A stretch of 64,000 nt of DNA from positions 336-64,335 of the forward strand of contig VMGD01000003.1 in the NCBI GenBank assembly GCA_007376405.1, given 5' to 3'. This DNA is from Microgenomates group bacterium Gr01-1014_7 (GTDB taxonomy: Bacteria > Patescibacteriota > Microgenomatia > Daviesbacterales > UBA10151). Under the pieces are notes generated by a model that worked only from the letters and a program-made list of their open reading frames with translations, searched no databases and was not told the origin of the DNA. The position numbers were made by a program, and so were the translations under genes. Shown here one piece after another: positions 1 to 64,000 of this stretch (within the stretch, counting starts at the first letter, position 1; the number at the start of each line of letters is the position of its first letter).

Positions 1-135
1 TAGACTTTAAAACAAAACTCTTCACCTTTTCTCCTGCCAATATTGCTCAAAAACTAGAAGCCGAGTACCTGTCTGGTGGGGTGCTCCCAGTGAAAGACAT
101 ATTTGCTGAGTACAACTTTTTAAAAGATCTGTTAT

Positions 136-2310
136 TTGACCGAGAAACCAATGGAGAAAAATATGAGCTACCTATCTAATCACGGTATTTCCAAAGACCA
201 ACAACAAAAGTTTGGCATCATTGAAGACACTGATAAGGTCACATTTCCCTATAAAGACAAGGAGGGTAATTTCCTTTTCAATAAATATCGCCATCTTGAT
301 CAAAGATCCTTGGAAAATGGTAAAAAATTTAGCTTTAGTTCTGGATATAAACCTGTTCTATTTAATATTCAGGCATTAGATCAGGATTATGTTGTATATG
401 CAGAAGGAGAACCAGATGTTGTCAGATCAGATCAAGAAGGCATCCCTACTGTATCTGGAAGTACAGGGGCAGCTACTTTTAATAAAGATTGGGTACCAGA
501 TTTTATAGGCAAAAGAGTGTATATCTGCCTAGATAATGATGATACTGGTCGAGAGGGGGCTCGGAAAGTTGCAGAACTATTATTAAGAGGAAGTGTGGAA
601 GAAGTTTACCAGTTAACACTTCCAGAAGATTGCAAGGACATATGTGAGTTTTATAGTAAGGGTCACACAAAAGAAGAATTTCTCAATTTACTAGAAAACG
701 CCCAGAGGGCTAAGCTGGAAGATTTTAAAGATACCCAAAACCAAGATGACTCACTGGAAGATGAGTCTGGAGATAAAGAAGAGAATGAGTCCATCACGAA
801 ACAGGTAATTAAGTTAGTTTTAGAAAGCGGAGCTAAATTATTTCATGATCAATTCAATGATTCATATTTAGCTCCAACTGGAAATGGTCAGTTAGTTTTT
901 CGGTTAAAATCTAAACAGGCAAAAAGCTGGCTAAGTTATCTTACTTGGAAATATATTGGATTATCCTTAAGCTCACATCCCCTCAACTCAACAATTCTAA
1001 CCCTTGAGGCTATGGCTTGTTATGAAGGACCACAGATCTCGTTAGCTATTAGAGTAGCCAAAGAGGGAGAGATTATATGGTATGACTTAGGAGGTAAAAC
1101 AATTAAAATTACTTCTGAAGGCTGGGACATTGTCGAAGAATCACCCATCTTATTTAGGCGTTTCCCTCATCAAAAATACCAGATTGAGCCCAAGAGTGGT
1201 AATAAATTAGATGAATTATTAGATTTTATTAATTTAGAACGACAAGCTGATGGAAGGTTGAGCGACGAACAACTACTGACACTTTGTTGGTTAGTATTTG
1301 GTTTAGTACCAGGGCTGCCCCACCCAGCTCTAGTTCTATATGGTTCACAAGGGTCTAAAAAGACTACTCTACATAAGATTTTAAAAGAGCTTCTTGATCC
1401 ATCTTCAATAGAGGTTAATGGTAGCCAGAAAAATATAACTGAGTTTGTCCAAACAGTTTCCCACCACTGGTTTTTAGTCCTTGATAATATGACTTATCTA
1501 CCAGAGTGGCTTTCGGATGCCATGTGCAGGGTTATCAGTGGAGGCGGACTTTCTAAAAGAGAGTTGCATTCCGACGACGATGATATACTCTACAACTTCC
1601 GACATATTGTAGGCATAAATGGGATTAATTTAATGATCGAAAAGGCAGATCTCTATGAACGCTCCCTTATATTTGTACTCAAAAGAATTAAAAAGTTTAA
1701 AACAGAAAAATTGTTCTGGGCTCAGTTTGAAGAGAGAAAACCCTACATTTTAGGAGCGTTATTTGACACATTAGTTAAGACACTGCAAATAATCTCTACT
1801 ACTCCAGAACCAGAAGGGGAATTTAGAATGGCTGATTTTGCCCATTGGGGACCAACCATAGCTCAAGCTCTAGGTTATGAGGCAAATGATTTTCTGAAGG
1901 CATATAAAGCTAATATTTATAAACAAAACAAAGAAGCTCTTGAAGCTAGTCCAGTCGGATTAGCTGTAATAGACCTCATGTCTGACCAAGACCGCTGGAG
2001 CGGAACTCCCACTGAACTATTATCAGAATTAGATAAGATTGCCCTTAAGCTCCGCATAGACCAAGATCATAAATCATGGCCAAAAGATGCTAGGTGGGTA
2101 TGGCGACGTATTAGCGAGGTATTACCAAACCTTGAAGAGGAAGGTATTAAAGCTAGTAAGGGCAAGGATGACGCTAGGTTGATAATCCTTGAGAAGACCC
2201 TAACAAATGATGTCGGTAATGACAATGATGGCGGTCAGATTCCTAATAATCAGGTTCAATCGGACATTAAAGACAACAAAGGCGACATTTTTGGGGGAGG
2301 GGTGGATTAG
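136..2310 (+). CDS. Primase-helicase of a mobile element: N-terminal Toprim (DnaG-like) primase domain fused to a P-loop NTPase (D5/VirE-like)
   Basis: Toprim acidic motifs (YAEGEPDV, CLDNDDTGREGA); Walker A GSQGSKKT further downstream; this architecture is typical of phage/plasmid primase-helicases. Confidence 0.6.
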   Translation: MTEKPMEKNMSYLSNHGISKDQQQKFGIIEDTDKVTFPYKDKEGNFLFNKYRHLDQRSLENGKKFSFSSGYKPVLFNIQALDQDYVVYAEGEPDVVRSDQEGIPTVSGSTGAATFNKDWVPDFIGKRVYICLDNDDTGREGARKVAELLLRGSVEEVYQLTLPEDCKDICEFYSKGHTKEEFLNLLENAQRAKLEDFKDTQNQDDSLEDESGDKEENESITKQVIKLVLESGAKLFHDQFNDSYLAPTGNGQLVFRLKSKQAKSWLSYLTWKYIGLSLSSHPLNSTILTLEAMACYEGPQISLAIRVAKEGEIIWYDLGGKTIKITSEGWDIVEESPILFRRFPHQKYQIEPKSGNKLDELLDFINLERQADGRLSDEQLLTLCWLVFGLVPGLPHPALVLYGSQGSKKTTLHKILKELLDPSSIEVNGSQKNITEFVQTVSHHWFLVLDNMTYLPEWLSDAMCRVISGGGLSKRELHSDDDDILYNFRHIVGINGINLMIEKADLYERSLIFVLKRIKKFKTEKLFWAQFEERKPYILGALFDTLVKTLQIISTTPEPEGEFRMADFAHWGPTIAQALGYEANDFLKAYKANIYKQNKEALEASPVGLAVIDLMSDQDRWSGTPTELLSELDKIALKLRIDQDHKSWPKDARWVWRRISEVLPNLEEEGIKASKGKDDARLIILEKTLTNDVGNDNDGGQIPNNQVQSDIKDNKGDIFGGGVD

Positions 2311-2509
2311 AGCGATGATTAGTGCTGAGGCTGTTGAAGAGTTTAAAAGGCTATATTTCAGAGAGCATGGTATGAAACTTACCAATGAACAGGCAGTAGA
2401 CATGGGGAATAAACTTATTAGGCTAGTCAAGGTCGTTTTTGGCCCTAATCTACCTGAAGAATGGAAACCCCAGAAACTTGACTCTGTAGGGCCTAAAAAG
2501 GTACGATAA
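2207..2509 (+). CDS. Small hypothetical protein of the mobile element (true start probably internal, around 2316)
   Basis: ORF only; overlaps the primase 3' end. Confidence 0.2.
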   Translation: MMSVMTMMAVRFLIIRFNRTLKTTKATFLGEGWIRAMISAEAVEEFKRLYFREHGMKLTNEQAVDMGNKLIRLVKVVFGPNLPEEWKPQKLDSVGPKKVR

Positions 2510-2513
2510 TTCT

Positions 2514-4340
2514 ATGAATACTGCAGATTTTGTTCTAACCTATGGTGCCTATTCCAGAAGATCCTCTGAAGATTATGAGGATCGCCAAGTTGCTTCAATC
2601 GAAAGCCAGGAAAGAGAATTAAAGGAAGTTAAAGAAAGGTTAAACCTTAATGTTAAACAGCTTGTTTCAGAGTCGAGAAGTGCCCATACCATAGGACGTC
2701 CAGTATTTAATCAGCTTTTGGCTGACCTAGAAGATGGAGTAATAAATGCCATTTTAACCTACCACCCAAATCGTTTGTGCCGAAACGCATTTGACGCAGG
2801 AAGGCTGATTTATTTAATGGACGAGGGTAAACTCTTAGAGATTAGAACTCCATCACGAGTCTTTAAAAATACACCAGAAGATAAATTTATGCTTAATCTT
2901 GAGTTTGGGATTAGTAAAAAAGACAGTGACGACAAATCTGTGGTGGTCAAAAGAGGGCTTAGAAATAAGATAGAGCTAGGCTGGAGACCAGGTGTGGCTC
3001 CACATGGCTATCTGAATGATCGAGCTACAGAATCGGGCCACCGTAGAATATTAATTGACCCAGAAAGATTTGAGTTTATTAAACAAATATTTCAACTCAA
3101 ATATAAAGGTGTTCCAACTATGGAGATTCTTAGAATTGTCAATGAAGATTGGAAATTTAAAACTAGACCAAAAAAAAGATACCCTTCAGAACCACTTTCC
3201 TGCAGTAGTCTTTATAAGCTTTTAGGCAATCCTTTTTATTGTGGTAAATATTTTTATAGTGGGCAGTGGCATGAAGGAGCTCACGAGAAAGCTGTTGAAC
3301 CAGACATTTTTGACCAAATACAGATAATGTTAGGAGATAAAGGTTGCAGAAGACAACCAAAAACTCATGAATTTGCTTATACAGGAATGGTTAGATGTGG
3401 TGAATGCTCTGGTATGGTTACGGCTGAGGAGAAATGGCAAATAATTTGTTCAAAATGCAGGAATAAGTTTGCTCTGACAAGAAAAAACAGTTCTATATGT
3501 CCAGAATGTAATACTTTAATTGAAGAGATGGATCAACCAAGGATTTTGTACTACTCTTATTATCATTGCGGGAAAAAGATAAAACCCTGTTCTCAAAAAT
3601 CAATTGAAGTTACTGATCTTGAAGAACAAATCCAATTAATATTGGGTAGTATTGAGATTTCAGATTTTTTCTTATCTTGGGCTGTTGCAGAAATCCATAA
3701 GGATTTAGAGTCTGAAAAGGATTTTAGGGAGGATAAGGTTAAATCTGTACAAAGAGCTCATGAGGAATGCAGGTCTAAACTAGATAACCTGCTTAAGCTC
3801 AAAATTTCTCCTCTTAATTCTGATGGTAGTTTGATGAGTGATGAGAAGTTTAAGACCGAAAAACAGGCTCTAGAGACCGAATTAACAGGGTTGGAGAAAC
3901 AATTAAACGAAGTTGACAATAGGATGATACAAAAGGCTCAGGAAGCTGTGGATAAGTTTGATTTTGCTGCTAACGCCAAGGCTAGATTTGAAACTGATGA
4001 TCTGGCTGTTAAACGTGAGATACTTTCAACTCTTGGGTCGAACCTTACCTTAAAAGATAAAAAACTGGATTTACAGCCTCATCCAATACTCAACGCTATT
4101 AAAAAGATAAGGGAGGAAGAACCAAAAGTATCAAGAGGAGTAGAACCTTCAAATCAGCCTTTCACAAAAGCCCAAATGGATGCCTTTTACTCCTCAAATA
4201 TCACCGTGTTGCGGGGGCGGGAGTCGAACCCGCTGCCTCAAGATTATGCACTTAACTTGCATTACTGCAAGGGTAGGACTATATCATCACCCTGTACCGG
4301 ACGGTACGGGGCCCGGCGTGTAGTCTCTACGGGGTCCTAG
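2514..4340 (+). CDS. Large serine recombinase (phage-type integrase)
   Basis: N-terminal resolvase-type catalytic region (YSRRSSEDYEDRQVASIESQ); recombinase domain; Cys-rich zinc ribbon (CGECSG...CSKC...CPEC); C-terminal coiled-coil. The annotated 3' end reads through tRNA exon 2 and intron sequence on the opposite strand, so the true stop is uncertain. Confidence 0.7.
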   Translation: MNTADFVLTYGAYSRRSSEDYEDRQVASIESQERELKEVKERLNLNVKQLVSESRSAHTIGRPVFNQLLADLEDGVINAILTYHPNRLCRNAFDAGRLIYLMDEGKLLEIRTPSRVFKNTPEDKFMLNLEFGISKKDSDDKSVVVKRGLRNKIELGWRPGVAPHGYLNDRATESGHRRILIDPERFEFIKQIFQLKYKGVPTMEILRIVNEDWKFKTRPKKRYPSEPLSCSSLYKLLGNPFYCGKYFYSGQWHEGAHEKAVEPDIFDQIQIMLGDKGCRRQPKTHEFAYTGMVRCGECSGMVTAEEKWQIICSKCRNKFALTRKNSSICPECNTLIEEMDQPRILYYSYYHCGKKIKPCSQKSIEVTDLEEQIQLILGSIEISDFFLSWAVAEIHKDLESEKDFREDKVKSVQRAHEECRSKLDNLLKLKISPLNSDGSLMSDEKFKTEKQALETELTGLEKQLNEVDNRMIQKAQEAVDKFDFAANAKARFETDDLAVKREILSTLGSNLTLKDKKLDLQPHPILNAIKKIREEEPKVSRGVEPSNQPFTKAQMDAFYSSNITVLRGRESNPLPQDYALNLHYCKGRTISSPCTGRYGARRVVSTGS

Positions 4341-4469
4341 TGTTAATCGAAGGACTTCCCTCGGTATTACCCTAATAGGGTTTCACCGATATAGCCAAGT
4401 TCTCTCCGATAGTTACCCATCGGAGGGCCCATATTTGAGCCTTGTGTGCAGCCGTTACACTTCCCCGCG
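4209..4469 (-). tRNA. tRNA-Met(CAU), initiator type (C1.A72 mismatch, CGCGGGG...CCCCGCA-A like E. coli tRNAfMet), interrupted by a group I intron. Exon 1 is 4438..4469 and exon 2 is 4209..4248
   Basis: Minus strand reads CGCGGGG-AA-GTGT-AACGGCT-GCAC-A-CAAGG-CT|intron|CATAA-TCTTG-AGGCA-GCGGG-TTCGACT-CCCGC-CCCCGCA-A. Anticodon is CAT. T-arm is perfect. The 5' exon ends in U, as a group I splice site requires. Confidence 0.7.
4249..4437 (-). ncRNA. Group I self-splicing intron (about 189 nt, no ORF) inserted between nt 33 and 34 of the tRNA-Met anticodon loop
   Basis: Minus strand carries canonical R-like (GTAGAGACTACACG) and S-like (GATATAGTCC) core elements forming P7. An internal guide GGCC can pair with exon ...GGCU (P1, with U.G). 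The intron ends in G (omega-G) before the CAT anticodon. Confidence 0.75.
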
Positions 4470-4530
4470 ATATTTAAAAGAACAGACTGTATTTTAACTT
4501 TACTTTTAGTTTATGTCAATTAAAATATGC

Positions 4531-4559
4531 TTGACAACGTATTCGAAATAATGTAATGT
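4531..4559 (+). promoter_or_regulatory. sigma70-like promoter (TTGACA, 17 bp spacer, TAATGT) for the HTH-LAGLIDADG gene
   Basis: Read directly from the sequence. Confidence 0.4.
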
Positions 4560-4588
4560 GGATATACATCCCATATAACAGTAATTCT

Positions 4589-5266
4589 ATGAAACGTAAA
4601 ATTGAAGAATACAAACGGGCATTAATATTAAGAGGAAAGGGTAAAAGTATTAAACAAATAGCAAGAATACTGGGAGTAAGCGTGAGTATTGTGAGCGTGT
4701 GGTGCAGGGGAGTAAGGCTTACTGACAAGCAAATAGAGAACTTAAAAAGAAGAAAAATAAGAATTAGACATTTAAGGAAATTGGCTAGACAAAGTCATTT
4801 GGAAAAAGTAAAAAGAGTACAAAAACTTTTTCAAATCGCCAAAGCTGAAGTTGGCCCTCTTTCTGATAGGGAAATCTTCTTAACAGGGCTTGCACTTTAT
4901 TGGGCAGAAGGCTTTAAAAGTTTAAAGGAAGCTAGATTAGGCTTCTGTAATTCTGATCCTGCTATGATAAAGTTTATAATTAGATGGCTCAAAAAAGGCT
5001 TAAAAGTAAAGCAGGAAGATTTCATTTTAAGGACTGAATTTAATCTTTCACATAAAGATAGAGAGGAAGAAATTAAAATTTATTGGTCCAAAATTACAGG
5101 CGTACCCTTAACTCAATTTGAAAAACCATTTTACCATCAATCAAACTGGTTAAGAGAATATCCTAGTAGGGATAATTATTTTGGAGTTTTAAGAATCAGG
5201 GTGCGTAAAAGCAGTGAATTATTAAATAAAATGAGGGGATGGATAAGCGGTTTAGCGGTAATTTAG
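4589..5266 (+). CDS. HTH domain fused to a single-motif LAGLIDADG-like homing-endonuclease domain (ORF track starts at 4556)
   Basis: N-terminal HTH (SIKQIARILGVSVSIVSVW); motif FLTGLALYWAEGF resembles the LAGLIDADG block (compare LIGYYLAEGS in the intein of this window); paralogous to 7362..8111. Confidence 0.5.
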   Translation: MKRKIEEYKRALILRGKGKSIKQIARILGVSVSIVSVWCRGVRLTDKQIENLKRRKIRIRHLRKLARQSHLEKVKRVQKLFQIAKAEVGPLSDREIFLTGLALYWAEGFKSLKEARLGFCNSDPAMIKFIIRWLKKGLKVKQEDFILRTEFNLSHKDREEEIKIYWSKITGVPLTQFEKPFYHQSNWLREYPSRDNYFGVLRIRVRKSSELLNKMRGWISGLAVI

Positions 5267-5284
5267 CAATGATATAATCTAATT

Positions 5285-5803
5285 ATGAAAGTAGTTTTAT
5301 CCGTAGCCACTTCTCTAAACGGAATAATTGCTACGGAAGACGGAAGTGAAGATTTTTTATCTCATGAAAATTGGTTAGCATTTGTTAAATTAGCACAGAA
5401 AATTGGCAATAATATTTGGGGACGAAAAACATACCAAACTGTAAAAAATTGGCCAAAAGAATATTTTAATAGCCTAAATAGTGTAGTAAAGGTTATTATT
5501 TCAACGGATGAATCGTTGGAATTATTGCCTGGTTTTACAAGAGTTAGTTCTCCACAGGAAGCAATAGGCTATCTATCTAGTCAAGGTTTTAAAGAAGCGC
5601 TTGTGACGGGAGGGAGCACAATCTACAGTAGTTTCCTAAGGGAAAATTTAGTAGACGAGATTATCGTTGATGTTAATCCAACTATATTAGGCAAGGGAAT
5701 AGCAGCTTTTGATTTTGAAGGATCAATAGTTCGAATGAAGCCAATAAAAGTAAAGAAACTGAAGGATGGGATAATGGAGATATATTATAAAGTATTAAAA
5801 TAG
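5285..5803 (+). CDS. RibD C-terminal domain / dihydrofolate-reductase-like reductase
   Basis: Length and motif pattern (LNGIIATEDGS...LVTGGSTIY) typical of the PF01872 family. Confidence 0.45.
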   Translation: MKVVLSVATSLNGIIATEDGSEDFLSHENWLAFVKLAQKIGNNIWGRKTYQTVKNWPKEYFNSLNSVVKVIISTDESLELLPGFTRVSSPQEAIGYLSSQGFKEALVTGGSTIYSSFLRENLVDEIIVDVNPTILGKGIAAFDFEGSIVRMKPIKVKKLKDGIMEIYYKVLK

Positions 5804-5870
5804 ACTTCAAAAATTGAAAAATTTTGTTCGTCTGCTTGACTACATTAATCGCTTGATCTACTCTTAAATT

Positions 5871-7238
5871 ATGACCAGAAAACTGCTCAAAAAAGTGGCT
5901 GAAGCCCCGGCTGTAGCTCTGGAGCAGAGCATTAATACTTCAAGAAGACTAGTTAAAGCATTCAGAAATCAAAAAGAGGTGGTTAAAGCCAGAAGTTACT
6001 GGAAAACTCTGGGTCCGGGTTTAACAACAGGTGCTGCGGATGATGACCCTTCAGGAATTGCAACTTATTCCCAGGCAGGCGCAGGATACGGGTTTAATTT
6101 TTTATGGACTGCTGCCTTTACCTTTCCTTTCATGGCCATTGTTCAGGAGATGTGTGCCAGAATTGGTCTTGTTACAGGCAGGGGTTTGGCAGGGTCAATC
6201 AGATTATTTTTCCCCAAATGGGTTTTATATACCTGTACTCTTTTGCTTTTTGCAGCCAATTCCTTAAACATTGGAGCGGATTTAGGGGCAATGTCCAAAG
6301 CTACCCAGCTTTTATACCCTAATTTTAATTTTGAATTTTTGGTTTTGGCATTTGCCCTTTTTAGTCTGGCCCTTCAGATTTTTACCACCTATGAAAAGTA
6401 CGCCAAATACTTGAAATGGTTGGCTTTGGTACTTCTGGCTTATGTATTTTCAGCGCTATCAGCCAATTTAAACTTTGAGGAGATTGCCATGAATGCGGTT
6501 TTACCCTCAATTAAGTTTAGCAAAGACCAGATATTCATGATTACGGCCATATTGGGTACAACTATTTCTCCATATTTATTCTTCTGGCAAACTTCCCAGG
6601 AAGTGGAAGAGCAGATACTGGGTGGAAGAACAACTTTAAAACTGCGTGAGGGTGCTACAGATAAGGAAATTTCCGATATGAGGCTGGATGTATGGTCAGG
6701 TATGTTTTTATCAAATTTGGTTATGTTTTTTATTATTGCCGCATGTGGAGCAATTTTATTTCCGGCCGGCATCACAACTATTACTTCTGCCGGGCAGGCA
6801 GCAGAGGCCTTAAGGCCCTTTGCAGGGGACTTTTCATATCTGCTTTTTGCAGTAGGGATTATTGGCACAGGTCTTTTGGCAATTCCCATTCTGGCAGGAT
6901 CAGCTTCATATGCGCTATCTGAAAGTTTTGGATGGAAATCCGGGCTTTACAGAAAGCTAAAAGAAGCCAATGCTTTTTATGGCACAATCATTATCTCCAC
7001 TTTAATTGGCCTGGGGATTAATTTTATTGGATTTGACCCAATTAAGACTTTAATTTATTCCGCTGTGATAAATGGTTTAATTGCTCCTGTTATTTTAGTT
7101 TTAATTATTTTATTGAGTAACAGTAAAAAAGTTATGGGGGAGCGGGTCAATAACCCCGCTATTACTGCTTTAGGCTGGTTTATTACATTAGTTATGATCG
7201 TGGCAGGAGCCGCAACTATATCTTCGCTCCTTCCTTAA
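5871..7238 (+). CDS. mntH: NRAMP-family divalent metal (Mn2+/Fe2+) transporter
   Basis: GPGLTTGAADDDPSGIATYSQAGAGYGF signature region; about 11 TM helices. Confidence 0.75.
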   Translation: MTRKLLKKVAEAPAVALEQSINTSRRLVKAFRNQKEVVKARSYWKTLGPGLTTGAADDDPSGIATYSQAGAGYGFNFLWTAAFTFPFMAIVQEMCARIGLVTGRGLAGSIRLFFPKWVLYTCTLLLFAANSLNIGADLGAMSKATQLLYPNFNFEFLVLAFALFSLALQIFTTYEKYAKYLKWLALVLLAYVFSALSANLNFEEIAMNAVLPSIKFSKDQIFMITAILGTTISPYLFFWQTSQEVEEQILGGRTTLKLREGATDKEISDMRLDVWSGMFLSNLVMFFIIAACGAILFPAGITTITSAGQAAEALRPFAGDFSYLLFAVGIIGTGLLAIPILAGSASYALSESFGWKSGLYRKLKEANAFYGTIIISTLIGLGINFIGFDPIKTLIYSAVINGLIAPVILVLIILLSNSKKVMGERVNNPAITALGWFITLVMIVAGAATISSLLP

Positions 7239-7325
7239 AAGAGAAATAATTGTTTGAACAAATAATCAGATGGTCCAATAAAGTAATGCCTAAAATTTCT
7301 CCTGCAGCCTGAACTCTTTTGATAC

Positions 7326-7355
7326 TTGACTTCCAAATAAAACCCGTAATATACT
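7326..7355 (+). promoter_or_regulatory. sigma70-like promoter (TTGACT, 17-18 bp spacer, TATACT)
   Basis: Read directly from the sequence. Confidence 0.35.
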
Positions 7356-7361
7356 GGAAGT

Positions 7362-7520
7362 ATGGCAAAATCTCTTTTAAGATTGGAAGCACATAAACTA
7401 CGTAAGAAGGGTATAAGTGTTAGAAAAATCGCCCAAACACTAGGTATTTCTAAAAGTACAATAAGTCATTGGACAAGGGATATTATCTTAACGGTAGAAC
7501 AGCTAGAGGCGCTTAGATAA
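7362..7520 (+). pseudogene. HTH module (52 aa) of the second HTH-LAGLIDADG paralog, ending at an in-frame TAA (7518-7520); the LAGLIDADG module continues in the same frame
   Basis: MAKSLLRLEAHKLRKKGISVRKIAQTLGISKSTISHWTRD... is homologous to the N-terminus of 4589..5266; 7362 and 7566 are in the same frame. Confidence 0.45.
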
Positions 7521-7565
7521 TCAACTATAAAAGGTGCAGAACTAGGTCGTTTAAAAGGGGCCTTA

Positions 7566-8111
7566 ATGCAGAAAAAGAGAAGATTAAGAATGGTTGAGGA
7601 GGCAAATAAAGCAGGAATCGATTTTTTATCTTCACTCACAGAACGAGAATTCTTAATAGCAGGTTTGGCGCTCTATTGGGGAGAGGGACACAAAAAGAGT
7701 CGTAATAGGGTTGGATTTTGTAATTCTGATCCTAAGATGATAAAATTCTTAATACTTTGGTTGGTTAAGTATTTAGGAGTAAAACTTGCCGATTTAAGAT
7801 GTAGAGTTGGAATTAATGTCATTCATACCAAAAGAGAACAAGTAGTAAGAGAATATTGGTCTAAGATAATTGGTATACCATTAAGCCAATTTAATAGTAC
7901 CAGCTTTAAAAAAGTTAATAACAAAAAGATTTATGAAAATTTTAATGAGCATTATGGAACTTTAGATATAGGTGTGGTGAAACCTACGCCTCTTTATTAT
8001 AGAATAATGGGTTTGATCGAGGGTTTAGCATGCCAGGGTAGCTCAGTGGGAGAGCACAGGATTCATATCCCTGCGGTCGCGAGTTCGATCCTCGCCCCTG
8101 GTACAAATTAA
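7566..8111 (+). CDS. LAGLIDADG-like module of the second paralog; no stop before the tRNA-Met gene, so the ORF reads through it to TAA at 8112
   Basis: LIAGLALYWGEGHK motif; colinear similarity to 4589..5266 up to ...GLA, after which the ORF continues across 8032..8103. Confidence 0.45.
   Translation: MQKKRRLRMVEEANKAGIDFLSSLTEREFLIAGLALYWGEGHKKSRNRVGFCNSDPKMIKFLILWLVKYLGVKLADLRCRVGINVIHTKREQVVREYWSKIIGIPLSQFNSTSFKKVNNKKIYENFNEHYGTLDIGVVKPTPLYYRIMGLIEGLACQGSSVGEHRIHIPAVASSILAPGTN
8032..8103 (+). tRNA. tRNA-Met/Ile2-type (anticodon CAU), intronless
   Basis: GCCAGGG-TA-GCTC-AGTGGGA-GAGC-A-CAGGA-TTCATAT-CCCTG-CGGTC-GCGAG-TTCGATC-CTCGC-CCCTGGT-A. Perfect T-arm and D-arm. G1.U72 and an A31.C39 mismatch make it slightly atypical. 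Confidence 0.6.
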
Positions 8112-8139
8112 GTTAAAAGTGTAAAGTTAAAAGTGAAAA

Positions 8140-9432
8140 ATGAAAATAATAGTGCTTGCAGCAGGGTCTGGTAAAAGGATGTGGCCCATACAAAAAGATA
8201 AATGTTTGATTCCTTTTTTGGGAAAGCCTCTTTTATATCATAATCTTAAAAAAATTAAAGGTGTCCTAAATCCGGAAGAGTTTATTATAGTTGCCCGGCC
8301 GGAAAGCAAAGATAAAATTCTGGAGGTTATCAAGCAGCTTGGAATTACCGGCACAATTGCCATTCAGCAGGAGTCCAAAGGAATGGCAGATGCTATTTTA
8401 TCAGCCAGAGAGCTGGTAGAGGGAGAAGTTTTAGTTATTAATGCGGAAGATATAGTTGACCCGGATCTCTATGCACAGGTAGCCAAAGGGGAAGAGGAAG
8501 TAGTGTTAGCAGGGCTGAAAGTGGATAAGTATTTCCCGGGAGGATATATAAAGGTAACAGGCAACAGGGTACAGGAGATAGTGGAGAAGCCGGGGGAGGG
8601 AAACGAGCCGTCGGATTTAGTTAAATTAGTGGTTGATTATTTTAAGAATGGTAAAAAACTAATTGAATATCTGCAAAAGGCCTCAAGTGATAAAGATGAC
8701 CGGTATGAAGTAGCCCTGGCAAATATGATTTCGGATGGGGTAGATATCAGGGTTATAAAATATAACGGAATTTGGATTCCTCTTAAATATCCCTGGCAGA
8801 TTTTAGATATACTGGGTTACTTTTTAGATAATATTGAACAAAGAATTTCCCCGGGGGCAAAAATTGCCAAAACAGCTGAAATTTCCGGAAAAGTGATCAT
8901 AGAAGATGGGGTTAGGATCTTTGAAGGAGCTGTTATTAAAGGCCCGTGTTATATAGGGAAAAACTGCATTATTGGCAATAACACCATGGTTAGGGAATCA
9001 GCTTTGGAGGAAGGTTGTGTCACCGGATTTAACTCGGATATTACCAGGAGCTATATTGGTGCAGAGAGTTGGTTTCATACCAATTATATTGGAGACTGCG
9101 TAATAGAAGGGGATTTTGGTATGGGGTCAGGGGCAGTGCTGGCTAATTTAAGATTGGATGATCATACAATAAGAGTTAAGATAGAGGGAGAGCTGATTGA
9201 TTCCGACAGGCACAAACTTGGATTGATTGCAGGTAAAGGTTCCCGTGTAGGTGTTAATGCCTCAACCATGCCGGGAGTAAAAATAGGGGCTAATTCTTTA
9301 GTTGGTCCGGGAGTTACTCTGTATGAGGATGTGAAAGATAATACTAAAATACTGGTTAAACAGGAATATTCTGTTTCCGAACACACCCCGGCCTTAACCA
9401 GCTATGATCAATTCAGGGAAAAACTGAATTAG
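8140..9432 (+). CDS. Sugar-phosphate nucleotidyltransferase with a C-terminal left-handed beta-helix (GlmU/GCD1-like)
   Basis: N-terminal LAAGSGKRMWP nucleotidyltransferase motif; C-terminal hexapeptide repeats. Confidence 0.6.
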   Translation: MKIIVLAAGSGKRMWPIQKDKCLIPFLGKPLLYHNLKKIKGVLNPEEFIIVARPESKDKILEVIKQLGITGTIAIQQESKGMADAILSARELVEGEVLVINAEDIVDPDLYAQVAKGEEEVVLAGLKVDKYFPGGYIKVTGNRVQEIVEKPGEGNEPSDLVKLVVDYFKNGKKLIEYLQKASSDKDDRYEVALANMISDGVDIRVIKYNGIWIPLKYPWQILDILGYFLDNIEQRISPGAKIAKTAEISGKVIIEDGVRIFEGAVIKGPCYIGKNCIIGNNTMVRESALEEGCVTGFNSDITRSYIGAESWFHTNYIGDCVIEGDFGMGSGAVLANLRLDDHTIRVKIEGELIDSDRHKLGLIAGKGSRVGVNASTMPGVKIGANSLVGPGVTLYEDVKDNTKILVKQEYSVSEHTPALTSYDQFREKLN

Positions 9433-9438
9433 GTTCCA

Positions 9439-9468
9439 ATTGACAATGTAATACAAATGTAATACAAT
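9439..9468 (+). promoter_or_regulatory. Promoter TTGACA, 17 bp spacer, TACAAT, directly abutting the ATG (leaderless); contains the direct repeat ATGTAATACA twice (possible operator)
   Basis: Read directly from the sequence. Confidence 0.45.
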
Positions 9469-9747
9469 ATGACTAGAATTAAGATTAACCAGTTGGTTTG
9501 GGATGAGTGGAATATTGAGCATATAAGAAAACATGATGTTACAAAAGATGAGGTTGAGGTAGTAGCTAAAAATATAGTAACTCATAAAAAAGCTAAAAAG
9601 GGGAGATATTTAATTATGGGAAGAGTAAGTTCAAGAATTTTGTCGGTAGCGATTAGTAGAAAAGGAATAGGAGTGTATTATCCGGTAATGGCAAGAGATT
9701 CAGCTAAAAAAGAAAGGAGAATAGTTTATGAAAAAGAAAAAATTTAA
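9469..9747 (+). CDS. brnT: BrnT-family (DUF497, RelE-fold) toxin
   Basis: VWDEWNIEHIRKHDV...RxISARDSAKKERRIVYE pattern; about 92 aa; followed by overlapping BrnA. Confidence 0.6.
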   Translation: MTRIKINQLVWDEWNIEHIRKHDVTKDEVEVVAKNIVTHKKAKKGRYLIMGRVSSRILSVAISRKGIGVYYPVMARDSAKKERRIVYEKEKI

Positions 9748-10006
9748 ATTCCCTGATTTTAATAAAATGACTTATGGAGAAGAAGCAAATTGGTGGGATA
9801 CCCATGATTGGGGAGAATTCTGGAATGAATTGGAAGATGTAGATATTGTGGTTGATCTTCATAAACCAAAAGAAGAAACTTTAATTTTAAGACTGCAAAA
9901 AAATTTAAAAGATAGGTTAACGGCAATTGCCCGCTCTAAAGGGTTAAATGTTTCAAGTTTAGCCAGAATGTGGTTAATGGAAAAACTGCAAGCCAGCAGA
10001 ACATAA
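9728..10006 (+). CDS. brnA: BrnA-family (CopG/RHH-type) antitoxin
   Basis: FKFPDF...EANWWDTHDWGEFWNE motif; C-terminal RHH (LRLQKNLKDRLTAIARSKGLNVSSLARMWLMEKL). Confidence 0.6.
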   Translation: MKKKKFKFPDFNKMTYGEEANWWDTHDWGEFWNELEDVDIVVDLHKPKEETLILRLQKNLKDRLTAIARSKGLNVSSLARMWLMEKLQASRT

Positions 10007-10007
10007 C

Positions 10008-11180
10008 ATGCTTCTATATGAATTTGAGGGGAAACAACTATTTAAAAATTGCGGGATCAATGTTCCTGCATCACAACTTTTAGAATCTCCTGATGAGGAA
10101 ATTGTCATCAAGCCTCCTTTGGTTTTAAAAGCTCAAGTTTTATCAGGCAAAAGGGCGCAAGCAGGAGGTATTGTTTTTGATCAAAACGCCAATCTTTTTG
10201 GAAAGGTTATCAATGGAGAGAAGGTAGAAAAGGTTTTAGTGGAAGAGAGAATAGAGATAACAAGAGAGTATTATCTTTCGTTTTCATATAGTACAGAAAC
10301 CAGAGGGCCGGTAATGACTTTTGGTCAAGGTGGAAGTGGAGTAGAAGAAAAGAGAGTAAAAAGTTTTCCAATTGACACGGCTCACCCCGAAGGAGTCAAA
10401 GCCCTGCCCGCTCGCAAGCTCGCGTTGCAGGCGGGCCACCTTCGGGGTGTTGGCTTGCCGGAGCAATTAGTGGAAACTGGTAAACAACTTTGGGAAGTGT
10501 TCATAAAATATGATTGTGAGCTGGCTGAAATAAATCCTTTGGTAGTGGACAAGAATGGTAAAGTTTGGGCGCTGGACAGTAAAGTAATTCTGGATGATGA
10601 TGGTGACTTTAGAAGGGAAATAAAATTTCCGGAAAGAAATCTGTTTGGAAGACCTCCGACTGAAAATGAAATTGAGGCAAGGATTATAGATGAAGGAGAT
10701 CACAGGGGCACAGCAGGTTCTGTTTACTGGGACCTGGATGGAGATATAGCAGTGATTGCCGCAGGGGGCGGGGGTTCAATTGTTAATATGGATGCTCTTT
10801 TGGCTTTTGGAGGTAAACCTGCCAATTATACTGAGCATTCAGGGAATCCTCCCAGGGAAAAGCTCGAAAAACTCACCAAAATAGTTTTATCAAAACCCGA
10901 TTTAAAGGGGTGCTGGTTTGTAGGGGGTACTGCCAATTTTACAGATATTTATGAAACTTTAATGGGATTTGTGGAGGGCTTAAGGGAAATTAAACCCAAA
11001 CCCATTTATCCGATTGTGATCCGTCGGGGTGGGCCAAGAGATAAAGAAGCCTTTGCAGCGTTAAAAGAAATTGGCAAAAAAGAAGGCTTTAATTTTTATA
11101 TCTATGGAAGGGAAACTCCCATGACATCTACAGCCAAGATTATGATGGAGTTAGCATATGGCAATATTAGTAAACGATAA
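10008..11180 (+). CDS. Succinyl-CoA synthetase beta-subunit-like ATP-grasp protein (SucC / citryl-CoA synthetase large-subunit-like); carries a GC-rich palindromic insertion at 10385..10446
   Basis: ATP-grasp N-terminus; pairs with the downstream alpha-like subunit. Confidence 0.55.
   Translation: MLLYEFEGKQLFKNCGINVPASQLLESPDEEIVIKPPLVLKAQVLSGKRAQAGGIVFDQNANLFGKVINGEKVEKVLVEERIEITREYYLSFSYSTETRGPVMTFGQGGSGVEEKRVKSFPIDTAHPEGVKALPARKLALQAGHLRGVGLPEQLVETGKQLWEVFIKYDCELAEINPLVVDKNGKVWALDSKVILDDDGDFRREIKFPERNLFGRPPTENEIEARIIDEGDHRGTAGSVYWDLDGDIAVIAAGGGGSIVNMDALLAFGGKPANYTEHSGNPPREKLEKLTKIVLSKPDLKGCWFVGGTANFTDIYETLMGFVEGLREIKPKPIYPIVIRRGGPRDKEAFAALKEIGKKEGFNFYIYGRETPMTSTAKIMMELAYGNISKR
10385..10446. 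repeat. GC-rich nested palindrome (CCCCGAAGG...GCCCGC...GCGGGC...CCTTCGGGG) inside the sucC-like gene
   Basis: Read directly from the sequence; about 70% GC in an otherwise AT-rich gene. Confidence 0.5.
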
Positions 11181-12051
11181 AACACGGGTATTAATTCAGG
11201 GCATAACCGGCAAAGAAGGTTCCAAAGTATGCCTGCAAATGAAAAACTATGCTACCCGGGTTTTGGCCGGGGTTACTCCCGGAAAGGGCGGGCAGGAAGT
11301 GCACGGAGTGCCGGTTTATAATACGGTTGCCCAGGCGCTGGAAAATCACCCGGGAATAAATACCTCTTTGATTTCTGTTCCTAATTTTGCTAGTTTCGGG
11401 GCAATGAAGGAGGCAATAGAGAGCAAGATTGCTCTTATAAATGTTTTCACCGAACATGTGCCAATTGCAGATACTGCCAAGGCTATCGCTTTAGCTAAAC
11501 AAAATGGGGTCAGGATTGTAGGCCCCTCGTCCATGGGTATTATTTCTCCTGGGATAGGGAAAGTAGGGCAAATAGGCGGGGAAGATCCCAGGGGAATTTT
11601 TTTGAGAGGCAGTGTGGGGGTTATTTCCAAATCCGGGGGTATGGCCTCGGAAGTGTCCTGGATTTTAACCAAAAATGGCATTGGGCAATCAACTGTGGTG
11701 GGAATAGGGGGGGATGTGCTGGTGGGCTCAAGCTTTGCGGATTTAATGGAGGAGTTTGAGAAGGACGAGCAAACAAAAGCAGTAATTATTTTTGGAGAAA
11801 TAGGAGGGACTTATGAAGAAGAAGCAGCGGATTTTATTAAAAGTGGAAAGTTTACAAAGAAAGTTGTAGCATTTATATCGGGGCTGTTTGCCCAGACTCT
11901 GCCACAGGGGACAAAACTGGGCCATGCAGGAGCAATAGTTTACGGGGAAAAAGGCAGCTATAAATCAAAAATTGAAAGTTTAAAAGAAGCAGGAGTAACA
12001 ATAGCCAAAACTCCGGATGAAATACCCAGCCTGTTAAAATTTCCCTCTTGA
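11158..12051 (+). CDS. Succinyl-CoA synthetase alpha-subunit-like CoA-binding protein with a phosphohistidine loop
   Basis: VLIQGITGKEGS CoA-binding motif; GHAGAIV His loop. Confidence 0.65.
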   Translation: MAILVNDKTRVLIQGITGKEGSKVCLQMKNYATRVLAGVTPGKGGQEVHGVPVYNTVAQALENHPGINTSLISVPNFASFGAMKEAIESKIALINVFTEHVPIADTAKAIALAKQNGVRIVGPSSMGIISPGIGKVGQIGGEDPRGIFLRGSVGVISKSGGMASEVSWILTKNGIGQSTVVGIGGDVLVGSSFADLMEEFEKDEQTKAVIIFGEIGGTYEEEAADFIKSGKFTKKVVAFISGLFAQTLPQGTKLGHAGAIVYGEKGSYKSKIESLKEAGVTIAKTPDEIPSLLKFPS

Positions 12052-12076
12052 CAAATATATACAATTTGCATACAGT
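12048..12076 (+). promoter_or_regulatory. Promoter TTGACA, 17 bp spacer, TACAGT
   Basis: Read directly from the sequence. Confidence 0.4.
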
Positions 12077-12082
12077 TTATGT

Positions 12083-12868
12083 ATGAAGGCTCAATCACAA
12101 ACTTTTAACGTAGCCCTGCCTGAAGATTTAGTGAAGAAAGCTGATAAAGTTGCAAAGAAAGAATACAGGAATAGAAGTGAACTTATAAGAGAAGCGCTCC
12201 GTAACTATCTACAAGAATCTGTTTCTAAAACAATAGGTATGTTCTTGCCCAGGAGAACAGAGATTTTTAGTGCGCTTATTGACCAATCTTTAATTTTAAA
12301 AGAAGCTGCGAAAGTTTTTAAAGAGGCTGTTAGTGATTGGAAAAAACTTGATGCAAGTTGTTTCAGGTTAAAACAATTAGAACATGAAGCTGATAACATC
12401 GTACATACCCTGACAAATGAGATTGAAAAAACATTTATGCTTTCTTTAGATAAAGAAGACATTAAAGATTTGGCAGAATCTGTAGATGATGTAATGGATG
12501 AAATTGAACAAGTTGCCAATAGGCTAAAAATCTACAAAGTCCCTAAAGGAAATATACAAATTAAGGAGTTCGCCAATCTTATTGTAAAAATGATCGATCA
12601 GCTAAATGAAGGAATGAGGCTCCTGAAAAGAAATAAATTATCCTCAAGAGAATTTGCAACCTGTTGTTTAGCTATTCATGAAATAGAATCAGCAGGGGAT
12701 GATCTTCACAGACAAGTGCTTTCTGAAATGATAGGCAAGAGATCGCTAAACAAAGACATTCTCTCAATGATTATATGGAAAGAAATTTTTCAAAGCCTGG
12801 AAGATACTCTGGATAAATGTGAGGATATTGCCATAATTTTTGACCGGTTAAAACTCAAATATAGATAA
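12083..12868 (+). CDS. RHH (CopG-like) N-terminal domain fused to a DUF47/PhoU-like phosphate-transport regulator domain
   Basis: NVALPEDLVKKADKVAKKEYRNRSELIREALRNYL resembles a ribbon-helix-helix; the rest is helical and DUF47-like, and is adjacent to a PiT transporter, the usual DUF47 partner. Confidence 0.5.
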   Translation: MKAQSQTFNVALPEDLVKKADKVAKKEYRNRSELIREALRNYLQESVSKTIGMFLPRRTEIFSALIDQSLILKEAAKVFKEAVSDWKKLDASCFRLKQLEHEADNIVHTLTNEIEKTFMLSLDKEDIKDLAESVDDVMDEIEQVANRLKIYKVPKGNIQIKEFANLIVKMIDQLNEGMRLLKRNKLSSREFATCCLAIHEIESAGDDLHRQVLSEMIGKRSLNKDILSMIIWKEIFQSLEDTLDKCEDIAIIFDRLKLKYR

Positions 12869-13861
12869 ATGGAAGCAACGCTTGCGCTTTTAATCCTCGT
12901 CATCATCCTCTCATATATATACGCATTTGTGGGTGGATTTACAGACGCAGCAAATGCAATTGCCACCTCTATTGGCACAAGAGCTTTAAGTCCTGTTACT
13001 GCTGTTTTAATGGCAGGTTTTTTGGAACTGGCAGGTGCTTTAACAGGTACAGCTGTTGCTTTAACCATTGGCAAGGGGATTGTATCTTTAGAGCTTATAA
13101 CACTGGCTACTGTTGTTGCAGCACTCCTTGCAACGATGTGTTGGAGTCTTTTTACCTACTACTTTGGTATTCCTGTAAGTGAAACCCATGGTTTAATTGG
13201 AGGAGTACTTGGAGCCGCGCTTGCTACAGCTGGTACTAAAGCTGTGTTGTGGGATGGGTTAAACAAAGTTCTAATCGCAATAGTTGCATCACCCCTGCTG
13301 GGTTTTTTAGGAGGAGCAATTTTTATTAGTATTATCTATTTTTTCTTCCACAAAGGTTCAAATAAAAAAATGAACGGAATTTTTACAAACCTTCAGCGTT
13401 TATCTGCTGCATTTATGGCTTTTAGTCATGGAAGAAACGATGCTCAAAAACCCATGGGAGTTTTAGTAATGGCCCTTGCCCTATATTTTGGCTGGAAAGA
13501 TCCGCAAGTGCCTCTTTGGGTTATTCTAAGTGTAGGTTTAACAGCAGGCTTAGGGGTAGCTTATGGAGGTTGGAGAATTATTAGGACTCTGGGAACAAAG
13601 ATCACCCCCCTTACTACCGCACAAGGATTTTCTGCTGAGACTTCTGCTGCTTTAGTTTTACAGCTTGCATCACAATTTGGAATACCAGTTTCTACAACTC
13701 ATACCATAACCTCTGCAATTGTAGGGGCTGGTGCAGCCAGGAGGGTTTCAAGTGTTAGATGGGGAATTGTGCAAGATATTGTCCTTTCCTGGGTATTTAC
13801 ATTACCAGTAACAATTATTCTAGGATGGATTTTTGCTTCAGTTTTTCAATTTCTTTTTTAA
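12869..13861 (+). CDS. pit: Inorganic phosphate transporter, PiT family
   Basis: GGFTDAANAIATSIGT near the N-terminus and GRNDAQKPMG in the C-terminal half (duplicated GANDVAN-like motifs). Confidence 0.7.
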   Translation: MEATLALLILVIILSYIYAFVGGFTDAANAIATSIGTRALSPVTAVLMAGFLELAGALTGTAVALTIGKGIVSLELITLATVVAALLATMCWSLFTYYFGIPVSETHGLIGGVLGAALATAGTKAVLWDGLNKVLIAIVASPLLGFLGGAIFISIIYFFFHKGSNKKMNGIFTNLQRLSAAFMAFSHGRNDAQKPMGVLVMALALYFGWKDPQVPLWVILSVGLTAGLGVAYGGWRIIRTLGTKITPLTTAQGFSAETSAALVLQLASQFGIPVSTTHTITSAIVGAGAARRVSSVRWGIVQDIVLSWVFTLPVTIILGWIFASVFQFLF

Positions 13862-13924
13862 GTTTATTTTGTTAAAACCCCGGATGAATACAGGAATTAT
13901 TAAAGGTGGTATAATATATCTATC

Positions 13925-14158
13925 ATGAAAGTATCTCAAGATTCCAAAAGATTAGAACAACTTTCCGATAAACTATATAAAAAATATGGCAAGCCCTTAG
14001 AAGGAGAACACTGGGGTGAGTTTTTGGCTGTCTCTCAAAAAGGCAAAACAATTTTAGGTGAGACTCTTTTAGAAGTTGCTCAAAAAGCTTCTAGTATTCT
14101 TGGCCTTGGGAATTTTATCTTTAAGGTGGGGGAAAAAGCTGTTGGTAAATGGCGGTAA
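13925..14158 (+). CDS. Small protein (77 aa) preceding a retropepsin-like protease (module copy A)
   Basis: ORF only; weak similarity to 35042..35236 (GKTILGETLLEVAQKA vs GKTLTTLIKKLEKMG). Confidence 0.3.
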   Translation: MKVSQDSKRLEQLSDKLYKKYGKPLEGEHWGEFLAVSQKGKTILGETLLEVAQKASSILGLGNFIFKVGEKAVGKWR

Positions 14159-14161
14159 GTT

Positions 14162-14509
14162 ATGAATTTAATAAGTTCCCGGTTTCCTTATGTCCGGGTA
14201 ACGCTTCAAGTTTTGCAAAGAAATCTAAAAGTAGAGGTTTTATTAGATACTGGTTTTGATGGGGATATAACAGTACCACCAGAAATGATTCTAAATGGAA
14301 AACCTCCTCAGGGTTATCTTCCTTGGACTTTGGCTAACGGAGAAGAAGTAAATGCTCCTTATTTTCTGGGAAAGATAAGGATAGGGAAATTTGAACCTAT
14401 TAGTGTTTTAATTACAGCTTTAGGTGATGAGCCACTTGTCGGGAGGGGAGTAACCGATAGATTTAAAGTTATCTTTGATCATGGAAGAAAGGTTATTGTA
14501 GAGCTATAA
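14162..14509 (+). CDS. Retropepsin-like (clan AA) aspartic protease
   Basis: LLDTGFDGDI active-site motif; GRGVTDRF second motif; 115 aa. Confidence 0.5.
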   Translation: MNLISSRFPYVRVTLQVLQRNLKVEVLLDTGFDGDITVPPEMILNGKPPQGYLPWTLANGEEVNAPYFLGKIRIGKFEPISVLITALGDEPLVGRGVTDRFKVIFDHGRKVIVEL

Positions 14510-14517
14510 TTGATTTT

Positions 14518-15282
14518 ATGGATAAGAAATGGAAAACTAGTATAGCCGGGATAATTGACCTGCCTGCCGGCAGGCAAGGTGGGGAGGCCCATATTCACGG
14601 GTATAAAGTGACGGACCTGATTGAAAAAGTTAATTTTACTTCGGCCATCTGGCTTGAATTAAAAGGGGAGCTGCCAACGGAAAAAGAAAGAGCCATGCTG
14701 GATAGCATATTAATTTCAACTATAGACAATGGTTTAGGCCCGCCCTCCATAACCAATGCCCGCAATTCCGCCTCAAGCGGAAACCCCATGCAGGCTGCGG
14801 TTGCTGCAGGAGTTTTAGGGGTAGGGGATTCCCATGGGGGTGCTATTGAAGAATGTGCCAGATTGCTGCAGATGGGGATATCTGCGGAAAAGCTGGTAGA
14901 AAAAGTTATTTCTTCAGGAGAAAGGATTCCGGGATATGGCCACAAAGTCTATACGGAGGATCCAAGAGCCAAGCAAATTTTCGAGAAGGCTAAAAGTTTA
15001 GGGTTTTATGGAGAGCACTGTGAACTGGCAGTAGCAGTGGAAAAAATTCTGGAAGAAAAAAAGGGTAAGAAAATCCCCATTAATGTGGACGGGGCAATAG
15101 CGGCTGTTATATCTGACATGGGGTTTGATTACAGGCTGGGAAAAGGGTTTTTTATCATTGGCAGGGTGGTTGGGCTTGTTGCCCATATATATGAGGAATG
15201 GGTGCGCGAAAAGCCATTTAGAAGAATTCCGGACGGCGAAATTGAATATGACGGCACACCTCCCAGGAAACTACCCTCTTGA
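14518..15282 (+). CDS. Short citrate-synthase-family protein (citryl-CoA lyase / ACL C-terminal-domain-like)
   Basis: GYGHKVY citrate-synthase His signature; only 254 aa, so not a full citrate synthase; 21-bp palindrome inside the 5' end. Confidence 0.5.
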   Translation: MDKKWKTSIAGIIDLPAGRQGGEAHIHGYKVTDLIEKVNFTSAIWLELKGELPTEKERAMLDSILISTIDNGLGPPSITNARNSASSGNPMQAAVAAGVLGVGDSHGGAIEECARLLQMGISAEKLVEKVISSGERIPGYGHKVYTEDPRAKQIFEKAKSLGFYGEHCELAVAVEKILEEKKGKKIPINVDGAIAAVISDMGFDYRLGKGFFIIGRVVGLVAHIYEEWVREKPFRRIPDGEIEYDGTPPRKLPS

Positions 15283-15349
15283 CAGGGAGGCACTGCTATT
15301 AGATGATAAAGCTATAAACAGCCAATTTTGGTTGTTTTTTAATTTTTTT

Positions 15350-15640
15350 ATGGCTAACCCTGAAATAAATATTAAACCAAAACATCTGGCGGAAGGAAGA
15401 GCCTTAGTTGCTCAACACATTTTAGATGGTAAAGTAATAGAGGAAAGAGCTATTTATAAGATTCTTGGTAGACGTTTAGTTGAAGGTCAAGAACCTGACT
15501 TGTTGCTTCAAGCTCAAGGAGGACAGGTAATACAATTTCCGGAGAGTGAAGTGTTAAGAGGTGGCAATTATTGGATGCGCATTACGGGGATTTTATCCAG
15601 AGAAGAAGTTGCGGGTATCTTTTTTGCTCCCATAAAATAA
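15350..15640 (+). CDS. Hypothetical protein (track ORF 15125..15640 is trimmed to its first non-overlapping ATG)
   Basis: ORF only. Confidence 0.2.
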   Translation: MANPEINIKPKHLAEGRALVAQHILDGKVIEERAIYKILGRRLVEGQEPDLLLQAQGGQVIQFPESEVLRGGNYWMRITGILSREEVAGIFFAPIK

Positions 15641-15644
15641 CCCC

Positions 15645-15673
15645 TTGACAAGATACTACTGTACTAGTATAAT
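15645..15673 (+). promoter_or_regulatory. Promoter TTGACA, 17 bp spacer, TATAAT
   Basis: Read directly from the sequence. Confidence 0.45.
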
Positions 15674-15681
15674 AGTATGTT

Positions 15682-15939
15682 ATGTTTGGAAATAATCCGT
15701 TAAATGAGTTAATTGATTTATTGCTAGACATTAAAGACAAAGAATATATGAAAGATTTTCTTTTGGGGATTTTAACTCCAAAAGAACTGGAAGAAATACC
15801 TACCAGGCTTCAGATAGTTAAGATGTTGAAGCAGGGAATATCTCAGCATAAAGTTGCAGAAGATTTAAAAGTAGGTATAGCAACAGTAACCCGCGGTTCA
15901 AAAGAGCTGCAGAAAGGTAGATTTAAAGTGGTACGCTAG
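15682..15939 (+). CDS. TrpR/YerC-family small DNA-binding regulator
   Basis: 85 aa, HTH (ISQHKVAEDLKVGIATVTRGSKEL), Trp-repressor-like fold family; sits upstream of trpEG. Confidence 0.55.
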   Translation: MFGNNPLNELIDLLLDIKDKEYMKDFLLGILTPKELEEIPTRLQIVKMLKQGISQHKVAEDLKVGIATVTRGSKELQKGRFKVVR

Positions 15940-15944
15940 TACCA

Positions 15945-15963
15945 TCCCGAACTTGTTTCGGGA
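15945..15963 (+). terminator. Hairpin TCCCGAA-cttgt-TTCGGGA after the regulator gene
   Basis: 7-bp stem; weak U-tract. Confidence 0.35.
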
Positions 15964-16122
15964 TCTATAAAAATATGGAAAGAATAGATACACATACAAA
16001 TGAAGGACCCCCTGGTTCCTCTTCTGAGGGACAGGGGTTAGTTTGGCTCTAAATACTCATTAACTCTAGATCAAGTTAGAGATATTGCTCCAGGAGGCTC
16101 AATTATTCCAATCTTTCGGACC

Positions 16123-17559
16123 ATGGCGGCCAATTTTTATACCCCGGCTGGTGTATATCTTGGTTTGGTAAGTGTCGAATCTGCAGAAAATGATCCAAAA
16201 CAGCCATCATTTCTGCTGGAAAGTATTGAAAGAGGGGATAGTTTAGGTAGGTATAGTTATATTGGTGTAGGGCCCAAAGCAGGAGTAGTTCTTAGGGATG
16301 GAGAAATCTCCCATCATAACAGAGATGGTACAGTATCCCGTCTTAGTAATGCATCAAAAGATCCTTTAGCTGTGATTCGAGAAGAGGTATCAAGACCAAC
16401 TGTAAAAATCCCCCGGTTATCTCCCTTTACAGGAGGTTATGTGGGATACCTTGGGTATGAAATGATAAGTATCTTTGAACCAAAGGTTTCTGTTTCTAAC
16501 CCAGATGTATTAGGGGTTCCAGATGCAATGTTATTTAATTATGATCATATAATTGCATTTGACCATGCCCGTAATGAAATTAATGTGATTGGTAACATTC
16601 ATGTCAATGGTGATTTGGAAGAGCAATATCAGCAAACCACTGCCGCTATTGATCAGATTATAGACAGGATTAAGTCCCGACCCCCAATGATAATGCGGGA
16701 GCAAGAAATTGAACTTGAGCATCAATCAGCCCAATCTAATTTTGAGCATTCTAAATATTTAGAAGCAGTAGAAAAAGCCAGGGAATATGTTAGCGCCGGA
16801 GATGTAATTCAAGTTGTAATTTCGCAAAGATTTGCCAGGAAAACAGAGGCTGATCCATTTTCACTATACTGCGCATTAAGAATGATCAATCCTTCTCCTT
16901 TTATGACCTACCTTGATTATGGAGATTTCCAGATTATTGGTGCGTCTCCAGAATTATTACTTAGGGTTAACGAAGGAACGGTTACTACAAATCCGATTGC
17001 CGGCACCAGGCCGGTGGTCACTGCAGAAGAGGAAAACAAAAGATTGGAAGAGGAACTTAGTAATAATGAAAAAGAAAAAGCAGAACATCGTATGTTAGTT
17101 GATTTAGGCAGAAATGATGTAGGTAGGGTTTCGGCTCCGGGAACTGTGAGAGTGCCTGAACTGATGAAAATCAAGCGATTTTCTCATGTAATGCATATAG
17201 CTTCTGAAGTTCAAGGACAGCTTGCAGATCAATATTTCTCATTAGATGCTTTGCGCAGCACATTCCCGGCAGGCACTTTAAGTGGAGCACCAAAAATAAG
17301 AGCAATGCAAATAATAGATGAGCTTGAACCAGAAAAAAGAGGTCCTTATGGAGGAGTGATGGGATATATTGCTTACAACGGAAACGTCGAAATGGCAATT
17401 ACTATTCGGACCATGGTGTATAAAGACGGAATTGCGTATGTTCAAGCTGGGGGAGGAATCGTTTATGACAGTGTACCAGAAGAAGAATTTATAGAAACAA
17501 TTAATAAAGCAAAAGCATCGATGCGGGCTATTGATGTAGCAGAAGAGGAGTATGTATGA
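16123..17559 (+). CDS. trpE: Anthranilate synthase component I (TrpE-type chorismate-binding enzyme)
   Basis: N-terminal LLES...GRYSYIG motif typical of TrpE; chorismate-binding C-terminal domain. Confidence 0.7.
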   Translation: MAANFYTPAGVYLGLVSVESAENDPKQPSFLLESIERGDSLGRYSYIGVGPKAGVVLRDGEISHHNRDGTVSRLSNASKDPLAVIREEVSRPTVKIPRLSPFTGGYVGYLGYEMISIFEPKVSVSNPDVLGVPDAMLFNYDHIIAFDHARNEINVIGNIHVNGDLEEQYQQTTAAIDQIIDRIKSRPPMIMREQEIELEHQSAQSNFEHSKYLEAVEKAREYVSAGDVIQVVISQRFARKTEADPFSLYCALRMINPSPFMTYLDYGDFQIIGASPELLLRVNEGTVTTNPIAGTRPVVTAEEENKRLEEELSNNEKEKAEHRMLVDLGRNDVGRVSAPGTVRVPELMKIKRFSHVMHIASEVQGQLADQYFSLDALRSTFPAGTLSGAPKIRAMQIIDELEPEKRGPYGGVMGYIAYNGNVEMAITIRTMVYKDGIAYVQAGGGIVYDSVPEEEFIETINKAKASMRAIDVAEEEYV

Positions 17560-18200
17560 GCGCAGAAAGACAGGAAGGAGCTCCTAGAGTGCTTTTAGTT
17601 GATAATTACGATAGCTTTACTTATAACCTTTCTCAGTACCTTGCGGAATTAGGGGCAGAAGTTGAAGTGTATCGTAATGACAGAATAACTCTTGATGAGA
17701 TTGAGGAGATGAATCCAGACAAAATTGTTTTATCACCTGGGCCCTGTTCTCCTAAAGAAGCAGGGATATCAGTGGATGTGGTTAAGCGGTTTGGGGAGAG
17801 AATACCTCTTTTGGGAGTTTGTTTGGGGCATCAGTGTATTGGTGAAGCCTATGGCGCAGTAGTAGACAGAGCAGGAGAGATTGTGCATGGTAAAACCAGC
17901 ATGATTAGGCATAAAGATGTAGGAATTTTTGCTGGATTACCTAACCCATTTAAAGCAATCCGTTATCATTCACTGGTAATTTTGCCTGAAACTGTTCCCA
18001 GCGAACTAGAAATAACCGCAACTACTGCTAATAAGTTAGTAATGGGTATTAGACATAGAGAATATCCAATTCAGGGAGTCCAATTTCATCCTGAATCTAT
18101 TTTTACACCTCAAGGAAAAAGACTGTTGAGGAATTTTCTAAGACCAGGGTATCGGGATGAAGAAAGGCGCCAGCATTATTTCGGGCTGGGGTACCTTTAG
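17556..18200 (+). CDS. trpG: Anthranilate synthase component II (class I glutamine amidotransferase)
   Basis: GVCLGHQ catalytic Cys motif; HPES His motif; start overlaps the trpE stop. Confidence 0.7.
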   Translation: MSAERQEGAPRVLLVDNYDSFTYNLSQYLAELGAEVEVYRNDRITLDEIEEMNPDKIVLSPGPCSPKEAGISVDVVKRFGERIPLLGVCLGHQCIGEAYGAVVDRAGEIVHGKTSMIRHKDVGIFAGLPNPFKAIRYHSLVILPETVPSELEITATTANKLVMGIRHREYPIQGVQFHPESIFTPQGKRLLRNFLRPGYRDEERRQHYFGLGYL

Positions 18201-18210
18201 GAGCTAACAT

Positions 18211-18921
18211 ATGAAACAAGCTGCAATTTGTATATTAGATGGAATGGGGCCTCAAGCAGGAGGATATTTATATAACACCATAATTCAAAAGGCGGTGAGG
18301 GATTATGGTGCTAAAAATAATGACGATTTTCCTGAAATTATTTTATATTCGGTTCCGGTACCGGACTTTATTTCTAACAATAGATCAAAAGATAGAACCT
18401 TAAAAATGTTGCAGGCAAAAGTTAGAGAAACTAATAAACTAGAAATTTCATGTATATCGATTGCATGTAATACTGCACATATACTCTTAGAACAATTACA
18501 AAAGGAAACGGATATTCCCTTCGTTTCTATAATTGAGGAAACAATAAAAGGTGTTAAAAAAGATAAGGTAAGTGTAGTAGGATTAATGGGAACACCGTCT
18601 ACCTTAAGGTTTGGTTTTTATCAAGAGGAATTGAAGAAGGAAGGGATAAAATGTATAGTGCCTTCGAAAGCCCAAATTATTATTCTAGAAAGGGTTACTA
18701 GAAATATTATTGCAGGAAAAGTTCTTCAATCAGATCAAAGCAAACTAATATCAATTGCAGATTCTTTTAAAAAGAAAGGTGCAAGAGCTATTATTTTAGG
18801 CTGCACAGAGTTACCTTTAGGATTTCCTAAAAAGTACTCATTGCCAATTTATAATTCGGTTGAAGAATTATGTAAAGCCTTATTGCGTATATATTATGGA
18901 AGCAATACAATACAAAAGTAG
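18211..18921 (+). CDS. Asp/Glu/hydantoin racemase family protein
   Basis: ILDGMGPQAGG and CNTAH motifs. Confidence 0.6.
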   Translation: MKQAAICILDGMGPQAGGYLYNTIIQKAVRDYGAKNNDDFPEIILYSVPVPDFISNNRSKDRTLKMLQAKVRETNKLEISCISIACNTAHILLEQLQKETDIPFVSIIEETIKGVKKDKVSVVGLMGTPSTLRFGFYQEELKKEGIKCIVPSKAQIIILERVTRNIIAGKVLQSDQSKLISIADSFKKKGARAIILGCTELPLGFPKKYSLPIYNSVEELCKALLRIYYGSNTIQK

Positions 18922-18922
18922 T

Positions 18923-18952
18923 ATGAAACGTATTCTCACAGGGGATAGGCCA
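18923..18952 (+). repeat. Duplicated copy of the first 10 codons of trpS (MKRILTGDRP), left flank of the inserted BrnTA cassette
   Basis: atgaaacgtattctcacaggggataggcca here vs atgaaaagaatattaacaggggataggccg at 19520; same peptide; 23/30 nt identical. Confidence 0.6.
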
Positions 18953-18953
18953 A

Positions 18954-18982
18954 TTGACATTTGTATAACAGTGTAATACAAT
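18954..18982 (+). promoter_or_regulatory. Promoter TTGACA, 17 bp spacer, TACAAT, abutting the ATG (leaderless)
   Basis: Read directly from the sequence. Confidence 0.45.
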
Positions 18983-19267
18983 ATGACCAGAATCATTGTT
19001 AAGGGTTTAGTTTGGGATAGCATAAATTTGGAACATGTTAAAAAACATAATGTTTCTAAAGAGGAAGTTGAGGGAGCTAAAGAGATAATTTATCATAGGC
19101 GTACTTATGGTGGAAAATATTTGGCTACCAGCAGAAGCGGGAATAGATTAATAACTATTATTTTAAGGCGTCAAGGTTTGGGTAAATACTATGTAGTTAC
19201 AGCCAGAGATGCCAGTAGGAAAGAAAGGAGAAAAGTATATGAAATTGAAGAAAAGCAGAATTCCTAA
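18983..19267 (+). CDS. brnT: BrnT-family toxin
   Basis: Paralog of 9469..9747 (LVWDSINLEHVKKHNV...VTARDASRKERRKVYE). Confidence 0.6.
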   Translation: MTRIIVKGLVWDSINLEHVKKHNVSKEEVEGAKEIIYHRRTYGGKYLATSRSGNRLITIILRRQGLGKYYVVTARDASRKERRKVYEIEEKQNS

Positions 19268-19523
19268 ATTTAAAACCTATGCGGAAGAGGCTTCATTTTG
19301 GGATACGCATGATATAACTGATTTTGAGGATGAAACAGAAGATGTAGAAATTGTTTTTGAACTAAATAAGCCAAGAGATGAAACGATTGTTTTAAGGGTG
19401 CAAAAAGAAGTTAAGGAAAAATTGGATAAATTTGCCAGAAGTTCAGGATTAAATTTATCTACTCTTTCTAGAATGTGGCTGATGGAAAAATTACAAGAGA
19501 ATTTAAGAAAGGCAAAAATATGA
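19209..19523 (+). CDS. brnA: BrnA-family antitoxin
   Basis: EEASFWDTHDITDF motif plus C-terminal RHH. Confidence 0.6.
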   Translation: MPVGKKGEKYMKLKKSRIPKFKTYAEEASFWDTHDITDFEDETEDVEIVFELNKPRDETIVLRVQKEVKEKLDKFARSSGLNLSTLSRMWLMEKLQENLRKAKI

Positions 19524-20515
19524 AAAGAATATTAACAGGGGATAGGCCGACATATGATAGTTTTCATTTGGGAAACTATGTCGGGTCTTTAAAAAATCGA
19601 GTAAAGTTGCAGGATGCATACGAGTGCTTTTTTTTGGTGGCAGATTTACATGCGCTAACTACTCACTTCGATAAGACATCTGATTTGGAGAAAAATATCA
19701 GGGGTTTAATGTTGGGCAATCTTTCAATGGGACTTGATCCTAAAAAAGTAACATTTATTCTGCAGTCTCAAGAGCTGGAGAAACTTGAGCTGGCCTATAT
19801 TTTATCTACTCTTACACAAAGGACTTTACTGGAAAGACAGCCTGCCTTAAAAGAAAAGCTGGATCAAGGTGAACAGGACAGCTTGGGATTATATCAATAT
19901 CCGGTTTTAATGGCAGCTGATATTTTACTCCCCAAGGCTAATCTGGTGCCGGTTGGTAAAGATCAAAAAGCCCATGTTGAGTTTGCCAGGGATTTGGCAA
20001 TTAAGTTTAATAAATTATATGGAGAAGTTTTCCCGGTTCCGGAGCCTTTAATTGGAGAGGGTGGAACTTTGCCTGGAACAGACGGTCAAATCAAGATGGG
20101 AAAGTCTTTAAATAATGCTATTTTTTTGACTGATACACCTGAAGAAGTAGAGAAAAAAGTGATGAGTATGTATACGGATCCCAAAAGAATACACGCTACT
20201 GACCTGGGAACTGTTGAAGGAAACCCTGTTTTTATTTATCTTGATGCCTTCGCATCGGATAGTGACAAGCAACAAATAACAAGATATAAAGAACTTTATA
20301 GAAAAGGCCAGGTGGGAGATATTGAGGTAAAAAAGTTTCTGGTGAAAATTTTAAATAATTTTCTGGATCCTATTAGAAAAAGGCGTGCGCAGTTTGAAAA
20401 ACAGCCGGAATTGGTGGATAAAATCTTAAGAGAGGGAACAAAAAAAGCAAGAATTGAGGCCCAAAAAACTTTAACGGAAGTAAAAAAAGCCATGAAAATT
20501 GATTATTTTGTATAA
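19520..20515 (+). CDS. trpS: Tryptophanyl-tRNA synthetase
   Basis: HLGNY (HIGH-type motif) and KMGKS (KMSKS motif); class I Rossmann fold, short TrpRS length. Start is ATG 19520, overlapping the brnA stop (ATGA). Confidence 0.75.
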   Translation: MKRILTGDRPTYDSFHLGNYVGSLKNRVKLQDAYECFFLVADLHALTTHFDKTSDLEKNIRGLMLGNLSMGLDPKKVTFILQSQELEKLELAYILSTLTQRTLLERQPALKEKLDQGEQDSLGLYQYPVLMAADILLPKANLVPVGKDQKAHVEFARDLAIKFNKLYGEVFPVPEPLIGEGGTLPGTDGQIKMGKSLNNAIFLTDTPEEVEKKVMSMYTDPKRIHATDLGTVEGNPVFIYLDAFASDSDKQQITRYKELYRKGQVGDIEVKKFLVKILNNFLDPIRKRRAQFEKQPELVDKILREGTKKARIEAQKTLTEVKKAMKIDYFV

Positions 20516-20779
20516 TGACTTGTGGTGAATAAAAAATGAAAAAAACAGCCCAGCAAGTACAGGATGAAATCTTTAGAAAAATGTCTGCCGATAGAAAGAT
20601 TAAATTAGGCTCAAGCATGTGGAGACTTGCTAAAGAATTAGCTGGAGATAAGATAGATTTTAGAATCAATGGATCCGCAACACTTACTGGTAAAAATAGT
20701 TAAGATATTAAACTCTTTAAAAATTCCTTAGAACACAAAAAACTTTAGGGGTTTTAGAAGAAATGATTAGTTTAATCTA

Positions 20780-21103
20780 ATGGTAACTTTTGATGAATTT
20801 TCTAAACTGGAATTAAGAGTTGGTACTGTAATGGAAGCAGAGGAAGTAGTAGAGAGCGAGAAGTTGATTAAGCTTAAAGTGGATTTGGGGGAAGATGAAC
20901 CAAGGCAGATTCTGGTAGGAGTAAAGCAGTGGTATGCCCCCAAAGATTTTGTAGGTAAACAGGTTGTGGTTGTGGCAAATTTGGAACCCAGAATAATGAT
21001 GGGTTTGGAAAGCCAGGGAATGATGCTGGCTGCAGACACGGAAGATGGCCCTGTTTTTCTGACAGTTCCCAAAAAAGTTCCCCCGGGTACAAAAATACGT
21101 TAA
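20780..21103 (+). CDS. tRNA-binding OB-fold protein (CsaA/Trbp111/MetRS C-terminal-domain-like)
   Basis: LRVGTV...LKVDLGE...QIVVGV...MLA pattern of the EMAP/Trbp111 family. Confidence 0.55.
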   Translation: MVTFDEFSKLELRVGTVMEAEEVVESEKLIKLKVDLGEDEPRQILVGVKQWYAPKDFVGKQVVVVANLEPRIMMGLESQGMMLAADTEDGPVFLTVPKKVPPGTKIR

Positions 21104-21123
21104 GTTGTGTTAAAATTCTCGCT

Positions 21124-22971
21124 ATGGCAAATGGAAAAAGAAAAGTAAATTTAAATAAAAGAATTGCCGGAGTGCTAAAGGGCCTGGCAATTTATGCCTT
21201 GATTGCTTTTGCCGCTTTAATGTTTTTCTATCAGGTGTCCGGCCCTCCACCGGCAGGCAATGAGATGCCAATTTCTCAAATTATCAATGACATTAAAGAC
21301 AATAAAATTCAGAAGCTTTCTCTTGAAGGAACTAGAGTTACTGCCGAATACAAAGAAGGAGGTCAAAAACTGCTCAGTCACAAAGAAGAAGGTGAGTCAA
21401 TCTATAAAATTCTGGAGTCATCCGGAGTTGATCCCAAATCAGTCACCATTGAAGTTAGGGATTTATCCATGCAGCAGGCCTGGGCGGGGGTGATCTCTGC
21501 CATCCTGCCTGTTTTGCTGCTGGTTGGGCTGATGTTTTTACTTTTTAGAAACGCCAGAGAAGCAGGCCAGGGAATTTTCAATTTTGCCCAGTCCCGGGCC
21601 AGACTTTTTACCAAAGATGCTCCCCAAATTAAATTTTCCGATGTGGCCGGAGCCAATGAGGCTAAAAAAGAACTGGAAGAGATTGTAGATTTTCTTAAAA
21701 ACCCGGCCAAATATAAAGAAATGGGGGCAAGGATCCCCAAAGGGGTTTTACTGGTTGGTCCTCCGGGTTGTGGGAAAACCCTGATTTCGCGCAGCGTTGC
21801 AGGAGAGGCTAATGTGCCATTTTATTCCATAGCCGGGTCGGAGTTTATGGAAATGCTGGTGGGGGTGGGAGCAGCGCGCGTGCGTGATATGTTTGCTACT
21901 GCTAAGAAAAACTCACCGTCCATTATTTTTATAGACGAGATTGAATCAATTGGCAGAATGAGAGGTATGGGCATGGTGGGAGGAGGGCATGATGAAAGAG
22001 AACAAACCCTAAATCAGATTCTGGTGGAAATGGACGGATTTACCCCCAACGATCATGTAATAGTAATGGGTGCCAGTAACAGACCGGATATGCTGGACCC
22101 GGCCCTGATCCGCCCCGGGCGCTTTGACAGGAGAGTGGTTATGAATATGCCTGATATTGAGGAGCGAAAGTTCATTATCAAGCTTCATATGAAGGGTAAG
22201 CCTTTTACTGAGGATGTTGATGTGGAAAGGCTGGCCAGACGAACAGTTGGTTTTTCCGGAGCGGATTTATCTAATATGTTAAATGAAGCGGCAATTTTGG
22301 CTGCCAGAGAAGGTAAAAAGGCCATTGACCCCTTATGTCTGGAAGAAGCAGCCACCAAAGTTAAACTGGGGCCACAGCGAAAAAGAATGCAAACGGAAGA
22401 AGATAGAAAACTGGCAGCCTATCATGAGGGAGGTCATGCCATTGTCGGTCACAACCTTCCCAAAGTTGATCCTGTTCACCGGATTACTATTGTAGCCAGA
22501 GGAATGATCGGAGGACATACCACCTTTCCTCCAACAGAGGATCGCTCTAATGAAACCAGATCCCGCCTTTTGGAACAAATCAGCACAGCTTTGGGAGGGA
22601 GAGCGGCAGAGGACATGATTTTTAAAGATATTTCAACCGGTGCGGCCAATGATTTGGAACTGGCAACTGCCATTGCCCGCGACATGGTCACGGAATACGG
22701 TATGTCTGCTCTGGGGCCAATTAATATTAAGCCACATCCGATGTTTGGACTGTGGGCCAGAATGCAGGATGAAGGTGGAGGGGTATCTCAAGCCATGCAA
22801 TCCAAAATAGATAATGAGATTAAAAAGATCATAGATTCCTGCTATAAACAGGCAGTAAATATTTTGCATAAAAATAAACCAAAGCTTGATAAAGTAGCCG
22901 AAGCTCTTCTGGAAAAAGAAACTTTAGATACAGATGAATTTGAAAAATTAGTGGGAAAGAAGAAAAGTTAA
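21124..22971 (+). CDS. ftsH: ATP-dependent zinc metalloprotease FtsH
   Basis: N-terminal TM segments; Walker A GPPGCGKT; Walker B IIFIDEIE; SRH; HEGGHA zinc-binding motif. Confidence 0.9.
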
Positions 22972-23037
22972 TGAATAATGGCGGATTTATGCCCAAATTG
23001 TTGCACAATCCGAACTTAAGGGGTAATATCATCATTA

Positions 23038-23682
23038 ATGAGATTTACCATAGTGTTGACTCTTGCTGCTTTTTTTGTTTTTTCTTCAGGCCAGGTGGTT
23101 TTGGCCAATGAGGATCAAATTGGCCAGTCCAGAATTCATCCTGCCTCCCCTTTTTATTTTTTAAAATCAGTTAGAGAAATATTGGAATTAAAGTTTGCAG
23201 GAACAACAAATGTAAAAAGTCTGCGCTATTTGGAATTTTCTACCAGAAGAATAAGAGAGGTAAAAAGCTTAATGTCGGTTAACCGTCCTGATTTAATTCC
23301 TCCTACTTTGGAAAAATACTCCTCAAGCCTAGAAAAGGTTTTGGGTCTAATTAATTTCAGGGATGAAGTTTTAGGTCCTCAAGTAATTGATAAAGTTGGG
23401 AAACATGTACTCATACTTGAGGGACTTTTCAATCAAACCGAAAACCAGAAAGCTAAAATAGCCATCAGATTGGCCATTTATAGAATTTCCCGCTGGAATG
23501 AACAACTTTTAGGAAGACTTGTTTCAGAAGATAAGGTTAGATTGTCTCCAGAAATTACTAAAAATCAGGCTTTTATCTGTAATTTCCTGTCCAAAGAAGC
23601 CTCATCTTCTGCCTTAAATGATACGGAAAAGGCAGTCTTAACCCAGCGGGCACAAAAATGCCTTCAAATTAAATCTTTGTAA
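23038..23682 (+). CDS. Secreted hypothetical protein (signal peptide)
   Basis: MRFTIVLTLAAFFVFSSGQVVLA signal-like N-terminus. Confidence 0.3.
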   Translation: MRFTIVLTLAAFFVFSSGQVVLANEDQIGQSRIHPASPFYFLKSVREILELKFAGTTNVKSLRYLEFSTRRIREVKSLMSVNRPDLIPPTLEKYSSSLEKVLGLINFRDEVLGPQVIDKVGKHVLILEGLFNQTENQKAKIAIRLAIYRISRWNEQLLGRLVSEDKVRLSPEITKNQAFICNFLSKEASSSALNDTEKAVLTQRAQKCLQIKSL

Positions 23683-24830
23683 AACCCTAAGAGTTTATTA
23701 ACAGTTTTCTCAACAGAATATTGTTTGATCAGTTCCAGGGATTTTTCTTTCATTTGATCGGCTGTTTTTACATCATAAACTATTTGCTCAATTTTTCGAG
23801 CTAACCCTCTTGTATCACCCGGTTTGACAAGAAAGCCATTCGAAGAGACAAGTTCAATCAAACCTGCCTGTTTCACTCCGACAATAGGCAATCCAAAAGA
23901 CATGGCCTCCAAAACAGCCATTGGATTGTTTTCCATAGCGGAGGCTGTGGCAAATACACCTCCAAGGCCTAAAAGTCCGGATGATAAAAGATATTGATGG
24001 TCAATAAAACCGGTAAATATAATCTCTTTTTCCAGACCAAGTTTCTTAGTCAGTTTAATCAGGCTTTTTTTAGCCGGGCCGTCACCGATTATAAGTAAGC
24101 TGATATCACGATGATTTTTTGCCAGAATATGAAAGGCCTTAATCAGCTGATCAACATTTTTTTCATAAGACAGTCTGCCAAAATGCAGCACAACTTTTTC
24201 TTTCAGGCCATACTTTTTCTTAAGTGCTTCCTTTGCCTTGACAGATAAGTGTTTAGGTTGATTTAAGTCAATACCGTTTGGCAAATAAGAAACTTGTCTT
24301 TTAAAACCGTTTTTATTTAACTCCGAGGCAAGTATTTTTGAAGGGGAAAGCACCATATTACACTGGCTATACAGAAAATTAAGATAGCTCTGGGAGACTT
24401 TATCTAACAGTTTAACTGCCAGTTTATATTTTACAAAACGCAAATAATCGGAGTTGGTAAAATAAATATGGACCGTGCCAACCAAAGGTTTTTTAAAAAT
24501 TTTGGCTGCCATTACCGCATCCATGCCAATGGTGAAAGGGGAGTGCAGGTGAATAATATCGGGCTTAAATTTGGTCAAATATTGTATTACCCTGGGCAGG
24601 CCAAATACCCCGAACTTGAATTCGGTATAAATTAGAGCGGGAACAGTGGGTAAATGGACTACGGTCACGTTTTTGGCTTTGAATCTCTCCCGCTTGATGC
24701 CGTCTAATTTAGGGGTAAATATCAAAATATTGTGTCCCAGCTCACCCAAAATCCTGGCCTGATTGGACAGGGAGGTGGCAATACCGTTTACCTGAGGCAA
24801 AAACATATCAGTAAAATATGCAATCTTCAT
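23664..24830 (-). CDS. GT4-family glycosyltransferase
   Basis: GT-B fold; N-terminal FLPQVNGIA and C-terminal EGFGLP-like motifs. Confidence 0.65.
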   Translation of the reverse strand: MKIAYFTDMFLPQVNGIATSLSNQARILGELGHNILIFTPKLDGIKRERFKAKNVTVVHLPTVPALIYTEFKFGVFGLPRVIQYLTKFKPDIIHLHSPFTIGMDAVMAAKIFKKPLVGTVHIYFTNSDYLRFVKYKLAVKLLDKVSQSYLNFLYSQCNMVLSPSKILASELNKNGFKRQVSYLPNGIDLNQPKHLSVKAKEALKKKYGLKEKVVLHFGRLSYEKNVDQLIKAFHILAKNHRDISLLIIGDGPAKKSLIKLTKKLGLEKEIIFTGFIDHQYLLSSGLLGLGGVFATASAMENNPMAVLEAMSFGLPIVGVKQAGLIELVSSNGFLVKPGDTRGLARKIEQIVYDVKTADQMKEKSLELIKQYSVEKTVNKLLGFYKDLI

Positions 24831-24904
24831 AAATCTAAACCCAATTGTGGGTTCAAGGTTATCCGCCGTAGGTGGATGTTCTTATTATATGTTAAATTAA
24901 TTAT

Positions 24905-25897
24905 ATGGGCAAAAAAGTTTTAGTTGCAGGATTGGGATTTGTTGTTTTGGTTCTGCTTGGACAGCTAATTTTTAATTACATATATAATTTCCCAAAGCAA
25001 GTTGAATACGGAGTAACCTTTTCTCCGCAGTATGCAAAATATCTGGGACTTAATTGGAAAGAAATTTATATCAAGATGCTGGATGAACTTAAAGTTGACC
25101 GGCTACGACTTCCCTCCTATTGGGAAGATATAGAAAAACAGCGGGGAAATTTTAATTTTGAAGATGAGGATTTTATGCTGGATGAAGCAGGGAAAAGAGG
25201 CGCGAAGATAATTTTGGTGGTGGGTGTAAGACAACCACGCTGGCCTGAGTGTCATCTGCCTTCCTGGGCAATGAGTTTAAGTTTGGAACAAAAAAGAGCA
25301 AAGATTTTGCAGTTTGTCCAGCAGGTGGTTGAAAGGTACAAAAATAATGATGCTATTGAGGCAATTCAAGTTGAAAATGAGCCTTTTCTGCCTTATTTTG
25401 GTGAAAATTGCGATAAAGGGGATAAGAGGTTTTTAAAAACAGAAGTTGAGCTGGTTAGAAGTTTAACCAATAAGCCAATTATTGTATCAGACTCCGGAGA
25501 GCTGGGTAGCTGGATAGTACCGATGCAGACATCGGATATTTTCGGAACAACCCTTTATCGTGATGTCTATAATCCTTTGATGGGCTATATTTCATATCCA
25601 ATCCTGCCATATTTTTATAATCTAAAGTCTTGGGTTATAAGAAGAATTTTCGCTCCCGAAAATCAAAAAACCGTCATTGTTGAACTTCAGGCAGAACCCT
25701 GGCTGGCCAGTAAAGACCTGCAGCGCAGCCCTGAAAAACAGGCAACACTTTTTTCTTTAAAAAAGCTTCAAAGTTATATAAATTATGCTGAAAAAACCGG
25801 GTTTGATGAAATTTACCTTTGGGGAGTGGAGTGGTGGATCTGGCTGGAAGAACATGGGCACCCCGAATATCTGGATTTTATAAAAACTCTTTTATAG
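24905..25897 (+). CDS. Membrane-anchored putative glycoside hydrolase (TIM-barrel, GH5-like)
   Basis: N-terminal TM anchor; VENEPF (NEP catalytic-Glu-like motif). Confidence 0.3.
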   Translation: MGKKVLVAGLGFVVLVLLGQLIFNYIYNFPKQVEYGVTFSPQYAKYLGLNWKEIYIKMLDELKVDRLRLPSYWEDIEKQRGNFNFEDEDFMLDEAGKRGAKIILVVGVRQPRWPECHLPSWAMSLSLEQKRAKILQFVQQVVERYKNNDAIEAIQVENEPFLPYFGENCDKGDKRFLKTEVELVRSLTNKPIIVSDSGELGSWIVPMQTSDIFGTTLYRDVYNPLMGYISYPILPYFYNLKSWVIRRIFAPENQKTVIVELQAEPWLASKDLQRSPEKQATLFSLKKLQSYINYAEKTGFDEIYLWGVEWWIWLEEHGHPEYLDFIKTLL

Positions 25898-25920
25898 ACA
25901 CGTCGTGATATAATCGGACG

Positions 25921-26226
25921 ATGGAGAATCTGGAAGCTAGACAAATTGGTTGGAGAGAAGTTATGGGTCGGGAGGTGGTTGAGATTGCCATAGCGCCTTT
26001 AACCTATGCCATGGATTTGCGTTCTTGTCTGGGAAGAGAGCCTGGATGGCTCAGTAGAGCTGGAGTATTAATCTTTCCTGTAGCTGTAGGAGTAGGTTTG
26101 GGCATACTTACACAAGATCCGGCTGCCGGAGCAAAAATCGGTTTGACAGCTTGGATGATAGAAGGATTTGGTATAGAGGTTGAGAGAACCCTTCGCTTTT
26201 TTGCAGCAGCATATATCAATCGGTAA
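25921..26226 (+). CDS. Hypothetical small hydrophobic protein
   Basis: ORF only. Confidence 0.2.
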   Translation: MENLEARQIGWREVMGREVVEIAIAPLTYAMDLRSCLGREPGWLSRAGVLIFPVAVGVGLGILTQDPAAGAKIGLTAWMIEGFGIEVERTLRFFAAAYINR

Positions 26227-26280
26227 ATCTACGTTTAATCGGGATCGAAGAATAGTCTATTTCATGCTACAATCGTCATA

Positions 26281-28446
26281 ATGAAACGCCTTGTTTTAAT
26301 TGATGGTAATGCTTTGCTGCATCGGGCTTATCATGCCACACCTCCTTTTACCACCTCAAAAGGGGAACTGGTTAATGCTGTTTATGGATTTTCTTCAATG
26401 ATTCTAAAGGTTTTAAGTGATCTTAAGCCTGATTTTATGGCTGTAACCTGGGATGAAAAGGGGCCTACATTCCGCCATCAGGTCTATACTCAGTATAAAG
26501 CCACCAGAGCGCAAACAGATGAGGCTTTAAGTAATCAGTACAAAAGAGTTCATGAGCTGATTAAAGCATTCAATGTACCGGAGTTTAGCTTAGCTGGATA
26601 CGAAGCAGATGATTTAATAGGAACACTGGCAATTCAAGCCTTGAAAACTCTGGGAGTGGAAGTAATTGTAGTAACCGGTGACCGAGATATTATGCAGCTT
26701 ATAAATGGGAAAGTTAAGGTTTTAATGCCTAAAAAAACTCTTGCTGATGTTGGACTTTACGGAGAAGAGGAATTTGCGGCCAAATATGGGTTTCCGCCCG
26801 GACAATTAGTAGACCTAAAAGGCTTGGCAGGAGATGCCTCTGATAATATTCCGGGAGTGTCAGGAATAGGGGAGGTTAGTGCTACCAAGCTGATACACCA
26901 GTTTGGGACCATAGAGCAAATTTTCAAACCGGAAAATCTAAAAACTCTGCCTGACAGAATGCAAAAGCTTCTAAGCGAGGGGGCAGAGGATGCTGTGATG
27001 AGCAAAAAGCTGGCTACTTTGGATTTGAATGCTCCGATAAACCTAAATTTGGAAAAATGTGCGATACATGATTTTGATAAAAATAGAGTAGTTTCGTTAT
27101 TTGAAGAACTGGAATTTAAGAGTCTAATAAATAGGATACAGGCCTTCGGCTCTGAGGTTCAGGCTCGAAGAGGTACAGGTGACAGTGGACAGGAAATTCC
27201 ACAAGCAAAACAAAATAAGCACACATCAGATTTAGATCAGGCTGTTGCTCCGATTCTTGAAAAAATGTCAAAACATGGAGTACTGGTTAATCTTAAGTTT
27301 TTAAGTAAACTTGGCAAGGAGTTGAAAAATAGGCTTACTAAACTTGAGAAAGAAATTTACTCGAAGATTGGGCATCAGTTTAATCTGAATAGTCCAAAGC
27401 AACTGCAAGTTGTACTATTTGATGAGCTAAACTTGCCGGTTATTAGAAAAACTAAAACTGGACGTTCCACTGATGAAGCCACTTTACATGAACTCTCAAG
27501 CGCTCATCCTTGTATCCCACTTCTTTTAGAGTATAGAGTGCTTTTTAAGCTGGTTTCGACCTACATTGATGCTCTGCCAAAGTCAGTGGGTTCTGACGGT
27601 AGGATTCATTCTACATTTAATGTTGAAGGGGCTGCCACCGGAAGATTGTCATCCAAAGATCCTAATTTACAAAATATTCCAATTAAAACCGAGCTTGGCG
27701 GAGAAATCAGAAAGGCATTTGTGGCGCCCAAAGGCAAAGCGTTACTGGCAGCGGATTATTCTCAAATTGAGCTTAGGATAATGGCGCATTTTTCGGATGA
27801 TCCTGCGCTAAAACTTTTCTTTGAGCAGGGCTTGGATATACACAGCGCCACAGCAGCTAAAATTTTTAAAGTGCCCATAGATCAAGTTACAAAAGAGCAG
27901 AGAATGGTGGGAAAAACCATGAATTTTGCCACTTTATATGGCCAGGGCCCTCATGCGCTGTCCCGGCAACTTAAGATTCCCTTTGAGCTTGCCCAGCAAT
28001 ATATTCTGGAGTATTTTGAACAATTTCCAAAAGTTAGGGAGTGGATGCAAAAAACTTTGGAATTTGGGATAGAAAAGGGATATGTTGAAACTTTGTGGGG
28101 CCGCCGCCGCTATATTCCGGAGCTTCAAGCAGGTAATAGGATGATTAAATCTGCCGGGGAGCGAGCAGCCATAAATCATCCTGTTCAAGGAACTGCAGCG
28201 GATATGATTAAAAAGGCAATGGTGGAAATAGATCAAGCGTTAACCGGACGCTTAACGCTTCACGGTTTACCCTGTCGAATGATTCTGCAAGTTCACGATG
28301 AGCTTTTATTTGAGTGTTCACCAAAGTCTGTGAAAGAAGTGGCCAAAATGGTCAAAGATAAAATGGAAAATGCCTTAAAGTTATCAGTTCCTGTTATAGT
28401 AGATCTCAAGATTGGCAATAACTGGGGAGAGATGAAGGCTTTGTGA
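26281..28446 (+). CDS. polA: DNA polymerase I (5'-3' exonuclease plus polymerase domains; appears to lack a 3'-5' proofreading domain, 721 aa)
   Basis: N-terminal FEN-like domain; polymerase motifs (RRxxKxxNFGxxYG-like KTMNFATLYG, QVHDELLFE). Confidence 0.85.
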   Translation: MKRLVLIDGNALLHRAYHATPPFTTSKGELVNAVYGFSSMILKVLSDLKPDFMAVTWDEKGPTFRHQVYTQYKATRAQTDEALSNQYKRVHELIKAFNVPEFSLAGYEADDLIGTLAIQALKTLGVEVIVVTGDRDIMQLINGKVKVLMPKKTLADVGLYGEEEFAAKYGFPPGQLVDLKGLAGDASDNIPGVSGIGEVSATKLIHQFGTIEQIFKPENLKTLPDRMQKLLSEGAEDAVMSKKLATLDLNAPINLNLEKCAIHDFDKNRVVSLFEELEFKSLINRIQAFGSEVQARRGTGDSGQEIPQAKQNKHTSDLDQAVAPILEKMSKHGVLVNLKFLSKLGKELKNRLTKLEKEIYSKIGHQFNLNSPKQLQVVLFDELNLPVIRKTKTGRSTDEATLHELSSAHPCIPLLLEYRVLFKLVSTYIDALPKSVGSDGRIHSTFNVEGAATGRLSSKDPNLQNIPIKTELGGEIRKAFVAPKGKALLAADYSQIELRIMAHFSDDPALKLFFEQGLDIHSATAAKIFKVPIDQVTKEQRMVGKTMNFATLYGQGPHALSRQLKIPFELAQQYILEYFEQFPKVREWMQKTLEFGIEKGYVETLWGRRRYIPELQAGNRMIKSAGERAAINHPVQGTAADMIKKAMVEIDQALTGRLTLHGLPCRMILQVHDELLFECSPKSVKEVAKMVKDKMENALKLSVPVIVDLKIGNNWGEMKAL

Positions 28447-28458
28447 TATACTTTCCTC

Positions 28459-29262
28459 ATGGCTAAGACTTTGGTTACCCATATTAATCCGCATCTGGAT
28501 GATATTTTGGGAATTTGGCTGTTTAGAAAATATCATCCTGGTTTTAAAGATGCCAATTTGGAATTCATCTCCGCATCCCGCGAAAATAATGAATCCGCAG
28601 ATAAAATTTACATAGGCACAGGAGGAGGGAAGTTTGATGAACATAAAGAAGGTTTGGCAACCTGCGCAGGATCACTCGTTTTTGAATATTTGAACCGGGA
28701 AGGGTTTATTCCTCAAGATCAAGTAATTCAAAAAGCTCTGGGAAGATTAGTGGAATGGAATAAACTGATAGATACCGGGCAGGCCCCTGATTCGGAGTTT
28801 GATGAATTCAGCGTTCAATCATTGATTAGGGTAAGGGATAATTCTCCCGATAGTTCAAAAAGAGCAGTTGAGTTGGGAGAAGAACTTCTAAGCAGGATAT
28901 TACAGGTGTTAAAAAGAAAACAACAGGCAATAACTGATTGGGAAAAAAGAGTGGAGTTTGAATCAAAGTTTGGAAAATCATATGCGGTTGTCTCTGAAAC
29001 CATCAACAGAGAATTTTGCCGGGAGCAGGATGGGGATTTGTTTTTAATGTATGATCCGCGCTACAAATCAGTCCAGTTTTTTGCACCAGTTAAAGATATT
29101 GCGGAAGTTTTTTCAAAAGTTAAAAGTTTAGACCCGCAAGCTTCCTGGTTTTTGCACCAATCCCACCATATGGTTATTTGCGGTTCATCTTCCGCCCCGG
29201 AATCAAAGCCTACCAGATTGACCCCTGAACAACTAATAGAGATAGCAAAGGGGGTGAGCTAG
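28459..29262 (+). CDS. UPF0160/MYG1-like metal-dependent hydrolase (tentative)
   Basis: N-terminal THINPHLDDILGIWL resembles the MYG1 His/Asp pattern. Confidence 0.3.
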   Translation: MAKTLVTHINPHLDDILGIWLFRKYHPGFKDANLEFISASRENNESADKIYIGTGGGKFDEHKEGLATCAGSLVFEYLNREGFIPQDQVIQKALGRLVEWNKLIDTGQAPDSEFDEFSVQSLIRVRDNSPDSSKRAVELGEELLSRILQVLKRKQQAITDWEKRVEFESKFGKSYAVVSETINREFCREQDGDLFLMYDPRYKSVQFFAPVKDIAEVFSKVKSLDPQASWFLHQSHHMVICGSSSAPESKPTRLTPEQLIEIAKGVS

Positions 29263-29264
29263 AA

Positions 29265-29429
29265 TGTGTTACAACTGCGGATGCGGGATGCCTGATGATG
29301 ATATGGGCGATCCAAAAAATATAACCAATAAAACCTTTGAAGAAGCAGCTAAAGCTTCCGGCCAAACAGTAGAACAGGCCAAAAAAGAAGCTTTGAAACT
29401 GCTTAAAAAGGAGTTGGGGGAAAGTTAAA
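29265..29429 (+). CDS. Small Cys-rich protein (MCYNCGCGMPDDDMGD...)
   Basis: 54-aa ORF not in the track; CxxCxC metal-binding-like N-terminus followed by a helical tail. Confidence 0.25.
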
Positions 29430-29477
29430 AGTTACTAGACTTGCAAAGATATCCTATAGAATGTATAATACTGGTTT

Positions 29478-30335
29478 ATGGAGACTTATCAGCCGGGAAA
29501 GTTACGCCCGGAAGTGGCAAATCCACAGCCTGCCAGTAAGGCTGAAGTTATTGCTACAGAATTATTAACCTTCCCGCGAATCTTTCGGGATAAAATCAAA
29601 GAGTGGAGAAAACCGCTGGCTGTCGGCGGAGCTGTGCTGACTATTACTGCCGTTTTGGCACTGGGTTACTGTAATTTACCCAAAAGCGCATCCAAAACGG
29701 AATTAGCAGTTACTCAATTGGGGCCGGAACAGGAAGTTCCTTATTTGGGTTTAACCAGGGAACAGTATTCTGATTACCAGAATTTATCTCCCGGTATGGT
29801 CGCAACTTTTGACGGAGGAGTGCTTGTAAATACTTCCAATGGTGTAACGCTTAGTGTTTTTAATAACAGGTTAAGTAAACTAAGTCACGATCCACGGATC
29901 GGTATTGGTGCGAAAGATGACATCTCCGTTGTAGTATACTTTTCGCCGTTCTCCGTATTTACCGGAGAGGCTTTGGAAAGAAGCAGTCAAATATGGCAGG
30001 ATCAAAAGGATCAAATTAGAGAGCGCTATGATTCCGATCAGAGAAAAACCACTAATCGTTTTTCAACCAATATTATATCCCTTAAGGATAGATTTATCAC
30101 CTATTTTATAGATAAAGATCCGTCTTTAAGGAGATCAGTCAGTGATTTTAGGGAACCCTTAAGCGAACTGCTGTCACTGGATTGGGCAGCGATCATGAGA
30201 AATCAGTTATCTGCTGAAAGAGGACAAGGTTCAGCTTCTTTAACTAAAGAGGCACAGGCAATTGTAATGAGGGAAATACCGATTCAAGTTTCAGCTATTG
30301 AACCGTCTGTTTTTCAGCAATTAGGCTTGGATTAA
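29478..30335 (+). CDS. Hypothetical membrane-anchored protein
   Basis: ORF plus one predicted TM segment. Confidence 0.25.
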   Translation: METYQPGKLRPEVANPQPASKAEVIATELLTFPRIFRDKIKEWRKPLAVGGAVLTITAVLALGYCNLPKSASKTELAVTQLGPEQEVPYLGLTREQYSDYQNLSPGMVATFDGGVLVNTSNGVTLSVFNNRLSKLSHDPRIGIGAKDDISVVVYFSPFSVFTGEALERSSQIWQDQKDQIRERYDSDQRKTTNRFSTNIISLKDRFITYFIDKDPSLRRSVSDFREPLSELLSLDWAAIMRNQLSAERGQGSASLTKEAQAIVMREIPIQVSAIEPSVFQQLGLD

Positions 30336-31189
30336 TTTTTATCTCTGGCTTTTGCCCAGCTTAATTTTCTTTGATCAGCCAACCATCTTTGGTAAGCATC
30401 TTTGATAGGCTTGGGCAGTTGTCGAAACAGATCTGCAAAGGGAATTTCAGTCATCTGCTCCGGCAATCTCGAATTGCGTTTCCTGGCTTGGCTCCATCGG
30501 TCTTCAGTTTCAACCACAAAGTCTCCAAAATTATCAGGATGATAAGTTGGGTCACTGGCGAATTTTTGGCCAAATAACCTGGCTAGAAAATCTTCTCTCA
30601 CAGGTACAACTTTTAAATAGTCAACTTCTACATCAAAATGGCCAACCAGTATTGTTTCTGCTGTGGATAAAAACCTCTCTTCACTTGATCTTAATTGATC
30701 TCTTTCAATTTGCAAAATGAATCTTTTTGACCGGAGTTCTTCAGAAGAATTTTGGAAATGTATTATTGCTTGCCTGTGGGTTTCCTCAGCTTGTGATTGT
30801 TCTGTACTAAGTGGTGCTAACCAGGGATGCTCGGGAAGTCCCCAAATCCTTCCCAAAACAGGCACACTGTGTAATCCAACCCTCAAATTACCAATTTCTA
30901 CAGCTAACATGCCTTTACTGCCATCTCTTCTGGCCCTGGCCATAAAATCTAAAGTTTTAGCTCTGCGGGCCGAAACGTCATCTATCCGGTCGTGAGCCTC
31001 GGTTACCTGCTGTTGTATAGAAGATTGAAGCTGATCTATTGCATCAGTATTAAAAGCCAAAAGACGATCTTGCCTCAAAATCACTGTTGCCTGTTTAGAA
31101 ATCTGCGGTCTTTGTTCTTCTGTCAGGACAGGTTGAAGTATTTTTTCTAGGATGACAACTTTTCCTGCCATTTCTTCCGGATTTATCAT
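30332..31189 (-). CDS. Hypothetical protein
   Basis: ORF only. Confidence 0.3.
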   Translation of the reverse strand: MINPEEMAGKVVILEKILQPVLTEEQRPQISKQATVILRQDRLLAFNTDAIDQLQSSIQQQVTEAHDRIDDVSARRAKTLDFMARARRDGSKGMLAVEIGNLRVGLHSVPVLGRIWGLPEHPWLAPLSTEQSQAEETHRQAIIHFQNSSEELRSKRFILQIERDQLRSSEERFLSTAETILVGHFDVEVDYLKVVPVREDFLARLFGQKFASDPTYHPDNFGDFVVETEDRWSQARKRNSRLPEQMTEIPFADLFRQLPKPIKDAYQRWLADQRKLSWAKARDKN

Positions 31190-31260
31190 AAATGAATTAT
31201 ACTTAATTTATACCCCATAGTCAAATGAAGATTAGTTTAGTATCTGTTACAATGTAGATT

Positions 31261-32403
31261 ATGAAAGTAGCTTTGGCTCATGATTTTTTAAGGGAATATG
31301 GTGGGGCAGAGCGGGTTTTGGAAGTACTCCATGAAATTTTTCCGGATGCTCCCGTGTATACCACCTATGCGAATTTGGATGCCATGGGGGAAAATGGTAA
31401 AAGGTTTAAAAGTTGGGATTTGAGGCCCTCGTGGTTTCAGAAGTTTCCCTTTGCCAATCAGTTGCTGTCTCCATTCCGTATATTTGCCCCGTTAATGTTT
31501 GAAAGCTTTGATTTATCCGAATATAATCTGGTAATTTCTTCCTCATCTGCTACACATTTGGCTAAATCAGTCATCACCAGGCCGGAAACGTTGCACATAA
31601 GTTACATTCATACCCCCCCGCGGTTTTTATATGGTTATACCACCTCTTTTAATTATAAAAAGAGATGGTGGACCAGGATTGGAGGGGAGATTATAAATCA
31701 CTTCATGAGAATTTATGATTTTGAGGTTTCCCAGAGGCCGGATATTTTAATAGCCAATTCTAAAAATGTGCAATCCCGGATTAAGAAATTTTATAGGAGA
31801 GATTCTGTAGTAATATATCCGCCGGTTGATCTAGAAAGTATTAAGTATAGAGTATTAGGTATTAAGGGTAAGAAAAAAGATTATTTCTTAGTTTTAAGCA
31901 GATTGACCAGAGGCAAAGGTGTGGATGTAATAATTGAGGCATGTGCTAGATTAGGTCTGCCTTTAAAGATAGCCGGAACAGGTCCGGAATTGAAAAGTTT
32001 AATGTTTAAAGTTAAAAGTGAAAATTTAAATAATATAGAATTTCTCGAATGGGTGTCGGATGAGGAAAGGATTAAACTTTTGCAGAATGCCAAGGCTTTG
32101 ATTGTGGCTTCCGAAGATGAGGATTTTGGCATTACCTCAATTGAGGCTCAAGCAACAGGAACCCCGGTTATTGCTCCCGCATCGGGAGGATTTTTGGAAA
32201 CTGTGATTGATCAAAAAACCGGTTTGTTGTATGATGGTTCGGGTCAAGTAACTGTAGAAAGTTTGGTTGAGGCTTTACAAAGCTTTGATTCACAGGAGTT
32301 TAAGATAGACGATTTGCTAAAAAACGCTGAAAAATTCTCTAAAGAAAGGTTTAAAAAAGAAATTTTGGATTTGGTTGATAAAAATTTAAAAAATTATGGT
32401 TAA
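31261..32403 (+). CDS. GT4-family glycosyltransferase
   Basis: EYGGAERV N-terminal motif; GT-B fold. Confidence 0.65.
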   Translation: MKVALAHDFLREYGGAERVLEVLHEIFPDAPVYTTYANLDAMGENGKRFKSWDLRPSWFQKFPFANQLLSPFRIFAPLMFESFDLSEYNLVISSSSATHLAKSVITRPETLHISYIHTPPRFLYGYTTSFNYKKRWWTRIGGEIINHFMRIYDFEVSQRPDILIANSKNVQSRIKKFYRRDSVVIYPPVDLESIKYRVLGIKGKKKDYFLVLSRLTRGKGVDVIIEACARLGLPLKIAGTGPELKSLMFKVKSENLNNIEFLEWVSDEERIKLLQNAKALIVASEDEDFGITSIEAQATGTPVIAPASGGFLETVIDQKTGLLYDGSGQVTVESLVEALQSFDSQEFKIDDLLKNAEKFSKERFKKEILDLVDKNLKNYG

Positions 32404-32408
32404 CTACT

Positions 32409-32993
32409 TCAGTGAGTTTTTGACAAAACATGCATTAAAGTTGACTGTTCTCTTTCAGGCAATAGAACTTCAATAGAATCAGTAAGCTCTATGGTGCCAG
32501 AATTCTTCATTCTATGTACTATCTCATCGCTTAGTAGTATATCAATTCTTCTCTGTCTGGCAACCTGGGCAATTTGTAAAGCTTTATTGACCGGAACTCC
32601 TACAGGACCATACTGAATTCGCTCCTTGCTGCCCACGTTTCCCACGAACACTCTACCAGTATCTATGCCAATACTGACAGCTAATGGATGCCTGGTTAAT
32701 TGGATAATTTCTCTTGCCGCATTTAATGCTCGTAAACTGTGATCGGGCTCGGGCTGTTGGGATGAATCAAACCACGCAACCAGTCCTCCTTCGTTTTGAA
32801 TATAATAGTTTATTTCCCCATCCTGCTTATGAATGATAGCAACCCGAGATGGATAAAATCCATTTAAAAAGTTGGTTTGGTCAGCGGGAGATAAGGTTGC
32901 AGTAAGTTCATCTATGTCCCTAAGGACAAGAGCCAGTACTGTTATTTCTGATATGTATCCATTGCCAGGTTTAAGTTCAATCTCTTGGAGCAT
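32409..32993 (-). CDS. Minimal class III nucleotidyl cyclase (CHD) domain protein
   Basis: GIDTGRVFVGNVGS and YGPVGVPVNKALQIAQVA cyclase motifs; only 194 aa. Confidence 0.5.
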   Translation of the reverse strand: MLQEIELKPGNGYISEITVLALVLRDIDELTATLSPADQTNFLNGFYPSRVAIIHKQDGEINYYIQNEGGLVAWFDSSQQPEPDHSLRALNAAREIIQLTRHPLAVSIGIDTGRVFVGNVGSKERIQYGPVGVPVNKALQIAQVARQRRIDILLSDEIVHRMKNSGTIELTDSIEVLLPEREQSTLMHVLSKTH

Positions 32994-33033
32994 AACACGT
33001 TTTATATAGCACTATTGAGCTAAAATGTCAAAG

Positions 33034-33062
33034 TTGACAAAAAAATAAAGGTAGGATAGTGT
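33034..33062 (+). promoter_or_regulatory. Promoter TTGACA, 17 bp spacer, TAGTGT
   Basis: Read directly from the sequence. Confidence 0.35.
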
Positions 33063-33074
33063 AGACTGCGCTTC

Positions 33075-34037
33075 ATGAATCAGATAAAAAAATATATAAC
33101 CCGGGCTACGGAGCTTACTGCTATTTCCGTTGCAAGACTTATTAAAGAGCATGGTTTTTCTCCAAACGATCTTTTAACAGAAGAAGAATCCATTAAAAGA
33201 GAAAGATTAATTGATCAGGCAGGAGCAGATGCCATGTATGTGGCACTTACCGATATCCCCTTTGTTTTGCGGGTGGTGGGTAGCGAAGGCAGAAAACATG
33301 TTCATCAATACGGGGAAGCTCTCCCTACTCTTCAGGGGACGTTTGGTTCTGGAGATTTAAAATTGGACTGTGTTAATGATGTGGTGGAGGGCAGTAAAGC
33401 TGCCAAGTTAAATACTCCCGGGGCAGTTTCCGTAATTGCGCTTTCTACACATAATGGTTTAATGGCAACACCCATTGATATAGATTACATGGATAAACTG
33501 TTTGGACCTCCACAGCTTGATGGCAGGATTTCCATGAAAAATACTGTTGAAGAAAACTTAGCAGAAGTAGTGGATGTATTTAAAGTAAATCCTTCTGAAA
33601 TTAATGTAGTAATTCTAGATAGGGAAAGGAATGCTCATTATATAAATGCCTGCCAAAAATTTGGAGTCAATTTAATCCTAATTAAAGCGGGGGATTTTCT
33701 TCCCTCGATATTATCTTTTATTAATCCGGATATTTCTGGAAAAGGAGTCCATTTAATAATGGGAAGTGGAGGATTTGAAGAAGGAGTGATGGCAGCTGTT
33801 GCGGGGAAAGTTTTAGGGGGAGCTTGCCAGGCACGGGGCTGGTCAGCAGATAAAGAGATTCAAAGCAGATACAGTAAAGTTTGGACAATAGATGATTTGG
33901 TTCCCGGTAAAATAAGAGACTGCCTGGTATCAATTTCCAGCATAACAAGAGATAATAAATGGTTTGATTTGCCCCCACTCTCTACCTTGACAGTGTCGGA
34001 AGATGGTGTAAAAATAGTTAAGACAATTCATCGTTAA
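33075..34037 (+). CDS. glpX: GlpX-like class II fructose-1,6-bisphosphatase (tentative)
   Basis: Colinear resemblance to the GlpX family (GSGGFEEGV); adjacent to the aldolase. Confidence 0.45.
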   Translation: MNQIKKYITRATELTAISVARLIKEHGFSPNDLLTEEESIKRERLIDQAGADAMYVALTDIPFVLRVVGSEGRKHVHQYGEALPTLQGTFGSGDLKLDCVNDVVEGSKAAKLNTPGAVSVIALSTHNGLMATPIDIDYMDKLFGPPQLDGRISMKNTVEENLAEVVDVFKVNPSEINVVILDRERNAHYINACQKFGVNLILIKAGDFLPSILSFINPDISGKGVHLIMGSGGFEEGVMAAVAGKVLGGACQARGWSADKEIQSRYSKVWTIDDLVPGKIRDCLVSISSITRDNKWFDLPPLSTLTVSEDGVKIVKTIHR

Positions 34038-35026
34038 TGGATATAAACATACTTAAACAAACAGTTCAAGCTTTACTTGCTCCCACAAAAGGAATCCTGG
34101 CTGCTGATGAAAGTTCCGGTACTATCAAAAAAAGATTCGAAAAAATTGGCTTGGAAAGTAGTCCTGATACTAACTTAGCCTACAGGAAAATGCTTTTTAC
34201 CACCCCGGGAATTGAAGAGTATCTTTCAGGAATAATTTTGTTTGATGAAACAATCAGACAAAGTATTGACGGGAAATCCGTTTCGGAATATCTAGAAAGT
34301 AAGGGTATTATTCCGGGGATAAAAGTAGATAAGGGTGCAGTTGATTTACCTAATTTTCCCGATGAGAAAATAACAGAAGGTCTGGACGGGCTTAAAGCCA
34401 GATTGGAAGAATATGCGGGAATGGGTGCCAAATTTGCCAAATGGAGAGCGGTAATCAAAATTGGTGAGGGAATTCCCACAGACACTTGTTTGTATTCAAA
34501 TGCAGAAGTTTTGGCAAGGTATGCAGCCATTACCCAAAATGCCGGATTGGTGCCGATAATTGAGCCTGAAGTTATCAGGGATGGATCACACGATCTTAAA
34601 AAAGACGCTGAAGTTACCGCGGAAGCTTTAAAAGCAGTTTTTGAAAGAATTGCTGCTCATAAAATTGCACTTGAAGGTTTAATCCTGAAAACTAACATGG
34701 TAACTGCTGGTGAGGATAACCCGAACCAGGCCAGCCCGGATGAAGTTGCCAAGGCAACTATAGATGCGTTTTTAGAGTCAGTACCGAAAGAGTTACCGGG
34801 GATTGTATTTTTATCCGGGGGGCAGCCTCCTGAGATGGCCACTGATAACTTAAATACAATAAGTAAAATTGGCGGACCATGGGAGCTAAGTTTCTCTTTT
34901 GCCAGAGCACTGCAGGGTGAGGCAATGGAATTATGGGCAGGTAAAGATGAAAATCTGGAGTCTGCTCAAAAAGCCTTTCTTGAGCGGGCCAAAAAAGTCT
35001 CCCTTGCCCGAGCGGGCAAACTATAA
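34037..35026 (+). CDS. Class I (Schiff-base) fructose-bisphosphate aldolase
   Basis: ILAADESSGTIKKRF... family pattern; about 330 aa. Confidence 0.75.
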   Translation: MDINILKQTVQALLAPTKGILAADESSGTIKKRFEKIGLESSPDTNLAYRKMLFTTPGIEEYLSGIILFDETIRQSIDGKSVSEYLESKGIIPGIKVDKGAVDLPNFPDEKITEGLDGLKARLEEYAGMGAKFAKWRAVIKIGEGIPTDTCLYSNAEVLARYAAITQNAGLVPIIEPEVIRDGSHDLKKDAEVTAEALKAVFERIAAHKIALEGLILKTNMVTAGEDNPNQASPDEVAKATIDAFLESVPKELPGIVFLSGGQPPEMATDNLNTISKIGGPWELSFSFARALQGEAMELWAGKDENLESAQKAFLERAKKVSLARAGKL

Positions 35027-35041
35027 TACAATTACGTTATT

Positions 35042-35236
35042 ATGATAAAAGCTAATCTTGCAAAGGTCTTAAAAGGTTATACTTCCGGATGGGTTTCTAT
35101 TTCTAAAGATTATAAAAAGGTCCTTGCTTCAGGTAAAACCTTAACTACCTTAATTAAGAAATTAGAAAAGATGGGTAGCCCGGATGGATATTTAATGAAA
35201 GCAGCAAAAGATTATTCCGGATATGTTGGCTCATGA
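35042..35236 (+). CDS. Small protein (64 aa) preceding a retropepsin-like protease (module copy B)
   Basis: ORF; overlaps the downstream gene by 4 nt. Confidence 0.3.
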   Translation: MIKANLAKVLKGYTSGWVSISKDYKKVLASGKTLTTLIKKLEKMGSPDGYLMKAAKDYSGYVGS

Positions 35237-35685
35237 AACCAATTCAATTGGCCTCACCAATTAAGGTTTGGTATAAGCCGCTCCCGCGATTTCCCAGAAT
35301 TTCCTGGCCTATTATAGATATTAGACTTTCTCATGGAAATAGAAGTTTACCTCAACCAGTTCTGGCACTGGTTGATTCCGGGGCAAGCTTTTCTATTTTA
35401 CATGTTGAAGTTGCCAAATTTTTAGGATTTGATTTAAAAAAGCTGGGTAAACCGCAACCAATAGGCATATCAGTCAGCGGTTCATATAGAACTTGGATTT
35501 TACCGGAACCTATTACCGTCAATATTTATGGATTTTCCTTTGAGTTTAATTTTTCAGTGATAGATAATCCCGGATTAATTTGGCCATGTATTTTAGGTGA
35601 AGATAGTATTTTCCAGGCCGCAAAACTTGATTTTCAAAGATTTAAAGGATATTTTGAAATCCGCTTTAGGCAGGATAGGAATTAG
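35233..35685 (+). CDS. Retropepsin-like (clan AA) aspartic protease
   Basis: LVDSGASFSIL active-site motif; LGEDSIF second motif. Confidence 0.45.
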   Translation: MKPIQLASPIKVWYKPLPRFPRISWPIIDIRLSHGNRSLPQPVLALVDSGASFSILHVEVAKFLGFDLKKLGKPQPIGISVSGSYRTWILPEPITVNIYGFSFEFNFSVIDNPGLIWPCILGEDSIFQAAKLDFQRFKGYFEIRFRQDRN

Positions 35686-35739
35686 TTATCTAAGATTTTT
35701 GCTTGATATTTAGAAGTCAGGTCTTTAAAATAAGAATAT

Positions 35740-36222
35740 ATGGCTGATCCAAATTCCCCGGAATTTAGTGAAACACCAACAGCAGATGCAGCAGAAGAAT
35801 TTTTGAGAAATGTAAGGGAAATTCACGCTATACAAAGAGCCAATAACACAATTGATCCCGAAGCAGCGAGAACTCAATGTAAGGAATTCGCTCAATTAAC
35901 TGAAGAAATCATGCAACAAGTTCAAAGCCTGCCTCCGGATGATTACCCCTTTGATACTAAGATTCCAGGCATTCAGGTTATAGAATTAGGAACGCAGCGA
36001 GCTATTGGGATTAATACCAAAGAAGCAACAATCCCTTTTAACCCTCTTCTTATAAGAGATCTTGTAATAATAGGAATTCCAAGTAGAGATTTACCATATT
36101 ATTCAGAGTGGGTTGTCCCGAAATATGTAATACAGGTAGAGCATAGAACAGAACCTGGGATGATCCCTCCTTTTCGGTCTACTCCAATTGAAGGAGATCC
36201 TCAATCTTATCTTGCCGGATAG
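35740..36222 (+). CDS. Hypothetical protein occupying the position of a BrnT N-terminus in a degenerate cassette
   Basis: ORF; promoter-like TTGATA/TAAAAT upstream. Confidence 0.25.
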   Translation: MADPNSPEFSETPTADAAEEFLRNVREIHAIQRANNTIDPEAARTQCKEFAQLTEEIMQQVQSLPPDDYPFDTKIPGIQVIELGTQRAIGINTKEATIPFNPLLIRDLVIIGIPSRDLPYYSEWVVPKYVIQVEHRTEPGMIPPFRSTPIEGDPQSYLAG

Positions 36223-36397
36223 AACACATTCGGGAGCAGAGGAGAGGTATTATGCTTTCGGTATTACTAACAGAGGACGTTATCTTCTAGTTTCCTTTAC
36301 CTTGAGGGGAAAACAGGAAGATCGGATTCGTCCTATTATGTCGCGGGAACAGACCAAAAAAGAGCGATTGTACTATCATAAAGAGAAAGCGAGGTGA
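36188..36397 (+). pseudogene. BrnT toxin C-terminal fragment (N-terminal FEWD...KH region missing; TTG start)
   Basis: HSGAEERYYAFGITNRGRYLLVSFTLRG...IRPIMSRE aligns to the C-terminal two thirds of the other BrnT copies. Confidence 0.4.
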
Positions 36398-36401
36398 ATA
36401 T

Positions 36402-36686
36402 ATGAAGAAAAAAATACGTAAAATACCAAGATTTAAAAATGAGGATGAGGAAAGGCAGTTTTGGTACACTCATTCACCGCTGGATTATCTTGATGATCTA
36501 AAACCTGTACAATTTGATTTTTCGGAGCTGAAACCGTCAACAAAAACCATCAGCATACGGTTGCCCCAATCTATGCTTGATCAGCTAAAAAGGCTGGCCA
36601 ATAAAAAAGATGTGCCCTATCAGTCATTACTGAAAATATTTTTGGGAGAAAAGATCAAAGAAGAAACAGTTGCAGTAAGCCCTTGA
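36402..36686 (+). CDS. brnA: BrnA-family antitoxin
   Basis: PRFKNEDEERQFWYTHSPLDY motif plus C-terminal RHH. Confidence 0.6.
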   Translation: MKKKIRKIPRFKNEDEERQFWYTHSPLDYLDDLKPVQFDFSELKPSTKTISIRLPQSMLDQLKRLANKKDVPYQSLLKIFLGEKIKEETVAVSP

Positions 36687-36719
36687 CAAGGTATTTAAAA
36701 AGGTTTTTGATTAAAGTAT

Positions 36720-36944
36720 ATGGCTGTTCTTGAAGCTGAAAGAGAAATAACTCCAAGAGCGGAAGAAATTCTTACCCAATTTCCAACCAGACAATCAAGA
36801 TTAAGGGTTTTCGATGAACAAGGGTTACCTTTATCAGGAGAAGAAGCTTGGCTTATGCTTCCTGAACCAGACGAACACCCGTTACTTCGCAGTTTATTTA
36901 ATGTTGTGATAAGATTTCCTCATGCCGGAGCTTCCAGAAGTTGA
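36720..36944 (+). CDS. Hypothetical small protein
   Basis: ORF only. Confidence 0.2.
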   Translation: MAVLEAEREITPRAEEILTQFPTRQSRLRVFDEQGLPLSGEEAWLMLPEPDEHPLLRSLFNVVIRFPHAGASRS

Positions 36945-37788
36945 AACTATCAAGTTAGGTTTACAAAAGAAAATTATTGGGCTAAAAATTAAAGAAATAG
37001 AAATTATTTCTCCTAAATCTTTTATTGGAAATGCAAAATTAGTAAAGGGTAAGAAAGTACTCAATATTTGGAGAAAAGCAAAGATTTTAGGTGTGGAATT
37101 AGACGGATCAGTAATACTATTTCATCTGAAAATGACTGGGCAATTAATATTTGACCCTTCGACTTCGCTCAGGGCAAGTAAGCGTTTAATTGGGGGACAT
37201 CCGACGCAAGATATGGTTGGGCCGCTGCCGAATAAGTCTACAAGGGTCATTCTCCAGTTTTCAGATGGATCAAAGATGTACTTTAATGATCAGCGCAGGT
37301 TTGGCTGGATAAAAGTAGTTGAAAGTTCAAAGTTAAAAGTGCAAAGTTTTTTAAAAAATTTGGGACCGGAGCCGCTGGAGGAAAGATTTAGCTGGCAGAT
37401 TCTGAAACAGAATCTTTTAAAGCATAAATCTCAACCTGTAAAGGTTACTCTAATGGATCAAAAGCTAATTTCCGGAGTGGGAAATATTTATGCCAATGAA
37501 GCCTGTTTTAATGCCAAACTTGATCCCCGGAAAAAGGTAAGCAGTTTGAGTGATGAAGAATTTAGGACTTTACATAGAGGAGTGGTTAAAGCACTCCGGG
37601 ATGGAATAAAGTATGGGGGTTCAACCAGGGCTCATTTTGTAGATAGTGAGGGCCATAAAGGCTATTTTTTAGATTATGCGTATGTTTATTGGAAAAATTC
37701 CCACCCATGCAAAATTTGTGGTACAGAAATTAAAAAGGTCCAACTGGGCGGCCGCGGCACCTACTTCTGCCCAAATTGCCAGGCTTGA
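36922..37788 (+). CDS. mutM: Formamidopyrimidine-DNA glycosylase (Fpg/MutM)
   Basis: N-terminal MPELPEVE (catalytic Pro2); C-terminal zinc finger CKICGT...CPNCQ. Confidence 0.8.
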   Translation: MPELPEVETIKLGLQKKIIGLKIKEIEIISPKSFIGNAKLVKGKKVLNIWRKAKILGVELDGSVILFHLKMTGQLIFDPSTSLRASKRLIGGHPTQDMVGPLPNKSTRVILQFSDGSKMYFNDQRRFGWIKVVESSKLKVQSFLKNLGPEPLEERFSWQILKQNLLKHKSQPVKVTLMDQKLISGVGNIYANEACFNAKLDPRKKVSSLSDEEFRTLHRGVVKALRDGIKYGGSTRAHFVDSEGHKGYFLDYAYVYWKNSHPCKICGTEIKKVQLGGRGTYFCPNCQA

Positions 37789-37813
37789 CAAAATACAGAC
37801 TGTATAATACAGT
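37785..37813 (+). promoter_or_regulatory. Promoter TTGACA, 17 bp spacer, TACAGT, with palindrome TACAGACTGTA (possible operator)
   Basis: Read directly from the sequence. Confidence 0.45.
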
Positions 37814-37824
37814 ATATACAATAA

Positions 37825-38127
37825 ATGAATGTTGTTAAAGAAGTTTTAGAGTTTGAATGGGATAAAGGAAATACTGGTAAAAATTTAAAACATAATGTAG
37901 AGGATAAAGAAGCAGAAGAAACTTTTTTAGACGAACATAGGTTTATTTTTAAAGACAAATTACACTCACAGGGTGAAGAGCGCTTTAGAATAATAGGTAG
38001 AACCAGGGAAGGAAGATTATTATTTATAGTTTTTACTATACGAGGTGAGAAAGTTAGAATAATATCAGCTCGAGATATTAACAAAAAGGAGGTGTACTTA
38101 TATGAAAAAAAAGTTAGTATTACCTAA
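37825..38127 (+). CDS. brnT: BrnT-family toxin
   Basis: EFEWDKGNTGKNLKHNV...ERFRIIGRTREGRLLFIVFTIRGEKVRIISARD, the classic DUF497 pattern. Confidence 0.7.
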   Translation: MNVVKEVLEFEWDKGNTGKNLKHNVEDKEAEETFLDEHRFIFKDKLHSQGEERFRIIGRTREGRLLFIVFTIRGEKVRIISARDINKKEVYLYEKKVSIT

Positions 38128-38371
38128 ATTCAAAAATGAAGATGAGGAGAGAAAATTCTGGTGGAATTTAGATCTGTCGAAATATTATGAACCAGAGGAT
38201 TTGGAACCTGTTAGTTTTCCAAATTTAAAACCTACTACCAGGTCTATTTCGATTAGAATTCCGGAATATCTTTTAAATAGGGTTAAGGAAAAAGCTAATG
38301 CGATTAATATACCTTATCAGTCTCTGATTAAAGAGTATATTCACAAGGGAGTGTTAGCTTCTAAGTATTAA
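38102..38371 (+). CDS. brnA: BrnA-family antitoxin
   Basis: PKFKNEDEERKFWWNLDLSKYYEPEDLE plus RHH. Confidence 0.65.
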   Translation: MKKKLVLPKFKNEDEERKFWWNLDLSKYYEPEDLEPVSFPNLKPTTRSISIRIPEYLLNRVKEKANAINIPYQSLIKEYIHKGVLASKY

Positions 38372-38395
38372 AGGGAAAGATTAAAGGAATAAATT

Positions 38396-38581
38396 ATGGC
38401 TAAATTAATTCCATTTCAAATTTATTTACCCAGGCAACTGCGTTCTGAAATTGACAAAATGCGTAAAGAAACAGGTGAGAGTCTAAGTGCTTATATGCGC
38501 CAAGCTGTTAAGGAGCGGTTAGAAGTTACCAATAATAAAGCCGATTTTCCAATGAAAGATATTAAGATAATTTCTCCTTAA
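38396..38581 (+). CDS. Orphan RHH/CopG-family small protein
   Basis: IYLPRQLRSEIDKMRKETGESLSAYMRQAVKERL, a ribbon-helix-helix pattern. Confidence 0.4.
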   Translation: MAKLIPFQIYLPRQLRSEIDKMRKETGESLSAYMRQAVKERLEVTNNKADFPMKDIKIISP

Positions 38582-39204
38582 CCTTTGCCCAAAATGCCAA
38601 ATAAAGGGTGAAAAGATTCACTTTCCTGCAAGCCAAAAACTATATATGTTCTTATCGTAGAACGAGGGGTCTGCAATAAAAATAATTCAGCTCTTAAATA
38701 ATTTTCCGGCAAAGCTTTCAATGTATTCTCTCCAATCATAAGATTTGATCTTACATTTGAGGCAGCAGCTTCAGCAAGAAAATCAGCCTGTCTACCAGGT
38801 TGGCCAGATATACCATAATGCAACTGTTCCGGAGATCCTATGTTGCCATGAACTACCTCACCGGTATTTACTCCAATTCCAAAACGAACCTGCCATTTAA
38901 TCTCCTGAAAATCAACTAAAGCTTCCCTTAACTCTAGCGCGGTAGTTACAGCTTGCAAGATATGATCCGTTTGTCCTGGAAAAACTCCAAAAAAAGCTCT
39001 AGTGTAGTCACCACTAAATATATCTGCTATGGTTCCGCTATTTCGGTGGATTATTGGTTCGGTTACTTTGCAAAGAGCATTTATATACATTACTTCTTCC
39101 TGCGGATTTTCAAATGCCATATCTAAACTGCTTATACGTAAACTTAAAGATGTACGTGCACTCTGACCGGATGGAAATTCTGGTGGTCTGCCTTCAGCCG
39201 TCAT
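38578..39204 (-). CDS. Minimal class III nucleotidyl cyclase domain protein (paralog-type of 32409..32993)
   Basis: FGIGVNTGEVVHGNIGS and YGISGQPGRQADFLAEAA motifs. Confidence 0.5.
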   Translation of the reverse strand: MTAEGRPPEFPSGQSARTSLSLRISSLDMAFENPQEEVMYINALCKVTEPIIHRNSGTIADIFSGDYTRAFFGVFPGQTDHILQAVTTALELREALVDFQEIKWQVRFGIGVNTGEVVHGNIGSPEQLHYGISGQPGRQADFLAEAAASNVRSNLMIGENTLKALPENYLRAELFLLQTPRSTIRTYIVFGLQESESFHPLFGILGKG

Positions 39205-39276
39205 GGTTAGTTTGTACTCTAAAAAGATTAGTTTGTCAATATTATCAAAAAGCCTTATACTTAAAGATGGAATATT

Positions 39277-40659
39277 ATGATATACAAACCGACATTTTCC
39301 TCGGTAATTGCAAACCGGGGATTTTTAAACCTGTGGGTTAATCAGATTTTAGTTCAGCTTTCCTATAATTCCTTAAATTTTGCTTTAATTATTTGGGTTT
39401 TTAGCTTAACAGGATCAAACATCGCAGTTTCCGCATTGTTATTTGCTATTTACATACCTGCTGTAATTTTGGGGCTTTTTGCCGGAGTTTTGGTGGATGT
39501 TACGGACAGAAAAAAGATAATTCTTTCAATCAATATTTTACTTTCCATTTCTTATTTCAGTCTGATCTTTTTCAAGGAGAGTTACTTTGCTATCCTAATA
39601 ATTGCTTTTTTTGTTAATGCCCTGGGCCAATTTTACGCCCCGGCAGAAGCATCAGCAATCCCTCTAATTGTTAAAAGAAGGGAGCTTATTACTGCCAATT
39701 CTATTTTTTCTGCTACTTTATATTCCTGTTTTCTTTTAGGATTCGGTTTGGCTGGCCCTTTAATTACTCATTTAGGAATTGATTTTGTTTTTGGATTTGA
39801 AGGGATAGCCTTGGCACTGGGCTTTATTTTTGCTTTGAGCTTTCCCTCCATTATTACCAGGCCGGATGAAGAGGGTAAAAAATTGCTGGTGGCTTTAAGG
39901 AAAAGAAAATTTTCCGATATTAAGGATATTGGTATTATTGAAATTGTCAGAACAATGAGGTTAATAAGGGGGAAGTTGTCGGTTGTAACCTCAATCGGGA
40001 TTCTGGCAGGAGTACAGATGGTGGTTGGAATTCTGGCAGTACTGATGCCTGGATTTTTGGAAAACTCCTTACGGATTAAAGCAACAGATGCATCTTATGT
40101 TTTAGTTATTCCCCTTGGTGCGGGAATAGTCACGGGTGGACTCGTTTTGGGAAAATTAGCACATAAATTTGTCAAAAGAATACTGGTAGGCAGAGCCATT
40201 GTTTTTGGAGGTTTACTTTTTTTTCTGGTTGGGATATCTCCAATCATTTCACCGGCAATTAACTATTTGCATAAACCCAAGGCCCTGGCCTTTTTTACCC
40301 AACCGTCCCTCTCTTCAGTGTTAATAGTCGGATCATTTCTTTTAGGCATAGCCATGGTTTCAATTTTGGTTCCATCCCAAACAGTCTTACAGGAAAATAC
40401 TCCGGAACAGGATCGGGGAAAAGTCTTTTCCGTTTTAGGGGTGGCTATGGCCGCTCTTTCTTTGATCCCGGTACTTTTAGCAGGTGTTTTGGCAGATCTT
40501 TTTGGAACAGCGCCGATTTTTACCGGATTGGGAGCAGTTATAATGTTAATAGGACTTTTGGGGCTCAAACCAAGCTTATTTTTTCCCGGTAAAAGCTTGC
40601 CATATAAGACAAAAGAATTTTTAGGACTGGGACACTGGACAAAGAGCAATGTTTCTTAA
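39277..40659 (+). CDS. MFS transporter
   Basis: 12 predicted TM helices; D-R-K-like loop motif GVLVDVTDRKKII. Confidence 0.6.
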   Translation: MIYKPTFSSVIANRGFLNLWVNQILVQLSYNSLNFALIIWVFSLTGSNIAVSALLFAIYIPAVILGLFAGVLVDVTDRKKIILSINILLSISYFSLIFFKESYFAILIIAFFVNALGQFYAPAEASAIPLIVKRRELITANSIFSATLYSCFLLGFGLAGPLITHLGIDFVFGFEGIALALGFIFALSFPSIITRPDEEGKKLLVALRKRKFSDIKDIGIIEIVRTMRLIRGKLSVVTSIGILAGVQMVVGILAVLMPGFLENSLRIKATDASYVLVIPLGAGIVTGGLVLGKLAHKFVKRILVGRAIVFGGLLFFLVGISPIISPAINYLHKPKALAFFTQPSLSSVLIVGSFLLGIAMVSILVPSQTVLQENTPEQDRGKVFSVLGVAMAALSLIPVLLAGVLADLFGTAPIFTGLGAVIMLIGLLGLKPSLFFPGKSLPYKTKEFLGLGHWTKSNVS

Positions 40660-41752
40660 AGCTTTTAATCTGACAAACTTCCGCAATTATGCCCGGCTGG
40701 AATTAAATTTCGATACACGCCCTACTATTTTAGTGGGTAATAATGCTGCCGGAAAATCTAATCTTCTGGAAGCTATTTATCTTCTTTCCACCACCAAATC
40801 TCTACGTGTTGAAACTGAAGATGAGTTGATTAAAGAAGGGGAGGAATTTGTCAGAGTGGAGGGATTTTTTCGTCCAGAGGACGACCAGCCTTTGGCTGGA
40901 GGTTCGGAAACCGAGCTTTTGGTAATAATCAACCGTTCTACAGAGCAAGTTAGCTTCAGGAAAAAAGTAATGGTTAACGGAATTTCCAAAAGAGCAGTTG
41001 ATTTTATTGGAAACTTACCGGCTGTAATTTTTTATCCTCAAGATATAAATATGGTAACCGGTGCTCCCAGCCTTCGCCGGTGGCATTTGGATTTAAGTCT
41101 TGCGCAAGTGGATTCTTCCTATAAAAAAACATTAACTTTATATGAGCAGATTTTAACTAATAGAAATAGAGTGTTAAAGAGCATCAGGGAAGGACAAGGG
41201 AAGGCAGATGAGCTTAAATACTGGACAGATGAGCTGGCAGAAAAGGGGGAAGGGGTAAGGGTAAAGCGTGAAGAATTCTTCAAGTTTATTAATAATCTGG
41301 AAAGTCCGTTGGGGGATTTTAGGTTTGAGTATTTACAGAGTCCGATTTCTGTAGAAAGATTAAGGGAAACAAATGGCAGGGAAGTGGCTGCGGCAGCAAC
41401 ATTGATAGGACCACATCGTGACGATTTTGTCGTCACGACCCTGAGCGAAGTCGAAGGGCAGGGATCACGTGATCTGGCACATTTCGGTTCAAGAGGTGAG
41501 CAAAGAACCGCTACTTTAGCCTTTAAATTAGCTCAGCTTGAATATATGGCTAAAATTTTGGGGAAGAGGCCAATACTTTTATTGGATGATGTTTTTTCCG
41601 AGCTGGATGCCAATCACCGGGCTCATGTGGTGGAAATAGTTGGCAAACAGCAAACAATCATTGCCACAGTTGAACTGGAAAATATTCCTAAATCCTTTTT
41701 AGATTCTGCAAGAATTCTTAAAGTGGAGGATGGAAAAATCAGCGGGAGTTGA
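40649..41752 (+). CDS. recF: DNA replication and repair protein RecF
   Basis: Walker A GNNAAGKSNLLEA; GPHRDD signature; carries palindromic insertions at 41417..41474. Confidence 0.8.
   Translation: MFLKAFNLTNFRNYARLELNFDTRPTILVGNNAAGKSNLLEAIYLLSTTKSLRVETEDELIKEGEEFVRVEGFFRPEDDQPLAGGSETELLVIINRSTEQVSFRKKVMVNGISKRAVDFIGNLPAVIFYPQDINMVTGAPSLRRWHLDLSLAQVDSSYKKTLTLYEQILTNRNRVLKSIREGQGKADELKYWTDELAEKGEGVRVKREEFFKFINNLESPLGDFRFEYLQSPISVERLRETNGREVAAAATLIGPHRDDFVVTTLSEVEGQGSRDLAHFGSRGEQRTATLAFKLAQLEYMAKILGKRPILLLDDVFSELDANHRAHVVEIVGKQQTIIATVELENIPKSFLDSARILKVEDGKISGS
41417..41474. repeat. Cluster of perfect palindromes inside recF (CGTGACGAttttGTCGTCACG; CCCTGAGCGAAGTCGAAGGGCAGGG, related to family A termini; GATCACGTGATC)
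   Basis: Read directly from the sequence. Confidence 0.5.
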
Positions 41753-41999
41753 ATCTGGAGGCAAGGCGGGAGAGCTGGTAAGTTATTAAGACTGCCAGAA
41801 AAGTTATTAAAAGTGCATAAATTAGTTTTGACAAAAGGCCTGATCCGGGAATTCTCGGCTCAATAAAATCATTAACAGCTTGTTGTATAGCTTCATTCCA
41901 GGCCAGTGCTGCCACCAGTCCAAATCCGGAGGTGGAAAGGGTAACCAGTTGCTGTACCAGTTCCTGATGAAAGGCCTTTTCTTTTTTATAGTCTGTCAT
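41739..41999 (-). CDS. Small hypothetical membrane protein
   Basis: ORF plus hydrophobic segments. Confidence 0.25.
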   Translation of the reverse strand: MTDYKKEKAFHQELVQQLVTLSTSGFGLVAALAWNEAIQQAVNDFIEPRIPGSGLLSKLIYALLITFLAVLITYQLSRLASRFNSR

Positions 42000-42013
42000 G
42001 ATAATATTCTAGC

Positions 42014-43072
42014 ATGCCGAAAAAAATAACGCTACCGGGTCTGGTTGATGTGCACACACACTTGCGAGAACCCGGAGCTACCCAGAAAGAGGATTTTGAA
42101 ACAGGCACCAAGGCTGCGGCTGCAGGAGGTTATACGGTTATTTTAGACATGCCTAATAATCCTATTCCCACTGTTTCCCCGCAAGCTCTAGATCAAAAAA
42201 TAGCTTTGGCAACAGGCAGAATTTACTGTGATTTGGGTTTTCACTTTGGAGCAACAAAAGACTCAACAAAGCATTTTAATCTATTAAAAAATAAAATATT
42301 TGGTTTAAAAGTTTACATGAATCATACAACAGGGGATTTACTATTGGAAGATGGTCATATTTTGGAAGAAGTTTTCTCCAGATGGCCAAAGGGCAAGATT
42401 ATAATGGTTCATGCGGAAGGTGAAACACTAATTAAAGCGATAAATTTTGCCGGGAAATTTAAATCAAGGCTTCATGTTTGTCATATAGCCACAAAGCAGG
42501 AAATTGAACTTATAAAAAAAGCAAAAAAACAGGGATTAGATATTAGCTGTGAAGTTTCATGTCATCATTTATTCTTAACAGAAGAGGATGCAAAAAGCTT
42601 GGGTCCGTTTGGCAAGGTAAGGCCGCCACTGGCTACGGAAGAAGATAGAAAATCCCTGTGGGATAATCTGGACAGTATAGATATGATTGCCTCCGACCAT
42701 GCTCCTCATACCAAAGAGGAAAAAAACGGGCCCAATCCACCCAATGGAGTGCCGGGTTTGGAAACCAGTTTACCCTTGCTTTTAACAGCAGTTAGTGAAG
42801 GTAGATTAACTATAGAAAAGTTAATAGAGTTAACAAATGAAAACCCGAGAAGAATATTTAACATCCCGGATCAGCCCGATACTTTTATTGAAGTTGAATT
42901 TACTAAACCCTATATCCTAAACCCTATACCCTTGTTTACTAAATGCCACTGGACTCCTTTTGAAGGTATGGAAGTTAGAGGAAGGGTTAAAAGGGTAATT
43001 CTGCGTGGGCAAATTGTTTTTGAAGATGGCAAAATTTCCGGTCCGTTTGGAAAAGTAATATTCCCATCTTAA
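42014..43072 (+). CDS. pyrC: Dihydroorotase-like amidohydrolase
   Basis: DVHTHLREPG metal-binding motif; location in the pyr cluster. Confidence 0.7.
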   Translation: MPKKITLPGLVDVHTHLREPGATQKEDFETGTKAAAAGGYTVILDMPNNPIPTVSPQALDQKIALATGRIYCDLGFHFGATKDSTKHFNLLKNKIFGLKVYMNHTTGDLLLEDGHILEEVFSRWPKGKIIMVHAEGETLIKAINFAGKFKSRLHVCHIATKQEIELIKKAKKQGLDISCEVSCHHLFLTEEDAKSLGPFGKVRPPLATEEDRKSLWDNLDSIDMIASDHAPHTKEEKNGPNPPNGVPGLETSLPLLLTAVSEGRLTIEKLIELTNENPRRIFNIPDQPDTFIEVEFTKPYILNPIPLFTKCHWTPFEGMEVRGRVKRVILRGQIVFEDGKISGPFGKVIFPS

Positions 43073-43088
43073 CATACATCTTGGGCGA

Positions 43089-43117
43089 TTGACATAATAC
43101 ATAATGTATGGTATGGT
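43089..43117 (+). promoter_or_regulatory. Promoter TTGACA, 17 bp spacer, TATGGT, with palindrome ACATAATGT
   Basis: Read directly from the sequence. Confidence 0.4.
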
Positions 43118-43129
43118 TACATACATAGG

Positions 43130-43426
43130 ATGGATATTGATTTTGATGATTTAGAGGGTTTTGACTGGGATCAGGGCAATCTTGAGCATATTAAGAAACA
43201 TGATGTTGCCAGGGAAGAATGTGAGCAGTCATTTTTAAATAAGCCTGTTTTTATAAATAAAGATGAAACTCATTCACAGAAAGAAGAACGGTTTCGCCTT
43301 TACGGACAAACTGACAGTGCAAGATTAATAATTTTAATATTTACAATCAGAGATAAAAAAATTAGGGTAATCTCGGCAAGAGATCAAACTAAAATGGAAC
43401 GGGAAGAATTTAGAAAAAGGAGGTGA
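43130..43426 (+). CDS. brnT: BrnT-family toxin
   Basis: FDWDQGNLEHIKKHDV...ERFRLYGQTDSARLIILIFTIRDKKIRVISARD. Confidence 0.7.
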   Translation: MDIDFDDLEGFDWDQGNLEHIKKHDVAREECEQSFLNKPVFINKDETHSQKEERFRLYGQTDSARLIILIFTIRDKKIRVISARDQTKMEREEFRKRR

Positions 43427-43432
43427 AGATTT

Positions 43433-43711
43433 ATGAAAAAGTTAAAAAAAATACCAAGATTTAAAAACGAAGATGAGGAAGATAAATTCTGGTCTACTCA
43501 CGATACCACTGATTACTTTGATTTTAGCAAAGCAATAGTTAATCCCAGCTTCCCAAACCTGAAGCCGTCTACAAGAAACATCACTATGAGGGTTTCTGAA
43601 TCAATGCTAAGAGATCTGAAGATGTTGGCCAATAAAAAGGATGTTCCGTACCAATCACTGGCTAAGATGTTTTTAGATGAGAAAATAAAGGAGGCACAAA
43701 TTAATAGTTGA
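43433..43711 (+). CDS. brnA: BrnA-family antitoxin
   Basis: PRFKNEDEEDKFWSTHDTTDYFD plus RHH. Confidence 0.65.
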   Translation: MKKLKKIPRFKNEDEEDKFWSTHDTTDYFDFSKAIVNPSFPNLKPSTRNITMRVSESMLRDLKMLANKKDVPYQSLAKMFLDEKIKEAQINS

Positions 43712-43794
43712 CAGGGAGGACTTTTATCGCTAAACTAGCAAAAGATTTATGGTAGTTCTTAGAATTAAATATCAGTTTGAATATGAAATATTAT

Positions 43795-43817
43795 CCCGCC
43801 GTGGCGGGATTTTTTTT
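43795..43817 (+). terminator. Rho-independent terminator CCCGCC-gt-GGCGGG followed by T8, directly in front of the pyrB ATG
   Basis: GC stem followed by ATTTTTTTT. Confidence 0.6.
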
Positions 43818-43824
43818 GAAAAAA

Positions 43825-44766
43825 ATGAATAAATTTAATTTTAAGGGTAGGGATATTATAGATATAAATGACTTTTCCAAAGAAGAACTGCTTTTTATTT
43901 TGAAAATGGCCAAAAAATTTGATCCCGAATATGTTAAAAGCGACCGGTCAAACTACACTATTGCCCAGGGTAAAATTGCAGGATTATTATTTTTTGAACA
44001 ATCTACCCGAACTGAACAATCATTTAGATCAGCTGCTCAAAAAATAGGCATGGGCATAATTGGATTTAATGATCCGCAGTCCACATCTATTCACAAAGGA
44101 GAGAGTTTTCCCGACACTATCAGAATAATGGATTCATATGCGGATTGTTTGATCATAAGACATCCTAAAGGTGGAGCTGCCAAAGATGCCGCAGAGGTAG
44201 CTGCGATACCGGTAATTAATGCCGGGGACGGCCCCAACCAACATCCTACACAAACTATACTGGATCTTTATACCATACAAAAAGTTGCCGGCAAATTAGA
44301 AGGTATTACAGTAGCTTTAATGGGGGATTTAAAATATGGAAGAACTGTTCATGCGTTATCTATTGCCTTAAGTCACTTTAATGTAAAACAAATTTTTATC
44401 TCCCACCCCTCTTTGGCAATGCCACAAGAATATTTAAACATTTTAAAGACAAGGAATCGAAAATATGAAGTATGGGAGAAGTTATCAATGGATTTGGAAG
44501 GAGTAGATTTTTTGTATCAAACCAGAGTTCAAAAAGAAAGATTTGCTAATTTGAATGAATATAAAAAAATAAAAGATTTATTTATACTTGACAAATCTTT
44601 TAAAAAATATCTTGATAGAGGAGTTAAACTTATGCATCCTTTGCCCAGGGTTAATGAAATAGATCCGGAGCTGGATGCACATCCTAATGCTATTTATTTT
44701 CAGCAAGCCAGGAATGGATTATATATAAGGGAAGCTTTGCTGGCACTGGTTCTTGGCAGGCTTTAA
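43825..44766 (+). CDS. pyrB: Aspartate carbamoyltransferase catalytic subunit
   Basis: STRT motif (QSTRTEQSF); HPLP motif; start trimmed to ATG 43825 downstream of the terminator (track start 43777 lies inside the hairpin). Confidence 0.8.
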   Translation: MNKFNFKGRDIIDINDFSKEELLFILKMAKKFDPEYVKSDRSNYTIAQGKIAGLLFFEQSTRTEQSFRSAAQKIGMGIIGFNDPQSTSIHKGESFPDTIRIMDSYADCLIIRHPKGGAAKDAAEVAAIPVINAGDGPNQHPTQTILDLYTIQKVAGKLEGITVALMGDLKYGRTVHALSIALSHFNVKQIFISHPSLAMPQEYLNILKTRNRKYEVWEKLSMDLEGVDFLYQTRVQKERFANLNEYKKIKDLFILDKSFKKYLDRGVKLMHPLPRVNEIDPELDAHPNAIYFQQARNGLYIREALLALVLGRL

Positions 44767-44783
44767 AGAGTAAAGGACTTTTT

Positions 44784-45812
44784 ATGCAGGGAAAACTTGT
44801 CCTGTCAGACGGGACTTATTTTTTAGGGGAAAGTTTTGGAGCTTTAGGTTCTACTTCAGGAGAGGTAGTTTTTAATACCGGCATGGTGGGGTATCCGGAA
44901 TCTTTAACTGATCCATCATATTTTGGCCAAATTCTGGTTTTAACATATCCACTGGCAGGAAATTATGGAGTCCCCAAAAAAGAATTCTGGGAATCCAAAA
45001 AAATTCAGGTAAAGGCTTTGATAGTACAAAATTATATTAATCATCCTTCACATTTTGAATCGGAAAGAAGTTTAGGTCAATGGCTTAAAGATGAGGGAAT
45101 ACCTGCACTTCAGGGAGTAGATACCCGAATGCTCACAAGAAAGCTTCGTCAGCATGGTGTTATGCTTGGAAAAATTGGGGATGCTAATATTTATGATCCC
45201 AATTATGAAAACCTCCTGCCATATGTCAGTACGGCTAAAGTAGAAACTTATGGCAGTGGCAGGAAAAATATTTTGCTTATTGATTGTGGGGCTAAAGAAA
45301 ATATTATCAGGAGTTTGATAAAGCGCGGAGTTAGGGTAACAAAAGTACCCTGGGATTTTAATCCCATGCGGGCAAAGTTTGATTTTGACGGAGTTTTTAT
45401 TTCCAATGGTCCCGGGAATCCAAAACAAGCTAAAAAAACTATAAAAAATGTTACAGGAATTTTAAAGCAAGGTATTCCTGCTTTGGGAATTTGCCTTGGT
45501 AGCCAGATTTTGGCTTTGGCAGCAGGAGGAAACACTTATAAATTAAAGTTTGGTCACAGAGGACAAAACCAGCCGGTTTTAAATTGCATTACTAATAAAT
45601 CCATAATCACTTCTCAAAATCACGGGTTTGCAGTTGATATGAAATCATTGGATTCAGGCTGGAGGGAGTGGTTTGTTAATTTAAATGACGGAACAAATGA
45701 AGGTATCAGGCACAAAAAAAGGCCATTTCTGGCAGTGCAGTTTCATCCGGAAGCTTCCCCCGGTCCATTAGACGCAAGTTATTTATTTGATGAATTTATT
45801 GGAGAATTATGA
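44784..45812 (+). CDS. carA: Carbamoyl-phosphate synthase small (glutaminase) subunit
   Basis: GICLGSQIL catalytic Cys; HPE motif. Confidence 0.85.
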   Translation: MQGKLVLSDGTYFLGESFGALGSTSGEVVFNTGMVGYPESLTDPSYFGQILVLTYPLAGNYGVPKKEFWESKKIQVKALIVQNYINHPSHFESERSLGQWLKDEGIPALQGVDTRMLTRKLRQHGVMLGKIGDANIYDPNYENLLPYVSTAKVETYGSGRKNILLIDCGAKENIIRSLIKRGVRVTKVPWDFNPMRAKFDFDGVFISNGPGNPKQAKKTIKNVTGILKQGIPALGICLGSQILALAAGGNTYKLKFGHRGQNQPVLNCITNKSIITSQNHGFAVDMKSLDSGWREWFVNLNDGTNEGIRHKKRPFLAVQFHPEASPGPLDASYLFDEFIGEL

Positions 45813-48800
45813 AGAAAGTACTAATTCTTGGTTCGGGAGCGCTAAAAATAGGTGAGGCCGGAGAATTTGATTACTCGGGCTCGCAAGCTTTAAAGGCCTT
45901 AAAAGAAGAAGGCGTTGCGACAGTTTTAATTAACCCTAATATTGCAACCATACAAACCTCAAAAGAGCTGGCTACTAAAGTTTACTTTTTACCGGTGACT
46001 CCCTATTTTGTCATCAGAGTAATTGAGAAAGAAAGGCCTGATGGGATTTTTTTATCATTTGGAGGGCAAACTGCCTTAAATTGTGGACTGGCACTTAATA
46101 AAAAGGGAGTTCTGAAAAAATATAATGTAGTTGTTTTAGGGACTCCTGTTAAAAGTATAGAGATAACTGAAGACAGGGAGCTTTTTGCTAAAGAGCTTGC
46201 AAAAATCGGGGTTAAAGTACCCATGGGGGGGTTTGCCAAGACTGTTGAGGATGCAAAAAAAATCGCTCACGGTTTAGGTTATCCGGTTTTGATAAGGTCC
46301 GGATTTTCTTTAGGAGGTTTGGGTTCAGGAATAATAGAAAAAGAAAAAGATTTAATAAAGATGGTTTCAGTAGCCTTAAAGCATGCCCCCCAAATAGCAG
46401 TTGAAGAGTATTTAAAACACTGGAAAGAAATAGAATATGAAGTGGTAAGAGATAATCTGGGTAATGAAATTACTGTCTGCAACATGGAAAACATGGATCC
46501 ATTAGGTATCCATACGGGGGAGAGTATTGTAGTTGCTCCATCTCAAACCCTTAATAATTATCAGTATCATATGCTCCGCAAGTTATCTTTGCAGGTAGTT
46601 GAACATTTAGGTGTAGTGGGAGAATGTAATATCCAGTTTGCTCTAAATCCCAAAGATAATGATTATCGGGTAATTGAAGTAAATGCCAGGTTATCCAGGT
46701 CATCTGCTCTGGCTTCAAAAGCAACAGGATATCCGCTTGCGTATATTGCCGCAAAGATTGGCCTGGATTATAACTTGTCTGATTTAAAAAATTCTGTTAC
46801 AGAATCTACCTCTGCCTTTTTTGAGCCGGCTCTGGATTATCTGGTGGTTAAAATTCCCCGCTGGGATTTGCAAAAATTCGCGGGAGCCAAAGAGTCTATT
46901 GGATCAGAAATGAAAAGCGTAGGTGAAGTAATGGCTATTGGCAGAAGTTTTCCTGAATGTCTGCAAAAGGGTGTAAGAATGCTGGAAACCGGCCAGGACG
47001 GACTTTTATCAAACGGGGTTGATGATACCAAACTTACACCTACTTCCGAGCGTCTTTTTGCCGTAGCCAAAAGACTGTCAAAGCTAGAAAGTGTTGATGA
47101 TATTTATCAGGAAACCGGTATTGACCCCTGGTTTTTATACCAGATTAAAAAAATAGTGGATTTTGAAATAAACTTAAAGAAAAAAAACCTTCTGGAAGCG
47201 AAAAAAATGGGATTTTCGGATAAAATAATTGCCAGAGCCTTTAAAAAAAGTGAAGAAGAGATCAGAAGTGACAGGAAAAAGCAGGGAATTGTCCCCAAAG
47301 TTAAGCATATTGATACTTTGGCAGCAGAGTATCCGGCAAAAACCAATTATTTGTATATGACTTATCATGGAGAGGAAAGTGAAGGGGAATCCCTCGACTA
47401 CGTTCGGGACAAGCGCGTGAAGCGTGAAGGGGAAAGCGAAAAAGCAATAGTCCTGGGGTCAGGGCCATACCGGATTGGGTCATCGGTTGAATTTGACTGG
47501 TGTTCGGTAACCGCGACGCAAACTCTAAAGAAAAAAGGAGTAGAGGTGGTACTAATAAATTGTAATCCTGAAACCGTTTCCACGGATTATGATATGGCAG
47601 ATAAACTGTACTTTGAAGAACTAACATTTGAACGTGTCAGTGATATTGCAGATATTGAGGGAGGGAATCTTGTATTATCTTTCGGAGGACAAATACCAAA
47701 CAATCTGGCAATGCCCGTATTCAAAGCAGGGTATAAAATTCTAGGCACGGCACCTCAAAATATTGACAAAGCAGAAGACCGGGATAAGTTTTCAAAGATT
47801 TTAGATAAATTAAATATTGGGCAACCGGCATGGAGAATCTTAAAATCCATTGATGATGCTATCGGGTTTGCCGGAATTATAACTTATCCTGTTTTAATCA
47901 GGCCTTCATATGTGCTTTCAGGATCAGCTATGAATGTTTGTTTTACCCCCCTGGAGTTAAAAAAATACTTAAAACAGGCAACAGAGGTTTCAAGTGAGCA
48001 TCCTGTGGTAATTTCCAAATTTATAGAAGGAGCCAAAGAAATAGAAATAGACGGAGTAGGGCAGGATGGTAAACTGATAATTTATGCTATTTCCGAACAT
48101 GTAGAAAATGCGGGGGTGCATTCCGGGGATGCAACTTTAGTTCTTCCCCCGCAAAAACTTTATCTGGAAACTGTCAGAAAGATCAAAGAAACTACTAAAA
48201 AAATACTGGCGGAGCTAAAAATAACCGGACCTTTTAATATCCAGTTTCTGGCAAAGAAAAATGAATTGCTTGTAATAGAGCTTAATTTACGCTCTTCCCG
48301 GTCTTTTCCCTTTGTTTCCAAAGTAACAGGCTATAATTTTGTGGATATGGCTACAAGGGTTATGCTGGGGGAGGATTTAAGAGGAGATTATCAGACAGTT
48401 GATCTTGACTACGTGGCAGTAAAAGCTCCACAATTTTCATTCCATCGGATCAAAGGGGCAGATCCAAGACTTCGGGTTGAAATGTCTTCAACAGGGGAGG
48501 TAGCCTGTTTTGGAGGGGATTTACAGGAAGCCTACTTAAAAGCTTTACTTTCTGTTGGATTTAAATTGCCTGAAAATGCGGTCTTTCTGGCACTGGGAGG
48601 GGATAAAAATAAACTTGATTTTTTACCTGCTGCCAAACTGTTAGTTTCCATGGGTCTTAAAATTTATGCTACGAAAGGAACTTCAAAATTTTTACAGGCA
48701 CAGGGGATAAACGCTACCCGTGCATTTAAAATCTCGGAGAAAAAATACCCCTCTGCTTTAGACTTGATGCAGCAGGGGAAAATAGATCTGGCTATTAATA

Positions 48801-48979
48801 TTTCCGAACCGGGGTCCGCAAAGGCAGAATCCGACGGGTTTGTTATCAGAAGAAACTGTGTTGATTTAGGAATTCCTTTAATTACCAATCTTCAGGCAGC
48901 GCAGCTTTTAATATCCTCTCTTTTTACCAAAAAAATAGAGGATCTGGAGATCAAATCCTGGGATGAGTATGTCAGATAG
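45809..48979 (+). CDS. carB: Carbamoyl-phosphate synthase large subunit; carries a short hairpin-repeat insertion at 47388..47415 in the inter-half linker
   Basis: Two ATP-grasp halves; 1056 aa; MGS-like C-terminal domain. Confidence 0.9.
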   Translation: MKKVLILGSGALKIGEAGEFDYSGSQALKALKEEGVATVLINPNIATIQTSKELATKVYFLPVTPYFVIRVIEKERPDGIFLSFGGQTALNCGLALNKKGVLKKYNVVVLGTPVKSIEITEDRELFAKELAKIGVKVPMGGFAKTVEDAKKIAHGLGYPVLIRSGFSLGGLGSGIIEKEKDLIKMVSVALKHAPQIAVEEYLKHWKEIEYEVVRDNLGNEITVCNMENMDPLGIHTGESIVVAPSQTLNNYQYHMLRKLSLQVVEHLGVVGECNIQFALNPKDNDYRVIEVNARLSRSSALASKATGYPLAYIAAKIGLDYNLSDLKNSVTESTSAFFEPALDYLVVKIPRWDLQKFAGAKESIGSEMKSVGEVMAIGRSFPECLQKGVRMLETGQDGLLSNGVDDTKLTPTSERLFAVAKRLSKLESVDDIYQETGIDPWFLYQIKKIVDFEINLKKKNLLEAKKMGFSDKIIARAFKKSEEEIRSDRKKQGIVPKVKHIDTLAAEYPAKTNYLYMTYHGEESEGESLDYVRDKRVKREGESEKAIVLGSGPYRIGSSVEFDWCSVTATQTLKKKGVEVVLINCNPETVSTDYDMADKLYFEELTFERVSDIADIEGGNLVLSFGGQIPNNLAMPVFKAGYKILGTAPQNIDKAEDRDKFSKILDKLNIGQPAWRILKSIDDAIGFAGIITYPVLIRPSYVLSGSAMNVCFTPLELKKYLKQATEVSSEHPVVISKFIEGAKEIEIDGVGQDGKLIIYAISEHVENAGVHSGDATLVLPPQKLYLETVRKIKETTKKILAELKITGPFNIQFLAKKNELLVIELNLRSSRSFPFVSKVTGYNFVDMATRVMLGEDLRGDYQTVDLDYVAVKAPQFSFHRIKGADPRLRVEMSSTGEVACFGGDLQEAYLKALLSVGFKLPENAVFLALGGDKNKLDFLPAAKLLVSMGLKIYATKGTSKFLQAQGINATRAFKISEKKYPSALDLMQQGKIDLAINISEPGSAKAESDGFVIRRNCVDLGIPLITNLQAAQLLISSLFTKKIEDLEIKSWDEYVR
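47388..47415. repeat. Hairpin repeat family B copy (AATCCCTCGACTACGTTCGGGACAAGCG) in carB, flanked by the 11-bp direct repeat GTGAAGGGGAA (47379-47389 and 47424-47434)
   Basis: Read directly from the sequence. Confidence 0.55.
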
Positions 48980-49012
48980 ATTTTTTGCGGGAAATATGGC
49001 AAGATAGGGTTA

Positions 49013-50089
49013 ATGTTCATTCCCAAATATTCAATCACCAACAAGATACTTAAAAGTATTGGCATTGTTGAGGCAGCGCGTGAGGTGATAATGAATGCTC
49101 CACTGGTTCCCGCATGGGAGGCAAAATTCAGGAAAGAGGCAATGGAGAGAACTGTTCATCATGGCACTCATCTGGAGGGAAATCCGCTGTCGGAAGAAGA
49201 AGTAAAGGATGTTTTGGATGGCCAGGAGGTTATAGCCAGGGACAGAGATATCCAGGAGATATTAAATTACAGAAATGTTTTAAAGTTTATAGATGGGGTG
49301 CAAACCCAAATCGGTCCCTCCGGAAACTACAACTTTACGCTTGAGACAATTCTGGAAATGCACCGGTTAACCACTGAAAAAATTCTTCCGCCGGAATCAA
49401 CCGGCAACTTTAGAATCCGCCAGGTGGTGATTAAAAATACCAAAACAGGACAAGTTTCCTACACCCCGCCTCCGGCAGTGGAAGTGCCGTATCTGGTTGA
49501 GGACTTGGTGAATTGGATTAACTCCGATGAAGGCAAAGAAGCTAATCCGGTGATTAAAGCCGGGATTATTCATTATGAACTGGCCCGGATTCACCCGTTT
49601 ACAGATGGAAATGGTAGAGTAGCCCGGGCTGTGGCCACTTTAATTATGTTTCTGGATGGTTATGATATCAGGAAATTCTTTGCTTTGGAAGAATACTTTG
49701 ATGAAAATCCAATGAACTATTACTTAACGCTGCAAGCTGTATCAAACCAGCTCGTACTAGATACTCACGAGCGGGATTTAACTCCCTGGCTGGAGTACTT
49801 TGTGGAAGGGGTGGCCATTGAACTCAACAGAGTTAAAGAGAAAGTGCAAAGAATTTCCGTTGATGCCAGGGTTAAAGATAGGTTGGGGGAGCAGCTGACT
49901 TTGAATGAGCGGCAAATGCTTATCATGGAATATCTTCACCGGCATAAAGCCATGACTAATAAAGATTTTAGAAAAATCTTTCCTGATTTCTCAGATGATA
50001 CTGTGCTTAGAGAGCTCATGTTTTTACGTAAAAAAGGATTATTAAAAAAAGTTGGTGGAACCAAAAAAGCTACATACGTTTTGAAATAG
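49013..50089 (+). CDS. Fic/DOC-family protein (AMPylator-type) with a C-terminal winged-helix domain
   Basis: HPFTDGNGRVARA, the canonical Fic motif HPFx(D/E)GNGR. Confidence 0.75.
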   Translation: MFIPKYSITNKILKSIGIVEAAREVIMNAPLVPAWEAKFRKEAMERTVHHGTHLEGNPLSEEEVKDVLDGQEVIARDRDIQEILNYRNVLKFIDGVQTQIGPSGNYNFTLETILEMHRLTTEKILPPESTGNFRIRQVVIKNTKTGQVSYTPPPAVEVPYLVEDLVNWINSDEGKEANPVIKAGIIHYELARIHPFTDGNGRVARAVATLIMFLDGYDIRKFFALEEYFDENPMNYYLTLQAVSNQLVLDTHERDLTPWLEYFVEGVAIELNRVKEKVQRISVDARVKDRLGEQLTLNERQMLIMEYLHRHKAMTNKDFRKIFPDFSDDTVLRELMFLRKKGLLKKVGGTKKATYVLK

Positions 50090-50375
50090 GTTCAGGGCCT
50101 ACATAGTCCAATATTTGCTGGGTTATTTTGTCATCGGGCACTCCCATTTTCCGATAATCCCTTACGATTAGCCTGCACTGCTCTTTTATACTATCCCATT
50201 GCTCCTCTTCGGTTTGGTGGGCGAAACTAACATGGCGTGTAGCCGTTATTAAGCCGTTCTGTCTGTTCAATTCTACCCATTTATCGGTTTCATTTAAATC
50301 TTCAGGAGGAAGCAATTCTTCTGGCTCTTTAGTTTCTATATTGCCTGCATCTGTCATTCTTTCAGAATAAGACAA
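50070..50375 (-). CDS. Hypothetical protein
   Basis: ORF only. Confidence 0.2.
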   Translation of the reverse strand: MSYSERMTDAGNIETKEPEELLPPEDLNETDKWVELNRQNGLITATRHVSFAHQTEEEQWDSIKEQCRLIVRDYRKMGVPDDKITQQILDYVGPEPISKRM

Positions 50376-50421
50376 AAACGGAAATTTTACAATATACCAA
50401 TAATCTATTACAATCCCATTA

Positions 50422-52134
50422 ATGACATTTGCTAAACTTTCCCAATATTTTGAAAAACTTGAAGAAACATCCTCCAGACTTATCTTAATTGATATTTTAT
50501 CCGAACTTTTTTTTAAGGTGAGAGCTGATGAAATTGGGATGGTTTCCTATCTTTTGCAGGGAAGAGTAGCCCCATTTTATGAACCAATTGAGATGGGAAT
50601 GTCGGAAAAGCTGGTAGCTCAAGCCATGGCCCGAGCTTACGGGGTGGATCGCGAGCAAGTGCTCAAGGAATATGGAAGAGCGGGGGATTTGGGGAAGGTG
50701 GCGGAGAAATTTGCAAAAGAATTAAGAATCAAGAATAAAGAATTAAGCGTAGAAGAAGTGTTTAAAATCTTAACTGAAATTGCCAAAACTACAGGGGATG
50801 GGACCGTAGAAAAGAAAATAGCTCTTCTTGCAGGTTTACTCTCAAAAATGGATGGAGTTTCGGCTAAACACCTGGTAAGAATTCCCCTTGGGGTACTGCG
50901 GCTGGGGATAGGTGATCCAACTATTTTGGATGCTTTTTCCCTCGCATACGCTCGGGACAGGGCCAAACGTCCGATACTTGAAGCTGCATATAATAAAGTT
51001 TCGGATTTGGGTTTAGTGGGAGAAACTTTATCGAAGGGCGGGCTAAAGGCTGTTGAAAGATTAAGTGTAACAGTCGGGCGTCCAATAAGATCACAACTGG
51101 CAGAAAGATTACCAACTCCTGAAAAAGTTATTGAAAAAATGGGAACTGTTAATGCGCAAAGAAAATTAGATGGCTTTAGGGTGGCTATACATAAGAAAGC
51201 TAGCGAAGTAAGGCTTTTTTCCAGGAATCTGGAGGAAACAACCCCCATGTTTCCGGAAATAGTTGAAGGAGCAAAGAAACAAATTAAAGCTAAAAGTGTA
51301 ATTCTTGATGCCGAAGCCATTGGTTTTAATCCTATTTCCGGTGAATTTTTGCCCTTTCAGGAAACAACTCAAAGAAGAAGAAAGTATGGCATTGAAGAAA
51401 TGGCCAAAAAAATCCCTCTTAAGACTTTTTGTTTTGATATTTTATACAAGGATGGGACATCCTTGATCGATCAGCCTTTGGCTGCTCGATTAAAAACGTT
51501 AAAAAATACAATCAAAGACGGAGAAGTGCTTTTTCCCGAACTGGGAATAGTGGTTGAGACGGCTAAAAAATTGCAAATAATGCTGGATGAGAGTATTTCG
51601 GAAGGACTAGAGGGTTTGGTTGTTAAGAGGTTGGATAGCAAATATGAGGCCGGAGCCAGAAATTTTAACTGGGTAAAACTAAAAAGGCACTCAGATGGTG
51701 AGCTTAGAGATACAATTGATTGCGTGATTTTGGGTTATATTTATGGCAGGGGAAAAAGAGCATCATTCGGTGCGGGCGCGCTACTTGTTGGTGTTTACGA
51801 TGAGTCGCAAGACGAATTCGTGACAGTCAGTAAAATAGGAACCGGTTTAACAGATGAAGAGTTTAGGGAAATTCGAAGGAGGGCAGATAAAATTAAGGTT
51901 GATAAGCAGCCCGCTAGAGTCAATTCCATTTTAAAGCCTTCAGTTTGGATTGCTCCGGAAATTGTAATTGAAGTTTTGGCAGATGAAATAACCAGAAGCC
52001 CGATTCACAGCGCAGGCTATGCCCTGCGTTTCCCCAGACTTATTAAATTCCGCGAGGCCGACAAAAAAGCCGAAGACGCAACTACGGTTAAAGAGTTAAT
52101 TGAGATGTATCATCAGCAGTTTAAGAAAATATAA
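50422..52134 (+). CDS. ATP-dependent DNA ligase (archaeal/eukaryotic LigB type)
   Basis: KLDGFRV (KxDG adenylation motif I); three-domain length of 570 aa. Confidence 0.8.
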   Translation: MTFAKLSQYFEKLEETSSRLILIDILSELFFKVRADEIGMVSYLLQGRVAPFYEPIEMGMSEKLVAQAMARAYGVDREQVLKEYGRAGDLGKVAEKFAKELRIKNKELSVEEVFKILTEIAKTTGDGTVEKKIALLAGLLSKMDGVSAKHLVRIPLGVLRLGIGDPTILDAFSLAYARDRAKRPILEAAYNKVSDLGLVGETLSKGGLKAVERLSVTVGRPIRSQLAERLPTPEKVIEKMGTVNAQRKLDGFRVAIHKKASEVRLFSRNLEETTPMFPEIVEGAKKQIKAKSVILDAEAIGFNPISGEFLPFQETTQRRRKYGIEEMAKKIPLKTFCFDILYKDGTSLIDQPLAARLKTLKNTIKDGEVLFPELGIVVETAKKLQIMLDESISEGLEGLVVKRLDSKYEAGARNFNWVKLKRHSDGELRDTIDCVILGYIYGRGKRASFGAGALLVGVYDESQDEFVTVSKIGTGLTDEEFREIRRRADKIKVDKQPARVNSILKPSVWIAPEIVIEVLADEITRSPIHSAGYALRFPRLIKFREADKKAEDATTVKELIEMYHQQFKKI

Positions 52135-52174
52135 CCATTATAACGGTTATAATAATTATAAAATTTATACTAAA

Positions 52175-52702
52175 ATGCAAAATGAAGGCTACAAAAATCT
52201 TCCCTTTTTTAAACAGACAGAAATAATCTATGATTTTACCGTAGACTTCGTTAAAAAATATATTGACTACAAATCCCGTACCAAAGACCAGATGGAGCAG
52301 GCAGCCCGCTCCGGGAAACAGAATATAGCTGAAGGATATTTACAAAAAAGTTTAGAGGGAAGAATTAAGTTGGTGGGTGTAGCTCGCGGCTCTTTAGAAG
52401 AGCTTTTAAATGATTATTTGGATTACTTGCGTCAGCATAGGTTAAAGCTTTGGGATATGAATTCTGCGGAAGCCCGAAAAGTCCGAAGCTTCGTATATAA
52501 CAGTTATAACGATTATAAAAATTATAAAGATTATATTGAAAACCCGGAAAGCGCAGCTAATGCTATGATTTGCCTAATTAACCAAACCAACCGCTTACTG
52601 GATCAAAAAATCCGCTGGCTAGAAGAAAAATTTATTAATGAAGGCGGATTCAGGGAAAACCTTTTTAAAAAGAGGATGGAAAAAAGAAAAGCAGTGAGGT
52701 AA
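52175..52702 (+). CDS. Four-helix-bundle protein (TIGR02436, the so-called 23S rRNA IVS protein family)
   Basis: FKQTEIIYDFTVDF...AEGY...GSLEEL family pattern; start trimmed to ATG 52175. Confidence 0.55.
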   Translation: MQNEGYKNLPFFKQTEIIYDFTVDFVKKYIDYKSRTKDQMEQAARSGKQNIAEGYLQKSLEGRIKLVGVARGSLEELLNDYLDYLRQHRLKLWDMNSAEARKVRSFVYNSYNDYKNYKDYIENPESAANAMICLINQTNRLLDQKIRWLEEKFINEGGFRENLFKKRMEKRKAVR

Positions 52703-52711
52703 AATGCCTGC

Positions 52712-55330
52712 ATGGCATATGTAGCTGATTTGCATATTCATTCCAGATTTTCCAGGGCTTGTTCACAACAACTTAATATTCCAAATTTAGTAGAGTGGGC
52801 CAAATTAAAAGGCATAAATCTTTTAGGGACAGGGGATTTTTTACACCCACTTTGGCTAACAGAATTAAAACATCAGCTTAAAGAAGATGGGTCAGGGTTT
52901 TTAAAGGGTAAAGCGGAAAGCGTAAAGGGGGAAGAGGTAAGATTTGTTCTGACAGTAGAGATTGCTTCAATGTATTCTCATGGAGGCAGAGGCAGAAGAA
53001 TCCATAATCTGGTTTTTATGCCCGGCTTTGAGGCTGCTGAAAAATTCCAAAAAGCACTTTTAGCAAGAAGAGCAACTTTAGCTTCAGATGGTAGGCCAAT
53101 TGTAGGTATTCCCTCAAAAGAACTTCTGCAGATGGCGCTAACTGCTGACAAAAAAGCCATTTTTATTCCGGCTCACTGTGTCTTACCCGATACCCAAGTG
53201 CACACTGTTAAAGGAATGCAAGAAATACAAAGCATAAAGCCAGGTGATTTAGTTTATACCCACAATAATCGTAAAAGAGAGGTAACAGAAGTCATCAAAC
53301 ACGAGCACGACGGGACTTTATACAAAATTCAACCTTGGTATTTCTCTCCTGGTTTAGAAGCGACCGAAGAACACCCTTATTATGGTTTCCATATAAAATA
53401 TTGTCCTTCAACTGGTTCTCCTTGCCTTCCTACAGAAGCACATAAAAGAAGATGTAAACATAAATTTTATGAACAATATATCCCAATATGGCTTCCTGCA
53501 CAGGATTTAAGAGATGGAGATGTTTTGGTTTTTCCTAGATTTACTAATACTACACCAATGCCAACGCTTTTTTTAGATAAAGAATTAGCATATCAAGCCG
53601 TAGGTGAGTTAATCAAAACAGGAGGTTCAAGAGGCCATATTTTTAACCAGCAAATTCAAATTGATGAGAGCTTTTGCAGATTAATTGGCTACTATTTAGC
53701 TGAAGGTTCCCTTAGTACAACAAAAGGACACATAAGCCTCGCATTTAATCAGAGTGAGAGTGTGTATATTGAAGATGTAAAGCAATTGATTGAGAAAGTA
53801 TTTGGAATAAAGCATATACGCATATATAGAAGATTAAATAATAAGGGGGTGGAGATAACCATTTATTCTAAATTAATTTCAGAACTTTTTGCCAAACTTT
53901 TTTATACAGACAATTCGCATAAAGCATTTAATAAGAATTTACCTGACTGGATGCTTCATTTGCCAGAATTTCTGCAGGCTCAAATCTTGCTAGGATGGTG
54001 GAGGGGTGATCATGGTTATACTGTTTCGCGATCTTTAATGAATCAAATGAAAGTTATTTGTTTACGTCTGGGGATTGTTCCCTCGATAGGTGTTGACAAA
54101 TCAGAGAATCATCTTAAGAGAGGAAATCATATATATCAGGATAGAATTATCAAAGCAACTTCAGATCTTTATTACTTCTCCGGGCTTGCTTTTTTTGAAG
54201 ATAAATATAATCTTTTAAGTGATCCTGTATTTGAGGAATCTAAGCGTAAACTTACAAGAAGACATGGATGGATTGATAAAGACTATATCTATATGCCTAT
54301 CCGTAAAATTACCAGGAGGAAGTATACAGGGGAGGTTTTTAATTTGGAGGTAGACGAAGATAATTCCTATATAACTGAATTTGCTGCAGTACATAATTGC
54401 TGGACGCCCTGGTTTGGTCTATTTGGGTCCGAAAGTGGATATGATTCGCTAGAGGAGTGTTTTGAGGATTTAACAGACCATGTGTATGGGATTGAAACCG
54501 GGCTCTCAAGCGATCCGGCTATGAACTGGAGGATAAAGGAACTTGATAACCGCTCAATTATTTCCTGTTCTGATGCGCATTCCTTGCCAAATCTGGGAAG
54601 AGAGGCAACGGTGATAGAAGGGGAATTTAGCTATAATGGTTTATGGAAAGCTGTTTCTAACCCTTCTATCATTCTGAGGCCGAAGGCCGAAGAATCCCCC
54701 ACGAATGTGGGTTCTGACATTCGTCAGAGGTCCTTCGCTAAAGCTCAGGACGACAATAGAATTGTCGGTACCATTGAATTTCATCCTGAGGAAGGGAAAT
54801 ATCATTATACCGGACACAGAAACTGCGGAGTTAAATATGATTCGGAACAGGAAGTTGCAAACGGGGTTATTTGTCCAAAGTGCAAAAGACCCTTAACCGT
54901 GGGAGTAATGAGTAGAGTAGAGAAGATCGCAGGGCGATCAGTAGATGAAGTAGGGATGTTAGAGGATGAGCAGGGAATAATCAAAAGCAAGGTCTTTAAT
55001 AGGCCGGGATACCGGATGTTAGTCCCGCTTTTGCAGATTATTGCGGAAGCGCTACACTCTACTCCAACAAGCCAAAAAGTATTAAACGAGTATAAAAAGT
55101 TAGCAATTAATCTGGGTGGAGAAATTAAGGTTTTAACTAAGGTTGATGTGTCGGAAATTGCCAAACTTTCCGGCCCCAGAATTACTGAAGGGGTGGAAAG
55201 AATGAGAAAAGGTACTATTGTAATTGATCCCGGATATGATGGAGTCTATGGAGTGGTAAAAATATGGCCCGATGGGGAATCGATTGAAGAAAGTAGCGCA
55301 GAAGCTCCACAGTTGGGATTGTTTGATTAG
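52712..55330 (+). CDS. PHP-domain phosphoesterase with a C-terminal Zn ribbon (COG1379-like), interrupted by an intein
   Basis: N-terminal DLHIHSRFS PHP motif; CPKCKRPLTVG zinc ribbon; intein at codons 156-562. Confidence 0.65.
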   Translation: MAYVADLHIHSRFSRACSQQLNIPNLVEWAKLKGINLLGTGDFLHPLWLTELKHQLKEDGSGFLKGKAESVKGEEVRFVLTVEIASMYSHGGRGRRIHNLVFMPGFEAAEKFQKALLARRATLASDGRPIVGIPSKELLQMALTADKKAIFIPAHCVLPDTQVHTVKGMQEIQSIKPGDLVYTHNNRKREVTEVIKHEHDGTLYKIQPWYFSPGLEATEEHPYYGFHIKYCPSTGSPCLPTEAHKRRCKHKFYEQYIPIWLPAQDLRDGDVLVFPRFTNTTPMPTLFLDKELAYQAVGELIKTGGSRGHIFNQQIQIDESFCRLIGYYLAEGSLSTTKGHISLAFNQSESVYIEDVKQLIEKVFGIKHIRIYRRLNNKGVEITIYSKLISELFAKLFYTDNSHKAFNKNLPDWMLHLPEFLQAQILLGWWRGDHGYTVSRSLMNQMKVICLRLGIVPSIGVDKSENHLKRGNHIYQDRIIKATSDLYYFSGLAFFEDKYNLLSDPVFEESKRKLTRRHGWIDKDYIYMPIRKITRRKYTGEVFNLEVDEDNSYITEFAAVHNCWTPWFGLFGSESGYDSLEECFEDLTDHVYGIETGLSSDPAMNWRIKELDNRSIISCSDAHSLPNLGREATVIEGEFSYNGLWKAVSNPSIILRPKAEESPTNVGSDIRQRSFAKAQDDNRIVGTIEFHPEEGKYHYTGHRNCGVKYDSEQEVANGVICPKCKRPLTVGVMSRVEKIAGRSVDEVGMLEDEQGIIKSKVFNRPGYRMLVPLLQIIAEALHSTPTSQKVLNEYKKLAINLGGEIKVLTKVDVSEIAKLSGPRITEGVERMRKGTIVIDPGYDGVYGVVKIWPDGESIEESSAEAPQLGLFD
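53177..54397 (+). mobile_element. Intein (407 aa) with a LAGLIDADG homing-endonuclease domain
   Basis: Block A: Cys1 followed by VLPDTQV; two LAGLIDADG blocks (LIGYYLAEGS, ILLGWWRGDHG); C-terminal ...AAVHN followed by the extein Cys. Confidence 0.75.
54673..54754. repeat. Palindromic element family A, copy 1 (82 bp), in frame inside the PHP/intein gene C-extein
   Basis: Conserved termini TCTGAGGCCGAAGGCCGAAGAATC ... TCCTTCGCTAAAGCTCAGGACGAC (imperfect TIRs); internal hairpins CCCAC/GTGGG and CTGAC/GTCAG. Confidence 0.6.
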
Positions 55331-55951
55331 ATGAAGATATTCAAGGATAGACAATCTGCAGGTCAGTTACTCGCTAAACGTCTTAAAAACATCCATGCTG
55401 ATCTGGTTTTGGGGATTCCTAGAGGTGGGGTGGTGGTGGCTGCCGAGGTAGCAAAGATTCTTAAGCTACCTCTGGACATTATTGTTACCCGTAAAATAGG
55501 CGCTCCAATGCAGCCGGAATTGGCACTTGGTGCAGTTGATCCGGACGGGGAATGTATCTGGGAAGGGAATTTACTAAAAGATTTAAGATTAAAGATTAAT
55601 GATTTAGGAGAAATAATTCAGAATGAATGGAAAGAGTTAAAGAGGAGAGAAGATTTGTATAGAGGGGAAAAACCGCCGCTTAAGCCCGAAGGAAAAATTG
55701 TCATTCTGGTTGATGATGGGATTGCTACAGGTGCAACAACTCTTGCTGCCATAAATTTTCTAAAAAGACATAAGGCTAAAGAGATTATTCTCGCTGTGCC
55801 TGTTGCCAGCAAAGAATCAGCTGAAAGATTAACTGAGCAGATAGATGAAGCAATGATCCTGGAAACTCCGGATTATTTCCAGGCCGTGGGCCAGTTTTAT
55901 CAAAGTTTCTTACCTGTTTCTGATGAAGAGGTGGTACAATTTCTTTCATGA
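55331..55951 (+). CDS. Type I phosphoribosyltransferase domain protein
   Basis: VILVDDGIATGATTLAA PRPP-binding motif. Confidence 0.55.
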   Translation: MKIFKDRQSAGQLLAKRLKNIHADLVLGIPRGGVVVAAEVAKILKLPLDIIVTRKIGAPMQPELALGAVDPDGECIWEGNLLKDLRLKINDLGEIIQNEWKELKRREDLYRGEKPPLKPEGKIVILVDDGIATGATTLAAINFLKRHKAKEIILAVPVASKESAERLTEQIDEAMILETPDYFQAVGQFYQSFLPVSDEEVVQFLS

Positions 55952-56721
55952 TTGATTCGGAGTTTTTAAAAGTGGCCAAACAAGCTGCCATTGAGGCAGG
56001 AAAAATAGTTAAAAAATATTACCAGTCTGAACTCACTCTTTATAATAAAGGCCATTTTACTAATTTTGCTACGGAAGCAGACCTGCAAACGGAAAAAAAG
56101 ATTATTGAAATTATTAAAAGGAATTTTCCTACGCATAATATTATTGCTGAAGAAAGTGGAGGGGTAAAGAGTAAGTCAGAATATACTTGGGTTATTGATC
56201 CTATTGATGGTACGATAGCTTTTGTGGATGGTATTCCTACTTTTGGGATCTCCATAGGGTTATTAAAAAATAATGAGCCATTCCTCGGGGTTATTAGTCT
56301 GGTGGCAACAAGTCAGTTGTATTGGGCGGAAGCCGGCACGGGAGCTTTTTTAAACGGTAAAAGAATAAGTACAAGAAAAATATCTAATTTAGAAAATTGC
56401 ACTATTGCTTTCGGTTATGGACATAAAGACGGGTTGGCAATACTGGACAGCTTTTTCCGACCATTAATGGGAAGGGTTAGACAAATTTATCTTTTTGGTT
56501 CAGCAGTTTCAAGCATGTGTTATATTGCTAGGGGAATGATAGATAGCTATATTATTAGTGGTCATGTTTGGGATGTAGCTGCAGGAGCAATAATTGTGAA
56601 AGAGGCAGGAGGAAAGGTAACAGATCTCGGGGGTAATAAGCCTGATTGGACAAAGGATAGAATGGGATTAGTATTGTCAAACGGCTTAATTCATGATCAA
56701 ATACTGGAGGTACTAAAGTGA
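55948..56721 (+). CDS. Inositol monophosphatase/FBPase-family (SuhB-like) phosphatase
   Basis: WVIDPIDGT metal-binding motif. Confidence 0.7.
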   Translation: MIDSEFLKVAKQAAIEAGKIVKKYYQSELTLYNKGHFTNFATEADLQTEKKIIEIIKRNFPTHNIIAEESGGVKSKSEYTWVIDPIDGTIAFVDGIPTFGISIGLLKNNEPFLGVISLVATSQLYWAEAGTGAFLNGKRISTRKISNLENCTIAFGYGHKDGLAILDSFFRPLMGRVRQIYLFGSAVSSMCYIARGMIDSYIISGHVWDVAAGAIIVKEAGGKVTDLGGNKPDWTKDRMGLVLSNGLIHDQILEVLK

Positions 56722-57281
56722 AAATCATTGTCGGATTGGGAAATCCGGAGGATAAATATAAATCAGTCAGGCATAATTTGGGATTTATGGCGGTGGATAA
56801 ATTAGTATCGAGTATTAAGTATGAAGTATTATGGGAAGACAATAAAAAGTTTAAGTCTCAAATTGCCCGAGTTTCACCCGAACTTTTAGTAGCAAAGCCG
56901 CAGACTTATATGAATAATTCGGGAATGGCAGTGAAGTTACTGGCTGATTACTACAAAGTTTCTCCTGCAGATATTGTCATTATTTATGATGAGTTGGATT
57001 TACCTCTGGGAAAAATTAAAGTACGTTTAGGTGGAGCAGCAGCAGGGCATCATGGTGTGGAATCAATCATTGATGCACTGGGTACGGATCAATTTATCAG
57101 GGTAAGACTTGGGATTGGGAATTTAAGAACCCAAAGCTCCGAACACAAACATGCTCATGTTAATGCGGAGAAATTTGTGCTGGAACCTTTTATGCACTCT
57201 GAAAAAGCGCAAGTAAAACATATGATTAAGCAGGCAATTAAACTATTGCACAAAATTATTACAACTGGTAAACTAAATTGA
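56718..57281 (+). CDS. pth: Peptidyl-tRNA hydrolase
   Basis: MKIIVGLGNPEDKY...RHNLGF N-terminal signature. Confidence 0.85.
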   Translation: MKIIVGLGNPEDKYKSVRHNLGFMAVDKLVSSIKYEVLWEDNKKFKSQIARVSPELLVAKPQTYMNNSGMAVKLLADYYKVSPADIVIIYDELDLPLGKIKVRLGGAAAGHHGVESIIDALGTDQFIRVRLGIGNLRTQSSEHKHAHVNAEKFVLEPFMHSEKAQVKHMIKQAIKLLHKIITTGKLN

Positions 57282-58024
57282 TGAAAAATAGCTTAAATCC
57301 TCTTTATTCCACTTCCACAGCAATTCTAGCGGGAGCTTTAATAGTAGCAATTTCTGTTTTAATGCATGGAGGTATTATTAAATTAGGTAAAGGGGTAAGT
57401 GCTCCTTCTCCGGCTGCTCCTGCAGCCGGTCAACCTGTCCAGCCACAAGTTCAGGGTAAAACAGAAGCGGATATTGTTAAGGGATTAAAAACTTATGCCG
57501 GAAAGGCAGGCTTGGACCAGGGTAAATTCGATTCATGTCTGGATTCTGGTAGTAAAGCCTCTGCAGTTTCCAAAGATTTAGCCGATGGTACGGCAGCAGG
57601 TGTAAATGGCACTCCGGCATTTTTTGTTAACGGCAGGATTATTTCAGGAGCAGTGCCGTTTGAGCAGTTTAAAACCGTAATTGATGAAGAGATACAAGGG
57701 AGCGCCGCAACAACCGTTACCAGGCAAACCGTGGCAGTGGGGGATTTGCCTGTTCTTGGTAAAGAATCTGCTAAAGTAACTTTAATTGAATTTTCAGATT
57801 ATGAATGCCCGTTTTGTGAAAGGCATTTTAGCCAAACCGAACCTCAACTTAAAAAAGATTACATAGATAAAGGACTGGTTAAATTTTATTACAGGGATTT
57901 TCCTTTAACTTCTATTCATCCCGGAGCTCAAAAAGCAGCTGAAGCAGCAAGGTGCGCAAATGATCAGGGAAAATACTGGGAATATCATGATATAGTTTTT
58001 TCAAACCGCCAGGCTATTTTCTAA
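57278..58024 (+). CDS. DsbA-like thioredoxin-fold protein (membrane-anchored)
   Basis: CPFC active site; N-terminal TM segment. Confidence 0.6.
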   Translation: MMKNSLNPLYSTSTAILAGALIVAISVLMHGGIIKLGKGVSAPSPAAPAAGQPVQPQVQGKTEADIVKGLKTYAGKAGLDQGKFDSCLDSGSKASAVSKDLADGTAAGVNGTPAFFVNGRIISGAVPFEQFKTVIDEEIQGSAATTVTRQTVAVGDLPVLGKESAKVTLIEFSDYECPFCERHFSQTEPQLKKDYIDKGLVKFYYRDFPLTSIHPGAQKAAEAARCANDQGKYWEYHDIVFSNRQAIF

Positions 58025-58621
58025 ATGAGCAAAAAATGGATAATAATAAGTGTAATTACTGCTTTGTTTATAGCTTTTCTTGCTTGGCTTTTTATTGAAT
58101 CCTCAAAACCGCTGCCCGGAGAAAAAATAGCTGATTTGGGAAGGGGACATGTACCTGCTGGTACAAAAGTTGAATATAATTCAAACCCCCCAACATCAGG
58201 CAAGCATTATGAGGAATGGATTAGGGCAGGGGTATATAGCGAGCCCAAAGATGATAGAAATTTAGTTCATTCCCTGGAGCATGGGTACGTGATATTAAGT
58301 GTAAAGTGTAATCCCTCGACTGCGCTCGGGACAAGCGTTAAAAGTGAAAAGTTAGAGGAGGCGACAGCAAGCGGAGAAGCAACAGGGTCAGGAGAATTTA
58401 AGGCTGATGATGAATGCAGGAACAGATTGGAACAGCTTTCCAGAATTTATGAAAAAAAGGGTAAAAGAAAGTTGATTGTGGTTCCAAGGGAGAATTTAGA
58501 AACAGATTTTGCACTTACTGCCTGGCAGTTTCTTGATAAATTTGATCAATTTGATGCAGGTAGGATTGAAAAGTTTATTGATGCACATTTGAATCAAGGT
58601 CCGGAGAAAACAATGGAATAA
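58025..58621 (+). CDS. DUF3105-like membrane-anchored protein; carries a hairpin repeat at 58310..58337
   Basis: N-terminal TM segment; PTSGKH...HSLEHGY pattern. Confidence 0.3.
   Translation: MSKKWIIISVITALFIAFLAWLFIESSKPLPGEKIADLGRGHVPAGTKVEYNSNPPTSGKHYEEWIRAGVYSEPKDDRNLVHSLEHGYVILSVKCNPSTALGTSVKSEKLEEATASGEATGSGEFKADDECRNRLEQLSRIYEKKGKRKLIVVPRENLETDFALTAWQFLDKFDQFDAGRIEKFIDAHLNQGPEKTME
58310..58337. repeat. Hairpin repeat family B copy (AATCCCTCGACTGCGCTCGGGACAAGCG), in a different reading frame from the carB copy
   Basis: Differs from the carB copy only at the two loop positions (R/Y: tacgtt vs tgcgct); flanked by AAAGTG(T/A)AA direct repeats. Confidence 0.55.
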
Positions 58622-58622
58622 T

Positions 58623-59390
58623 ATGTCGATTTTGGGATACATATTAGTATTTACTTTAATAGGAAGTGTTATTTCCTTAATTGGAGGAATTTTACTACTT
58701 TTAAAGGAAAAATTTGCTTTAAAAATTTCCCATTATCTCTCCGCTTTTGCAGCAGGAGCTTTACTTGCCACAGCTTTTTTTGATCTTTTACCGGAAGCAG
58801 CAGAGCATATGGAAGAACTAGGAATAAGCATAAACCTTCCTTTTTGGACACTTCTTGGTATTTTAGGTTTTTTTCTGATTGAGAGATTTATTCATCACCA
58901 TCATGGTCATGGTCAAAGCAGAGAAGAAAAAAAATCAATAATACCTCTGGTAATAATAGGGGATACAATGCATAATTTTACTGATGGCGTTGCTATTGCT
59001 GCGACCTTTTTAATAAGTATCCCCTTGGGTATTGTAACCTCCCTTGCTGTGGCAGCTCATGAAATTCCCCAGGAGATTGGGGATTTTGGATTGATGCTTA
59101 ACAGGGGAGTGGAAAGAAAGAAAGTGCTTTTAATAAACTTTTATAGTGCTTTAGCTGCTATGGTAGGAGCTTTATTAACTTATATTTATAAAGACAAACT
59201 CGAAGGTCTCTTACCTGTTATTTTATCTGTCACTGCCGGATTTTTTATCTACATTGCTTTGGCAAATTTAATCCCGGAAATACATAATCGGGATAATCAA
59301 AAAGTAGCTTTCTGGGAAACAGTGATGCTATTTGTTGGTGTGATAGTAATATACTTTGCTATTTCTTCCTTGGAAGGCTTGACAAGGTAG
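58623..59390 (+). CDS. zupT: ZIP-family zinc transporter
   Basis: HNFTDGVAIA and HEIPQEIGDF motifs; His-rich loop. Confidence 0.7.
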   Translation: MSILGYILVFTLIGSVISLIGGILLLLKEKFALKISHYLSAFAAGALLATAFFDLLPEAAEHMEELGISINLPFWTLLGILGFFLIERFIHHHHGHGQSREEKKSIIPLVIIGDTMHNFTDGVAIAATFLISIPLGIVTSLAVAAHEIPQEIGDFGLMLNRGVERKKVLLINFYSALAAMVGALLTYIYKDKLEGLLPVILSVTAGFFIYIALANLIPEIHNRDNQKVAFWETVMLFVGVIVIYFAISSLEGLTR

Positions 59391-59427
59391 TTATTTTCGA
59401 TTATATTAGAAATGAAGCAATATTTTT

Positions 59428-60018
59428 ATGAAAAAAATCGAAATCATATGGCGGGAACTGCTTTTTCAGGCAACTGAAAAAGGGAATCGTCAATTTACAC
59501 AAAAAGATTTGGCACAAATTTTCGGATTTTCGACAAGTACCATTTTTCAAACCCTCAAAGTGCCCAGGCAGATGGGAGCAGTGAGGGTAACTGGCAGGAA
59601 TTTTGTGGTAGAGGATCCGGAGAAGCTCTTATATCATTGGGCAAGTGTGCGAAACCTGCAAAAAGACATTCTATTTACCACTCATGTGGATATACCGATT
59701 TTTGAGATTGAAGGCATGATGCCCCCTAATGTTACTTACGGCGGCTTTAGCGCTGCACGCAAGATTATGGGGCAGGCTGCGGCAGATTATGATACGGTAT
59801 ATGTATATGCGGAAAGTATTAGTGATTTAAAGATGAGGTTTACTTTTAAAAAGGGCAGAACCAACCTTGTTATTTTAAAAGCTGATCCCTATATAAGCCG
59901 CTATGGTCAGATTACCACTTTGACTCAAACCTTTGTTGATCTTTGGAGTCTTCCTTCCTGGCAGGCTAAAGATTTTGTGAATGAATTAAAGGAGAAAATA
60001 AATGGATTTTTATCATGA
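59428..60018 (+). CDS. Winged-HTH protein, AbiEi-like (type IV TA antitoxin / transcriptional regulator) (tentative)
   Basis: N-terminal wHTH (FTQKDLAQIFGFSTSTIFQTL); operonic with the downstream NTase. Confidence 0.35.
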   Translation: MKKIEIIWRELLFQATEKGNRQFTQKDLAQIFGFSTSTIFQTLKVPRQMGAVRVTGRNFVVEDPEKLLYHWASVRNLQKDILFTTHVDIPIFEIEGMMPPNVTYGGFSAARKIMGQAAADYDTVYVYAESISDLKMRFTFKKGRTNLVILKADPYISRYGQITTLTQTFVDLWSLPSWQAKDFVNELKEKINGFLS

Positions 60019-60610
60019 CCTGATTACTCAAGAAAGCTGGCAGGTTCTTCAAAGTCTTCGCAGCAAATTTAATTTTATCCTGATTGGTGGCTGGGCTGTT
60101 TTTTTATATACCCATGCTTTAAAGTCAAAAGATATTGATTTGGTGCTAGATTATAAAGATTTGGAAAAGGTAAAGAAAGAGTTTACTCTTACCAAAAATG
60201 ATCGTCTTAAAAAATATGAGGCGAGAAATGAAGAAATACAGATTGATATTTATGTGCCTTTTTATTCTAATCCGGGACTCCCGGCAGAGGATTTAAAACA
60301 GTTTGTGGCCAATATTGAAGGATTTTCTTCTATAGAGAAAGAGGTTTTGGCATTATTAAAACAGAAAGCTTTGATTGAAAGAGCCCACAGTTCCAAAGGC
60401 AGAAAGGATTTAATAGATTTAGTGTCCCTTTTCATGCTGGATGATTTTGACTTTGCAAAATATAGAAAGATTGCCTCTGGTTATAAACTGGCAGAATACA
60501 TGAAAAAAACACACGACCTTTTAAAGACCACGAGCAGCTTAATGGAGCTTGATTTAAACGAGCACAAAATGGCCCGGTTGAAAAAATCTATTCTGCCAAA
60601 GTTGCTATGA
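60002..60610 (+). CDS. Minimal nucleotidyltransferase-fold protein, AbiEii-like (tentative)
   Basis: LIGGWA...SKDIDLVL (Gly-Gly, then D-x-D signature of Pol-beta-type NTases); overlaps the upstream gene. Confidence 0.4.
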   Translation: MDFYHDLITQESWQVLQSLRSKFNFILIGGWAVFLYTHALKSKDIDLVLDYKDLEKVKKEFTLTKNDRLKKYEARNEEIQIDIYVPFYSNPGLPAEDLKQFVANIEGFSSIEKEVLALLKQKALIERAHSSKGRKDLIDLVSLFMLDDFDFAKYRKIASGYKLAEYMKKTHDLLKTTSSLMELDLNEHKMARLKKSILPKLL

Positions 60611-61146
60611 AAACCCAGGTAATTTTAGCTTGCGATGATAAAGGAAAGTTTTTAGAATACATCCCCAAAGAAGCGGGGCATACAGGGGATGGGAGAAAGC
60701 ATCTGGGGATTTCAGTGCTGGTATATAATCACAAAGGTCAAGTACTACTGCAAAGAAGAAAACATAAAGTATTTGATAATATTTGGGATTTAACAGGAGC
60801 TACTCATCCTCTGCATAAAAAAGACGGTACTGATGAAAGTTTGGAAGAAGCAACGCTGCGATGTCTTAAGAGAGAGTATGATATAGAAAATATCAAGCTT
60901 AAGAATCTGGGAGCCTTTAATTATTTTGCAAAAATAGATAATATTTGTGAGAATGAACATTGTTTTATGATGATTGGAGAATATAACGGTCCTGTTTCTC
61001 TGGATACGGAAGTTGGATATGAATATAAATGGGTATATAAAGAAGAGTTTTTAATTGATATCAAGAAAAATCCCAATAAATATTCAGCATGGGCAAAAGA
61101 AGGGGTATATATCTTGACAGCATCTGGATTTTTTGATAAAGTTTAA
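60607..61146 (+). CDS. idi: Nudix-fold isopentenyl-diphosphate isomerase (type 1)-like protein
   Basis: Nudix-like box (ESLEEATLRCLKREYDIE); conserved Cys/Glu positions; sits next to mevalonate-pathway genes. Confidence 0.45.
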   Translation: MKTQVILACDDKGKFLEYIPKEAGHTGDGRKHLGISVLVYNHKGQVLLQRRKHKVFDNIWDLTGATHPLHKKDGTDESLEEATLRCLKREYDIENIKLKNLGAFNYFAKIDNICENEHCFMMIGEYNGPVSLDTEVGYEYKWVYKEEFLIDIKKNPNKYSAWAKEGVYILTASGFFDKV

Positions 61147-61313
61147 CCCTCTCATGAGACTGTCCGTCGAGTCACCATCATTCATTATCCGTGGTCCATA
61201 TATCCCGGAGATTGGGGTAGAAATTGATCCTGCGCCCATAACTTATTCAAGAAGAAGAGGAAGAAGATCATTTAGGAGTACTTTGGCTTACAGGCTGGGT
61301 AAGCTGAAAAGAG

Positions 61314-62321
61314 CTAAGAAAGATGATTCTGGCTCAATCTCGTTCCTTCTCCAGGATTATTAACAATAATTTCTTTTACCTCTTTTATGCTCTTTATTTT
61401 ATTCACAACTTTTTTTACATTTTTTTGTTCACAGATTAAATGAATATCCTGGCCGGTATTGATGGTAAAGTATACCGGTATGCCTTCTGCCCTCCAATGA
61501 GATACCAGTTTCATAATCTTTAAGGTTCCGGGGGTCCAATATATGAGCGGAGGATATTGGGTAAGCATGATGGCGTGAAGCTCCAAGGCTTCTGCCTCAG
61601 CCAGCTCTCCTAAAGACTTAAAATTTTTCTCTTTAATAAGTTGTTTGACTAGCTTATCTTTCTCTTTCATATGGGAAAGACGAATGGACATGAATGGGGA
61701 AGATTTTGCTGCTTTGTGTCCTACTGATGTAGGAACTTCTTTTTTACCTTCCGATACTATTGCCACCACATCACAAATTGCCCAATGATCCGGAGGAAAA
61801 ATAGAAACTGCATAGGAGGTTTCTGATGTATCTCCATCCAGCCACTCCACAAACCCTCCCGGAATTGATCTGCAGGCAGAACCTGATCCTTGTCTGGTCA
61901 GTATAGATAGTTCTTTTTCAGATAAATCCAAACCGGCGGCTTTGGATGTAGCTAAAGTTAAGGCAGCAAAACCTGAAGCAGAAGATGAAAGCCCTGTTCC
62001 GATAGGAAAATTGTTTTTAGAAACTACTTTGGCTTTAAGGCTAATTTTAGCCATTTTTCTAACTCTATCCAGGTGTTTAATGACTCTTTGTGCTTCACCT
62101 TCTTCAACACCTCCGCCATTAATAATTACTTCATCTCTTGTATATTTAGGGGAAAATTCTACAGTAGTAGTAGTTAATAAATTTGAAAGACACATGGAAA
62201 TACTTCCATTTTCAGGAAGCCTTAAAATTTCATCCTTTTTACCCCAGCATTTGGTAAATGCAATATTAGATGGTGCCACAGCAGTTGCCTTTCGGCTGCG
62301 CTCAAGGTCAATGACTTTCAT
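61314..62321 (-). CDS. mvaD: Diphosphomevalonate decarboxylase
   Basis: NIAFTKCWGKKD (MVD signature NIAxxKYWGKRD); GHMP-family fold. Confidence 0.75.
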   Translation of the reverse strand: MKVIDLERSRKATAVAPSNIAFTKCWGKKDEILRLPENGSISMCLSNLLTTTTVEFSPKYTRDEVIINGGGVEEGEAQRVIKHLDRVRKMAKISLKAKVVSKNNFPIGTGLSSSASGFAALTLATSKAAGLDLSEKELSILTRQGSGSACRSIPGGFVEWLDGDTSETSYAVSIFPPDHWAICDVVAIVSEGKKEVPTSVGHKAAKSSPFMSIRLSHMKEKDKLVKQLIKEKNFKSLGELAEAEALELHAIMLTQYPPLIYWTPGTLKIMKLVSHWRAEGIPVYFTINTGQDIHLICEQKNVKKVVNKIKSIKEVKEIIVNNPGEGTRLSQNHLS

Positions 62322-63361
62322 TCAATTCTTACTCCTTCCGCATTGGTTTTGATATTAATTACTTGTCCACCGGCTTCGGTTATGGCTTTTTTTATAGCCT
62401 GTTTACCCTGAACGGAGTGAAGGGCAATCATGCAATCTCCAACTCCTGCTCCGGAAAGCTTTGCTCCATAAGCCCCGCCGTCCCTGGCAGCATAGATCAT
62501 CCTGCTAAGTTTTTTGCCTTCAACTCCCAATGTAGCCAGATATCCTTCATTAAAATTCATCAGTTCTCCTAAACTTTCCCAATCTTCCTTTAGTATAGCT
62601 TTTTTTGCTTGTTCTACTAATTGGCCAATTTGGTCATAAACATTACCTATAACCCATGGGTATTTTTTTGCTTTTTGAGCCACCTCGTCAATAATTCTAA
62701 CCGTATCAAACTTAATCCCACTATATCCTACTATTAATGGCAAAGTGTTAATTTTCAATGGCTGGATAACTTTACCGGGACTTACAAAGTATAAAGTTCC
62801 TCCATATATAGCTGCGGCAACATCAAATCCGGATCCTTTTCCCTGAATATCCAAAACAGTTTTGTAAGCCAGATTAAATATCTGTTTATTATCTAAATTA
62901 GCACCAGTTAACTGCGACAAAGCTTTAATTACACAAACAGTTGAGGCAGAAGAGGAGCCAAAACCAAACTCCGATGAAAATTCAGACTTTGTGACAATCT
63001 TGATTCCAAGATTGTCATTCTGAGGCGAAGCCGAAGAATCTCTCAATTTATTTGAGGGTCGCATTCGCGACAGATCCTTCGCTAATCGCTCAGGATGACG
63101 GTTCAGAAAGTTCTTCACCGTCATCTCCACAAACTTGGCTCCTTTGGGAATTTCTCCTTTACCCAAATGAGTTATTGGTTTTTGGTAATTGGTTATTTGT
63201 ACGTCAGGAGCATCAAGCTGGAAAATTTTATCATCAGTTAATTCTACAGTAGCTGTCATTCTCTGATTTACAGCCGTAACCAGGCATGGTTTGCCATAAA
63301 CCACAGCATGTTCACCCAAAAGCATTAATTTCCCCGGAGCAGAAACTGTAATCTTTTTCAT
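62318..63361 (-). CDS. mvk: Mevalonate kinase-like GHMP kinase; carries a palindromic element at 63019..63099 in frame
   Basis: GHMP ATP-binding motif (EFGFGSSSAS); operon with mvaD. Confidence 0.6.
   Translation of the reverse strand: MKKITVSAPGKLMLLGEHAVVYGKPCLVTAVNQRMTATVELTDDKIFQLDAPDVQITNYQKPITHLGKGEIPKGAKFVEMTVKNFLNRHPERLAKDLSRMRPSNKLRDSSASPQNDNLGIKIVTKSEFSSEFGFGSSSASTVCVIKALSQLTGANLDNKQIFNLAYKTVLDIQGKGSGFDVAAAIYGGTLYFVSPGKVIQPLKINTLPLIVGYSGIKFDTVRIIDEVAQKAKKYPWVIGNVYDQIGQLVEQAKKAILKEDWESLGELMNFNEGYLATLGVEGKKLSRMIYAARDGGAYGAKLSGAGVGDCMIALHSVQGKQAIKKAITEAGGQVINIKTNAEGVRIE
63019..63099. repeat. Palindromic element family A, copy 2 (81 bp), inside mvk (minus-strand gene)
   Basis: Termini TCTGAGGCGAAGCCGAAGAATC ... 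TCCTTCGCTAATCGCTCAGGATGAC; internal hairpins CTCAAtttaTTTGAG and TCGCattcGCGA. Confidence 0.6.
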
Positions 63362-63606
63362 TTATATGCTCCTTGCCTGTGGAGTATAGAGGTAATGTAT
63401 ATATTCTGATCTTGCAAATTAATATAATAGAGGATTCGATAGGGCCATGCTCTTAAAACTCTTAGCTCTGATAGTTCTCCTTCAAGCTTTTTCCCCGAAT
63501 ATGGTTCTTGTTTTACCATCAATAGCTTTTTCTTAATCTTCATGTATGCTGCCGAAGAAAGGTGTTTCAACTGCTTCTGCGCTTTAGGAGTGATTATAAC
63601 TTCCAT
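63358..63606 (-). CDS. ParE/RelE-family toxin
   Basis: 82 aa; LRVLRAWPYRILYY pattern. Confidence 0.6.
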   Translation of the reverse strand: MEVIITPKAQKQLKHLSSAAYMKIKKKLLMVKQEPYSGKKLEGELSELRVLRAWPYRILYYINLQDQNIYITSILHRQGAYK

Positions 63607-63609
63607 TAT

Positions 63610-63864
63610 TTATTTAAGTTTAGACAGGGGAATTCCTTTGCCTGCTTTGGCCTGTTTTAAACCTGTGTTTATGCTTTCTCTTGCACCAGGAATGGACAGG
63701 ATTTCCGCAGTTTCCAGTATAGATTCCAGTTCATCCTGGCTAATTAAAGTTGCAGCAGGCTGTCCATGGACCGTAATAGTTACTCTTTCCATAGTTTTAC
63801 TAACCTTATCAACCAGGCTGGGAAAATTATTTCTGGCATCTGAAATAGAAACAAAAGTACTCAT
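63610..63864 (-). CDS. Phd/YefM-family antitoxin (start trimmed to the internal Met)
   Basis: MSTFVSISDARNNFPSLVDKV...VTITVHGQPAATLIS pattern. Confidence 0.6.
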   Translation of the reverse strand: MSTFVSISDARNNFPSLVDKVSKTMERVTITVHGQPAATLISQDELESILETAEILSIPGARESINTGLKQAKAGKGIPLSKLK

Positions 63865-64000
63865 GGTGTAAAATGTACAATAGTTTGTACATTTTGTCAA
63901 GATTCAAGCCTTAAGCCTTCAGCTCCCAGTTCTACATTAAAAAACTGCAGGCTATTTTTGTTAGCAATTTCTTCAATAAATTTTCTGTTGCGGTGGTAGC

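Follow-up and report, generated by a model that had tools for sequence, protein, structure and literature searches.

The classical site of the tRNA-fMet intron lies between tRNA positions 33 and 34 and is designated fMet.2Ug, one of four classical classes (Williams 2020). Insertion at 33/34 is reported as common, and Met(CAU) introns at this position are on record for two complete Microgenomatia genomes, GCA_013426185.1 and GCA_001029755.1 (Nakagawa et al. 2026, mSystems, PMC13011429). The same study assigns the Asn, Asp, and Tyr 35/36 introns of Patescibacteria to subgroup IA and reports no IC intron in this phylum; its splicing assays covered only one Asn and one Asp 35/36 intron, which self-splice in vitro (PMC13011429). 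The locus described here, from the Microgenomates group bacterium Gr01-1014_7 (a Patescibacteria MAG from an ultra-small, Daviesbacteria-like groundwater bacterium), is very probably a chromosomal initiator-type tRNA(CAU) gene in which a compact group I intron without an ORF separates U33 from C34 and is removed by the mechanism proposed below. A neighboring protein shows 100% identity to a protein of Gr01-1014_7, and the DNA run SRR8863434 contains the organism. The original prediction, made from the DNA alone, held such an intron to be unusual in a bacterium of this kind, a view that the published records overturn. The same intron type at 33/34 is already known in Microgenomatia, and the window, by which we mean the whole 64-kb stretch of DNA analysed, adds one genome rather than an oddity.

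The locus contains an intron with exact borders, a fold conserved by compensatory changes, a promoter motif, and exons that join into a tRNA. All of these are minus-strand features. The 5′ exon (4469–4438; tRNA positions 1–33) reads CGCGGGGAAGTGTAACGGCTGCACACAAGGCT, ends in U33 (4438), and is the same in relatives by sequence reading. It is followed by the 189-nt intron (4437–4249; CAAAUAU...UUAAGUG), which has no ORF, and by the 3′ exon (4248–4209; tRNA positions 34–73), CATAATCTTGAGGCAGCGGGTTCGACTCCCGCCCCCGCA plus the discriminator A (4209), which runs from the CAU anticodon to A73; CCA is not encoded. When the exons are joined, they give a 72-nt tRNA with the anticodon loop CUCAUAA, which ARAGORN calls as tRNA-Met(CAT) with a C1/A72 mismatch, in agreement with the prediction. 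Splice points after U33, C34, or A35 are all compatible with the sequence alone. However, a U at −1 and a 3′-terminal intron G are found together only at 33/34, the insertion point first proposed. On the unspliced locus, ARAGORN finds zero tRNAs, even in its intron mode. Because this mode is blind here, all U/G splice pairs were enumerated instead, and ARAGORN was run on the 262,000 joined sequences.

With the Rfam tRNA model, naturally intronless alleles of this tRNA type reach 48–57 bits. Intronless alleles with identical exons occur in syntenic relatives, and the presence of the intron differs between close relatives. Seven other lineages have the same split gene within conserved chromosomal synteny, which indicates that it is a host gene and not cargo; a phage or plasmid origin of the tRNA is rejected on these grounds.

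The intron matches Rfam Intron_gpI (RF00028) over the full model (positions 1–253 of 253) at 4255–4447(−), with a score of 73.7 bits (E 8.2e-17) against a gathering score of 50 bits, far beyond chance. This match is the outcome of the covariance-model check that the prediction had called for. The compact ORF-less group I intron predicted in the minus-strand tRNA(CAU) gene is confirmed to the base, and the predicted core elements all lie where they were placed. These are an R-like element, GTAGAGACTACACG (4330–4317, minus strand); an S-like element, GATATAGTCC (4285–4276, minus strand); an internal guide GGCC (intron G9–C12; 4429–4426), which pairs with exon GGCU (4441–4438) to form P1 with a U.G wobble at the splice site; and a terminal intron G (4249). 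The adjacent guide UAUG (4433–4430) can pair with CAUA of the 3′ exon (4248–4245) as P10. The remaining helices, also on the minus strand, are P2 (4423–4406), closed by a GUAA loop; P3 (4399–4394 with 4317–4312); P4/P5 (4389–4361); P6/P6a (4360–4331); P7 (4327–4321 with 4281–4276); P8 (4311–4290); and P9 (4271–4256), also with a GUAA loop. P7.1/P7.2 are absent from the window intron, whereas relatives L007, L009, and L255 carry an insertion of ~35–60 nt at this point.

The hand-drawn structure was tested on 15 homologues, Met-33/34 introns of Daviesbacteria, Levybacteria, Gottesmanbacteria, and others, and the fold is kept in them. Across these introns, 86.7% of the cells hold a pair, as compared to 32–48% after the 3′ partners are slid, and compensatory changes that alter both sides maintain the helices at 26 pairs. 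The covariation score is 0.347 versus 0.169 for shuffled alignments, none of which reaches the observed value (0/500), and at most 0.119 for slid ones. Covariation is seen in P2, P3, P5, and P9. P1, P4, and P7 are constant save for a G-C/G-U alternation at one P1 pair, and P4 and P7 are uninformative in this test because they are invariant; P8 is poorly aligned among the homologues. Both the U.G wobble of P1 and the terminal G are invariant in all 15. The folding energy of the precursor is −110.1 kcal/mol (z = −5.4 versus shuffles).

A sigma-70-like promoter, TTGACA-17-TAAAAT, lies at 4491–4519 on the minus strand, 21 nt upstream of tRNA position 1, with 11 of 12 matches. In most of the relatives listed, a −10 hexamer, TACAAT, is found 6–8 nt upstream of the tRNA, whether or not an intron is present. 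We propose the following splicing route. The split gene would be transcribed from its own sigma-70-like promoter, and the intron would adopt a P1–P9 core in which GNRA loops close P2 and P9. Pairing of the guide with exon GGCU (U33.G) would define the 5′ splice site, which would be attacked by an external guanosine. The terminal G (4249) would then occupy the same site, with UAUG of the guide aligning CAUA of the 3′ exon through P10, and exon joining would release the 72-nt tRNA with the loop CUCAUAA. We infer that the window intron does self-splice.

The site of insertion is identical to that of the cyanobacterial tRNA-fMet introns, the comparison suggested at the outset. Like the classical fMet.2Ug introns of cyanobacteria and Bacteroidota (IC3), the window intron sits at U33|C34, forms a U.G wobble, ends in G, and has a host with a C1xA72 acceptor. 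It differs in having no internal endonuclease gene, whereas the classical intron sometimes carries the PD-(D/E)XK endonuclease I-Ssp6803I, and in its host anticodon stem, which is AGG/UCU as opposed to GGG/CCC. The Met(CAU) introns of Microgenomatia share the class, the tRNA type (U/CGCGGGG...AGGCU | CAUAAUCU), the 33/34 site, and the lack of an ORF. That of GCA_013426185.1 (...AAGGCT|caaaatgggctt...ggctatatcgg) has the same start and clearly belongs to the same family. These introns come from other genomes and are labelled 'Met', and their flanking genes lie outside the published study. The Asn, Asp, and Tyr introns of Patescibacteria, from the same phylum, interrupt other host tRNAs at 35/36; they resemble the window intron in their core blocks (CGGUGRA / AAYACCGWGGGAA / GUARMGACU) and in their length of 180–220 nt, and they were recovered together with the Met introns by a core-pattern search.

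When an HMM of the Microgenomates introns was compared with nine labelled introns using nhmmer, two Bacteroidota fMet IC3 introns scored 26–35 bits, an Arg(UCU) 34/35 intron scored 67 bits, and Patescibacteria Asn/Tyr/Asp 35/36 introns scored 31–66 bits. In core sequence, the fMet IC3 introns are weakly related to the window family and therefore not the closest relatives in this comparison, which is indicative, as it includes two fMet references, neither of them cyanobacterial. The window intron is one of a family of short introns found widely in the tRNA genes of Patescibacteria. Among compact bacterial tRNA ribozymes, the best studied is the tRNA-Ile(CAU) intron of Azoarcus (IC3), which is ~200 nt long, has GNRA loops on P2 and P9, and lacks a peripheral P5abc. 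In general architecture, the window intron resembles it in size, in its GNRA loops on P2 and P9, in having no peripheral P5abc, and in its anticodon-loop host, and it differs in the J3/4–P4 and P6 sequences and in its site, since the Azoarcus intron follows the anticodon at 36/37.

The initiator hallmarks claimed for the joined exons hold at the acceptor end, whereas two classical marks elsewhere in the tRNA are missing. The acceptor end carries the formylation determinants C1xA72, G2:C71, C3:G70, and A73 (PMC5389676). Nearly all copies read, split or unsplit, have C or U at position 1 facing A72 (a C/A mismatch or a weak U:A pair). Among 120 intronless alleles, this holds for 117, while three start with A, and G2:C71, C3:G70, and A73 are found throughout the copies read. 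In the D stem, a purine11:pyrimidine24 pair (A11:U24) is a mark of initiators known from E. coli tRNA-fMet. The window gene and the Daviesbacteria/Levybacteria type have U:A at 11:24 instead, whereas the same gene of Rifle-type relatives (L009) retains A11:U24. The split tRNA also has A8 in place of U8 and an odd D arm with a short loop. Its anticodon stem (A29:U41, G30:C40, G31.U39) contains one G-C pair rather than three consecutive ones, in keeping with a relaxed form of the rule. Since this au/GC/gu arrangement is a documented natural initiator variant, in which G30 is the critical base (PMC5389676), initiator stays the best reading, unproven as it is. From its acceptor end, and with an atypical anticodon stem and 11:24 pair, the split tRNA is likely an initiator.

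The single G-C pair and U11:A24 are elongator-like, and the homologous genes of Microgenomatia are listed by Nakagawa et al. as 'Met', not 'fMet', on the basis of the best intronless hit. Both observations would suit a gene for an elongator tRNA-Met or a lysidine-type tRNA-Ile2, in which case the intron would be real but initiation would be independent of splicing. We consider this improbable, given the near-universal 1:72 character with its accompanying determinants, the natural occurrence of the au/GC/gu stem in initiators, and the A11:U24 pair kept in L009. A second, uninterrupted tRNA(CAU) at 8032–8104 on the plus strand (Rfam, 61.5 bits) is elongator-like, with a paired G1.U72 and C11:G24. 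It is presumed to be the elongator tRNA-Met, with the split gene remaining as the candidate initiator. A CAU-type tRNA-Ile2 is unexpected because relatives carry tRNA-Ile(UAU).

The initiator reading has a further consequence if the split gene is the only one of its kind. Complete Microgenomatia genomes with the split gene have one Met tRNA by tRNAscan-SE versus the usual two (Nakagawa et al. 2026, Table S2, PMC13011429). The split gene is presumably the cell's only initiator gene; the data span 64 kb, and a second initiator gene could lie elsewhere. Initiation would depend on splicing only if the split gene is the sole initiator gene, and all translation initiation in these reduced cells would then hang on a ribozyme reaction. 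Such dependence could also allow initiation to be regulated at the ribozyme step.

As first described, the intron lies between a gene for a serine recombinase and a LAGLIDADG-like gene. The latter (4556–5266, plus strand) is divergent from the tRNA and encodes an N-terminal helix-turn-helix and one LAGLIDADG-like domain with the motif GLALYWAEGFK. Translation probably begins at the ATG at 4589, as homologues are 226 aa long. E118, G119, and K121 of the motif are invariant in 22 sequences of 35–75% identity, so that an acidic residue is conserved, and a profile aligns the motif with GLYVAEGDK of I-DmoI (E 0.002). By these signatures, the product is weakly but specifically LAGLIDADG-like, a candidate endonuclease or maturase partner of the intron. 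A split tRNA adjoins the gene at all seven homologue loci, which were picked by protein similarity alone (48–75% identity to the window protein), and the gene is beside none of the 49 intronless alleles with enough flank. One syntenic relative lacks both intron and gene. In an unbiased sample, the gene is absent nearby at five of nine intron-bearing Met loci, including that of the Daviesbacteria genome L051. The co-occurrence hints at a two-part mobile unit or at a maturase, both putative.

We tentatively raise the possibility, with the odds against it, that the ORF-less intron and the divergent HTH/LAGLIDADG-like gene form a two-part mobile unit that spreads by 'collaborative homing.' Under this scheme, cleavage of intronless initiator-tRNA genes by the free-standing endonuclease, at the 33/34 site or close to it, would lead to repair that copies gene and intron together into the cleaved allele, and the intron would shield the allele that carries it. 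Related copies beside split Asn, Asp, and Tyr tRNA genes would act alike. A phage protein-gene system described in 2014 is similar in that an endonuclease-like gene lies just beyond the gene that an ORF-less intron interrupts and is seen only beside the interrupted allele (PMC3984707). In that system the host is a phage protein gene and not a cellular tRNA gene, and the window protein belongs to an HTH plus LAGLIDADG-like family without an assayed member, for which homing is putative. According to a published inference, the tRNA introns of Patescibacteria are little mobile because they lack internal endonuclease genes; collaborative homing, if true, would contradict it. The intron, with its conserved endonuclease-like neighbor and 'empty' syntenic alleles, is the more interesting lead from this locus, as it offers a route by which tRNA introns without an ORF could spread through Patescibacteria or persist there.

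Some organellar group I introns require LAGLIDADG maturases, and the same co-occurrence (seven of seven similarity-chosen loci, none of the 49 intronless alleles, and the relative without either part) would be expected if splicing were not autonomous and the adjacent product were required as a maturase. The conserved adjacent gene is compatible with protein-assisted splicing in vivo. However, a strict requirement appears unlikely, as the five intron-bearing loci without the gene nearby suggest, and nothing is missing from the compact ribozyme core, in which two GNRA loops are conserved. DNA binding is suggested by the N-terminal HTH, and the invariant, putatively catalytic Glu suits a DNA endonuclease more than a pure maturase.

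The main practical worth of the finding is in annotation. ARAGORN finds nothing at the loci of 11 relatives that hold the split gene. At its gathering score, Rfam misses the introns of L005, L007, and L009–L012, although L006, the twin of L005, scores 64 bits; direct sequence reading shows that all six genes are split. Because standard tools miss the gene and published tables say 'Met' despite its initiator-like acceptor end, a genome can appear to be without an initiator tRNA. Of the 120 loci hit by the pattern search, about 75 yielded no tRNA call; introns in rRNA, longer introns, and truncated contigs are possible reasons.

On the other side of the split gene, a large serine recombinase ORF (2514–4340, plus strand; Pfam Resolvase and Recombinase) and a Toprim primase-like ORF (136–2310) probably represent an integrated element that abuts the 3′ end of the tRNA and is context rather than part of the intron. 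The last ~44 codons of the recombinase ORF cross the 3′ exon of the tRNA in antisense and extend into the intron. This overlap and the odd D arm might suggest a pseudogene in decay, with the tRNA copy carried beside the element and its intron an inactive relic, but that is very improbable given core elements that are intact and identical to those of 14 homologues, helices maintained by compensatory changes, a conserved promoter, a D arm common to hundreds of intronless Microgenomates alleles, and conserved chromosomal synteny in relatives without the element. The window contains no second copy of the tRNA 3′ end such as would delimit the element on its far side. The genes of the synteny with relatives, DivIC, XerC-like, and DUF8128, are likewise missing from it, and the synteny breaks off within ~4 nt of the discriminator.

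The tRNA(CAU) gene on the minus strand is split exactly as described in the original prediction, and the interrupted gene is real and precisely delimited. A 32-nt 5′ exon (4469-4438, CGCGGGGAAGUGUAACGGCUGCACACAAGGCU) is followed by a 189-nt intron (4437-4249), which starts with CAAAUAUGGGCC, ends in UUAAGUG and contains no ORF, and by a 40-nt 3′ exon (4248-4209, CAUAAUCUUGAGGCAGCGGGUUCGACUCCCGCCCCCGCA plus the discriminator A) that encodes no CCA. A promoter close to consensus (TTGACA-17-TAAAAT) is located at 4519-4491 of the minus strand, 21 nt upstream of the tRNA. The Rfam group I intron model has its sole match in the 64-kb window at 4255-4447(-), where it aligns from end to end with 73.7 bits (E 8.2e-17; gathering score 50). 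ARAGORN, intron mode included, calls no tRNA at this locus in the unspliced genomic sequence and reads the joined exons as tRNA-Met(CAT) with C1/A72 unpaired. Because the intron and the 3′ exon both start with CA, three splice points yield the same mature RNA. Only at 33/34 does a U precede the 5′ splice site while a G ends the intron, which confirms the predicted insertion between nt 33 and 34. The split tRNA and its intron are very probably functional.

The intron structure was drawn by hand, with every pair verified by script (numbering follows intron positions). P1 pairs exon GGCU with G9-C12, with U33.G9 as the wobble, and P10 pairs CAUA of the 3′ exon with U5-G8; once the exons are ligated, a stretch of eight exon bases is complementary to the guide. 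The remaining helices are P2 (7 bp, GUAA cap), P3 (CUUGGC with GCCGGG), P4 (UCGGU with ACCGA), a short P5 (4 bp), P6/P6a between P5 and P7, P7 (G-(A bulge)-GACUA with UAGUCC), P8 between P7 and P9, and P9 (6 bp, GUAA cap). A thermodynamic fold of the whole precursor recovers most of the hand-drawn intron helices as well as the acceptor, D and T arms, and at -110.1 kcal/mol (z = -5.4) the precursor is far stabler than its shuffles. In subgroup IA introns, P7.1/P7.2 are located between the P7 5′ strand and P3′. They are absent from the window intron, and an insertion of ~35-60 nt occupies that place in introns of some relatives (L007, 5450-5900; L009-L012, 5400-5900; L255, upstream of 2501). These introns have GUAACGACU in place of GUAGAGACU and score below the Rfam gathering score.

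To examine selection on the fold, 15 distinct Met-33/34 introns were aligned with plain MAFFT, unguided by any structure. The hand-drawn structure leaves 86.7% of cells paired, a share that drops to 32-48% after shifting the 3′ partners by 1-3 columns. Both sides change in 26 of 58 pairs, and the covariation score is 0.347 versus 0.169 ± 0.012 after shuffling, with none of 500 shuffles as high. Covariation is strong in P2, P3, P5 and P9. P1, P4 and P7 are constant except for a G-C/G-U alternation at one P1 pair, and this near-absence of variation makes them uninformative either way. P8 differs in length among the introns and is misaligned. P2 and P9 keep their GNRA loops almost unchanged. This conserved, covarying fold looks like that of a working ribozyme, from which we infer that the intron would splice.

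The gene flanking the split tRNA encodes a 236-aa protein with 100% identity to 'Uncharacterized protein G01um10147_242' of Microgenomates group bacterium Gr01-1014_7, a Patescibacteria/CPR MAG; its next relatives come from Candidatus Daviesbacteria. The contigs of seven homologues, 48-75% identical, supplied the first related loci. All seven carry a split tRNA(CAU) on the opposite strand, ~100 nt upstream of the flanking gene, with the layout CGCGGGG...AGGCU, an intron of 191-248 nt, then CAUAAUCU...CCCCGCAA. ARAGORN calls none of these seven split tRNAs, and Rfam at its gathering score recovers only some of their introns. One genome per species was then scanned with a degenerate three-block core pattern, CGGUGRA..AAYACCGWGGGAA..GUARMGACU. 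At least 120 genomes matched, and those among the matches listed are overwhelmingly Patescibacteria. Enumerating splice pairs and running the joined exons through ARAGORN assigned a tRNA host at 46 loci among the matches listed. At 35/36 the hosts are tRNA-Asp(GUC), Asn(GUU) and Tyr(GUA), and at 34/35 a small number of Arg(UCU) or Leu(UAA); two more calls, each a single case, are less certain. At 33/34 there are 11 further tRNA(CAU) genes, to which hand reading added the locus L055. The 33/34 genes come from Daviesbacteria, Levybacteria/Levyibacteriota, Gottesmanbacteria and several small 'Gammaproteobacteria'-labelled MAGs. The 'uncultured Gammaproteobacteria' MAGs at L030, L034 (OZ246397.1, a 615-kb chromosome), L040, L071 and L126 have the Microgenomates-type split tRNA, and some such MAGs also have the flanking gene; the label is probably wrong for these ~0.6-Mb genomes. 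At ~75 of the listed core-pattern loci (L013-L132), no split tRNA could be reconstructed by this procedure. Those loci, which include the archaeal-labelled L049, L066, L077, L080 and L123 as well as L132 (Streptomyces), may have their intron in rRNA or another host, contain longer introns, match by chance or sit on mis-binned contigs.

The window intron belongs to a class already published for the same bacterial class. Group I introns occur in ~40% of Patescibacteria genomes, tRNA-fMet 33/34 is a common intron site, and two complete Microgenomatia genomes, GCA_001029755.1 and GCA_013426185.1, have Met(CAU) introns at 33/34 (Nakagawa et al., mSystems 2026, PMC13011429, Table 1). The premise of the original prediction, that such introns are known mostly from a handful of cyanobacteria and are out of the ordinary in a bacterium with a small genome, is thus out of date. 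Nor is 33/34 a deviant site, being the classical one for fMet: 'fMet.2Ug' is one of four classical bacterial tRNA intron classes (Williams, bioRxiv 10.1101/2020.01.27.920355). The published GCA_013426185.1 sequence reads UGCGGGGUAGUGUACGGCUGCACGGAAGGCU, splice site, caaaaugggcuu...ggcuauaucgg (PMC13011429); its intron and the window intron are plainly of one family. An HMM built from 15 Microgenomates introns was scored against labelled introns. It gives 139-162 bits to other Met-33/34 members and 67 bits to an IC3-labelled Arg(UCU) 34/35 intron from Bacteroidota; Patescibacteria Asn/Tyr/Asp 35/36 introns score 31-66 bits and two Bacteroidota fMet 33/34 IC3 introns 26-35 bits. The tRNA introns of Patescibacteria may therefore be nearer kin of the Microgenomates intron than the classical fMet lineage is, a comparison that is only indicative because it involves just two reference fMet introns. 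Nakagawa et al. report no IC introns among Patescibacteria tRNA introns (PMC13011429).

Presence of the intron is variable. A metagenome scan with the Microgenomates-type tRNA, exons joined, found at least 120 uninterrupted genes, which score 48-57 bits as tRNA. The tRNA of the intronless locus L229 is identical to the spliced product of the split loci L002 and L005. L229 is also syntenic with L002 (amino acid identity: DUF8128, 92%; XerC-like, 86%; DivIC, 73%; Nramp, 83%; NTP-transferase, 72%), but has neither intron nor HTH gene, which indicates gain or loss among close relatives. An independent assembly encoding the identical flanking protein (L001, Logan contig SRR8863434_20163) breaks in the tRNA 5′ exon at ~4455 of the window, which suggests strain variation in the source community, with the element or the intron present or absent at this spot.

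The flanking gene family (226 aa, HTH plus LAGLIDADG-like, invariant EG.K and N.D motifs) lies ~100 nt from the split initiator-type tRNA, mostly divergent. Members are found at 4556-5266 (+) in the window and at the related loci L002-L012, L030, L050, L055, L071, L073, L129 and L253-L257. In the protein-similarity sample, the gene adjoins the split tRNA at all seven homologue loci. Among loci picked by intron pattern and flanked by 900 nt or more on either side, it stands beside 4/9 split Met genes and 6/26 split Asp/Asn/Tyr genes, versus 0/49 uninterrupted Met genes with the same flanks (Fisher p 3e-4 and 1e-3, respectively, with kinship ignored). The gene-abutting-tRNA layout also occurs upstream of split Asp/Asn/Tyr tRNAs (L023, L036, L059, L062, L072, L096, L119, L128). 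The exceptions are two intronless loci with short flanks, L199 and L236, where a second subtype lies immediately upstream of an elongator tRNA-Met, like the window copy at 7362-8111. That copy (7362-7520 + 7566-8111, plus strand) is 39% identical, split and probably degenerate, and its 7566-8111 part runs straight into the uninterrupted elongator-like tRNA-Met at 8032-8104 (+). Apart from L199 and L236, the gene is found only with the intron, and the intron at times without the gene. This pattern fits collaborative homing (PMC3984707) by a free-standing homing endonuclease that the intron would protect; it also fits a maturase, and both readings are leads rather than results. Nakagawa et al., whose search for endonuclease genes was confined to the introns themselves, inferred that mobility is limited (PMC13011429). 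Small GIY-YIG-domain ORFs (~80-96 aa) adjoin the same tRNA gene in relatives, with the intron present or absent (L002, 6671-6961; L007, 5301-5552; L009, 5152-5397; L175, L159, L193, L253, L256); none is found in the 64-kb window. The intron/flanking-gene linkage and the initiator assignment are worth experimental follow-up.

Its sequence features make the split tRNA(CAU) quite likely the initiator. It has C1xA72, G2:C71, C3:G70 and A73, the formylation determinants (PMC5389676), and position 1:72 is C/A or a weak U:A in nearly all copies read. Among the matches listed for intronless alleles, 117/120 have C/A or U:A there, and the other three start with A. The anticodon stem (A29:U41, G30:C40, G31.U39) departs from the three-G-C rule but matches exactly the 'au/GC/gu' variant that occurs naturally in some mycoplasmas and alpha-proteobacteria, with G30 as the critical base (PMC5389676). 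The window's other tRNA(CAU), at 8032-8104, is elongator-like, with 1:72 paired and C11:G24. A third CAU tRNA is not expected, because relatives encode tRNA-Ile(UAU) near the locus (L002, 3927-3998; L005, 3383-3457; L007, 10104-10175; L009, 3527-3601); this implies that they read AUA without a lysidine-modified tRNA-Ile2(CAU). Three points count against an initiator: U11:A24 in place of A11:U24, although Rifle-type relatives (L009) retain the latter; A8 where U8 is near-universal; and the designation of homologous genes as 'Met' by Nakagawa et al. (PMC13011429). tRNAscan-SE finds one Met tRNA in two complete split-gene Microgenomatia genomes and two in others (PMC13011429), an indirect hint that the split gene is the sole initiator gene. 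Positions 8-25 of the split tRNA (5′ exon, 4438-4469) combine A8, a short D loop and U11:A24. Decay of the D arm was rejected as an explanation: GUGUA...GCAC with U11:A24 is common to hundreds of Microgenomates alleles, mostly with U8, and is therefore a lineage trait.

Downstream of the tRNA, relatives carry DivIC, a XerC-like recombinase and DUF8128, none of which is encoded in the window, where similarity to relatives stops within ~4 nt of the discriminator. Beyond the tRNA 3′ end lie a large serine recombinase and a Toprim primase-like ORF (136-4340, plus strand); the recombinase ORF continues antisense across the 3′ exon and ends inside the intron, at 4340. The region probably represents an integrated element that adjoins the tRNA and whose other end lies beyond the window start; a repeated tRNA 3′ end marking its far border was not found within the window. 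The element is unrelated to intron function. GC skew is positive in all 2-kb bins of 1-62000, with long ORFs almost all on the plus strand, a pattern reminiscent of the unidirectional skew reported in some Microgenomates genomes (PMC7143001).

What the first reader, a model, noticed from the sequence alone, without database searches (positions are those of the whole stretch)
4531..8114. Paralogous HTH+LAGLIDADG-like genes flank both tRNA-Met(CAU) genes
Two paralogs (4589-5266 and 7362-8111) share an N-terminal HTH and a single LAGLIDADG-like block (L[TA]GLALYW[AG]EG). One sits about 120 bp from the 5' end of the intron-containing tRNA-fMet, divergently. The other lies immediately upstream of, and co-oriented with, the intronless tRNA-Met(CAU). 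Free-standing homing-endonuclease-like genes anchored at tRNA-Met loci suggest either tRNA-gene-targeted homing or a link to intron mobility at the initiator tRNA. The region 1-5270 looks like a pile-up of selfish elements at one tRNA locus: integrative element, intron, HEG.
Basis: partly seen in the sequence, partly recalled or inferred. Interest (0 to 1): 0.7.

Follow-up and report, generated by a model that had tools for sequence, protein, structure and literature searches.

The report
Endonuclease-like genes partnered with tRNA intron
Two related genes in this candidate-phylum bacterium belong to a large, undescribed family with a homing-endonuclease fold that sits beside an intron-carrying initiator tRNA gene in nearly every relative examined and is nearly always absent where the intron is absent, which suggests how "ORF-less" tRNA introns in these bacteria could still be mobile.

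Summary

Comparative data change the picture. In relatives without the intron, tRNA-fMet and tRNA-Met are divergent neighbours 50-177 bp apart. The family gene is a ~0.7-kb insert in that spacer. Every A- or B-clade copy with readable upstream sequence lies in a locus with the intron, except one; only 2 of 120 intronless loci carry any family gene. Filled and empty states are interspersed on a host-marker tree. A third clade sits upstream of tRNA-Ile(UAU).

Best reading (about 0.5): a free-standing LAGLIDADG-type homing endonuclease, or its recent descendant, forms a two-part cassette with the ORF-less intron, as in phage "collaborative homing"; the intron protects the cell's own initiator tRNA gene. 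Cleavage is untested. The rivals are a splicing cofactor and a WhiA-like regulator.

The parts
4210..4248 (-). tRNA-fMet 3' exon (39 nt, starts with the anticodon CAU, ends CCCCGCA)
   Evidence: Sequence read. An nhmmer model of the tRNA plus intron spans 4469-4210. An intronless allele with the same anticodon arm and acceptor ends, differing only in the T-arm, occurs in metagenome locus L144.
4249..4437 (-). ORF-less group I intron (189 nt) inserted between tRNA positions 33 and 34
   Evidence: Rfam RF00028 scores 73.7 bits against a gathering score of 50, E 1.5e-17. The 5' exon ends in U and the intron ends in G. This is the insertion site reported for cyanobacterial tRNA-fMet introns (PMC13011429).
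4438..4469 (-). tRNA-fMet 5' exon (32 nt, CGCGGGG...AAGGCU)
   Evidence: The exon alignment across 20 loci shows compensatory changes in the anticodon stem.
4491..4519 (-). Promoter-like site for tRNA-fMet (TTGACA-17-TAAAAT, 11 of 12 matches) in the 119-bp divergent spacer
   Evidence: A TTGACAT box lies at the corresponding place upstream of the tRNA in L001 and L004.
4589..5266 (+). Paralog A, intact, 225 aa. HTH at aa 5-38, long helix at aa 46-87, LAGLIDADG-fold domain at about aa 91-225 (4859-5263). The motif GLALYWAEG is at 4886-4912, with Glu107 at 4907-4909.
   Evidence: The protein is 100% identical to P0001, an uncharacterised protein of Microgenomates group bacterium Gr01-1014_7.
7326..7355 (+). 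Promoter-like site upstream of paralog B (TTGACT-18-TATACT, 10 of 12 matches)
7362..8031 (+). Paralog B, same architecture as A, motif GLALYWGEG at 7662-7688, interrupted by one nonsense codon. The open frame then continues through the tRNA to 8111.
   Evidence: Intact orthologues of 225-237 aa are up to 81% identical.
7518..7520 (+). In-frame TAA in paralog B, at a position where orthologues have Gln
8032..8104 (+). tRNA-Met(CAU), intronless. Its 5' end abuts the end of B.
   Evidence: ARAGORN and Rfam tRNA at 61.5 bits. In relatives the family ORF stops inside this tRNA at nt 8-10 or 19-21.
136..4340 (+). Context only: a Toprim-domain protein (136-2310), a small ORF, and a large serine recombinase (2514-4340). 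They occupy the place where relatives have XerC-DivIC. The recombinase ORF overlaps the tRNA 3' exon and about 90 nt of the intron on the opposite strand.
   Evidence: Pfam Toprim_2, Resolvase and Recombinase. Synteny in relatives. No repeat of the tRNA 3' end elsewhere in the window.

Best explanation
Paralogs A and B belong to a large, unnamed family found here in Microgenomates (CPR) genomes. Its members are free-standing, single-motif LAGLIDADG-fold proteins with an extra N-terminal HTH.

Shown:
- The gene is a ~0.7-kb insert in the short spacer between the divergent tRNA-fMet and tRNA-Met genes.
- Filled loci (intron and gene) and empty loci (neither) alternate among close relatives.

Inferred mechanism. 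The protein dimerises through its LAGLIDADG helix, and the invariant Glu binds the catalytic metal. It cuts intronless tRNA-fMet genes at or near the anticodon-loop DNA, which is a natural pseudo-palindrome. Repair from a filled allele would then copy in the intron and, with a long enough conversion tract, the neighbouring gene. This is the 'collaborative/trans homing' known from phages. The intron splits the presumed target and so protects the cell's only initiator tRNA gene. That would explain why the gene is almost never found beside an intronless allele.

In this window A is the intact copy. B is a redundant second paralog left next to tRNA-Met and has just acquired a nonsense mutation. 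A secondary host-useful role, in splicing or promoter control, is compatible with this reading and is not excluded.
For: Fold and motif:
- The domain-only AlphaFold model has pLDDT 91.4 and pTM 0.83.
- The first helix of the domain ends at a Glu-Gly that is invariant in 73 A and B sequences. The Glu-Gly is also present in the three clade C sequences read.
- A weak PADLOC 'HEase' hit (E 0.03) falls on the motif region.

Linkage to the intron:
- 78 of 80 genome loci have the intron-containing tRNA-fMet within roughly 150 bp upstream of the gene. The other two are cut by contig ends.
- 10 of 10 further loci fetched through clade B proteins show the same arrangement.

Empty sites:
- Only 2 of 120 metagenome loci with an intronless tRNA-fMet of this type carry any family gene.
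- In 26 of them tRNA-fMet and tRNA-Met are divergent neighbours 50-177 bp apart.
- L090 and L172 keep the window's synteny (neighbouring proteins 71-76% identical) but lack both intron and gene.
- In L064 (filled), 786 bp stand where L128 (empty) has 42 bp.

Repeated joint gain or loss:
- On a tree of the neighbouring XerC, filled and empty loci are interspersed at the tips. Every intron-plus locus has an A or B gene, and no intron-minus locus does.
- A sample chosen through XerC alone gave 2 filled, 3 empty and 1 with the intron only.

Signs of selfish-gene dynamics:
- Degenerate copies exist: the nonsense codon in window B and HTH-less 176-aa remnants in L071 and L084.
- Clades A and B occupy the same site in genomes whose flanks are about 82% identical.
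- The single gene found beside an intronless allele (L179) lies next to a tRNA with a substitution in the anticodon stem.
- One relative's intron (L073) has been entered by a canonical LAGLIDADG ORF, so this intron site is used by homing-type genes.

Precedent: free-standing endonuclease plus ORF-less intron systems are reviewed in PMC3984707. See also PMC2790892 and PMC6083498.
Against: - No cleavage, target site or homing event has been shown.
- Sequence profiles do not recognise the domain. No Pfam LAGLIDADG hit appears in 36 + 10 members at the thresholds used. There is no PDB sequence hit. hhalign against a canonical LAGLIDADG ORF gives probability 0.05.
- The gene tree groups largely by named lineage (Davies-, Levy-, Woese-, Gottesmanbacteria).
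- Intron identity follows XerC identity (r = 0.48) with no large outliers. Inheritance therefore looks mostly vertical, or exchange occurs only between close relatives.
- Roughly 95% of the copies are intact, which is more than expected for a purely selfish gene after fixation.
- Because intron and gene lie only about 150 bp apart, ordinary allelic recombination would also keep them together.
- Clade C sits beside an intronless tRNA-Ile(UAU) with no visible protective change.
- The family is absent from IMG/VR viral contigs.
- Most intron-plus loci were found through the gene. The intron-without-gene class is therefore under-sampled, and it does exist (L216).
Confidence: 0.5

Rival explanations
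1. Splicing cofactor (maturase-like). The protein binds the pre-tRNA-fMet and helps the small group I intron fold and splice. It is kept by the host because the only initiator tRNA depends on it. Endonuclease activity is lost or secondary.
For: - LAGLIDADG proteins are the classical group I maturases, and a bacterial example is cited in PMC3984707.
- Gene and intron co-occur tightly.
- Copies are mostly intact, and the gene tree broadly follows taxonomy.
- Intron and gene are lost together in empty alleles.
Against: - L216 keeps a 98%-conserved tRNA and intron with no family gene within 4.5 kb.
- L071 and L084 keep the intron with a truncated gene.
- Maturases that gave up cleavage usually lose the catalytic acid (own knowledge of the bI3 maturase). 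Here the Glu is invariant.
- The N-terminal HTH is of the resolvase/transposase DNA-binding type.
- Clade C accompanies a tRNA that has no intron.
- This model does not by itself explain how a gene and an intron are gained together at a fixed site.
Confidence: 0.2
2. Domesticated DNA-binding factor, WhiA-like. A former endonuclease now acts as a sequence-specific regulator of the divergent tRNA-fMet and tRNA-Met promoters. The clade C paralog would do the same for tRNA-Ile(UAU). Each regulator is encoded next to the tRNA gene it controls.
For: - The gene sits on the promoter spacer of two tRNA genes.
- All three clades are tied to a tRNA gene, including tRNAs without an intron.
- The family is large and mostly intact and is absent from viral contigs.
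Against: - Regulation gives no reason for the gene to be missing exactly where the intron is missing, yet this holds in close relatives with the same tRNA genes and synteny.
- WhiA lacks the catalytic acids (own knowledge, Kaiser et al. 2009); here Glu-Gly is invariant.
- The architecture differs from WhiA: one domain, with the HTH at the N-terminus.
- Very many relatives manage these tRNA genes without it.
Confidence: 0.15
3. Ordinary HTH regulators whose position near tRNA genes is historical accident. On this view the LAGLIDADG resemblance is a generic alpha/beta sandwich.
For: - Sequence libraries see only the HTH.
- Foldseek against the PDB gave no significant hit.
Against: - The motif helix ends in an invariant acid followed by Gly.
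- All 100 distinct copies with readable flanks are tRNA-adjacent.
- Gene presence follows intron presence.
Confidence: 0.03

Closest known systems
[quoted passage not shown] Examples are F-CphI next to psbA in cyanophage S-PM2 and mobE with the I-TevIII intron in T4 (PMC3984707, PMC6083498, PMC2790892).
   Same: [quoted passage not shown]
- The intron sits in a highly conserved gene at a site that would split the presumed target.
- Filled and empty alleles coexist among relatives.
   Different: - The known cases are in phage genomes and use Endo VII-like or HNH enzymes.
- Here the setting is a cellular chromosome, the host gene is the sole initiator tRNA, and the enzyme fold is LAGLIDADG with an added HTH.
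- The gene is wedged between two tRNA genes.
- Cleavage has not been demonstrated here.
I-Ssp6803I and the cyanobacterial tRNA-fMet group I intron
   Same: Same host gene and same insertion position, 33/34 in the anticodon loop (PMC13011429). A homing endonuclease specific for the tRNA-fMet anticodon region is an established concept.
   Different: - I-Ssp6803I is encoded inside the intron and is a PD-(D/E)XK enzyme.
- Here the intron is ORF-less and the candidate enzyme is a flanking LAGLIDADG-fold protein.
- Whether the two introns are homologous was not tested.
Homodimeric single-motif LAGLIDADG homing endonucleases (I-CreI, I-CeuI, I-MsoI, I-Vdi141I, I-TnaI) and archaeal I-DmoI/I-Tsp061I
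   Same: - One motif per chain.
- The helix ends in an acidic residue followed by Gly.
   Different: - There is no detectable sequence-profile similarity.
- An extra helix lies between the third and fourth strands.
- An N-terminal HTH and a 40-residue helix are added.
- The gene is free-standing rather than intron- or intein-encoded.
WhiA (DUF199), a domesticated LAGLIDADG plus HTH transcription factor
   Different: - WhiA has two degenerate LAGLIDADG domains followed by a C-terminal HTH and lacks the catalytic acids (own knowledge).
- This family has one domain preceded by the HTH and keeps the acid.
- No WhiA Pfam or NCBIfam hit was found.
LAGLIDADG group I intron maturases (I-AniI, the bI3 maturase, the Thermotoga 23S intron protein)
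   Same: A LAGLIDADG-fold protein genetically tied to one particular group I intron.
   Different: - The known maturases are intron-encoded and mostly have two domains.
- Here the protein is encoded outside the intron.
- Paralogs also accompany tRNAs that have no intron.

Membership tests
LAGLIDADG endonuclease superfamily (fold level) | Alpha-beta-beta-alpha-beta-beta-alpha core with the motif helix at the N-terminus of the domain | tested here: met
   [not shown]
LAGLIDADG endonuclease superfamily (fold level) | Motif helix ending in a conserved Asp or Glu followed by Gly (the metal ligand) | tested here: met
   Glu107-Gly108 is invariant in 36 and in 73 aligned members. It is also present in the three clade C sequences read. 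The model helix ends at this Glu.
LAGLIDADG endonuclease superfamily (sequence families) | Significant match to Pfam LAGLIDADG_1, _2, _3 or LAGLIDADG_WhiA | tested here: not met
   No such family was listed for A or B at E <= 10. None is among the 25 families most often matched by the 36 members, and none appears for 10 divergent members at E <= 0.1. A canonical intron ORF from L073 does hit PF14528 and PF00961, which serves as a positive control.
LAGLIDADG endonuclease superfamily | Site-specific double-strand DNA cleavage leaving 4-nt 3' overhangs | not testable with these tools
   This needs purified protein and an intronless tRNA-fMet substrate.
Free-standing homing endonuclease with collaborative homing | Presence/absence polymorphism of the gene at one fixed site among related genomes | tested here: met
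   Filled and empty loci are interspersed on the XerC tree. Insert boundaries were defined in L064 against L128 and in L038 against L092. Empty syntenic loci are L090 and L172.
Free-standing homing endonuclease with collaborative homing | The gene travels with an ORF-less intron that interrupts a conserved candidate target nearby | tested here: met
   78 of 80 plus 10 of 10 gene-bearing loci have the intron. Only 2 of 120 intronless loci have any family gene. The XerC-chosen sample was 5 of 6 concordant.
Free-standing homing endonuclease with collaborative homing | [quoted passage not shown] | not testable with these tools
   Inference only.
Free-standing homing endonuclease with collaborative homing | Horizontal spread, seen as gene or intron phylogeny incongruent with the host | tested here: inconclusive
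   Clades A and B alternate at the same site in close relatives. However, the gene tree broadly follows taxonomy and intron identity follows XerC identity with no strong outliers.
WhiA | Two degenerate LAGLIDADG domains followed by a C-terminal HTH, with the catalytic acids lost | tested here: not met
   There is one domain, the HTH is N-terminal and the acid is kept. No WhiA family hit was found.
Group I intron maturase | The protein is required for, or stimulates, splicing of its cognate intron and so is never missing where the intron is present | tested here: inconclusive
   Co-occurrence is strong, but L216 has the intron and no gene within 4.5 kb, and L071 and L084 have truncated genes. 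RNA binding and splicing cannot be tested here.
Group I intron (Rfam RF00028) in tRNA-fMet | Covariance-model score above the gathering threshold, U before the 5' splice site, terminal G, and exons that join into a complete tRNA | tested here: met
   73.7 bits against a threshold of 50. Splice-site nucleotides were read. The joined exons have the anticodon arm and acceptor ends of the natural intronless allele L144, differing only in the T-arm.

The most novel reading that the evidence does not exclude
The family may not be selfish at all. On this reading it is a set of gene-linked, tRNA-dedicated factors derived from a LAGLIDADG endonuclease. One paralog would serve each of the three tRNAs that read AUG and AUA: initiator Met, elongator Met and Ile-UAU. 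Each would be encoded immediately upstream of its client and would act on the tRNA gene or precursor, in splicing of the initiator intron, in 5' processing, or in promoter control. Initiator tRNA supply in these reduced genomes would then be governed by a protein-plus-ribozyme module.
Probability: 0.15. Interest if true: 0.85.

Novelty: new variant of a known kind. Interest (0 to 1): 0.66.

Why it matters
Group I introns are unusually common in Patescibacteria tRNA genes. A 2026 survey concluded that most of them lack homing endonuclease genes and therefore have limited mobility (PMC13011429). That survey looked only inside the introns.

The data here show that the tRNA-fMet intron of Microgenomates is regularly accompanied by a flanking gene with an endonuclease fold. 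The pair behaves as one presence/absence cassette. If the protein cuts intronless alleles, three things follow:
- It would be, as far as I know and as far as the library searched here shows, the first collaborative-homing system in a cellular chromosome.
- It would be such a system aimed at an essential single-copy tRNA gene.
- It would give a natural snapshot of the proposed route by which free-standing endonucleases and ORF-less introns become composite mobile introns.

The finding also defines a large protein family with no Pfam or NCBIfam model for its main domain: 1,884 clusters at 50% identity. It adds a compact HTH-plus-LAGLIDADG scaffold that may recognise a tRNA-gene sequence. It also flags a systematic annotation gap, since the initiator tRNA is missed by standard tRNA finders in these genomes.

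Tried and rejected
Searches that gave nothing for the C-terminal domain:
- Pfam and NCBIfam on both paralogs found only HTH families. The same held for 36 family members and 10 divergent members.
- PDB sequence searches with one protein and with a profile found nothing for the domain.
- hhalign of the family profile against the canonical LAGLIDADG ORF of L073 found no similarity.
- PHROGs gave only HTH matches. PADLOC gave only a weak 'HEase' hit. A defence-system reading was dropped.
- The viral contig scan found no relatives. A phage-borne origin was dropped.

Tests that were uninformative:
- ARAGORN with intron search mislabels the split tRNA-fMet as Leu, Ser or Met, so it was replaced by an nhmmer model built from 20 loci.
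- I looked for long-range horizontal transfer of the intron by comparing intron identity with XerC nucleotide identity over 170 pairs. There were no convincing outliers.
- I compared tRNA-Ile(UAU) sequences with and without the clade C gene to look for a protective change. None was seen.
- I searched the window for a repeat of the tRNA 3' end that would bound the integrative element. None was found.

Readings considered and rejected:
- That B's TAA is a recoded codon. Orthologues have Gln there, A and the neighbouring genes read normally with table 11, and I know of no TAA reassignment in this group.
- That adjacency to tRNA-Met means the elongator tRNA gene is targeted. The empty-site structure explains the adjacency.

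Full report
**Source and observation**

The window comes from a CPR metagenome-assembled genome. Paralog A is 100% identical to an uncharacterised protein of 'Microgenomates group bacterium Gr01-1014_7'.

Paralog A (4589-5266, 225 aa) is intact. Paralog B (7362-8111) lies in one reading frame but contains a TAA at 7518-7520. The two are 40% identical over 214 residues, E 7e-50.

Pfam and NCBIfam recognise only an N-terminal helix-turn-helix of the resolvase/transposase kind (HTH_7, HTH_23, HTH_38). They find nothing in the C-terminal 135 residues.

ARAGORN reports a single tRNA in the 64 kb, tRNA-Met(CAU) at 8032-8104. Rfam finds a group I intron at 4255-4447 on the minus strand, at 73.7 bits against a gathering score of 50. 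Reading the sequence gives:
- a 32-nt 5' exon at 4469-4438, ending in U;
- a 189-nt intron at 4437-4249, ending in G;
- a 39-nt 3' exon at 4248-4210, beginning with CAU.

The joined exons form a tRNA with the C1:A72 mismatch of bacterial initiators (own knowledge of initiator identity). The insertion point is 33/34, the same as in cyanobacterial tRNA-fMet introns (PMC13011429). A starts 119 bp from the tRNA 5' end on the other strand. B runs straight into tRNA-Met.

**Is the C-terminal domain LAGLIDADG?**

Sequence methods say nothing:
- no Pfam LAGLIDADG match in 36 members or in 10 divergent members at the thresholds used;
- no PDB sequence match;
- no hhalign similarity to a canonical LAGLIDADG ORF.

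The first helix of the domain carries GLALYWAEG and ends at Glu107-Gly108. This pair is invariant across clades A and B and is present in the three clade C sequences read. This is where LAGLIDADG enzymes carry their metal-binding acid. From my recollection of the I-CreI sequence, the invariant Asp123 of 'GFCNSDP' falls at the position of I-CreI Gln47; this was not verified here. Each chain has one motif, so by analogy the active form would be a homodimer (inference).

**Family size and distribution**

- Searches with A and B returned 255 and 508 clusters at 90% identity. Most are 225-237 aa and come from Davies-, Levy-, Woese-, Gottesman-, Ames-, Roizman- and Shapirobacteria.
- An exhaustive HMMER search with the domain found 1,884 clusters at 50% identity with E <= 1e-3. 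These include two-copy fusions of 424-560 aa and forms of about 170 aa without the HTH.
- None was found in IMG/VR viral contigs.
- I found no paper describing the family.

**Genomic context in relatives**

In 78 of 80 loci from species-representative genomes, an intron-containing tRNA-fMet lies roughly 50-150 bp upstream of the gene. It is usually divergent and co-oriented in 7. The two exceptions are cut by contig ends.

In about half of the loci a tRNA-Met(CAU) follows within 0-100 bp. Often the ORF's stop codon lies inside the tRNA, at nt 8-10 or 19-21. The three reading frames are all used in different lineages, and window B uses the frame that has no stop.

A neighbour-joining tree shows three clades:
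- Clade A is next to the intron-bearing tRNA-fMet.
- Clade B includes window B and is always directly upstream of tRNA-Met. In single-gene genomes it also faces the intron-bearing tRNA-fMet.
- Clade C lies 8-23 bp upstream of tRNA-Ile(UAU) in 9 of 9 copies.

Over 100 distinct copies, every one with a readable flank is tRNA-adjacent.

**The empty site**

Only two of these carry any family gene:
- L179 has a clade B gene beside an intronless tRNA-fMet that has a G27:A43 mismatch in the anticodon stem.
- L178 has a clade C gene 2.3 kb away, next to tRNA-Ile.

In 26 intronless loci, tRNA-fMet and tRNA-Met are divergent neighbours only 50-177 bp apart. The family gene is therefore an insert of about 0.7 kb in that spacer, with its end against tRNA-Met. 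This explains why members 'flank both tRNA-Met genes'.

Pairwise comparisons define the insert. In L064 (filled), 786 bp stand where L128 (empty) has 42 bp, and the intron is the only other difference. Daviesbacteria-like loci L090 and L172 keep the window's gene order (DivIC, tRNA-fMet, Nramp, tRNA-Met, NTP-transferase). Their neighbouring proteins are 71-76% identical to the window's, yet they have neither intron nor gene.

**Repeated joint gain or loss**

On a tree of the adjacent XerC recombinase (100 loci), filled and empty loci are interspersed down to the tips. All intron-plus loci have an A or B gene, and no intron-minus locus does.

Most intron-plus loci were found through the gene, so I drew a sample through XerC homologues alone. 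Two loci had intron, A and C. Three had no intron and no family gene. One (L216) had the intron but no gene. Relative to L217, L216 lacks exactly 775 bp, which is the gene plus its spacer. The tRNA and intron are 98.2% identical between the two, while the flanks are 86% identical.

Clades A and B can occupy the same site in genomes whose flanks are about 82% identical (L026 versus L209).

Degenerate copies exist. Window B has a CAA->TAA change relative to orthologues. L071 and L084 have HTH-less remnants.

One relative (L073) carries a canonical 168-aa LAGLIDADG ORF (PF14528, PF00961) inside the intron, in addition to the flanking family gene.

**Interpretation**

The anatomy matches the collaborative, or trans, homing arrangement described for phages. 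[quoted passage not shown]

This model explains four observations:
- the LAGLIDADG fold with a retained acid;
- the cassette-like presence or absence at a fixed site;
- the near absence of the gene beside intronless alleles, because self-cleavage of the only initiator tRNA gene would be lethal;
- the occasional intron-only locus, which could arise from loss of the gene or from a short conversion tract.

The anticodon arm is a natural pseudo-palindrome in DNA. It would suit a homodimeric enzyme (inference).

The steps that are shown are the fold, the linkage, the polymorphism and the degenerate copies. The steps that are inferred are dimerisation, cleavage, target identity and biased conversion.

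**Evidence against, and the rivals**

- The gene tree broadly follows named lineages.
- Intron identity follows XerC identity (r = 0.48 over 170 pairs) without strong outliers.
- About 95% of the copies are intact.
- Two indels only about 150 bp apart would also co-segregate under plain homologous exchange of alleles.
- Clade C accompanies an intronless tRNA with no visible protective change.

A maturase-like splicing cofactor and a WhiA-like regulator of the divergent tRNA promoters therefore remain possible (promoter-like sites at 4519-4491 and 7326-7355). A bifunctional protein would reconcile much of the data. The regulator model does not explain the intron correlation. The maturase model is weakened by L216 and by the truncated copies.

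**The window itself**

In this lineage Nramp and a RibD_C/DHFR-like gene separate the two tRNA genes. A stayed with tRNA-fMet and B stayed with tRNA-Met. Where relatives have XerC-DivIC at the tRNA-fMet 3' end, the window has a Toprim protein and a large serine recombinase. This is consistent with an integrative element whose left end lies outside the window.

**Verdict**

I classify the finding as a new variant of a known kind: a new protein family and architecture, in a new setting for collaborative homing. Interest 0.66.

Noticed in passing
L010 147-827, L013 7208-7732 (minus strand), L055, L064 190-864, L067, L178 3993-4562, L206 1506-2210, L217 5781-6473, L218 6897-7589: A third clade of the family (C) lies 8-23 bp upstream of, and co-oriented with, an intronless tRNA-Ile(UAU) in 9 of 9 distinct copies. 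It occurs in genomes with and without the tRNA-fMet intron. The family therefore accompanies all three tRNAs that read AUG and AUA.
   Followed up: partly
window 7990-8111; L019 4630-4750; L179 820-960; L068 530-660: Family ORFs end inside the downstream tRNA-Met: a TAG at tRNA nt 8-10, a stop at nt 19-21, or, as in window B, no stop until after the tRNA. If gene and tRNA are co-transcribed, 5' processing of the tRNA would remove the stop codon. A -10-like TATAAAAT or TAGAAT lies in the ORF 3' end upstream of the tRNA (about 27 nt in the window, 8000-8005). It may be an embedded tRNA-Met promoter.
   Followed up: partly
L073 595-1101 (minus strand), inside the tRNA-fMet intron at 505-1230: One relative's intron contains a canonical single-motif LAGLIDADG ORF of 168 aa with LAGIIDGEG (Pfam LAGLIDADG_3 at 1.9e-6, LAGLIDADG_1 at 5.4e-6). 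The flanking family gene is also present at 1359-2033.
   Followed up: partly
L179 925-1590 (minus strand) and the tRNA-fMet at about 1690-1765: This is the only family gene found directly beside an intronless tRNA-fMet. That tRNA has a C-to-A change giving a G27:A43 mismatch in the anticodon stem (TCTTA instead of TCTTC). It could be a resistant target variant, but it is a single case.
   Followed up: no
L216 3534-4050 compared with L217 2160-3212: L216 has the intron without the family gene. A 775-bp segment (gene plus spacer) is missing, while the tRNA and intron are 98.2% identical between the two loci and the flanks are 86% identical.
   Followed up: partly
window 136-4340: A Toprim-domain protein, a 100-aa ORF and a large serine recombinase (Resolvase plus Recombinase domains) replace the XerC-DivIC neighbours seen in relatives at the 3' end of tRNA-fMet. 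This is probably an integrative element. The recombinase ORF overlaps the tRNA 3' exon and about 90 nt of the intron on the opposite strand. No repeat of the tRNA 3' end occurs in the window.
   Followed up: partly
L001 4671-4961, L172 376-600, L144 501-728, L120 8356-8583, L220 3708-3962 and others: A small GIY-YIG-domain gene (84-96 aa) is a recurrent neighbour of tRNA-fMet in Daviesbacteria-like loci, in both filled and empty states. In empty loci it lies about 30-50 bp from the tRNA 5' end. The window lacks it.
   Followed up: no
P0388, P0391, P0397, P0453, P0455, P0464; P0383, P0398, P0417 and similar: The family includes proteins of 424-560 aa with two matches to the domain. In some of those scanned (for example P0397) HTH matches also occur at two separate positions, which suggests fusions of two full copies. 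It also includes forms of about 170 aa that lack the HTH.
   Followed up: no
window 4210-4469 and the homologous sites in L001-L085: Standard tRNA finding misses the initiator tRNA in these genomes. With intron search switched on, ARAGORN labels it Leu(CAA/UAA), Ser or Met with wrong boundaries. Genome annotations of these organisms will appear to lack tRNA-fMet.
   Followed up: yes
window 1-64000: GC skew is positive in almost every 1-kb bin (cumulative skew rises steadily to about 9.7 and turns only near 62 kb). In the first 10 kb the long ORFs are all on the plus strand.
   Followed up: no

Follow-up and report, generated by a model that had tools for sequence, protein, structure and literature searches.

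The window, a 64,000-nt stretch of contig VMGD01000003.1 of Microgenomates group bacterium Gr01-1014_7, carries two tRNA(CAU) genes, each lying beside a member of the same helix-turn-helix (HTH) gene family. One member is intact; the other, which is the subject of this study, is split by an in-frame stop codon and runs without a stop of its own into the tRNA gene that follows. The features of the locus are as follows:

4209..4469, minus strand: initiator-type tRNA(CAU) with a C1xA72 mismatch, its exons read from the sequence (missed by ARAGORN)
4249-4437, minus strand: ORF-less group I intron of 189 nt in the anticodon loop, after U33 (Rfam Intron_gpI, 73.7 bits, E 8e-17)
4589..5266, plus strand: intact second family member, 225 aa, with 35-40% protein identity to the split gene
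7326..7355, plus strand: promoter-like TTGACT-18-TATACT before the split gene (10/12 matches, a consensus match only)
7362..7517, plus strand: HTH module, codons 1-52 of an ancestral gene of ~223 codons (Pfam HTH_23 1.2e-8, HTH_38 1.4e-7)
7518..7520, plus strand: in-frame TAA at codon 53, read here as a nonsense mutation (identical in three assemblies)
7521..8030, plus strand: rest of the gene, encoding a helical linker and a conserved alpha/beta C-terminal domain of ~135 aa
7977..8005, plus strand: promoter-like GTGAAA-17-TAGAAT within the 3' end of the ORF (9/12 matches; its -10 ends 27 nt before tRNA +1)
8031..8111, plus strand: run-on tail of the ORF, 26 codons (CQGSSVGEHRIHIPAVASSILAPGTN) out of the tRNA gene itself, with its stop TAA at 8109-8111
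8032..8103, plus strand: elongator-type tRNA(CAU), called tRNA-Met (ARAGORN; Rfam tRNA, 61.5 bits)

The arrangement set out in the preliminary description, with an HTH ORF, an in-frame TAA at 7518-7520 and the same frame continuing beyond it, was re-derived from the sequence. ORF 7362-7520 encodes 52 aa with a strong Pfam match to HTH domains, and residues 1-52 of every full-length homologue align with this module. Past the TAA the frame is unchanged, the first ATG is at 7566, and there is not one in-frame stop between 7521 and the tRNA-Met gene. Homology to relatives stops at ...GLA (8030), 1 nt short of tRNA +1, where the ORF has no stop of its own; as had been described, it crosses the whole of the tRNA gene. 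The terminal stop, previously placed at 8112, is in fact the TAA at 8109-8111, reached 78 nt from the entry into the tRNA and past its end. Because the frame at the junction is +1 relative to T8-A9-G10 of the tRNA, and its short D-loop is missing the TAG by which the closest relatives are terminated at tRNA positions 19-23, the frame crosses all 72 nt to this TAA. At the other end of the gene, the -10 of the 7326-7355 site ends 6 nt ahead of ATG 7362, which predicts a leaderless-type transcript; the TTGAC box is kept in the closest relatives (L003 and L093).

A profile search at E<=1e-10 delimited a family of 3,237 clusters (50% identity), with a protein layout of N-terminal HTH, helical linker and ~135-aa C-terminal domain. 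In 143 of 164 surveyed loci a same-strand tRNA starts between -30 and +150 nt from the end of the conserved core, and 142 of these are tRNA-Met(CAU). Distant members, in Streptomyces and Solirubrobacterales, lie 11-51 nt upstream of tRNA-Gln or tRNA-Pro, and the partner tRNA varies by branch (Met, Gln or Pro, with Glu/Ile/Val nearby). No spacer follows the family gene at its 3' end, and its stop is inside or beyond the tRNA in 104 of the 143 tRNA-adjacent loci: the universal U8-A9-G10 of the tRNA itself (TAG, positions 8-10) in 61, other internal positions in 38, and past the tRNA in five, with four intact relatives likewise reading through the entire tRNA. Open frames of at least 100 codons reached tRNA +1 at 93 of 129 family-adjacent tRNAs, compared with 6 of 113 tRNAs in these loci that do not adjoin a family gene, so that the overlap of ORF and tRNA is far above chance. 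The stop positions of orthologues, which the preliminary description had named as a check on the missing stop, agreed with it in the 104 loci but not in 38 others, which have an ordinary stop ahead of the tRNA. By these comparisons, the lack of an own stop and the run into the tRNA are general properties of the family, and family genes abut tRNA 5' ends in hundreds of bacteria from two distant groups, with the stop usually supplied by the tRNA. No description of family genes fused to tRNA 5' ends, with stops borrowed from the tRNA, was found in the searchable literature, and the layout looks undescribed.

Within the window, gene and tRNA overlap and no terminator separates them; a terminator-like hairpin at 7970-7991 was within chance expectation. 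It had been proposed that excision of the tRNA by RNase P would leave a non-stop message and hence a tmRNA substrate. In the window and in the 104 loci the frame stays open from the coding region up to where RNase P would cleave, and this lack of a stop across the family strengthens the structural premise of the proposal, making RNase P/tmRNA coupling structurally possible for the family at large. A strict coupling, however, is weakened by the 38 loci with an ordinary stop before the tRNA, several of which have an extended -10 (TGnTAnAAT) 9-13 nt before tRNA +1, and by the promoter-like GTGAAA-17-TAGAAT located 27 nt before the window tRNA, which could be a promoter of the tRNA's own. A -10-like motif at -27 to -34 was present in 34 of 57 short-gap relatives, coinciding with the codons Y-Y/G-K/R-I, and enrichment of TAT and AAA codons at this embedded motif was modest (89% vs 76%, and 84% vs 77%).

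Most loci have an initiator tRNA upstream of the family gene, and the usual order in Patescibacteria is initiator tRNA (often with an intron), a gap of ~60-120 nt, the family gene, and elongator tRNA-Met. The window holds two divergent family copies, and the one at 4589 occupies the other position usual for the family, beside the initiator tRNA with the intron, whose 5' end is 119 nt away and from which it diverges. This copy had been taken for a paralog of the split gene; it is intact and continuous as described, but with 35-40% protein identity it is not a recent duplicate, and its counterparts at that position in three related genomes (L062, L067, L069) are 67-75% identical to it. Split initiator tRNAs of 250-310 nt were found in at least 43 loci of the tRNA-adjacent type and in all 12 resolved loci of the paralog type, in dozens of cases 56-125 nt upstream of the family gene, and a group I intron was confirmed by Rfam in 11 of 18 loci tested. 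In many Microgenomates the initiator tRNA is interrupted by a group I intron, one that the usual tRNA-finding programs overlook. An intronless initiator-type tRNA precedes the gene start in ~37 loci, mostly 57-142 nt off (ARAGORN), and in at least 23-37 loci the initiator tRNA beside the family gene has the same CUCAUAA loop but no intron. Given this pairing, the protein cannot be explained simply as an endonuclease for intronless tRNA-fMet.

The C-terminal domain of the split gene (7521-8030) carries the motifs GLALYWGEG, FCNSDP, GINxIH and NFNEHYGT, and the invariant E, K, D, N, H and R of the domain suggest a catalytic role more than a dimerisation module. No match to it was found in Pfam, NCBIfam, PHROGs, PADLOC or PDB. 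Its AlphaFold model (pLDDT 89, pTM 0.81) had no significant relative in a Foldseek search (best E 5.7e-3, TM <0.45), and the top 50 matches included no LAGLIDADG structure. The earlier assignment of this module to the LAGLIDADG endonucleases found no support in any comparison made: Pfam gave no LAGLIDADG match at E<=1 for the window copy or for 35 family members, NCBIfam gave no match for the module, the family profile returned no LAGLIDADG chain from PDB sequences at E<=10, AlphaFold with Foldseek was negative as above, and hhalign of GLALYWGEG (with the invariant E) against LAGFVDGDG of I-CreI reached a probability of 0.12% and E 0.47 over 18 columns only. The LAGLIDADG/HEG label is thus not supported at the level of family membership. 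WhiA is a domesticated LAGLIDADG+HTH protein, and the likeness to it and to I-CreI-type LAGLIDADG proteins consists of an HTH and a helix, ...EREFLIAGLALYWGEG..., that has an invariant Glu and can be aligned with the LAGLIDADG helix of I-CreI; the core fold differs, as the predicted topology of the family is a-b-a-b-a-b-b-a and the LAGLIDADG core is a-b-b-a-b-b-a. Weak Pfam TnsD matches in 19 of 35 members were below the cut-off and confined to the HTH and linker, so that a TnsD-like target selector was rejected in favour of HTH similarity, and a phage origin was set aside, as tblastn found no match among 50,697 phage records. The term homing endonuclease would apply to this family by architecture and population behaviour, with no nuclease fold or motif assigned.

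This population behaviour is seen in three related genomes (L069, L062, L067) that share the genes flanking the window locus, with amino acid identities of 67-75% for the paralog, up to 81% for Nramp and 65-71% for the NTP-transferase, but in which tRNA-Met has its own promoter and no gene in front. The filled and empty alleles (window vs L069; L003 vs L062/L067) become homologous within 1-3 nt of tRNA +1, and such presence and absence at one precise site among related genomes is what is expected of free-standing homing endonuclease genes (HEGs). The contrast could also reflect loss instead of gain. Co-conversion of the tRNA with the gene was considered and set aside: the tRNA-Met of L003 is host-type, being 96-97% identical to that of the empty sites, while the window tRNA is closest (87-88%) to tRNAs beside family genes elsewhere, and tRNA-Met is too variable in these genomes for this comparison to decide. 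A decay cycle, also typical of free-standing HEGs, is represented by seven degenerate copies among ~165 loci, whose lesions are a stop (at codon 7, 28, 49 or 53), a frameshift close to codon 64, an internal deletion leaving 5+52 codons or, in one copy, several lesions together. The two divergent copies in the one genome and the mosaic divergence from L003 of the 5' and 3' parts of the gene are further mobility-like features.

The TAA at codon 53 of the window copy is best read as a recent C>T nonsense mutation, not recoding, and is in itself ordinary. Its closest relative (L003, 80% nucleotide identity) has CAA (Gln) at this codon, the family alignment column contains Q/K/N/S/G/A/E, and the column is intact in 152 of 164 surveyed loci, with the window copy alone having a stop there. 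Lesions in other broken members are at codons 7, 28, 49 and ~64, and this disagreement in position means that there is no conserved recoding site. Among the options originally offered for the split, that of a recent pseudogene is the one these data favour. An overall dN/dS of 0.115 between the window copy and L003 indicates that the gene was under selection until recently; no excess of window-specific substitutions was found (6 vs 9 in the N part, 7 vs 9 in the C part), so that accelerated decay of the window copy was not detected, and, with the TAA as sole lesion, this points to a recent event. An exact-pattern scan of JGI metagenome contigs showed no strain variants at the TAA site. Programmed read-through or recoding of the TAA to give a full-length protein, another of the original options, is extremely improbable. 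The frame on both sides of the TAA is otherwise fully open and conserved, but none of ~150 continuous homologues shares the stop, no suppressor tRNA was found in the window by ARAGORN, and TAA is the commonest ordinary terminator there (20 of 45 long ORFs, which between them use all three stop codons). The context at 7518, TAA-T, is moreover that of an efficient terminator. An error of sequencing or assembly at the TAA, with an intact gene in the organism, is also hardly credible. A single base separates TAA from a sense codon, and the assemblies available may come from the same or overlapping read sets; against this, Illumina consensus sequences seldom contain substitution errors, and the contig of the NCBI MAG, L001 from ENA and L002 from Logan, all assembled with different pipelines, are 100% identical over 6.4 kb, TAA included. 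The stop is not an artefact of one assembly program.

The split might instead be functional, with a 52-aa HTH peptide and a 181-aa C-terminal protein starting at ATG 7566 acting as two subunits, or with the C-terminal domain alone being needed. The point lesions of tRNA-adjacent members all fall within codons 1-65, in the N-terminal third (five of five, at codons 7, 28, 49, 53 and ~64) and leave the C-terminal domain open, a clustering from which a C-terminal product could perhaps still be useful and the gene not a dead pseudogene. In one member (L083) an in-frame TAG at codon 49 is followed 15 nt on by an ATG; in the window AAGGGG lies 6-11 nt ahead of ATG 7566, and the C-terminal domain is 89% identical to that of P0001. 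However, the lesions differ in codon and kind and define no conserved split point, two of the five came via clusters of C-terminal-only proteins, which biases the sample towards N-terminal lesions, and four other such C-terminal-only proteins were internal starts chosen by gene callers within continuous ORFs. Conserved residues 54-68 would be missing from the 181-aa product, which would end in 26 aa read from the tRNA, and the closest relative, L003, is unsplit. A functional split is accordingly judged quite unlikely. The related idea of natural HTH-less isoforms, raised by cluster representatives starting at profile position 55-56, was rejected, as four of six checked were gene-caller internal starts and two were genuine lesions.

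The explanation that we consider somewhat probable is that the split gene represents, in decaying form, a homing-endonuclease-like gene that resides at a tRNA flank and belongs to a large uncharacterised family. Such a gene would be a free-standing, homing-type selfish element lodged directly 5' of a conserved tRNA gene, where it would displace the native promoter of the tRNA; it would be maintained by purifying selection while active and later decay by nonsense mutation, frameshift or deletion, with the window copy at the first step. The tRNA would then be expressed by read-through from the gene's promoter, by the -10-like element in the last codons, or by both, and any full-length mRNA would lose its stop codon when RNase P cleaves at tRNA +1, which would hold protein output down. 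A vertically inherited host gene offers a different account, in which nothing is selfish and the window copy is a redundant second copy being lost; in that form the protein could be an HTH regulator of the divergent promoter region between the initiator tRNA and its own gene, and of the downstream tRNA. Much of the conservation agrees with such a gene: identities of 60-81% with ~95% of copies intact across many candidate phyla, the dN/dS of 0.115 between the window copy and L003, the fixed spacing of ~60-120 nt to the initiator tRNA, and Streptomyces orthologues that are 80-85% identical between species and share a single conserved locus, followed by tRNA-Gln, glmU and prs. The window, L093 and L030 share the same downstream gene, and Foldseek found no known nuclease fold. 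(A gene-tRNA-glmU operon common to Streptomyces and Patescibacteria was considered, but an NTP-transferase is downstream in only 3 of 140 Patescibacteria loci, and the resemblance was taken to be coincidence.) It is harder to reconcile a resident gene with close relatives that have empty sites whose breakpoint is exactly at tRNA +1, with degenerate and deleted copies, with a partner tRNA that differs by branch (Met, Gln, Pro; Glu/Ile/Val nearby), with the association with a mobile group I intron, in L003 together with a GIY-YIG ORF, and with invariant E, K, D, N, H and R residues in the C-terminal domain that suggest catalysis. The host-gene account is possible, though doubtful. The homing-endonuclease-like reading can be taken further, to a new, fold-unassigned endonuclease family homing to the junction 5' of a tRNA (Met in Patescibacteria; Gln or Pro in Actinobacteria), in which the tRNA promoter has been replaced, RNase P creates a non-stop mRNA, and tmRNA-type rescue throttles the output; in this complete form we regard it as unlikely.

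What makes the locus of interest is the family of the broken gene, which is large and unannotated, more than the nonsense mutation itself. If its members are nucleases, they would be a new class of homing-type elements that target tRNA promoters, and a natural example of a single transcript from which either a processed tRNA or an intact mRNA can be had, but not both. Should the endonuclease reading of the C-terminal domain be true, an essential tRNA would depend on the element, its promoter having been replaced by the insertion. If they are regulators, they would be a conserved, unrecognised control element of the initiator and elongator tRNA-Met genes of Patescibacteria.

Among known systems, the closest in behaviour are free-standing HEGs, such as SegB of phage T4, which is located in a tRNA cluster. 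Like these, the family genes are small, combine a DNA-binding module with a putative catalytic module, are lodged beside conserved tRNA genes, and are present or absent in related genomes, with decayed copies. They differ in that the tests run place the C-terminal domain in none of the six known HEG families, the hosts are cellular genomes with no phage homologue found, the ORF overlaps the tRNA and borrows its stop codon, and cleavage is putative. A related concept is 'intronless homing' (PMC3984707). [quoted passage not shown] An intron of that type does adjoin a family gene, in the window the copy at 4589 at 119 nt, but the gene is not restricted to intron-bearing loci, as 23-37 loci have an intronless initiator tRNA, and the split window copy adjoins an intron-free elongator tRNA. 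An initiator tRNA whose anticodon loop holds a group I intron is known from a study cited in PMC3984707 as reference B105. The host gene and the class of intron position are alike; here, however, the intron is ORF-less, the candidate protein is encoded outside it, and neither PDB sequence searches nor Foldseek revealed similarity.

The overlap of gene and tRNA has its nearest likeness in the tRNA punctuation of animal mitochondria, where stop codons are incomplete or shared. In both, a protein-coding frame meets or runs into the start of a tRNA, and excision of the tRNA would set the 3' end of the mRNA. In mitochondria polyadenylation then completes the stop codon, whereas in the present family excision would remove the stop and leave a bacterial non-stop mRNA.

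The helix-turn-helix (HTH) gene in front of tRNA-Met in the window is split by an in-frame TAA, beyond which the same frame resumes and meets no stop before the end of the tRNA, as a preliminary description of the sequence had stated. The coordinates given there were correct apart from that of the last stop, which occupies 8109-8111 rather than 8112. A helix-turn-helix is clearly recognisable in the N-terminal piece.

Features of the window around the split gene and its tRNAs
4209-4469 (-): split initiator-type tRNA(CAU) gene
4249-4437 (-): ORF-less group I intron of 189 nt, after U33 (Rfam, 73.7 bits)
7326-7355 (+): promoter-like TTGACT-18-TATACT, ending 6 nt before the ATG of the split gene
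7362-7517 (+): HTH ORF of 52 codons (Pfam HTH_23, 1.2e-8)
7518-7520 (+): in-frame stop TAA, closing the 52-codon ORF
From 7521, first ATG at 7566 (+): continuation of the same frame, open through tRNA-Met (a 181-aa ORF in public databases)
7977-8005 (+): weaker promoter-like GTGAAA-17-TAGAAT, in the last codons, 27 nt before tRNA-Met
8032-8103 (+): tRNA-Met(CAT), wholly inside the open frame
8109-8111 (+): terminal TAA of the run-on frame, the first stop past tRNA-Met

The TAA reflects a simple and recent nonsense mutation, and the window gene is an ordinary, fresh pseudogene. A 6.4 kb segment including the TAA was 100% identical in an ENA assembly and in a Logan assembly, the latter of SRR8863434. 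All three stop codons terminate long ORFs in the window (TAA 20, TAG 13, TGA 12), therefore the standard genetic code applies. When the stop was masked, a protein search gave 390 homologues; the best of them (60-81% identity, 225-260 aa) were uninterrupted at the stop column, with Q, K, N, S, G, A or E in its place. The closest relative (locus L003, 80% nucleotide identity, encoding the intact protein P0001) has CTT AGA CAA TCC versus CTT AGA TAA TCA in the window, and intact genes were present at 152 of 164 related loci. Between the window gene and L003, dN/dS was 0.115, and derived substitutions showed no excess in the window lineage over P0001 (6 versus 9 in the N-terminal part, 7 versus 9 in the C-terminal part); until very recently the window gene evolved under purifying selection. 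The CAA codon, the intact loci and the dN/dS value bear out the first of three explanations offered previously, a recent pseudogene, the others being stop-codon readthrough and a deliberate two-protein split.

Other broken family members speak against both of the latter. Point lesions occurred elsewhere at codons 7, 28, 49 and about 64 (the last a frameshift), one copy had an internal deletion leaving 5 + 52 codons, and one further copy had several lesions. Since the lesions fall at differing codons and no split point is conserved, programmed recoding and a designed two-gene layout are both argued against. Every point lesion lies within the first 65 codons of the gene, which leaves some room for a C-terminal product of broken copies that is still useful. 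This clustering is partly an ascertainment bias, as two of the five lesions came from C-terminal-only clusters, and four other 'C-terminal-only' proteins proved to be gene-caller internal starts in continuous ORFs. Public calls for the intact genes at L082, L084, L085 and L087 take an internal Met close to codon 55 as the start, and calls of this kind leave protein databases with 'HTH-less' entries of about 170-200 aa that are spurious.

The run-on into the tRNA is the more interesting half of the preliminary description. Loci were gathered from GTDB species representatives (78) and metagenome contigs (80), together with look-ups, and the 164 with the C-terminus covered were surveyed for stop position. 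Measured from where the conserved core of the protein ends, a same-strand tRNA began at -30 to +150 nt at 143 of these, and it was tRNA-Met(CAT) in all but one case (142/143).

Position of the stop codon at the 143 tRNA-adjacent loci
61 of 143: TAG at tRNA positions 8-10 (universal U8-A9-G10)
38 of 143: other tRNA-internal positions (D-loop TAG at 19-23, anticodon-loop TAA at 35-38, others)
5 of 143: past the tRNA 3' end
1 of 143: straddling tRNA +1
38 of 143: ahead of the tRNA

Comparison of orthologous loci, proposed beforehand as a check, put the stop inside or beyond the tRNA at 104 of the 143 and before it at 38. The acceptor stem is read as codons, typically ATG CCN GGN TAG, giving the tail ...NMPG*. 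Open frames of 100 codons or more reached tRNA +1 at 93 of 129 family-adjacent tRNAs, compared with 6 of 113 other tRNAs at the same loci. Overlap of the ORF with the tRNA is the normal architecture of this family.

In the junction class to which the window belongs, a single nucleotide separates the core (...GLA) from tRNA +1, and the frame crosses the TAG of the tRNA as GGT AGC. The nearest relatives of the window gene end at the D-loop TAG (...QGSSVG*); the D-loop of the window tRNA-Met is shorter (AGTGGGAGAGC), so the frame meets no stop until past the tRNA. Four otherwise intact relatives also read through the whole tRNA. An unusual D-arm (GGCAGGGAGTGGACTGGTGTCCC...) was seen in the downstream tRNA-Met of L007, L009, L011, L105, L119 and L120; ARAGORN misses some genes of this type, where the same sequence is revealed by the ORF tails (...EAGSGLVSRGVS). 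Many genomes carry a tRNA-Ile(UAU) gene no more than a few kb from the locus (L006, L008, L009, L017, L018, L021, L024, L025 and others), which suggests that AUA is decoded by a UAU anticodon in these organisms, and that Met, rather than lysidine-modified Ile, is the identity of the CAU tRNAs at family loci.

It had also been proposed that RNase P processing would create a non-stop message and hence a tmRNA substrate. The structural premise holds in the window, and at 104/143 loci cleavage at tRNA +1 would leave a stopless upstream mRNA. A ribosome ending at TAG 8-10, the commonest class, could do so only by opening the acceptor stem, and on a single transcript tRNA maturation and the reading of the final codons by ribosomes would be mutually exclusive. 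The importance of such an effect would hinge on transcription. No tmRNA gene was found within the window. The start of the window gene (7326-7362) has no Shine-Dalgarno sequence, and L003 and L093 share its layout, with a -10-like hexamer close to the ATG, which suggests that mRNAs of this subclade may be leaderless. In other subclades the -10 is found some 30 nt upstream, accompanied by a conserved AGGTTC and a possible operator in the form of an AGTACT palindrome. Nearer the tRNA, a -10-like motif at -27 to -34 was present in 34 of 57 short-gap loci, overlapping conserved Y-Y/G-K/R-I codons whose choice is skewed only mildly, and a number of loci with a stop before the tRNA have a clear TGnTAnAAT 9-13 nt upstream of tRNA +1. 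The promoter of the gene is probably not the only one serving the tRNA, and gene transcripts reading into the tRNA would still be clipped by RNase P.

Most loci have an initiator-type tRNA(CAU), marked by an N1xA72 mismatch and a 3' end ...CCCCGCAAC, 56-142 nt upstream of the gene start. It is without an intron at about 37 loci, and split to 250-310 nt at no fewer than 43 tRNA-adjacent loci and 12 paralog-type loci (positioned like the intact copy at 4589 in the window); a group I intron was confirmed by Rfam at 11 of 18 loci tested. ARAGORN does not report the split initiator tRNA gene of the window. The same split gene was found again at dozens of loci in Microgenomates, and genomes of this kind would therefore be scored by standard tRNA scans as lacking tRNA-fMet. 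The window has both halves of the usual locus, with two inserted genes between them (RibD_C-like and Nramp); the copy at 4589 lies 119 nt from the 5' end of the split initiator tRNA, and each of the two tRNAs has one family member guarding it. In L003, an 82-aa GIY-YIG ORF (1439-1687) separates the intron-containing initiator tRNA from the family gene; in the window, this interval is taken by the copy at 4589, a RibD_C gene and an Nramp gene. A large serine recombinase ORF (2514-4340 (+), Resolvase and Recombinase domains) is still open where it meets the initiator tRNA 3' end and runs about 130 nt antisense into tRNA and intron, and a 50%-identical homologue in L060 (2116-3600) ends exactly at the 3' end of its split initiator tRNA, which suggests an integrated element with the tRNA-fMet 3' end as attachment site. 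Two overlapping 92-aa ORFs at 9469-10006, the second with a CopG-antitoxin-type domain (public annotation, same contig), are probably a small toxin-antitoxin pair.

Three loci (L069, L062 and L067) share the window neighbourhood, including a copy beside the split initiator tRNA (67-75% identical), Nramp (up to 81%) and the NTP-transferase after tRNA-Met (65-71%), and have no family gene at tRNA-Met, in front of which lies a short spacer carrying an extended -10 (TGGTACAAT or TGATAAAAT). The tRNA-Met of L003 is 96-97% identical to those of the empty sites in L062 and L067. In alignments of filled and empty alleles, similarity starts within 1-3 nt of tRNA +1, so that the gene and its promoter take, in some genomes only, the exact space of the tRNA's own promoter. 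The chances that the family is a free-standing, homing-type selfish gene are about even. Consistent with this are the decayed copies, two divergent copies within one genome, the association with a mobile intron and, in L003, the GIY-YIG ORF, and a mosaic divergence from L003 (1876-2544): 63-72% identity over 7362-7600 (HTH and linker; third positions 35-55%, near-saturated) and 77-93% over 7600-8030 (third positions 60-85%). This pattern points to recombination or partial gene conversion within the gene, with a breakpoint near 7600. A domesticated gene or host regulator is the less likely reading; it would fit the intactness of most copies, strong purifying selection, a fixed locus in Streptomyces, the lack of a recognised nuclease fold and the frequent company of an intronless initiator tRNA.

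The earlier LAGLIDADG label for the C-terminal domain found no support in Pfam, NCBIfam, the PDB profile, Foldseek or hhalign. These ~135 aa had no Pfam match in the window copy or 35 members at E<=1, and none in NCBIfam, PHROGs, PADLOC or PDB sequence profiles. AlphaFold models were confident (full length pLDDT 85; C-domain pLDDT 89, pTM 0.81), with the C-domain in the order helix-strand-helix-strand-helix-strand-strand-helix, and Foldseek (PDB and BFVD) gave weak OmpA-like and IspF-like matches only (E>=5.7e-3, TM<=0.45), with no LAGLIDADG enzyme in the top 50. Against I-CreI, hhalign aligned an 18-residue helix alone (EREFLIAGLALYWGEG with NKEFLLYLAGFVDGDG, probability 0.12%); the likeness is at motif level only. 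The invariant residues E, K, D, N, H and R are compatible with an enzyme, though no proof of one.

Searched with the family profile, 1.84 billion cluster representatives yielded 3,237 clusters at E<=1e-10, rising to 5,861 at E<=1e-3. Distant members in Streptomyces and Solirubrobacterales lie 11-51 nt upstream of tRNA-Gln and tRNA-Pro. The Streptomyces branch (loci L168-L172 and L076 were looked at) comprises 3,536 proteins of 285-290 aa, annotated 'hypothetical' or 'HTH domain'; over many species these are 80-85% identical, and their genes keep a fixed order of histidine kinase, the gene, tRNA-Gln 12-51 nt downstream, glmU, prs and rplY. Full-text literature searches turned up no description of this gene family or locus, and the fusion of an uncharacterised HTH gene to a tRNA 5' end, with the stop borrowed from the tRNA, is a widespread and apparently undescribed arrangement.
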